Shown: piece after piece, positions 1-38,636 of the stretch
How positions within the stretch are numbered: position 1 is the first letter of the stretch
How the letters are laid out: the number at the start of each line of letters is the position of its first letter
NCBI GenBank assembly: GCA_025603075.1
Contig: MU626440.1
Location: 1 to 38,636 of the forward strand
Origin: Neoconidiobolus thromboides FSU 785
Taxonomy: Eukaryota; Fungi; Entomophthoromycota
Direction: 5' to 3'
DNA length: 38,636 nt
Position numbers and translations under genes: made by a program
Notes under the pieces: model-generated
Databases searched by the model: none
The model's input: the letters and a program-made list of their open reading frames with translations, nothing else
Told to the model about the DNA's origin: nothing

Positions 1-567
1 TGTGAAATCTGGTACTCAGGGTTTGGAGTCAAAAATAGCTATTGCTGGGTTGCCTACACTATAAGTCGAAAGGCCTTAGTTTATGTGACTAAGATAGGCT
101 TGGATTATGAAGAATAGCATGTAATAGGTTACAGACTATGTAAAACAAATAGAATAGACAATACTAATGTAAAATCTATGTAAAATACTATTAAGAAAAC
201 TTAGTGACTTTATTAAATGTTCGAGATATCACGGAATAATTCAGTTAAAAAGCCTTGAACTACTATACGGGGGTGTTTTTTTGTGTTTAAGAATTTTACT
301 AACAACCTTTCCACTCAAATAGTGCTTAAAAAATGGAAAAAATAATGAAATCAAAAAAAACACTCCCATACTCTAAAATCTCTTTTATACTCTGACAAAT
401 GCAAGTATCAAAGGGAGAAGATAATATTCTTTGGGATGAAGCTAGGAATTCTCTTAGCAAATCAAACTAAGAATGTGGGATCGATTTTCTCTGAACTTGA
501 GAACACAACAGCTTAGACGATTATTATACTATAATTAACCATGGGACTGACAAAGCGATATTTCACA
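1..567. mobile_element. Solo LTR copy A (464 bp once the nested MITE and one TA are removed)
   Basis: Begins TGTGAAAT at base 1 and ends ATTTCACA at 567, giving TG...CA ends with an 8-bp inverted repeat. Hand alignment to the reverse complement of 19790-20253 is colinear and gapless apart from the MITE, about 90% identical. The left flank lies outside the window. Confidence 0.8.
268..368 (+). mobile_element. ~100-bp MITE copy 1, nested in solo LTR A
   Basis: Terminal inverted repeats CGGGGGTGTTTTTT...AAAAAAACACTCCCA, flanked by TA at 266-267 and 369-370. The paralogous LTR B has a single TA at 19987-19988 (empty site). Confidence 0.9.
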
Positions 568-933
568 CTTATGAAGATAACAGAGAATTTAAAAATTTCG
601 ATATTTACTAAGCAATTAAGTAGTTTGTTAAATGATAGAATAGATTATTAAATGTTAAGATTACTTGAGTTATTAATAGCTGAGTTAATAAATAGTTAAA
701 GAACAAGTAATTGTAATAATATGTAAAAGCTATTATTACTTGTACTACATAGAGATGGTTAATTATAGTTTTGGGGCTAACCACTCGTTCCCATGCAGCT
801 ATTTATTAACTTAGGAATATATCAATAATATAATTATAATATTAAAATAATTTATTTATTTGATAACAAATCTGCAATGTTGGTTATAAAGCAGTTGATA
901 ATAAATATTTCTCAATAAAGTTTTATAAGAATA

Positions 934-1032
934 TGGGGATGTTTTTTTTGGTTTCATTATTTTTCCATTTCTTAAGCGCTATTTGAGTGGAAAGATGTTG
1001 GTAAAATTTTTAAACAAAAAAATACATCCCCA
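934..1032 (-). mobile_element. MITE copy 2
   Basis: TGGGGATGTTTT...AAAATACATCCCCA with TA on both sides (932-933, 1033-1034). Reverse-complement match to copy 1. Confidence 0.9.
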
Positions 1033-1106
1033 TATGTGTTTAAAATCTAGTAGAAATTCAACTAACTTACAGTATAAACTATAATAGAATGATTTAGAAC
1101 TGTGTC

Positions 1107-1221
1107 CGGGTGCTTTTGTTTTAATAAAAAATTTGTTTTTATAGAATTTTAGGCGAAGTTTTTAAAATACAAATTTTTTTAAAAATTGGATAAAATAATG
1201 AAACTAATTCAGACGACCCCA
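1107..1221 (+). mobile_element. Possible degenerate MITE-related copy
   Basis: The 3' part AAAAATTGGATAAAATAATGAAACT...GACCCCA|TA resembles the MITE right end. The left end is poorly defined. Confidence 0.35.
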
Positions 1222-1945
1222 TATAAAGATCTTTTGCATTTACTGCATTTTGTTTTATTTCCATAGGTGAACTTTAACAATAGCAGTATAATTACTAATA
1301 ATATGATAGTGAATAATAAAGTAAAGTATAGATTACTATATTGATTAGAAGTTTAATTAAATTCAAATAAAGCAATATAATGGATTTATATAGTTTATAT
1401 TTACTTTTATTTATACCCATTAAAGTAATATAAATTAAATTTTAACTGATTTAACTATTAAATTTAAAAATAAAATCCTCTATTTAACAAATATATCAAC
1501 TTTGAACATTAGCTTTATTTTATCATCATGTTATTTTTACTACTATGATAAAGTTGAACCTAATAAACATCAAATAATTAAAGTTTATACTATTATATTC
1601 ATAAATGGGTAATTTGTAATTAACAGCTTCTTTACTAAATTGCCAATAACTTGTAATTAAACCAACCATCTTTGGAATAAAATATTAAACTCTTAAACCT
1701 GATAACTTTAATATCCATTTTAAACCTATTGAAATTTTTAAATTTTTGTTTTATTTTATTTTTATTCATAGCAAACAGAGACAACTTAAAATCCATAAAA
1801 TATGAAGCATTTGAAATATAAAAAAATCATGCTTATTTGAGAGTTTATAATAATTAAAGTAAGCTATAATAGATAACAAATGAAATATTACTCATTTTTA
1901 AAGTAAACCAAATAATAGTTTTAAATATATATATAACGCTAATTT

Positions 1946-2969
1946 TTAAATGGTTTCTTCTGGAAGTTCAAATTCATCAATCTCTTTAAATAATTCCACT
2001 TTTTTCTCAATTTCTTCTTCAATCTAAAAATGAGATATATTAATATTTTTATGATAAATTTTAATATTTACTTACATTTTTTTCAACTTTGACTCGATTT
2101 TTTCCTTTTTTGTTTTTTGTACCATATGTATTTTCTATATCGGTTGGCCTTTTATTTGCATTGATTGAATTTACACTAGTGTTATTTGAATTAGCCTTCT
2201 TTTCCTCAGTTTCTTGTTTGATTCTTCTGCTTAGCCTTGTATTTTTAGCAATTGGTTGATTGTTCACATCTGATTTCTGTTGATTAGTACTAATTTCCAA
2301 ACTACCAAAGCTACTATTTAAAGCTTCATCTTCTTGATTTTCTTGTTTATTAATAATATCTATTTCCTTCTTCACTTCAAATATATCATTATCTGGTCCA
2401 AAGACTTCCAAATAAGTATTAGCTCGTACTTTCTTTTCAGCAGCAAAAAATAAATTAGATAGATTCATACTTTTATCTTTATTTTTCGAGTCTTCTTCTT
2501 TTTTCATATCTATTGAATTCCTTCTAGTAGAACATCCAACTGCTACTTCTTCCAAAATATTAAAATCTTTATTTAAATCATAATTCTCAAAATCGTAATT
2601 TTCAACATTTCCAACAACTCCATTTTTTATTGATAACTCTTCAATAATTGATAATGCTTTTGAAGATCCACTACGTACACTATTTGTTCTTGAATATCTA
2701 CCTTTATCTCCCAAAGAGCCTAATAAACTATCTAAAGATAAATCTCTTTCAGTACCTTCTTCTTCATAAATATGACCCCCTTCGGTAAATGTGCTGGGTG
2801 TTTCACAACCTTCTAATAAATCCTTATTCTTTAATTCTAGTTGACCAAATACGATGTCAGTATCTTGGCTACTATCATTTACTATTCCATTATGATTGTT
2901 TCCATTTGAATGTACTTGATTAACAGTAGTATCCGCGTGTTTGACTTTCTTCCTTAAATTTCTCTTCAT
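1946..2969 (-). CDS. ~323-aa low-complexity protein with a Sororin-like C-terminal motif
   Basis: Exon 1 is 2969-2076 and a 52-nt GTAAGT...TTTTTAG intron spans 2075-2024 (phase 0). Exon 2, 2023-1946, encodes IEEEIEKKVELFKEIDEFELPEETI*. The CDS is well supported; the Sororin identity is inference. Confidence 0.7.
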
Positions 2970-3290
2970 AAAAAATAATAAAAATTAAAGTAAATTTTTG
3001 TTTACCAATTTTTGTTAATGAATCGTGATCATTAACATGACAACCAATCATACGCTTGAAATTATGGGATCTAATATTGATGAGTTTTCAAATACTAAGA
3101 ATGAACTATTCCAATGTAAAAACATCAAAATCAACAATAAAAGTCGCCAAATTTAGTAAATGAAATATATTTTTTGGTAATCAATGACCAATAAAAATCC
3201 AACTTTAAAAGCAAGGATAATTCGAATACAAAATCAACAAAATTAAGGGAGGAATTAAAAAAAGAAATTATTTTATTTTAAAATAATAAA
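2970..3290. promoter_or_regulatory. Bidirectional promoter shared by the Sororin-like gene and MCM4
   Basis: 321 bp between divergent ATGs, with four CCAAT boxes (3005, 3044, 3111, 3188) and an E2F-like TTTGGCG (minus strand, 3145-3151). Confidence 0.55.
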
Positions 3291-6215
3291 ATGTCCAACA
3301 ACAATACCCCACAGGATATATTTACACCAAATACTCAGGATGAAACACCATCTGAGCCAGCCTCCACCACCCCTGCATTAGCTAGTTTAGTTAATAGAGG
3401 TACACCTATGCTGAACATTGGTACCCCAGAAATTAATCCAAGTACACCTATTATTAATCCATTTGCTTCTGCAAATAGCGCTCGTTTTACACCATTACCA
3501 AATTCGTCTCAAAGTAATTTTCAAAATCCAAGTCAAAGACGTAATAACTTTGCTCCAGGTAAATCACTCTATTTTTATTAAATTTTATAATTTTAATTTA
3601 GTTTTTTATTAGATATGTCATCACCTTTAGTTTATCCTAATACTCAAGGAAGTAATCAATCCCCATTTTTAGTAAATACTCAAAGGTTTACAAGTACACC
3701 ACGTGTCAATCCTGGTTCCTCTCAATTATTTAATGACTTTGACACTCCAAGAATGTAGATATTTTATATTTTATTAAATAATCAAGTTATTAAGCTATTT
3801 TTTAATAGGTATCAACGAGGAGATGTTAATCCAGTTGGTTTAACTACTAGCTATGGTAGTTCTTCTGTACCTAATAATAATTCTCCAATGACACCTTTAG
3901 ATATTAATATCAATTTAAATAATGTACAAGGGCCAGTAGCACCAAGTGGAGATACTACACAAGTTATTTGGGGAACCACAGTGAATGTTCATGATTGCAT
4001 GAATCAATTTAGTCGCTTTTTAAATGAGTTTAAAAGAGAAGATTTTTTAAAATTGAATAATTTACCAGTATTAGAGGAAGATTTAAAACCATATTATATT
4101 GAACATATAAGTTCTATTGTTAATAATGACTTTTATAATTTAGATTTGGATTGTCAACATTTGTTAAGTTTTGAACCAACAATTCGATTATATTCTCAAT
4201 TAAAAAGTTACCCACAAGAAATTATTCCGTTAATGGATTATTGTTTAACTAATTTTTGTAATGAGTTATTAGAAAATAATTATGTTCGTACAATTCAAAG
4301 ACCATTAAGAGTACGTCCATTTAATCTAGGGAATAGTGTTAATATGAGAGAATTAAATCCAAAAGATATTGATCAATTAGTATCAATCAAAGGTTTATTA
4401 ATTCGTGCATCAAGTATTATTCCTGATATTAAAAAGGCTTATTTTCAATGTAAGATATGTGATCGTTCTTTATTTGTTGAAATCACCTCAGGAATTATAT
4501 TAGAACCAACTAAATGCCCCGAAGCAGCATGTCAAACTCCAAATTCAATGGTGATGATTCACAATCGTTGTATTTATGCTGATAAACAAATATCAAAATT
4601 ACAAGAAACTCCAGATATTATACCGGATGGTCAAACTCCACATTCAGTTTCTTTATGTCTTTATGATGAACTAGTAGATTCTTGTAAACCTGGTGATCGT
4701 TTAGAAGTTACTGGTGTATTTAGATCCACTCCTGTTCGTGTTAATCCACGTAAACGTACCGTTAAAGCATTATTTAAAACTTATATTGATGTAGTTCATA
4801 TAAAAACCATTACTTATGCTACTAAAAATGAAGCATCAACTAACAATGGTACAAGAAATAATGCTAGAATTAGTGAACGTGAAGTTGCTGAATTCGAAGA
4901 ATTGGCACGCTCAGAAGATGTTTATGAACGTTTAGCTAATTCAATTGCACCATCAATTTATGGTATGACTGATGTTAAAAAAGGTATATTACTTCAAATG
5001 TTTGGTGGGGAATCCAAATTATTTACTAATACCAATCAACGTCGTGCTAGAGGTGATATTCATATTTTATTAGTGGGTGATCCAGGTACTTCTAAATCTC
5101 AAATGTTACAATATGCTCATAGAATTGCGCCAAGAGGTATGTATACTAGTGGTAAAGGTTCTTCAGCTGTGGGTCTTACTGCTTACATAACACGTGACCC
5201 AGATACCAATCAATTAGTATTGGAATCTGGTGCCCTTGTTTTATCAGATGGTGGATTGTGTTGTATTGATGAGTTTGATAAAATGAGCGATGGTACAAGA
5301 TCTATTTTACATGAAGTTATGGAACAACAAACAGTATCTGTAGCTAAAGCAGGAATTATTACTACATTAAATGCTAGAACTTCCATTTTAGCTAGTGCTA
5401 ATCCAATTAATTCCAGTTGGTTAAGAGATTTATCTGTACCTCAAAATATTAATTTACCACCCTCTTTATTATCTAGGTTTGATTTAATTTATCTTATTTT
5501 AGATAAAGTCAATCCAGATGAAGATAGAAGACTTGCTCAACATTTAGTTTCTTTATATATTAATTCTAATGAGAGTCTTGTTGAAGGGAATTATTTACCA
5601 ACTCATACACTTAGTCGATATGTACAATATGCTAAGAGTACAAGAACTGAAATAACTGATGAAGCATCTAATAAATTAGTTAAAAACTATGTGGAATTAC
5701 GTAATCTAGGTAAAGAAAACTATAATCAAGAAACTCGAATTACAGCTACTACACGACAATTGGAATCTTTGATAAGATTATCTGAAGCTCATGCTAAAAT
5801 GAGATTAAGTCAATATGTAGAAGAAATGGATGTTGAAGAAGCATTTCGATTGTTAAGAGCAGCTATTCATTCTTCTGCAACTAATCCTAAAACAGGTAAA
5901 ATTGAATTAGATCAATTAGTAACAGGTATTTCTAGTGAAACTCGAGAAATTCGTAAACAAATTCAAAAAGCTATTGTCGAATTATTAGGTCAATCTGAGA
6001 ACCCAGTTCAATATTCAAGTAACCAACTAATTACCATTTTAAAAAACAATGCAGCTGCTTCTGGTCTTGTTGTTACTAAAACCGATTTTGAAGAAGCTAT
6101 TAATGAATTAGTTTCGAAAAATTTTGTTTTAAGTCAAGGTTCTCAAATGCGTGGAGGTCAACGTATGTTAACTCGTAATTTTGATAGAGGGTTTATATTG
6201 GAAGAAGATGATTAA
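3291..6215 (+). CDS. MCM4: DNA replication licensing factor MCM4 (~938 aa)
   Basis: Exons 3291-3558, 3613-3754, 3809-6215. SP/TP-rich N-tail, C4 zinc finger (CKIC...CPEAAC), Walker A GDPGTSKSQ, IDEFDKM and arginine finger SRFD. QVIWGT and DMSSPL are typical of MCM4. Confidence 0.97.
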
Positions 6216-6373
6216 ATCGTTTTATAAAATAAATAAAATATAAGCATATTTAGCAGAATATGAGTTTTTTGAAATTTATTGAATTATTTATTTTTTTGAA
6301 ATTTAATTTTGAATAACTCACTAAAAATAGAAAACTACTTTTTTCAAAAAAAATATCCAAAATAGTTTAAAAA

Positions 6374-7068
6374 ATGGATAGCTTTAAATTGCCACAAACA
6401 CCCGAAGAATTAGCGGATTTAGAGGTCGATAAAAATTGTGTATTCAAATCTGGAATGTCGGGAGTAATGGGTAAGTCTTAATTAACATTAATTTCACTTC
6501 TTCATACAATAAGTCAACAGCAACTTTTCATTTCAATCACCAATTTTTCAATAGTATAATCTCTAACATTCCCTTCCACCCTAGGTTTTGGTTTTGGTGG
6601 CGTATTTGGACTTGTTATGTCCTCCTTAGACTTTGGTGGACCAAGTTTGGATCCTAGGTTACACGATTTAAATACACGTCAACAATTAAAAATTATGGGT
6701 AAGGATATGTTAAAAAGGTCTTGGTCAAATGCCAAAAATTTTGGTTTAGTTGGTATGGTATTTTCTGGTTCCGAATGTGTAATTGAAGGGGTATGTTAAT
6801 AGATTTTTATTATCAGATAAGAGCTTTTTTAATAAAATACGATGATTTAGTATAGGGCTAGGTCCGATCTTTATAACTCGGCTTATGCTGGTTGCTTTAC
6901 TGGTGGGGTATTGGCTTTAAGAGGTGAGTTTGAATGGATTGTTATTATTTTATCATAAAGTTTTAATGTTTTATAATTATTTTAGCTGGTCCCTATGCAG
7001 CTATTCCAGGCTGTGCTGCCTTTGCTGCGTTTTCAGTAGCTATTGATTATTATATGAGAGATATTTAA
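6374..7068 (+). CDS. TIM22: Mitochondrial import inner membrane translocase Tim22 (~152 aa)
   Basis: Exons 6374-6470, 6585-6790, 6851-6923, 6986-7068. Motifs [40 protein letters not shown] and GCAAFAAFSVAIDYYMR. Confidence 0.93.
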
Positions 7069-7219
7069 ACAAAAGATAACAATTAAATAAAACATAGAAA
7101 TTTAAGACAATGCTTGATTTTAAACTTGAAAATAAAAAGAATCACTTTATAAAATATTGATTAATTTTTTAATTCCATATAGAGTTCAAATCAAAAACTC
7201 ACAAAAACAATAGAATTGT

Positions 7220-7808
7220 TTAAGCCAACCTTTGAATCACATGAACCCCTGAATCGGTAAATACAGGTTCTGAGATATCATTAACTTGTAAATTAAAAGC
7301 GGCTTCTTCAAATGGTTTTTGCATTTGACCTCTTGAAAAGAAACCTAAATCACCTCCATTTCTGGCGCTTGAACAATCTGAAAACTCTTTTGCAATAGCT
7401 TCAAATGTTTTTTCTCCAGATTTGATTTGCTGGATGTAACCCTCGATGATGTTTAAAGCTTCTTCTTTGGTGCGAGTAATATTCTCCTAAGAAAATTCGT
7501 TAACTTTTTTTCAATGCTTTTTAATTTCTAAATACAAGGATTAAGGGACAAATAGACAAATAGTTACTTACTTCTCTCCAAGAAGATGGTCTTCTACTAT
7601 CCTTGTGTTTAGCTAAGATATGTCGAGCTTGAACACGTGATTTGATTTCCGAAGTGATAATGCTACCTTCGGTGGGTGGCTCCCATTGACTTTGGCCTGT
7701 TTCTCGATTATAGTAGAATTTGACACCTTTTGATTTCGATACGTGTTCTTCCCACTATGGAAATAGTTCAATGAAAGTGGTCAAATTGAAGGAGTGATTG
7801 TTTACCAT
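7220..7808 (-). CDS. ESS1: Parvulin-type peptidyl-prolyl isomerase Pin1/Ess1 (~150 aa; WW + PPIase)
   Basis: Exons 7808-7806 (ATG only), 7754-7572, 7486-7220. WW domain [27 protein letters not shown]. PPIase motifs [41 protein letters not shown] and SGVHVI. Confidence 0.95.
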
Positions 7809-8143
7809 TTTATTTTAGCTTACTAGAAATTTAATAAAAATTTGATTAGGTTTAATGAACTTGAAAATTTTGATTGAAATTGGTAACAATGACGCAAATT
7901 GGAGAAATTTTTGAGAATGTTAAGGATTAAATATGTGCAAGAATAGGAGTTTGAAGTTTAGTTTTTTTTTTAAATAGTTAAAAATATATAAAAATGGGTA
8001 AATTCCAAATAAAATACAAAAGGTTTAAATTAGACTAACTATTAATCTAACTAGTTCAACTCATACCAGATAAAATCAAAGAAAATGCTAATTTACAATT
8101 ATCCTTATTAAACGGTGTGGAAGAGGGCAGTATTAATAATAAA

Positions 8144-11100
8144 ATGGAGGCATTAAAAACAATCAAAAATGAAGTTATTGGAAATCGAACTAAAAAGAAT
8201 TTATATGTACAAATTGGATTAATACCAAAGTAAATATATTATTGTTGTATATTAATTAAGAATGATTAAAGAGATTTAATACTTTAATTAAATTAGAATT
8301 ATTCAAATCATCTATACTAAAGAAGAAGAAAGCATGTCCGTGATTATTCAAGCGGTTATTGTTTTAGGTAGTTTAGCTTATGGTAAGAGATAAGAATTTA
8401 ACTGAAAGAAGAATTAAAAGAAGAATTAAAATAAAATCTATTTAATTTTAGGCTCCCCTGAAATAGTAAATGAATTAGTCCAACATAAAGCCATAGCCTC
8501 ATTGGTAGGGTGTATTGACTTAAATAAATATCCTTTAGAGTTAATCGAAGCAGCATCAAGGTCTTTAAAAGCATTATTACAACATTCTAAAGTAGATAGC
8601 GGCTTGATTTATAAGGTAAATAATTAGTAAAATAGAACAAAAAAAAGAATTTAAAGAAAATCATTTTCTATTTTTTTAGGATCCAAACTTGAAAAATATA
8701 ATATCATTATTAGAAATCAATGATTTAGATATTGATATTGAAAAAAAGCAAATACCTACTTTACATACAGCCGAATTAGCCGCTTTAATTTTAGCTAAAA
8801 GTTGTGATACTAATGATCGACAAAATCAACTAAAATCAAGAGATGTGATCCCATTATTGATTAATTTATTACAATCTAATTCTACTAAAGTAAGAATTAA
8901 AATCAATAAGATTTAAATTAGATAAAAACTGACAGAACTGATTTTTTATAGGCTAAAGAGGCCGCTTTGTTAGCTTTATCAGCTTTATGTAAAAAAAATA
9001 TTGATGTAGGGAGATGGGCTTTGACTATTCAATGTAAACCCAATATATTTATTAACATAAATTCGTAATCTTTTTTATTTAAAATTAGCTACTGGACCTG
9101 TTCCAACTGTCGATTTATTACTTAGTTTTGTACGTTCAATGAGTCCATCAATTCAATTAGCAGCTGCTTCTTGGTAAATTATTATTGTTATTTACTACCT
9201 AATTATTAAAATTTAATTTATTATTATTATTAAGTTTAACCAATTTACTACGATCTAAAGCATTGGAAGATAAAAATAGTGAAGTAGCTTTGATTTTAAT
9301 TCCAACCTTAGTCAAACTCCTTGAAGCCAATGGAAGCGTAAAAATAGAAGCGCCATTAATATTATCTGAATTAGTAGCGGAAGATGAAAAATTACAAAAA
9401 ACAGCGTGTGATTTAGATGCTATTACCAAATTATCAGAAGCCATTTCTAAGTTATCGGAATACAAACAGAACATTAATAATTTTTTTTATTATCAGCCAA
9501 AAGATAAGGATTTGTTCGAAGAAAATTCATTGATTGCTTTAGCTTCTATTGGTTCCTTAACAGAAGAATGTAGGGAGGCAGTAAAATTCTTTTAATATTT
9601 AAAATTGAGATTTATTTATATGTCTTTTTATTATTATTAAATTAAGATAATTGAAGCCAAATGTATGCCACGAATTATTGATGCTATATCTCATCCAAAA
9701 ACAGGAGTTAGAGCAGCAGCTTGTCAATGTGTAAGGTCATTATCAAGATCGGTTAGATACTTAAGAACGGAATTAATGGATGCTGGCTTATTTAAACCTT
9801 TGTTTAAGGTGAGTTTTTATATTATTATTGTTATTATTGTTTAAAATGAACAATAAAATTAATACAATATTTTTATTTAATTATGAATTTTTAGTTATTA
9901 GATGATGAAGATATAACTGTCAAAAGTGTAGCTGTGTCTACTTTGTGTAATGTAGTATTAAAATTTTCACCAATGAAAACAGTAAGAGTTAATTAATAGC
10001 AATGGAACTAACAGATATTAAATGTTTTATTTTTTATTTATTTTATCATTAGGATATTGTACAAAATGGAGGTATTGAAAAATTGGTAGCATTAGTTGAT
10101 GCATCAGATAAAGAATTAAGTTTGAATGCTATATGGGCATTAAAAAATTTAATCTTTAAATCAGATCCCTCAGTAAAAAGAAGTTTAATGTCAATTTTAG
10201 CTTATTCTAGGTTGGAAGAGTAAGTATTAATTGTATATTAAAAATAGACTATGTATTAATGAAATTTTTTTTCATTTAGATTTATTCTTAATGGATTGCC
10301 TGATGTACAAGAGCAGACATTAGGATTAGTCAGAAACCTATCATGTGGAGAGGAACCAGTAAGTTGGAATATTATAAAAAAGAATAGAATAAAAATAATT
10401 TTGATTTTTTTTAGGATCTTGATGAGTTGATTAATGGAATGGGTAGTAAAAGATTAGTTTCTTTATTAGAAAAGAAATTAGAATCTAATTTTACTAATAT
10501 TAAAATACAAGTAATTTAATTAATTTAATTATTCATATTTTTTTAAAATAATATACTAATATTATATTTTTATTTATTCATTAGACAATGTTTTGTGTAG
10601 TTAATATATCTACTGGAAATAAAGAACATAAATCTTTTATTATGAATTCAGGTAGTATTTTAACTAGTGTTAGAAGTGCTTTGGTAAGATTTATTAATTT
10701 GATACTATTAAATTAATATTAATCTTTATTTTAGAATCATGCTAATCAACAAGTAAGAGTAGCTGCAATTTGGGTAGTAATAAATTTGAGTTGGATTGAC
10801 GATAATCAAGAAGGTAGATTAATAATAATATATAATACAAAATCTTATTGGTTTTTTATTTTTCATTAAATATAGAATGTTTTCAAAGAATACGAAAATT
10901 AAAAGCAATGGGATTTGAAAGATTATTAGAAAATTTAGCTAAAGATAATAGCTTAGATGTTAAAGATAGAGCAAGAACAGCATTAAGTCATTTTAAAGCA
11001 GAGGCTCAACATGCCTTTGGTAACCGTAATATTGGATTTGAAAATCAAAGAAGATCGATTATTAGAGATCAACACAATCGAGACAATTTTTTAGATGATG

Positions 11101-11216
11101 AAGGTAAAATAATAATAATAATAATAATACATACATACTATAAAATTTAAGTTTAATGATAACGTAATTATGATATATTAATAATATTATTTATTTTAGG
11201 ACCTTTTGATCGATAA
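8144..11216 (+). CDS. ARMC8: Armadillo-repeat protein ARMC8/Vid28 (GID/CTLH E3 ligase subunit GID5)
   Basis: Multi-exon gene. N-terminal LKTIKNEVIGNRTKK, internal VRAAACQCVRSLSRSVRYLRT and LNAIWALKNL, C-terminal VRVAAIWVVINLSW. Last exon 11200-11216. Confidence 0.85.
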
Positions 11217-11324
11217 ATTTTTATTTTATCTTATTTTATTTTATTTCAGGATTCTCGATTCCTTTTTTTATTATTAAATTAAAACAATTTTATTTTTGTA
11301 ATTCTATTAATTTTAATTTTAATT

Positions 11325-13372
11325 TTAATTTTTTATCATTATTGAACCTAAACATTGTTGATCAACAGAATATAAAACTAAATACTAAAATAAAAAATTA
11401 ATTTTAATTTTAATAAATATATTCAATAATAGAATAATAACTAACAAAAACTTACTTGTCCAGCTACAATACCACGCTGAGTATTTAAAAAATAAATTTT
11501 ATAATTGTTTTTAATTGAATTATAATATAAATAACATTTTTGTAATTTCATTGTGGATCTTAATTTAAAATAATAAAGTTGATATTTGTTAGCTAAAATA
11601 TAATAAAATTTTGAGTTAGTTTTGAATTAATATGAGGTAAATATATTATAAAATTAAAGATAATTTACTTTTTAATTCCTCTGGTATTTCTTCTAATATC
11701 CAATCAATTGAAGGAAGTATTAACTCAGATTGATACAATTTAGGATGGTTTCTAATAAATATAGATTAAATAGGTTAAATCGTTTTTAATCAAAATATAC
11801 AATTTACCTATCTGGAGCTACAATTAATAAATTATTTTCAATATCTTTAGAAATTATATAATACCTAATATGAAAGATATTATTAATATTATAATGAAAT
11901 TATTAGAGTTATTTTAAATTAACAATTATTACTTTTTAGATTTAAAACTTAATCTTAATCGTTGTCCGATTGTATAACTCCATATACCATCATGATAATC
12001 TAAGATAATAGTATTATTGTTGCTAATAAGTAATTCTCTTATTATTTTAATTAAGTTACCAATAAATTCATTTTCAGTAGTTATAATTTTACCAGGATTA
12101 TTAGAAATATAACTATCTAATAACAAATAATAAATTCGATTTATTCTATTATTATATTATATTATATTGCAATATCATTTTTGTTTCTATTAATACATAT
12201 TAACTTACTTAAAAATTCATTAAATTTTTTCTTTTTACCAATAAAACAAATGCCCATAGACTCGGCTTGTTCTGAAATACTTGTCAATCCTATTTTTTTA
12301 GCTATTTGTTTGACTTCTGTTTTATAATAGCAGCCCAAAGGGAAGAGAACCTATAAGAGATTATTAATATATTCTATTAGTTATACAAATATGATTTTAT
12401 CATTATTTACATTTTTAAATTGATATTGTTTTAAGTTAGATAAATAGTATGTTTGATCTTTTACTGGATCAATTGCTAATATAATAATTAAATTAGTATT
12501 GACAGAGAATAATATTGAATAGTTAATTTTATATTTACCTTGAAATAACTGATATTTATTATTACTTTGATTATACTTTAGTTGAGCGTAATGACCTTAA
12601 TAATAATAAAACGAATTAACATAATTAAATAAGACTCATAATTAAAAAGATTAATTTACCAGTAGCTAACCAAATATTATTATGTTGCTGAATATTCAAT
12701 CTTTGAATTAAACTATCAAATTTAATAAAATTATTACAAATTATATCTGGGTTAGGAGTTAATCCTATTGAATATTCAAAGATCATTTTTTCAAACACAA
12801 AATTCCAATAATCTTTAATAAAATTTAACTAAAAAAATAAAAAGATTAACATCCTGTTATAAATAACAATATTCATTTAATAATAATAGGTTTAATACGG
12901 GAGAATGTAATAAATAAGTTATTTAGAAATAAATAAAAATAATATATATAAAAGCTTACTCTTTTACAAGGAATCTTTAAATAATTGGCTATATTTTGTA
13001 CTTTTTCCCATTCTTTTTCACAACTTGAATCCAAACTTCCTTCTTCCTTAACATCCCAATTTTGCATATAGATTCCTTGAACATTTAAACCCTAAATTGA
13101 TTGTTATTCTGTTTTCTTAAATAAAACAAAACTATCATCGACTTACTTTCTCTTTTAATAAATAAGCTGTAACAGTTGAGTCCACTCCACCAGACATAGC
13201 TACATAAACTGTACAAGTCGAGTTTAGTTGATATTATAATTGTGGAATTGATTTTAATAACAATGTTAAACTTACCCAAATCCTTTTCTTTATTAACATG
13301 ATTTGTACTAACCGTTGTCCATTTTCTAATAATATTTAAACTAATATTTAATCTATCGATATTAAATTTCAT
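11325..13372 (-). CDS. SLM3: Mitochondrial tRNA-specific 2-thiouridylase (MnmA/TRMU/Slm3)
   Basis: Spliced motifs in order: AMSGGVDS, GIYMQNWD, TPNPDIICNNFIKF, ATG|HYA, KDQTYYL, ESMGICFIG, HDGIWSYTIGQR, RGIVAGQ|YLVLY, CLGSIMI. The N-terminal extension is consistent with a targeting peptide. Confidence 0.92.
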
Positions 13373-13558
13373 ATTCTATAATTTTATAGTTTTATAATTC
13401 TAAACTGTAAATAAATAAACCAAAAAACTCTTAAAAAAAGCTTCAAAAAATGGACGATTTTTATTCATTTATTATATTCATAAAACCTAGGAACCAATAA
13501 TATTGAATTTTGTTTGAATCTTTTTTTAAAAAAGTCATCCGAGAATCTTAATTTCTAA

Positions 13559-14756
13559 TTAATTCCTACGATAATACCTATTATCTCTTGCTAAATTTCT
13601 TGCATTATACGGTTCCCTGGGAGCGGAATATTTCCTATACGGTGCTTGTTGATTACCGATATAACCTCTATTTTCCATATTATACCCTCTATTTTCATAA
13701 AATCGTCCATTGTTTCTTCTCACATCACTTATTCTTCTAGTTTCTTCACTTTTAACAGGATTAAGAGGCTGTGGAGGAAGGATAGCAATCGACAAATAAT
13801 CTCCAATAAAAAATTTTAATTCAGCTAATGTTTTATCATCAGCAATCGATCTTCTACCATATATAACTGCACCCGCATCTTTCGCTGAATATTTTCGTAA
13901 ATTACTATCATAATATACAATCTTGAAGGAAACCACATTATCTTTTTGAATTTCTTGTTGATAAACGTGTTTTAATAAAAGACTAAGTTCACCAAGGCTA
14001 GTATTTTTCCTATAAGAAAAGAATTAAAGTTAACTGATTGATAGTGGGAACAGAATGCTTTTGACTTACCATGCATGCAAACGTATTTCTTCTTCTAAAG
14101 GCAATAAATCATCTCCAAACTCTAGTAAACTAAATTAAAACATTAATTTTAATTGTTCTACTTTACTATTCCAATTTTATAACTTACCTATGATGAGAAC
14201 CTTCTCTACAAAATAAACGTAACAGAAAGGGACATATCTAAAATAATTAGTTGATTACACTTATTTTTAAATATAATTTGAAATCAATTTCACTTACTTT
14301 ATTTCTAGTTTCATTTAACCGTTTGTATTTTTCTAAGTGTTGCGTACTACCCTGTTGATTTTCCAATCTCTCATTGTCATGTTCTTGCTTAATGTTCTCC
14401 GATCCTTGATGAAATTGAGGGTGTTGAATATTTTCAGTTACATTATTATTCTCTTCACCCATGTTTTCAGTTTTACTATGGCTTTGAGTATCGTTGTTAT
14501 CTTTGATGGGGCTTTTGCTTCCATCCCTTATATTTTCATTCAAATTATTACTTTCACTATGAGCATCAACTTCATTATTACTTTGGGATTCGATTGGATT
14601 TTCAACAATTTCTTTATGTTCTTCATTTTTAGTTTCAATTTCAGTTTCATTATGAGATTGGCTTTGTTCATTATTTTCGATAATAATACTATTCTTTTCC
14701 ATTATATTTTGATTACTATTATTAACTTCTTGATGTTCCATATTATTAGCTTGCAT
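13559..14756 (-). CDS. SAP18: SAP18 (Sin3-associated/ASAP-PSAP subunit) with long N- and C-terminal extensions (~339 aa)
   Basis: Exons 14756-14298, 14237-14188, 14129-14070, 14009-13559. Motifs KICPFLLRLF..HH, EIRLHAWKNTSLGEL and DDKTLAELKFFIGDYLSIAI. Confidence 0.88.
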
Positions 14757-14948
14757 TCTCTTAGTATTTAAAAAAAGAATAGAATCAAATAAAAAAGTCT
14801 AAGGAATGCTTAAAATTCAAAACTATTTTAATTTGCATATTAGATCGATTCTAATTGGTTCAAATAGAACGAAATGAATTGAAATCTTTTATGTTTTTAT
14901 AAACGTTTAATTTTTTAATTTTTTTTAATATTTCAATTTTCATAAAAA

Positions 14949-16845
14949 ATGTCCATAATTTCTTGTCAACGATGTCAGAACATCGTCAAATCGCATGAGA
15001 GTTTATTGGATATTAATGCTAGTACTTATGATTTGATGAATAGTAAATGATCTATTTATTCTCATTTCTATATACACTTATACTAATTCTTTTTCCTTAT
15101 TACTAATTCAGGCATCATCCAAAGCAAACCTATTGATAATAACAAAAATTATCATGAATTGCTCACCAGCCAACCAAGATTAGGAAGTATTGATAAAGAA
15201 GAGTTTAAGCGAAAAATACATTTATCCATACCAACAATCCCGGAAAATAGTATAATAAATAACAATAGTAATAATATAACTGATGGAAACAGTAGTAATA
15301 ATAATACAAATGAAAACCAATTAAATTCAACAATCGGAGGAAATGGCAATTTTGAATTAAACTCAACGGAATCGTTTATAATCTTAGGAAAATCTCAGTT
15401 AACACAATCAATATTAAATCCATATTTAATTGATAGTGAAGAAGATAATAAACAAGAGCAGTCAAACTCAAACTCGCAATCAAATAGTCAAAACAATTTT
15501 AATTTTAGCACACTTTTAACAATACAAAGTCAATTATTTGATAAAATTAATGAAAGTTCTGATTTTAATCATCCTTTATGTGAAGAGTGTTATGATGTTT
15601 TAATTAAAGGTTTATTGAGGAAAAAAAATGAAGCGATTAGGGAAAAATTGAAATATAAGGAATATTCTACTTTGATGATGAGACCAAATAATAATTGGAA
15701 TAATAATGAAGATGGGGTAAATGTTAATGATGCTAATCAATTGGAAAATGAAATTGAAAAGGTAAAGAATTTATGTATTGGTCTATTATGAGGGAGAATG
15801 TTAATGAAATTTGATTTTTTAGTTGAAGATAAAAGAAAGCTCAACTATAGATTCATTAAAGGAATTAGAAAAACAGTTAGAAAGTTTAAAGTTAAGCATT
15901 AAGGAATTGGAAGAAGAAGATAATTATTTAAAAATTGAAGAAGAAAAGTAAGTTTTATCAACCATGTATTAATATTATTATATTTATCATTTATTGTTAT
16001 ATCAGCTATTGGAATGAATTTAACAATTATGAATTACAATTAAATCAATTTGAAATTAACTGTTTGACTATAAATTCCAAATATCAGTTTGATTTAAAAC
16101 AATTAGAAATATTGCATAATACTTCTATATTTAATGATTTATTTCATATATCCCAATTTGATGGAATCGGTACAATTAATGGTTTAAGATTAGGTAGATT
16201 ACCTCCAGAACATAACGTAAGTTTATCTTAATCGTATTGTAATAACACAATAGTAATACTAATTTTGATTAGACCGAATGGAATGAAATTAACGCCGCTT
16301 GGGGACAAACGGTATTAGCTTTACATGTTGCTGCTAATAAATTAAATTTTAATTTTAAAAAGTAAGAATAGTAACGATAATAACTTTAAATTATCAATAA
16401 CTTAATTTAGATATACCCCCTACCCAAATGGTTCTTTTTCAAAGATCTTAAAAGAAAATCAAGATGGTACTAAAGAATACTATGAATTATTTTTACCACC
16501 TGAATCTACATTTTCAAGGATTTTATTATTAAGAAGATATGATTATGCTATGGCGGGTTATCTTTTTTGTTTAGAACAAATTCATTTATATATACAAACT
16601 TTGGATCCTAAGTTTAAATTACCTTATAAGTAAGTATTATTTTTTGATTTATAATATAGTTTCTTATTATTAATGTGCTTGTATTTTGATTTAGAATTGA
16701 TAATGATCGAATTAATAATTTACCCATTCATTTCCAATTTCATAATTTAGCTCAATGGTCGAAAGCTTTAAGATATACTTTAAGGAATACAAAATCTATA
16801 TTGTATTTTTTGACATCGCATGTTAATGCGAGTAATTTGAAATGA
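14949..16845 (+). CDS. ATG6: Autophagy protein Atg6/Vps30/Beclin-1
   Basis: Multi-exon gene. N-terminal SCQRC, HPLCEEC, coiled coil, [23 protein letters not shown] and C-terminal QWSKALRY. Confidence 0.92.
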
Positions 16846-17054
16846 AAGATATTTGGTTTGCTAGTTTTTTTAAGAAAAAATTTAGCACGTCATTTTTCCA
16901 AGGGATGACACCTTGATCACGTGGTTCGTTGGATTATTAGGCAGGAAATTTGTAAATAAAGTATTTATATTCTAATAAAATAAATTATTTTAAATTATTT
17001 TATTTAAGGTTTTAATTAATAAAGAATATTAAAAGTATTATAATATAATAATAA

Positions 17055-18643
17055 ATGGATACACAATTGGCTGAGTTTAAGAAGTTTCAATATAATTTTT
17101 TAACAATATTTAGTTTAATAATGCTATGTGAATGGTTACAAGCGCCTTATATTATCAAATTATATATGAGCTATGGCTATAATTTAAACCAAATTGTTAA
17201 TTTATTTACAATTGGCTACATTGCAGGGGCGATTGTTGGCCCCATTATTGCTGGTTTAGCGGACGGGATGTAAGTTCAATTTGATAATTTAATACATTCT
17301 AAATTGATAATATTTCCATTCCAATCAGTGGTCGTAAAAAAATCGGTAGTTTATTTATAGTATTATATCTCCTACATGGTTTTATACTCAACACCACCAA
17401 CTATTATTATTTACTGTTTGGGCGTTTTATAGCTGGTAGCGCTACCACTATTCTATTTTCAGTATTTGAAACTTGGATGGTAGAAGAACATTTTAGACAT
17501 AGTAAGCTTAATTTCGCTCATAACAACTATTTAAATAATTAACTCCTTAATTTAACTAGATTATCCCAAACCTTGGTTAGCAAAAACATTTAGTTTAATT
17601 ACATTTCTTAATGCTATAGCAGCTATAATCGCTGGTTTTTTAGCAGAAATATTGGTGAAGAGTTATTCCTTTGTAGCCCCTTTTAATTTAGCTAATATAA
17701 TTTTGTTGGTTTGTTTTATTGCTATACAAATCACTTGGAAAGAAAATTATGGTGAAAAAATGAAGGTAGAGGAATTGATTTTTTAGATTGCAATTTAATA
17801 TTAACGCTGATTATTAATAGCTATTTAACTTGACAAATTTTAAAAACTCGATTAGATATTTATTACAAGGTGAGCTATCCTTTAATTTAGCATATGATTA
17901 TTTTATTTATTTACTAAATACTAATAGATAATAATGCCCTCTTAATAGCTATTTCTCAATCTTTATTTGAATGTTCTATGTATACCTTTGCCTTTTTATG
18001 GGCACCAATATTAATTGAGGCAAATATCAACCCCAATGATAATTTGAATTTAGGTTATTTGTTTTCTTTATTTATGTTAAGTATGTCTATGGGCTCTATT
18101 CTATTTAATTATTTGTATAATCAACAAAGGATTAAATTGAAATTTCTGATTATAGTCTTGTTTTTATTTGCCTTTTTAGCTTTGTTTTTAGCTTCATTGA
18201 CAAAGGTAAGGAAGAAAATGGTTTATGTACAAAGCATTAGTTTGGTTTTAATATAGTAATCATTATTTCATATAGGATTTCCATCTTATACTACTCCTCT
18301 TTGTCGTATTTGAATTCACCGTGGGTATCTATTATCCTACTATATCACAACTGAGGAATCAATACTTACCTCAAAGTATCAAAGCTAATTTATTAGCTTT
18401 ATTTCGTACACCGTTAAATTTAATGGTAGCTATTTGTTTGAACTTAGTAAGTTATTGTAAAATTATTAATTAATAGTAAATTTTTAACAGTATTCTAATT
18501 TATTTTAGATACCAAAGTTTGATGTTTATTTTGTATTATTCGCAGCTTCAATACTATTGCTGATAGCTGCATTACTACTGTTGAGTTTAAATTATGAAGT
18601 TGAAATAGAAGAGGGTGAAGTACAGACAATTCTTATTGGATAG
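17055..18643 (+). CDS. MFSD5/MOT2-like major facilitator (molybdate-anion transporter family)
   Basis: Multi-exon gene. Motifs EWLQAPYIIKLY..YGY, LFSVFETWMVEEH, SLFECSMYTFAFLWAP, FEFTVGIYYP and ANLLALFRTPLNLMV. Confidence 0.85.
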
Positions 18644-19131
18644 ACTTTCAGTTTGTTGTAAATCAAAGGTTGAGTTTTCTTAATGTTTTTCTGAATTTAT
18701 AGTGAACAATAGTTTTGTAAATTAACATTAGTCAATATGTAAAATAGAAAATAAAATAAGATATGTTTAAAGTTATAAAATGTTAGAGTTTAATAAAAAA
18801 AATTTGTTGCTATTTAAGAATGTCCTATACTATATTTTTTTTAAATTCTTGCTAACTAGAGACATAATGTAAGTTGTTAAAAAAATATGCCAAAGTTTTA
18901 ACTTTACAAGTATATTTTTTATTGTTGTTTTAGTGATATGCGAATTTAATGTACTCTAAATTATTTAATTTGGTCCAATATATTATGAAAAAATAAAGTT
19001 AAAGAAAAAGATAGTACTATTATAGCACGAATAAGGATATTAAACTAAATAACATTGTATTTAATCTTGAATTAATTTTTAATGACTACAATATAACAGT
19101 TATAAAAAAAGTCAGTTTTAGTTAAAAGATA

Positions 19132-19227
19132 TGGGGATGTATTTTTATGTTTAAGAATTTTACTAACAAATTTTCCGCCTAAATAGTGTCTAAAAGATGG
19201 AAAAAGTGAAGTCAAAAAACACCCCTA
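19132..19227 (+). mobile_element. MITE copy 3
   Basis: TA|TGGGGATGTATTTT...AAAAAACACCCCTA|TA, with the same internal sequence as copy 1. Confidence 0.88.
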
Positions 19228-19789
19228 TACAACGGAAATTTTAATATATAAATGGCATGTCTTATATTTATAGAAAAATAATAATTTGTTTATAGAATAA
19301 TAATATTCAATATACTTTAATATACTAATTATTGATTAAAAATTAATATTAAATTAAAATAATTATTGTAATATATAAGTTAATTGTATTTGTGAAGATT
19401 ACTTTTATAAATTGTGTAAGTCTATCTAAGATTTCAGATCAGTGTTTAAAATTGTACATTATAAGATAGTATAAAAAGTATTAAGTTGTAAAAATTATAT
19501 CAAGCAATTGAAAAGTAGCTTTATTATAATAAATCAAGCATTCTATATATAGTGTGAAGTGAAAGGGAGTAGGGAAGACAAAACCTAATTATTTACCTTT
19601 AAAAATTAGGTAAAGGAACAAGATAGTAAAAACATAGTTATTTGTATAAATGTTTATTGTAAAAATTACATATCAACTGAAATCTGTGAGCAAAAACAAC
19701 TGCTTAATCTGAGTTGAGAAATCAACCATTATCAGATTTAAAGTGCTAGGCAGTAATTTAAGTCATCAAAATTCTTATAGTATCACTAC

Positions 19790-20253
19790 TGTGAAATATT
19801 GCTTTGTCAGTCCCATGGTTAATTATAGCATAATAATCGCCTAAGCTGTTGTGCTCTTGAGTTCAGAAAAAATCAATCCCACGCTCTTAGTTTGATTTGC
19901 TATGAGAATTTCTAGCTCCATTCCAAAGAACGTTATCTTCTCATTTTGATATCTATACTTTTCAGAGTATAAAACAGATTTTAGAGTACAATAGTTCAAG
20001 GCTTTTTAACTAAATCATTCCCTGATATCTCGAACATTTAATAAAGTCACTAAGTTTTCTTAATAGTATTTTACATAGATTTTACATCAGTGTTGTCTAC
20101 TCTATTTGCCTTACATAGTCTATAGCATATTATGTGCTATTCTTCATAATTCAAGTCTACCTTAGTCACATAAACTAAGACCTTTCGACTTATAGTGTAG
20201 GCAACCCAGCAATAGCTGTTCTTGACTCCAATCACTGAGTACCAGATTTCACA
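19790..20253. mobile_element. Solo LTR copy B (464 bp), inverted relative to copy A
   Basis: TGTGAAAT...ATTTCACA termini with a near-perfect 5-bp target-site duplication, ACTAC (19785-19789) / ATTAC (20254-20258). No internal retroelement sequence is adjacent. Confidence 0.82.
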
Positions 20254-20363
20254 ATTACTTATTTTTTGTTCTTTTTATTTTACTTAATCAGCTTAAAATA
20301 AAAAATATTAAATTCACAATAATTGAACACTCTAATTAACTTTTAATATACTTTTTTAACAAG

Positions 20364-20464
20364 TGGGAGTGTTTTTTTTGACTTCATTATTTTTTCCATT
20401 TTTTAAGCGCTGTTTAAGCGGAAAATTTGTTAGTAAAACTCTTAAACATTAAAATACATCCCCA
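20364..20464 (-). mobile_element. MITE copy 4
   Basis: TGGGAGTGTTTT...AAAATACATCCCCA with a clear internal match. The flanking TA dinucleotides are not preserved. Confidence 0.85.
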
Positions 20465-20696
20465 AATAGACAAAAAAATACTAATTTAAATAAAGGAGGT
20501 GAGATTCAAAGAAAATACTAGATTTCTAAAGTATCTGAATATAAAAATTTCAGTTAAAAAATTGAAAAATATAAAAGTCAAATAAGTGACTATTTTCTAA
20601 AAGCTGTTTTAGCAATATTATTTTTTAATATTTAAAAGATAGTTCAAACTCTTAACAATTCAGCTAATCTTGTTTTAGAAAAAAATTTCAAATATA

Positions 20697-20796
20697 TGGA
20701 GATGTATTTTTGTATTTAAGAATTTTACTAACAATTTTTCCATTCAAACAATATTTAAAAAATGGAAAAAGTAATGAAGCCAAAAAAACATCCCCA
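20697..20796 (+). mobile_element. MITE copy 5
   Basis: TA|TGGAGATGTATTTT...AAAAAAACATCCCCA|TA. Confidence 0.88.
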
Positions 20797-20845
20797 TATG
20801 CTAAGAAAGAATCTAATAAAAACTTATTTATTTAATATGAATATA

Positions 20846-20945
20846 TGGGGATGTTTTTTTGATTTCATCACTTTTTCCATTTTTTTAAGCGCTATTTAAG
20901 TGAAAAAATTATTAGTAAAATTCCTAAACATAAAATACACCCCCA
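20846..20945 (-). mobile_element. MITE copy 6 (inverted, 49 bp from copy 5)
   Basis: TA|TGGGGATGTTTTTTT...AAAATACACCCCCA. Confidence 0.88.
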
Positions 20946-21202
20946 TTAACTTATATGCTAGATAGGCTTTTATACACATTATTATTTCATACAATTTATT
21001 AACAATAAGTGTATAAATATAATAAAAAATCCCAAAAAAAGTTTTTTTTTGTTACAACTACAAATATGGGCTTTTATTTTTTATTTAAAAACTATCAGCA
21101 TATAAAAGCCTGCTTAACACTGGTTCAGCTTCTATTAAAATTGACCTATTTTTTAGATTTTTTGTTAAAAGGGTGAGATTATAATCTGTAAAATACAGTA
21201 GT

Positions 21203-21298
21203 AAAGAGTGTGCTTTTTTAGTTTTATCACTTTTTTCATTTTTTAAGCACTATTTAAATAGAAAAGCTATCAATAAAATTATTAAAAAAATATATCCT
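21203..21298 (-). mobile_element. Degenerate MITE copy 7
   Basis: Internal TTTTATCACTTTTTTCATTTTTTAAGCACTATTTAAATAGAAAA matches the family. The TIRs have decayed. Confidence 0.55.
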
Positions 21299-21741
21299 TG
21301 TTTTTTAATAAAATCCTGCTTTTAAATCATTAGTTAATTAAAAAAAAGTCTACTCTATAAAAAAGATACTATTAAAGTGCTGTAAAACAAAATTCTATGG
21401 TAAAATCATATAGTTATTTATTTATTATCAAACTAATAAATTAAAAGTTCTTTTTTTATAAAATAAAAAATTAATCAAATTTTCAAAAGCGATATTTTCA
21501 TTACTTCAAATTCATCATTCTTACTCTTCTTTTTATCTATTTTAACTAATTTGACTCAACACATTTATATAAAATGGCGTCATTTGTTTCCAATTAAATC
21601 ATTAAGCAATGATTAAACTCAACTAAAAGCCACTTAAAATAGCTCAATGACAATAATATTTAGCGGGGGAATGTTTATTATTAAAGATTTCAAACTTGAT
21701 TATTGCTTTTAGGCACTTTTATATTAATTTTTAATTTTCAA

Positions 21742-24229
21742 ATGTCCACAAGCCACTCCCACCATCAAATTCAACGTATATTTATAGGTCCCAGTATTGA
21801 ATATTGGTACAAAACAGAAGCTTGGTCATTAAGGGGTAATACCGATCGTAAAGCTTCAGTAGAAGATATAGTTAGGTCTACAGCATCAATACGTTCCACA
21901 ACAAGGTAATAAGAAAGAATATTTATCATTATTTTAAATTTTATTGTCGACTTAAAAGTAGATACTAATTATTTAATTTAACTACTATAGTAATTTACGT
22001 AATAATTCTTTATTGTTACCCAATTTAACCTCAGTGATCAGTTCTCCTAATTTAGAAGATCATAATTTATCAATCAATGCACCACTTTCGCTTGAAATAC
22101 CTAGTCCTGGGAGGAGCTTACCATATGATGTCAATTTTTCAGTAAGTAATATAAGAGCCAGTGAACTACCAAAACATTGTCGAGCATTAGTACGTATTGA
22201 ATATGCTAAAGAATGGAATGGAGCTCCAGGCACTTATCACTCTCAACTATTAAATGCAACTGAGCGTAAGTTTTTACCACTTAAAGAGTTTGGATTAATC
22301 TTATATCATAATCGATTGGAGTTGACCAATAGTATAGACAATGTAGATAGTGAAATTATTTTTGATGAGTTTACAAAGTTATCATTATATTCTATTACGG
22401 ATTATAGCTTAGCTATTACAAAAGAGCACATTAAAGAACATATTACCTGTGCCTATATTTTATTATTTCCAACACCCGAAATTGCTAAATCTTGGTATCT
22501 TAGTTTACACCAGATAATGAATAATGTTAAACAATTTCAAGATAATATATTGGTATCGGTACCAGAATTAAATACTAAGGTTAGTATATTAATAAGTTCA
22601 CCGGATATGAAAGTGTGGTCAATTAAAGAAGCAGTTATTGAAGCACTTAAAAAAGACGAAGATAATATGCAAACAGTTGAAGGTTGGGAAAGAGAAGGGA
22701 TGGTTGGCATGTGTTGGAAACACAATGATAAAATTGAATGGATAAGTGAAAGTAAAGAAATCAATAAAACGCATATGGAATATGATTTAGTATTAAGCCC
22801 ACAGTATATTGAACAAACACATGAGTTACAATTAAGAAGTAAGTCCCATAATATATTGAATGAAGAAGAACCACTTCCAGTTGAAGGTTATTTAATCTTT
22901 CGTGGGTTCTTTGAAGTAAATAGTAACAATGAACTTAAAAAGATTGATAGTGGAAGGTTAATTAAAGGACAAAGTTATTATATCTCTACATTTCAAAATC
23001 ATATTACATTTGTATCTAATAATAAGTTTTCAAAAAAGAACAAGAGTAATGTACTGCCCTTGGATTCTATACCCTTTACACTATTTTATCCTAAAGATCG
23101 ACCCAAATTTGATAATAATGAAAAGCATATGATTAATAAGAATGATTTAAATAGTCATAGTAATTTATTATTATTAAAAAATATGGATGGATTTGTTGAT
23201 ATGCGAGAAATTGTATCAATTGAAGAAAGTTGTAAGAACCAAGGAAGTAATAAAGATCCGTTATTCGATATTACTTTAATTGGAAATTATAAATTACGAT
23301 TTGAAGCATGGACAGTAGAATCAAGAAATGAATGGGTAAAGAGATTTGAAACGTTAATAATCTATTGGAAACAAAGTTCAAGAAAAGAATTAGAAACGCA
23401 AATTGAAATTAATAAAGTAAATGAAAATTTTAATCAAGAAGAATACAATAATGATGATACAATTAATGATAATCAAAATATTATTGTCAATCCAATTTTA
23501 TGGAAAAGTTGTCTTAACGAATATTGTTTTCCAATCTTAAAATCAGGTACTTTATATATTAAAGATCGTATCCATGCTCCTTTTCGTAAAGTTCATGCTA
23601 TTCTTACTTTAGATTCTTTACATTTTTTCGAATACTCAGTTACTTCTTTTTATAATAATAATAATGATAATAACAATAATAATAATAATTTAAGTAATAG
23701 TAATAGTAATATTGATAATAGAACTAACAATAATGAACAACAAGAAGGAGAACAAAGTTATTCTCCTTTTGACTTATCTCGTTTACCACCACCAATTAAA
23801 TTTTTACATTTAAGGGAAACTTCTAATTCATATATTTCATTAAAAAATTGTTTTATTTACAGTGGTTTAGCTATGGATTTAGTAGTTGATGGAGATGAAG
23901 TGGAACCACATTTATATCCAGATCGATTATTATCTCAAGACAGTGAATTAGATCGTACATTTACATTATGGGAATCTCATTTAGCTTATTTATGGCCTAA
24001 TAAAATGGAACAAAGAAATCAAGTGGAACTTGGTATTCATTTCTTATATCGAAATATGCATTGTGGCCACTCTTTAATTTGGCCTTGGCATTGGTTTATG
24101 CCCAGTTATTATGGTAAACAAAACAAATTTACATTTCAAACAAGGAGTAAATTAGAAAAAGAACACTGGATTTATTGTATTAATTTAGCCATTGAATATT
24201 TAATTATAAATGATAAATGGCATTATTAA
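21742..24229 (+). CDS. SPO71: Spo71/Mug56-family PH-domain protein (~800 aa)
   Basis: Exons 21742-21905 and 21991-24229. N-terminal RIFIGP..YW, PH-like blocks ending FEAWTVESRNEWV and FQTRSKLEKEHWIYCI, and CFIYSG..DL...EPHLYPD...SQDSELDRTFTLW typical of the Spo71 C-terminal region. Confidence 0.8.
23648..23735 (+). repeat. (AAT)n-rich microsatellite encoding a poly-Asn insert in the last Spo71 PH domain
   Basis: TTTTATAATAATAATAATGATAATAACAATAATAATAATAAT..., translating as NNNNDNNNNNNNLSNSNSN. Confidence 0.8.
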
Positions 24230-24365
24230 ATTATTTATTTATTTTGTATTAAATTAATAAAGTTGCTGCTTTATTTATTTTAATTCATTACATTTAGTTT
24301 GCTTTTTGAAATTTTAAATAGTTATTTTGAAATTTTAAATCCTTTATTTATTATTCTTAATTTTT

Positions 24366-26563
24366 TTAGTCTTCATCCCAATTTGGGTTGTTTTTTGGCA
24401 TTTTAGGACCCCCGGCTGGTTTACTCATTATAATCTACAATTTCATTTAATAAAATTTATAAAAATTCATTTTAAACTTACCTGATCAACCATTAATACA
24501 GTTAAGGCAGCATGGGTAGCCAATTCAATAGCATTATGCTTAACAGTGTAAATATCCAAGATTCCTTTTTCTTTAGCGTCTATACTGGCTGCCTTTTCAC
24601 TCTAAATAAATTATAAATAACTAAACTAAATTTAGAATCATTAAAACTTACATCTATATCTACACCAACAAAACAGTTTTCTTGATTTGTATAATGAGCA
24701 GCATGTAATTTAGAGAGAATTTCATAGGACTAAACAATGATAAATAAGCAGATACAAATAAATAATTGTTTTCTTACACTCATTCCAGAAGTTTCGCCAA
24801 GAGTACGTGGTACAATCTCTAAAGCTTCTGCAAATTTTTTAATTGCATATTGATTCAATCCTGCTGTTTTCTAATTAAAATTAATAAAAAATAAAAAGTA
24901 ATTCCAATAAAAAGCTTACTTCTCCGAATGAAGTTAAATGTTTAGCTAACTGCGTTTCAGAGGCTCCAGCACCAGCCAAAACACGACCATCACGTCCTAA
25001 GGCTTTCACTGAGCTGATACCATCATCTAGAGCTCTTTCAACATCATCTAAGAAATTTTGGGTAGCACCTCTCAATAAAATAGTGGAAGTCTTTGATTTT
25101 TCAGTTTCTAAAAAAATAAGCTTCTATTAAAGTCATTCTATCAACTATTTTACCTTGACGGAAAATAACAACACGATCACTACCGATTTCTTCAGACTCA
25201 ACAATATCACAGTATCCCATCTCTTCAGCCATTGGTACACCCTAAATTAACACTTAAAAAATTGAAACAATGATCAACTATGATATTACCAATCTAGCTA
25301 ATGGTGTAGCTCCAACGACTCTGGAAAGACGACGTAAATCGAATTTAGATGGACATTTAACTGCCATAAGACCATAACGATTGATAAAGTGAAGAGCCAA
25401 ATCACCAATAACACCACCACTGACAATAACTTTGACACCAGATTCAGCTAATTCTTTGATAGCCTCTTCGATTTGGGATTCTTCACCCTTTGAGAAATCC
25501 AACATTTCTTTAGCATTATGAATTAATACCGTACCCTTAGTTTCAGTTTGAGAAATATCAATTGGACAACTGAATACAGCAATCTTTGCTTTTTCGGCAT
25601 AATGAACGTTTCCTAATATAATTTTAAATACTTGTGTTATATAATATATTATCTTTTTACCTTCAGCTTCACGTCCAAATACCATTCCTTTAACTACTTT
25701 AGATTCCAATAAGCTTGAACCCATTACTTTAACAATACGTACGCTATCCACGTTAAAATTAGATGCTTTATTTGGCATGATATAGGAACAAGCATCCCAA
25801 ACTAACTTAGCCAAAAAACCCTGATAGCCATTCATTTTAGAACCAACTGCAGCTTCAATTACTTTTAAAGTTAAATCTGATTCATTAATATTTTCAATAT
25901 TTTCAACACATAAAGCTAGCAAAAAACGAGATCAGTCCATACTATTATTTTAAATTCAAAGAGACTAAATTACTTTCTAATAACTCAAGTGCTTTTTTAG
26001 ATGCGATTTCATAACCTTGAGCTACTTCACTTGGCTTTAATCCCATTCTCAATAAGCCTTCAGCTTTGTCTAGAAGTTCGGAAGCTAACATTAAAACTAA
26101 GTTAGAAGCATCTCCTAACTATTAAAAATAGATTAATTAAAAAAACAAAATAATGGAAACAAATCTTACTTCTGCTTGTTGATGTTGAGAAGCTTGAGCT
26201 AAAATTTTAGCAGCTGGGTGAACTACCTCCAATTCGTTGATCATAGTACCAGCATCATTGGTAACAAATAATTTTTCTAAATGATTAACTACAATCTTGT
26301 TACGACCTTTCAAGAAAACAAATAAGCTTTATCTTTTTTTTACTTTTAATTTCTAATTACTTACCATTGGGCCCAAAAGAAGATAAAGTGATCTTATTCA
26401 ACTCTCTACAAGCGTCGATGTTTCTTATAACCGCATCGTCAACACCTTGGGAGATCTATCAAAATTAATAAGCTTTTTTGGATTTCTTTAATAACAAGAA
26501 GATTACTTTATATCCATCCTTAAATAAGGATGAGGAAGAGGCCTTTGGTACGCGTAATGACAT
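24366..26563 (-). CDS. CCT8: T-complex protein 1 subunit theta (CCT8)
   Basis: Starts MSLRVPKASSSSLFKDGYK. Motifs TSLGPNG, VTNDAGTMI, LRGATQNFLDDVERALDDG and GAGASE. Ends PAGGPKMPKNNPNWDED*. Confidence 0.97.
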
Positions 26564-27641
26564 TAATTTTTTTTAGAAAGATAAAAAATTATAAAAGTCT
26601 TCTTTTGACCGAATTGAATGGAAATTTGTTTCAAAAATCGAAACTTTTTGTTGTGCTGAATTATTTGGTTATGTTAAGATGTTATTGGCTAAAAAATTGC
26701 AACTTTTTGGATATTGTTGGCTTGATTGGAAATGGTCTTTTTGGTACAGAATCCTAAGAAAGGGATATGGCATTTTTTAGGGATAACGATATATTATCAT
26801 TACTAATTGTGTTTATCATTTTATAAAGCAAATTATCAGTATTGTTTGTTGAAGCTATTGTAGTTTTCTATTATCACTTGTTGAGCTTTTATCGCAGTAG
26901 AATTTTTAGGGTAATTTCTAATCAAAGATTTTGAGGGAAATAATGCTAGTCATTAGCTCTAATAGTTTTTTTCTTGTATAAGAACAGTTATTATCTGCAT
27001 GTGAAGTTATCTTGATATTGCAATTATATATCTTCACCAATTGGATCGGTCCAGAAATTATAGATTACTTTAGAAGTTACCTTATTGATTTTTATGGGAT
27101 TAAAAAGAACCCAAGTTTTTGTTTCGAATTTCTAGGCAATTTATTAGATAACCATAATAAATTGGTTCATAAATTTCATTATTAAATAAAGCGTTATTTT
27201 CCAAAAACTTTACTTATTAAGTGCTCTATATAATGAGTATAATAAATATAATATGATCATTATATACTCACAAAAACTATAATCCAAATTCAGATATAAT
27301 GAATATTTTTGATATCATCTAAGAACAAGTTTTTTTTAAATTTAATATGAACTTTACTGAACTTAAAATAATAAAACTAGGGTTAATAAACGGGGTAAGA
27401 GCAACAAAACCCTAAAATTGGCTTAAATTAAAAGCGTAAAAATAGTAATTTGTGATCACATTTACAGCATGATATTAAATCTTATGACCAATGTTACAAT
27501 TAAAGGGGTTTTTATAGGGCAAATTTCATCAAAATGCTTAAAATTGAATAGTGATTATTGTATTATTATAGAACTTTGAAGTATAAAAACTAAGCAAAGA
27601 GAGTAAACTGTTTTTATTTTTTCGTTAGTTTTTTTCAATTT

Positions 27642-30278
27642 ATGCTGGGAACAAGCAGTAGTACTGGTGGCTATCAACCATTAAATAAAAGTGAGGATGA
27701 TTACTCCTCAGAAAAGAATATATTTAGAGATAACGGAGAATTTGATAATGTAAACAATAATACCAATGAAGAAGAGGAGGATCAAAATGAGAGTTATGAG
27801 CTGCCGCCAAGTTTTGAGAGTGTATTAAAAGAAAAAGAAGCATATAAAAAGAATACAATTAAAAGAAAGTTACTTACTTTATTTACCATCTTTTTTTCAA
27901 TCGGTCTATTCTTATTTTTGTTTGGAATACCGTATCTACCTAACTTTATTCAAGCCTATTTTGAAGACTTGGGAGGAAGGTATCAAGCACCCACTTTACT
28001 CTATACTGGTAAAAGAGGTGCTGTTGCTACCGAAAATGAAATATGTTCTAAAATTGGAACTCAGACATTGAGAGAGGGTGGTAATGCTGTTGATTCCGCT
28101 ATTGCTTCTGCTTTTTGTATTGGTGTAGTCAATAGTTTTTCATCAGGTATTGGAGGCGGAGGTTTTATGACTATTCGTACTAAAGATGGAAAATATGATT
28201 TTATTGACTTTCGTGAGGAAGCACCTGCTGCTACTACTTTTGAAGAATATTTAAAACAACCTAATCGTACTCAGTTTGGTGGCACTGCTGTTGGTGTTCC
28301 TGGTGAAATTAAAGGTTTCGAACTTGCTCATCAACGGTAAATTTTGAATAGTCATCTTAATTTATTCTAATCATTGTTAGCTATGGTAACTTAAAATGGA
28401 GGCAATTAATTGAGCCTAGTATTAAATTGGCTAGATCTGGATTTCCAGTAGGCAAACAATTAGCTTACTATCTAAAAGTAAATCTATATTGTATTTTCGC
28501 TATGTTGTACTCATTTTTTGTCTAGTCAAATAAGCAGTACATTGACGCTTCGACTGGATTCAGAGAAGTATTTATAAATCAAAAAGATGAATTAGCTAAA
28601 GAGGGAGATATTGTTTATCGCAAAAATTTAGCAGATACTTTGGAAATTATTGCTAAAGAAGGTTCTGACGGCTTTTACAAAGTGATTAATAAATTATTGT
28701 TATAATAGGATAGAATATAATATAGTTTTAATAGGGAAAAATCGCTGAAAAAATAATTCAGACAATACAAAAAGAAGGCGGTGTAATGACATTAAAAGAT
28801 TTACAAGAATATCGTCCAATAACTAGAAAACCCATGGTTGGTACCTTTTTGGGCAATAAAGTTATTACTTCGCCTCCACCAACCTCAGGCCCAATTTTAT
28901 TGTCCATTTTAAATATATTAGAAGGTTATAAATTAAGCGATATCACTGCCCATGATGAAATTACTTTATATTATCATAGGTAATTATTATTTATATATTG
29001 TAAGAGCATAGTAATAACATTATGTTTATTTAGGCTTATTGAATCTTTCAAATGTAACTATATCACAATTATTGAATATAAATATTAATGTTGATTTTAG
29101 TCGGCTATGCTCAAAGAACAGAATTAGCAGATCCAATTATGGTACTATTATTTGTTATATTAATTTAATATAACAAAGTATTAACTATTTAATAGCCTAA
29201 TATAACTCAAAAAGCTAATGAATTCGCAGATAAATTAACAGCACAAAACATTCGTAGAAATATATCAGATGTAATTATCATTTTAGTTATTGTATTCTTT
29301 AGTTTAATATATTCATTTTTAGACACATACTTACGACTATAAGTACTACCATCCTAAGTATTCTCATAAAGAGTTACCTGGTACTACCCATTTATCAGTC
29401 ATTGACTCAGATAAAATGGCTGTTGGGTTAACATCAACTGTAAGCTTATACCGTATGCTACTATATAATTTATTTGACATATTCCTTTAGGTTAATTTGA
29501 TCTTTGGTTCTAAAATTATGGACGAAGAAACAGGAGTTATCTTTAACAATCAAATCGATGATTTTTCAATCCCACATACTAAAAACGGCTTTGATCTTTT
29601 CCCATCCCCTGCTAATTTTATTGGTAATATCTACTTCATGATGAATAATGCTAGTAATCTAATATAATGTGTTTCGTTAGCCCCTAGAAAGAGACCACTC
29701 TCATCTACAGTTCCTACTATCATCGAAGCTAACTCTGATTCTGATGATTTGGAATTATTGGTTCTTGGTGGATCAGGTGGTAGCAGGATTTTAACTGCAG
29801 CAGTACAAGTAAATATTATATAACAACAGTAGTATAATATTAATATAATTGTTTATTAGGTTATATTACAAGTAGTAATAAATAAAAAAGAGGTCCATCG
29901 TGCTATTGATCACCCTAGACTTCATAATCAATTGTTACCTGAACTTGTAATATTATAAATTATAAATTTCATCTTACATCCTAACCTATACTTAATTAGA
30001 CTTACTTTGAACCTAAGTTTTGTCCCATGATCTCAAATTCACTTGAAAAATATAAACATAATGTAATTATTATTATTTATTAGTTTAATCAATAGTTAAA
30101 ATAATTGTTTAGATTGAATATCTTTCTTTTCCTAACTCAGTAATTCAAGCCGTTCACTATTCTAAAGGAGTTTATTCAGGTAAATTTTATTCTTTTGATT
30201 TCTTTTGATTTAGCTTAATTTAATTTCCTCATAGCTGCTTCCGATGGCAGAAAGCACGGATTGGCTGATGCCTATTAA
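27642..30278 (+). CDS. Gamma-glutamyltranspeptidase (type II membrane, Ecm38/GGT1-like)
   Basis: Acidic cytosolic N-tail and one transmembrane segment. Motifs GGNAVDSAIA, SSGIGGGGFM, DFREEAP, VPGEIKG, catalytic GTTHLSVID, NNQIDDFS, KRPLSS, GGSGGSRI and ASDGRK. Confidence 0.95.
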
Positions 30279-31593
30279 GCTCTTCATCAAATTTGGTGTT
30301 TTTTTGTTTCTTTGGTAGTACAATAAATGATGATATATTAATACTACTATAGAATTCATTAGTAGTATGATTACATTATCAACAACTAAAGTCTTGATTA
30401 AAAAGATAATAAAGCTTTAATAAAAAACAAACTTGTATTTAATATCTAATGTTTATTTTATTAACTCAAATATTTTTTAAGGATGTCATTAGATTATTAT
30501 ATAAAGCTTAAAATTTTGATGTTTTAAATAAATAATTTCACATATTATAAATGCCTCTTACTGCCTGAGTTCATGTTTAAACAATTCTAAATAGTACAGA
30601 AAAATTAATTTTACTAAGTGAATGCAAAGAGCAAGCTGGCCAATGCATTCAAACTACTAGTAATGCTTTGCAAATTTGTAAAATTTGAGTAATTTAGACA
30701 GATTTTTGGACCTCTTTCTACTTTACTACCTGCTTAAAAGTATAGCTTAAAATTTAGGAAGATCAAGCATTACAAGGTAGAAAGAATTTTTGAAGTTTTT
30801 TTTAGCTTAACAAAAAATGATATCCCGCTAAAACATACTCTTGAAATTTTGATTACTTCTTGGAGATAAGCGATTCAGTTAACACATACAATAGTTTTGT
30901 ACAAAAAACTCCCATTTAAACCTCTTTAAACCTCTTTATTTTACAAACTTTACAACTTTACTCGTATGACTAAGAGACCATAAACTAACTTGATAATTGG
31001 AAAATCAGGATTATAGTTCTAATATGAATATTTTAGTAAATTAGTATAATATAATATCCTATGTTCTATCATTAATTAATGATAGAATAATAAATACTTT
31101 TATACAGAAATAAAAATAAACTTAAAATTTGTGATGAAATTTTTTTTATTCAAGTTACCAATTGGGTTTTAATAAAGCTAGAAAAATAACTTATTTGGAT
31201 CAAAGTGATTATTTAAGTAACAAAAGGTCAAACACTAACAAAATTTTGATCCTTTTAATATTTATTTTTCAATACTCAATTACATAATTTCAACATGCAA
31301 CTTTTTTGAAGACTATTGGTAAACGTAGGTAATTTGATATGCAGTTTTATATGGCTAATATATTTTATTGTTAAAATTCAACTTTAATAAAAAAAGCTGT
31401 CATAGCTTGAATTTTGTTTATTAAAATATTCTGACCAGTGTTTAAGTTTGTGTATCAAAAGTTTACTGATGCTTACTAATAGCTTTTACAATATATATGT
31501 CTGAATGCAATAGTTTTAAATATAAGCTACTATTATTCACTTTATTTTCACTTGTTTGTTAATTATATTGTTAGCTTTTAAGAGTGTAAAAAG

Positions 31594-31807
31594 AATATTT
31601 TAAAACAAATACATATCAAATTGGGACTGATTGCATTTAGATGCTTCCTTTTATTTTGATTTGTCATTAATTTCTTTTACATTAAATTTATGGATCATAC
31701 GTAACCCTAGCCTATATTTTCATTACAAAAGACATTAACAAATCAAAATAAATCAGAGCATCTAAATGCAATCAATCCCAATTTGATATGTATTTGTTTA
31801 AAATATT
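31594..31807. mobile_element. Foldback/long-TIR non-autonomous element (~214 bp)
   Basis: Arms of about 80-85 bp: AATATTTTAAAACAAATACATATCAAATTGGGACTGATTGCATTTAGATGC... versus ...GCATCTAAATGCAATCAATCCCAATTTGATATGTATTTGTTTAAAATATT. The spacer is about 45 bp. Confidence 0.8.
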
Positions 31808-33346
31808 GACTTTATAGCTCTGCAACCCTATTATGACCCAACTAACTGCTCATTAAAGATAAAAATTTGCTAAAATCCTATATTAGTCTTTAAAAAACTA
31901 AACAAACGGATAACTGACTTTATTGTGACCTAATTGGGATAAATTTTAGAGTTACAGCAGCTATATTGAAATGAACAAAAAGAACGTCAAAGTAATGACA
32001 GCTTAATTCTGATTTTCTAGGTCAACATATTTTTCAAATAAAGCAACTTTAGGATAAATTTTTAGGGTAAATTAGACACTTGAATTTTATTTCAGGTTTA
32101 TGATTGTAAGGCGTATTTTTATAGTTCTTAAATAAAAAGATGAAGTTCTAAGTTTTTTATAATTTGCATTCATTTTTATTCCTTTAAAATAACAAAACTC
32201 AAATCATTCTAATGAGATAACAGTTATAGATAGTCAAAAAAAGTTAATCAAAAGAAATTTTTATAGCTTAAGTTAAATTCCTTTTATCCTTTTTGACTTT
32301 TTGAACATAAATTTATTTTTAACTCTACTCGTTATATCCCTTTTTATACGTCATTTTTTTTTTAAAATTAACGTTAAAATGATTGTTTTCAAAGAATTGC
32401 TGAATAATTTAATTCCTTCAAGGATAAGTTATGATTTTCTATTTAATAAATTAGACAGGGTTTTAGCCAATCAGAGTTGTTATTAGTTTTTAATTAGACA
32501 TATCAATCTATTACACCAATAGCAGAATATTATTATATTATTATATAAACAAAAATAATAATATGAAAAATAAAGTTTTATTGTTTTGAAATAAATTATT
32601 ACCCTTAAACTATTCTCATAATTTTTTCAAAGCCTTATATTGTTTCAATATGCGCTTCATTAGAATGAATATGTTTAGACACTCTCCTTTTATGAGTTGA
32701 TAAATGGATGTTAATTGGCTAATATTGTTTTATTTTAAATAGAGGTTAAAATTTATTCAAAATTTCAGAGTAAATATTAGACTAACTAATATGGACAAGA
32801 TGGATTATACAGATTTTATTGGCTATCTATATTGAAGCCAACAAATGATATTTAAATTAGGTTAATAAGGTGTGGAGATTAAAAGTATTTTTAGATCTAA
32901 TAAATTTGATTAAGCTGATTTGATAATTTTCAGCACTAAGCGTCATTTTGAAACGTTTTCGTCTCTCATCTTTAGTTAATCACCTTAAAAGCAGCTTATT
33001 CTTAATTAATCTTAGCAGGGTTGATCTATGCAATTGTGTTTAAAGTATTAATTTAATATTTTTTTAAATTAATCCAAATTGTTATAATATTTCAATTTTT
33101 TAAATCTTTTTTCTTCTCAATTCTTTTTGATTATTGAACTTTGAGTCTCATTTGTTTTTTAAATAATTACCATCTTTCGTTTATTTTAAAAGCTTTCTTG
33201 TTTAAATAATTAGATCTTTCCTTTCCCTTTATTCATTGTTATTTTTAATCTGTTACTACTTCCATTATAGTGAATAGACTTACACTATTTTGATCTTATT
33301 GTTTTCCTTTACCTTTCATTATAAAAGTTGTTTTTAACTCATCAAA

Positions 33347-36185
33347 ATGAGTGATGATAATAATAATATAAGTAAAAGCCCTTCTTTATTACGTCGTAAC
33401 AGAGCTGATACCCTACCTTCAATGAATTCCGTTCAACAATTTAACATCAATCCTACTCAAGAAAAAAGTAACCTTGGAAATGACCTAACATCATCTCTTT
33501 ATCGTAACCGTCTTAGTTCTTATAGTATCAACCCAACCGAACCAGCTGGGAGTCCTAGCATTACCAAAGTCAATTCCTGGGATGATCCATTTACTTCATC
33601 AAACAAAAGTTACCAAGGAGTTTCAAAGATGCCAACTTCATTTTTATCCCATTATGAAAGTTCGGCAGCTAAAACCCTTGATTTCCTTGGTTTAAATGAA
33701 GAGTTGAATGCTCCAACTATCCCTTCCCCAAAGCTAAATGGTATGATTATAAATAATTTTAATTAATATTCTAAATTTAATTTTATAGCTTCTCGTAGGA
33801 ATAGAGCGATGACGTTACCAGGAAACAATCCTTTAGCACCTCCATTCAAAAGCAATCGACCACCTTCAATGGGTGCAATTAGCGATGGTGAAAGTGAAAA
33901 TACTATTCATTCGCCTACTTCTGGACAATCTACACTTCTTGATGGAGCCCAAAAAGACCAAGTAATTGATTTGATTATGAATAATATAGTATTTATTAAT
34001 TTGACTAGGATTTAGAATGTTTGTCCCTTAAGTTAGAGAACTTGAGTCTTGATACTACTCTTAGCAAATTGACAGTTGAACTTTCCAAATATGGAGATGT
34101 TGAATCTGTACAAATGGTTAAAAAAGACGGGGTTGGTTATGTTACATTTTCCAATGCAGAAGAAGCAAAGAATGCTCAAACTAGTATGAACAACAAAGAA
34201 TTTTTAGAATCACTTCTGAAAGTCAATTTTTATAGAGTTAGTATTAATATAGATATTTAGTTAATTGAAACTAACTTTTACAGGAACCAACTAATGATCA
34301 AACAAATACAGCTAATTCTAGTCAAGGTAATAAATTTACCTTAAATTTTTTTAACGCTAAACAGCAAATTAGGTAATCTTGCTACTGATCCTTCCGGTTT
34401 AAATCAAAACAATTCTGGTGCTAGGTAATGAAATATTCAAAATTAAAATTAAATATACTTATTTTTTTAATAGTCAAGAAGCCAATAGTTTCTATAAAAA
34501 AGTACATTATTTCATTTCAAAATTTAAAGTAAAAATCTAACAATACATAATAGACTATAGACTATTATAACCAACAAGCAGAAGATTTTAAGCTAGCTGT
34601 AGCTGAAGTTTCAACTAGAGGCTTAAAAAAGCATGGTAAATTAAAGTTGATGGTTTTTTGACTGAGAATTTAACATTTCAATAGAACTTCTTATGTCATA
34701 CGAATATGCAGTTACCTTACCACCTATCCCAAATCCAACTTTTAAGAAAAGAGTTGAGCCAACCAGATTAAGAGAGCTTCGTAAATTGCTTGAATCGGAA
34801 CCTAATACCGAAGCAATTGATAGCTCTTTTGAAGAAACTAAAGATTCGTGGGTGGATCTTTGCTCAGGTAGGATGTTTTATTGTATTTTAGAAGCATATA
34901 ATTAATACGGTTAATAGATTATATTGGGAATATTATTATTCAAAAGCTTATTGAACATGGGACTGAAGAACAAAAAACAATGCTTATAAATTCTGTTGCA
35001 CCATATATGGCAGCTATTGGAATTCGTAAGTTAAATAACCATTATTTTGATATTTATTAAAATATAAAATAGATAAAAATGGTACTTGGGCTATTCAAAA
35101 AATGATTGAATGTGCTGATACGGACGCACAGGTATATTCATTCGAAATTATGAAATTTTATAAATCTAACTTTATCTTATAAGGTTGTTCCAATAGCTGC
35201 TGCTTTAAAACCTTTTACACCTGCACTTCTTTTGGACCAGTTTGGAAATTATGTAGTACAATGTTGTTTAAAATTTGAGTCTCCTAACAATCAGTTCATT
35301 TTTGATGCTATTTACTCTCGATGTTCCGAAATTGCACAGGGACGCTATGGTGCAAGAGCAATACGCACTTGTTTAGATAGTCAATTTACTACACAAAAAC
35401 AAAAGGAATTAGTTTCCGAAGCGCTTATGCGTAACGCCTATTCTCTTTCTACTAATGCTAATGGCTCACTCTTGTTAAATTGGATACTTGACTCTCAATT
35501 TACCGAGCATTATATGGGTATTGTAGTCAATTTGAGTGGCCATTTATCACAGCTGTGCTGCCATAAGTTAGCTTCTTCAATTATTGTTCGATTAATTAAT
35601 CAGCAACTCGATTCACAAGCACGTGAATACCTTCTTTATAAACTCTTTTTCCAAAACTCTGGACCTGTAATCAAAGATATTCTTACTGATTATAGCCAAG
35701 GAAACCAATTTGTACAAAAAATATTAAATTCTCCATATCTAGATGAAGAAACCAAAGCTTCGATTCAAATGTCAGTAACAAAATATAATAGTCAATATAT
35801 AGATCATCAACAACTTATGGGATATCGTCGTCTCCTTTTCGATGAAGCCATGGCTCATTCTGGACATTTCCTTCAGAATCAAGCTTTACCAATTCAACAC
35901 GATCCCAATTTCCCATCATTCAATCCTGGAATGAATCCTGGGATGCCAAATACTCAAGATAACCCTGGAAACTGGTCTTGGGGATGGAATAGCCAGGCTC
36001 AAACCCAAGCCACGTTACCAAACTATATTACAAGTATGTCAACGCCAAGTCCCAATCTTTTTAACCAAAATAATTCTTATTTTATGCCCACTACCGCCCC
36101 AAGTATGAATTCCGGTAGTGTACAGCCAAATGAGTCAAAAGATTCCAAAACTTCGACCTCTCATATTGCCCTTAACATCAATTGA
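33347..36185 (+). CDS. Jsn1/Puf1-Puf2-like RNA-binding protein (RRM + Pumilio repeats)
   Basis: Multi-exon gene. RRM (KYGDVESVQMVKKDGVGYVTF), then Puf repeats (DYIGNIIIQKLIE, KNGTWAIQKMIE, DQFGNYVVQCCL, GRYGARAIRTCL, NANGSLLLNWIL, HKLASSIIVRLI) and a Q/N/P-rich tail. Confidence 0.85.
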
Positions 36186-37462
36186 AACCTATTTAATAAT
36201 TGTTCCTTTTCTTTTAGATGTATGCTTTAGTTTTTACTTGACTTTATTTTAAAAGTTACAAGATTAATATTAAACTTCAATATTGTTCTTGTCCAAACTT
36301 TCTAGTTTCTTTATGCTAATAAATGTATTTTTTTTTACTTCTATTAATACTTGCTTTGGGTAAAAGGTTGAGTAATTAATTATTAAATAAATGTTATAAT
36401 ACTAAACCTGTTTATTTTTCATGTGCCATTTCAGTTTTATTGTGAAGTAACTGACGGAATGGAATGAGAGTAGTTTATGCCTACTATTAAAAGCCATATA
36501 GTAAAACCTATTAAAAATCTAGAATTGTAGAGGCTTAAAGTGAAAATAATAGCATAAATGCCTAATTAGATGGATAAATGCTTACTTCCTTTAGTTTAAT
36601 GTTCTTACTTTTTACTTCTATAAGAACTATTGACGCCTTCACTTAGATTTACTTTGCTTCTCATAAAGCACACAGTGTTGTTAACTTTTCCGAATTTCAA
36701 AAATAGTTTAAGATAGGCTTAAAATGATAGATTTTTATACTAATTAAAAGAATATAACATACATCATTATAATATCTATATAAAGTAACATTGGTTATAT
36801 GTTGATAAAATAAAATGAAATAAACATGAATAGACTTAAATGCTTTGAATTTATGACTTTTTCTTTTTTAAGGAAATCTTGGAGGAAATAAACTCCCAAG
36901 CGGTTTATTACTAGAAGTAAGTAGATGTATAAAAAAATTGAATAATGAGGATAAGGATAGCTGAAATCAAAGGAAAAAGTAGATAAATTTCAAAATTTCA
37001 AAATTAAATAAAATGGTTGTTTATAGTATTTTGTAAAATTTATAAACTAAAACAGAAAAATAATAAGCTTAGAATACAAAATCACCTAAATAATATCAAC
37101 ACATGATAAGTTTAATCCATTTCTATTAATTATTCATTTTTTTATTTTTAGTTTTATCACTTTATTATTATTATTAAAGGTTAAAATTTATGAAACCAAA
37201 TTATCTACTAATTTATTAGAAAATAAAAAAAGCTATAGAACAAATAGACGTTATTAGTAAAAATATAAGTAATATTTTAAAACTTTGAAATAAAGAATAG
37301 GTTTCAAAAACAAGGTCTTAATAAATTGAAAATCCTTGAGATTAAGACATTTCCAAAGGAATCCCTAGTGCTACTATAAGTATTTAAAAAAACTTATGGA
37401 AATTTATACACACTTATAAGAAAGGATTTTGTTGACTTCCATAGATCTGAGAGCACTTGATA

Positions 37463-37562
37463 TGGGGATGTTTTTTTAGCTTCAGCATTTTTTCTATCTT
37501 TTAAGCGCTATTTGAGTGGGAAAATTGTTAGTAAAATTCTTAAATACAAAAATACATCCCTA
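37463..37562 (-). mobile_element. MITE copy 8
   Basis: TA|TGGGGATGTTTTTTT...AAAAATACATCCCTA|TA. Confidence 0.9.
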
Positions 37563-37865
37563 TATATTAGAAAATTCCCGACTCAATTTATATTAAGGTC
37601 AAATAATATAACGCTTATTATTAAATTAGTAACTTATCGATTAATAATTTACTTGATAAATTTAAAAATAATAAGCTGCTTAAACATCTGTGTTTATTTT
37701 CAAAGGATTCTTTTAATAGCTCTTTATGAAACTGTATATAGTCATAATTGGTCTATACTAAATTTTTAATAATTTTAAGATACAAAATTAATATATAACA
37801 TCACTTAATATGACGACAACACGAAATTGTAAATTTTGAAGCGATAATAATATATATAAAAATAT

Positions 37866-38597
37866 TTATTTTGTGATATCAGAAATATAAGATCCAAGTG
37901 TACTTGAGCTTTTCTTGAAATATTTTGATTTAACAATGAAGGATGAGGGAACATCGTCCTCAATATCGTTTTCATCAGCACCAATTACTTGGCATATTTC
38001 TTTAATACAAGGAAATAAAGCAAGTTTGTTTGGTTTAAACTCGTAAATTATGCTTTTATCTGGCTTTATGATAAACATGCCACCCAATTGCTTGATATCC
38101 CCGCTACCAGAGTCTTTGACATTAAGCACATCCATAACATAGTCGTCTACTTTTTTAACAAATTTACTGTTCATTTGTTTATTCAATTCCTTATCGCTCA
38201 ATTTGACTAATCCTGCTGCATGGTATACCTTTCTTTCTACATCTAATAATATATCCCAATCCCAATATCCGTTTAAAAAATCAGTCAAATCGATATCTTC
38301 AAAAGCAACTGCAACTAAATGAATTTTCTTTTCATCTAAAATCGGTTGGAGCCTTTTTAGCATTAAAACTTCATGACGACATAAACAACAACCTAATCTT
38401 GGCAATACTTTCAGTAGTACTGTCTTATCATTCCATTTTTCTTCCAGTAGAACATCTTTCCCTGTTGGATTTTTCAGTACTATGTTGGAAAATATGTCAG
38501 CATCTCTCTTGTCTTTAGTTTTATTTATTTTTAAAAGCTTAAATATTGCTTTCAATTGGACTTTTATACCCTTTTTTATTGTTTTATTTGATACCAT
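37866..38597 (-). CDS. Peroxiredoxin-like 2 (PRXL2/FAM213, AhpC-TSA_2) thioredoxin-fold protein
   Basis: Single ORF of 243 aa. RLGCCLCRHE resembles the family motif RRPGCFLCREE (CxxC intact), and KQLGGMFII resembles the QxGGxFV block. Confidence 0.75.
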   Translation of the reverse strand: MVSNKTIKKGIKVQLKAIFKLLKINKTKDKRDADIFSNIVLKNPTGKDVLLEEKWNDKTVLLKVLPRLGCCLCRHEVLMLKRLQPILDEKKIHLVAVAFEDIDLTDFLNGYWDWDILLDVERKVYHAAGLVKLSDKELNKQMNSKFVKKVDDYVMDVLNVKDSGSGDIKQLGGMFIIKPDKSIIYEFKPNKLALFPCIKEICQVIGADENDIEDDVPSSFIVKSKYFKKSSSTLGSYISDITK

Positions 38598-38636
38598 TTA
38601 TTTGAAATAAAATTTTACAAATTAATAATTTATCTT

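Follow-up and report, generated by a model that had tools for sequence, protein, structure and literature searches.

We identify, with moderate confidence, the gene read from the minus strand at positions 1946-2969 of the window (the whole stretch of 38,636 nucleotides that was analysed, contig C183 of Neoconidiobolus thromboides FSU 785, with a G+C content of about 25-30%) as the N. thromboides orthologue of Sororin, represented by Sor1 in S. pombe, AtSORORIN in Arabidopsis and CDCA5 in vertebrates. The Sororin assignment, which goes back to an earlier note on this DNA, holds in that Sororin_C is the sole Pfam family matched, the gene is the sole candidate in the genome, a C-terminal box is accompanied by a basic cluster, a helix and a disordered body, and Sororin clusters recur among the neighbours of the protein in the ESM Atlas; it falls short in the profile HMM score, which stays below the cut-off and covers half of the profile.

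The gene consists of two exons separated by a short intron (Table 1). If the intron is retained, the frame stops after four codons (VSKY and the stop), giving an ORF of 302 aa, while splicing of exon 1 to exon 2 yields a product of 323 aa, which is exactly the public NCBI/JGI protein K502DRAFT_343827, annotated as "hypothetical protein". The two-exon structure with the 52-nt intron (2075-2024) proposed in the earlier note thus reads as claimed, but the description of the terminal exon as cryptic was wrong: the public 323-aa model already contains it, so that it is cryptic to an ORF track only. In all analyses of the spliced protein the public record was used. The size of the intron is typical for this genome, because two introns of the Scc1 gene (with GTAATT...TAG ends) are 52 and 48 nt long. 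No paralogues were found in the genome and the gene is single-copy. Eight sequencing runs hold between 0.17 and 0.69 of the words of the stretch, their status as RNA being guessed; shares of 0.58-0.69 in the listed runs would fit transcripts, subject to the same guess.

Table 1. Coordinates of the Sororin candidate gene, its sequence features and the adjacent MCM4 gene in the window.
Feature	Positions	Strand	Description
Terminal exon 2	1946..2023	-	25 codons and the stop codon (1946-1948); translation IEEEIEKKVELFKEIDEFELPEETI followed by the stop
Sororin-box core	1955..1990	-	residues 310-321, FKEIDEFELPEE; matches positions 13-24 of the 24 in Sororin_C
Intron	2024..2075	-	52 nt, GTAAGT...TTTTTAG; length not divisible by 3
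Exon 1	2076..2969	-	298 codons, ATG at 2969, ends ...VEKN; disordered body; no Pfam family
Basic K/R cluster	2082..2129	-	residues 281-296, TYGTKNKKGKNRVKVE; 6 K/R in 15; immediately before the C-terminal helix
YSR tripeptide	2688..2696	-	Y92-S93-R94 in GRYSRT (RYSR 91-94); possible Pds5-interaction motif
Intergenic region	2970..3290	.	321 bp, head-to-head with MCM4, common to both genes
MCM4	3291..6215	+	first exon from 3291, then the main exon with a 775-aa ORF (3888-6215)

The tail of the protein reads F310-K-E-I-D-E-F316-E-L-P-E-E321, followed by T-I and the stop codon, which places the box two residues from the stop. The F310-x5-F316-x-L318-x2-E321 spacing at the extreme C-terminus, to which the earlier note had drawn attention, is therefore present in the 323-aa protein. 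The consensus of the animal Sororin box comprises a first half, [W/F/Y]xxx-phi-N, and a second half, FxE[A/phi][E/D]x[F/Y]ELx-phi-E (PMC10656103). The N. thromboides sequence fits the second half at 11 of its 12 positions, with E at the phi position 320 as the misfit. The first half is unmatched: residues 302-309 (EIEKKVEL) contain neither an aromatic residue nor Asn, and there is no aromatic side chain at the place equivalent to human W233, whose predicted position is on Scc1. Sororin boxes have been reported to vary considerably across kingdoms (PMC10656103).

The profile HMM analysis of exon 2 alone reported a single family, Pfam Sororin_C (PF25220, a model of 24 positions; 17.6 bits, E-value 0.0036), and the complete K502DRAFT_343827 was matched by the same profile at residues 310-321 (13.5 bits, E-value 0.072). 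The search with a Sororin C-terminal HMM, suggested in the earlier note, thus supports the assignment as far as the family is concerned, but not at the level of significance set by the database: the scores of 13.5-17.6 bits are below the gathering cut-off of 27.4 bits and only positions 13-24 of the profile are aligned, with positions 1-12 unmatched. Published candidates obtained Sororin_C scores of 14.7 bits (A. thaliana), 17.7 bits (Yarrowia), 20.9 bits (Lipomyces) and 13.5 bits (Pyrenophora) (PMC11148194), and on a proteome scale the score of the N. thromboides protein is within the range of these fungal and plant candidates. We regard the cut-off as a statistical rather than a biological criterion, because the published fungal and plant members were themselves first found at similar sub-threshold scores. 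Readings of the tail as a LIR, a SIM or a PIP-box were rejected, as its spacing fits none of them. Comparison of the tail with PDB chains gave no match at E-values up to 10.

An alternative, which we consider possible but unlikely, is that K502DRAFT_343827 is a disordered orphan, its function unrelated or unknown, and that the likeness of its acidic-aromatic tail to half a Sororin box is fortuitous. The bias of this AT-rich genome towards E, K, I, F and N would help such a tail to arise, and the sub-threshold score over half of the profile agrees with this possibility, as does the six-frame Sororin_C search of the whole 24.6-Mb genome, in which the terminal exon was the only candidate (16 bits) with a genome-wide E-value of 0.53. 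A Sororin_C match at a similar level was obtained in one of the 14 control prokaryote genomes. The same caution follows from a motif control, in which the genome was searched for F-x-E-x-[DE]-x-[FY]-E-[LF], relaxed at the DNA level, and for the reversed pattern, the two proving about equally frequent (6 vs. 7 matches in six frames). Of the six matches, three are interrupted by stop codons, one falls within a carbonic anhydrase and one in a non-coding frame; only the copy in terminal exon 2 is found at the end of a coding frame and at a real C-terminus, which argues against coincidence. Moreover, a stricter form of the motif is expected near the C-terminus in 5e-6 of random 323-aa proteins of the same composition, that is in at most about 0.05 proteins per proteome if about 10,000 proteins are assumed, these figures being partly post hoc because the matched half of the consensus was chosen.

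A fortuitous origin of the tail is also favoured by the results of the database searches, none of which detected a homologue besides the protein itself: this was the outcome of a word search with exon 1 (5.8 billion proteins), a full HMMER search (1.84 billion representatives), a word search with the tail (residues 280-323) and a scan of metagenome contigs. Failure to find homologues is common for Sororins. On the other side of the balance, the nearest language-model neighbours repeatedly include Sororin clusters. In the ESM Atlas the neighbours of the whole protein include clusters from arthropods (Sororin_middle), chordates (Sororin_C and Sororin_middle) and plants (Sororin_C), with scores of 0.80-0.84, and the named clusters ranked first and second for residues 236-323 both carry Sororin_C (scores 0.78 and 0.77), where any score below 0.9 rates as a lead only. 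The Atlas neighbours probably respond to the motif that the HMM also recognises and therefore do not constitute independent evidence; the profile, the genome search, the consensus fit, the motif control and the Atlas all rest on the same 12 residues and are thus not independent of one another.

The features found behind the motif also speak against a chance resemblance, as a basic cluster and a confidently predicted helix in this position correspond to the published Sororin architecture. Sororins have been described as short proteins of weak conservation in which a K/R stretch and a linker precede a C-terminal box (Prusén Mota et al., PMC11148194), and the architecture of the 323-aa protein is in agreement with this description. 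In addition to the basic cluster listed in Table 1, a second K/R cluster is found at residues 238-255. The AF2 model has a mean pLDDT of 46.7 for the 323 residues, in accord with the disorder that the earlier note had ascribed to the rest of the protein, and its best block (pLDDT 75) falls within an approximately six-turn helix (residues 292-314), which continues into the box. This is the amphipathic helix expected in the earlier note to precede the motif; its hydrophobic moment is 0.47-0.50, a value reached by 3.8% of the shuffled sequences. The YSR tripeptide noted earlier in the GRYSRT context is indeed there, with a probability of occurring by chance of about 0.023 in a protein of the same composition, and three phi-FG motifs were found (FGQ at 41, FGP at 190 and FGS at 221). 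The lack of a canonical FGF and of a KEN box in the 323-aa protein, together with the presence of a single S/T-P site, counts against the Sororin assignment; RxxL is likewise missing. The Pds5-binding FGF and YSR motifs are vertebrate features and not universal, and the KEN box, a signal for degradation through APC/C-Cdh1, is a metazoan feature. S. pombe Sor1 and AtSORORIN have neither KEN nor RxxL, and the plant protein lacks FGF too (PMC11148194), hence the missing KEN box is not disqualifying.

A non-orthologous protein with a convergent Sororin-like short linear motif, which would bind cohesin in another role, e.g. in replication-coupled or meiotic chromosome biology, is an improbable explanation: plant Haspin has been reported to carry YFRDIDAFE, very close to LFKEIDEFE (PMC11148194), possible convergence of the motif has been noted in a survey of SMC complexes (10.1101/2024.01.07.573240) and the body of the N. 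thromboides protein shows no similarity to any Sororin, but the protein contains no other domain, its size, disorder, basic cluster and terminal position of the motif are those of bona fide Sororins, and the genome offers no better Sororin candidate.

Analysis of the genomic neighborhood revealed that the head-to-head pairing of the candidate gene with MCM4, pointed out in the earlier note, is real: the first exon of MCM4 begins at 3291, 321 bp from the ATG at 2969, and the product of the main ORF (3888-6215) scores 796 bits to yeast Mcm4 vs. about 375 bits to other MCMs. The intergenic region contains four ATTGG pentamers (CCAAT on the + strand) at 3005-3009, 3044-3048, 3111-3115 and 3188-3192, and a near-consensus E2F-like element, TTTGGCGA, on the minus strand at 3144-3151. 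Positions 3252-3289 form an A/T-rich part of the promoter. As to co-regulation of the candidate gene with MCM4, we only infer it.

Genes for the cohesin machinery were located in the same genome, which favours the Sororin assignment. Smc1 (contig C344) was identified by comparison with solved structures and Smc3 (contig C13) by elimination, with Smc2 assigned to contig C260 and Smc4 to contig C226, and by conserved exon peptides. Scc1 is encoded on contig C55, with an intron after 45 aa of its N-terminal domain, Eco1 on contig C182, and Pds5 on contig C2; the genes for Scc1 and Pds5 are both divided into many short exons. The Smc3 gene (about 9600-14500 of its contig, locus L023) comprises roughly twenty exons or more, each about 20-60 codons long, whereas Smc4 keeps an exon of 709 codons and MCM4 one of 775 codons, which means that intron density differs sharply among genes of comparable age and function. 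WAPL, against which Sororin acts, would be expected in the genome of a Sororin carrier, but its profile PF07814 gave no match in a six-frame search of the complete genome, a result that cannot demonstrate absence where genes are intron-rich; WAPL may be very divergent, split over small exons, or missing. In animal Pds5, the APEAP/APDAP loop binds YSR motifs. The first exon of the N. thromboides Pds5 gene (locus L030:456-773) has VPDVPYT in place of this loop, with both alanines replaced by valines.

By analogy with published work on other Sororins, the Sororin box of the N. thromboides protein would dock on the junction between the neck/head of Smc3 and the N-terminal domain of Scc1, with F310 and F316 sitting against an Smc3 helix. 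In the docked state it would hold the exit gate of cohesin shut after replication and thereby oppose the release of cohesin from DNA. Additional contacts, with Pds5 and its loop of the VPDVPYT type in this genome, might be made by the RYSR sequence and by the three phi-FG motifs. A pairing of the tail with Scc1 exons alone would not discriminate, as an amphipathic helix offered to Scc1 without the Smc3 neck would probably settle on the exposed Scc1 helix, whether it belongs to a Sororin or not. The supply of the protein in S phase may come from the 321-bp promoter in common with MCM4 and not from a KEN box, which is absent. We also entertain, as a very doubtful extension, a Zoopagomycota Sororin without KEN, with almost no Cdk sites and in the company of a WAPL undetectable with Pfam, which would be supplied in S phase through the bidirectional MCM4 promoter and might, independently of WAPL, have a stabilising effect on the Smc3-Scc1 gate.

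If the Sororin assignment is correct, K502DRAFT_343827 gains a testable function in place of "hypothetical protein", and Sororin is extended to Entomophthoromycotina (Zoopagomycota), one more fungal lineage in an already widespread family. Orthologues have been published for S. pombe, Pezizomycotina, Lipomyces, Yarrowia and plants (PMC11148194), the Sororin of Sordaria has been studied (PMC12758814), and for animals, plants and Aspergillus a co-fold has been predicted in which the box is paired with the head/neck of Smc3 and the N-terminal domain of Scc1 (PMC10656103). A eukaryote-wide survey, which warns that Sororin-like motifs can arise by convergence, inferred the presence of Sororin in LECA; it scored the protein as present in Mortierella and Neocallimastix and as absent from Coemansia, Ramicandelaber, Spizellomyces, Gonapodya, Allomyces and Umbelopsis, and both Zoopagomycota it included, in which Sororin was scored absent, are Kickxellomycotina (10.1101/2024.01.07.573240). 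A Sororin in Entomophthoromycotina would fill this gap and therefore modestly strengthen the published LECA inference. The expectation in the earlier note that such a gene would be informative about the age of WAPL antagonism has, however, been overtaken, as fungal and plant Sororins are already published (PMC11148194) and a LECA Sororin is already inferred (10.1101/2024.01.07.573240). No new question is opened, because fungal Sororins (Sor1 of S. pombe, the Sordaria protein, the AlphaFold models for Aspergillus) and WAPL antagonism are established. Literature searches found no report pairing Sororin with Conidiobolus, and Sororin is unmentioned in the best-ranked literature on Zoopagomycota, Mucoromycota, Entomophthoromycotina and early-diverging fungi.

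Vertebrate Sororin (CDCA5) and insect Dalmatian have in common with the N. thromboides protein the second half of the box, the six-turn helix, the basic stretch before the box and the YSR tripeptide. In contrast, the first half of the N. thromboides box is without the aromatic residue and the phi-N, the protein has neither KEN nor FGF, and it possesses one S/T-P site where the animal proteins have many Cdk sites. The distance from YSR to the nearest downstream FG also differs, being about 100-130 residues in the N. thromboides protein vs. about 10 in CDCA5 and Dalmatian.

AtSORORIN (At3g56250) and the plant Sororin_C cluster resemble the N. thromboides protein in carrying a C-terminal box after a basic stretch and in lacking both FGF and KEN. 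For residues 236-323 no named language-model cluster is nearer than this plant cluster, 72% of whose members carry Sororin_C, and the plant-type wording F-R-D-I-D-A-F-E (from plant Haspin) is close to F-K-E-I-D-E-F-E of the N. thromboides protein. However, the proteins of the plant cluster are shorter (about 144 aa), and the likeness is one of motif pattern.

Sor1 of S. pombe (SPAC9E9.05) differs from the N. thromboides protein in that no similarity is detectable outside the box, in that its box has one Phe where that of N. thromboides has two, as in animals and plants, and in a putative FGF, in place of which the N. thromboides protein has FGQ, FGP and FGS only. On the other hand, the two proteins share a short length (313 vs. 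323 aa), poor conservation, a mostly disordered state and the lack of a KEN box, and in both the box comes after a K/R-rich stretch and leaves two or three residues up to the stop. The function of Sor1 requires F299, V302, D303 and Y305 (PMC11148194); compared by the published residue numbers rather than by alignment, these four residues correspond in spacing and chemistry to F310, I313, D314 and F316 of the N. thromboides protein. The strength of the evidence for the Sororin assignment in N. thromboides equals that at which the Sororin genes of S. pombe and Arabidopsis were first picked, both of which were later validated experimentally.
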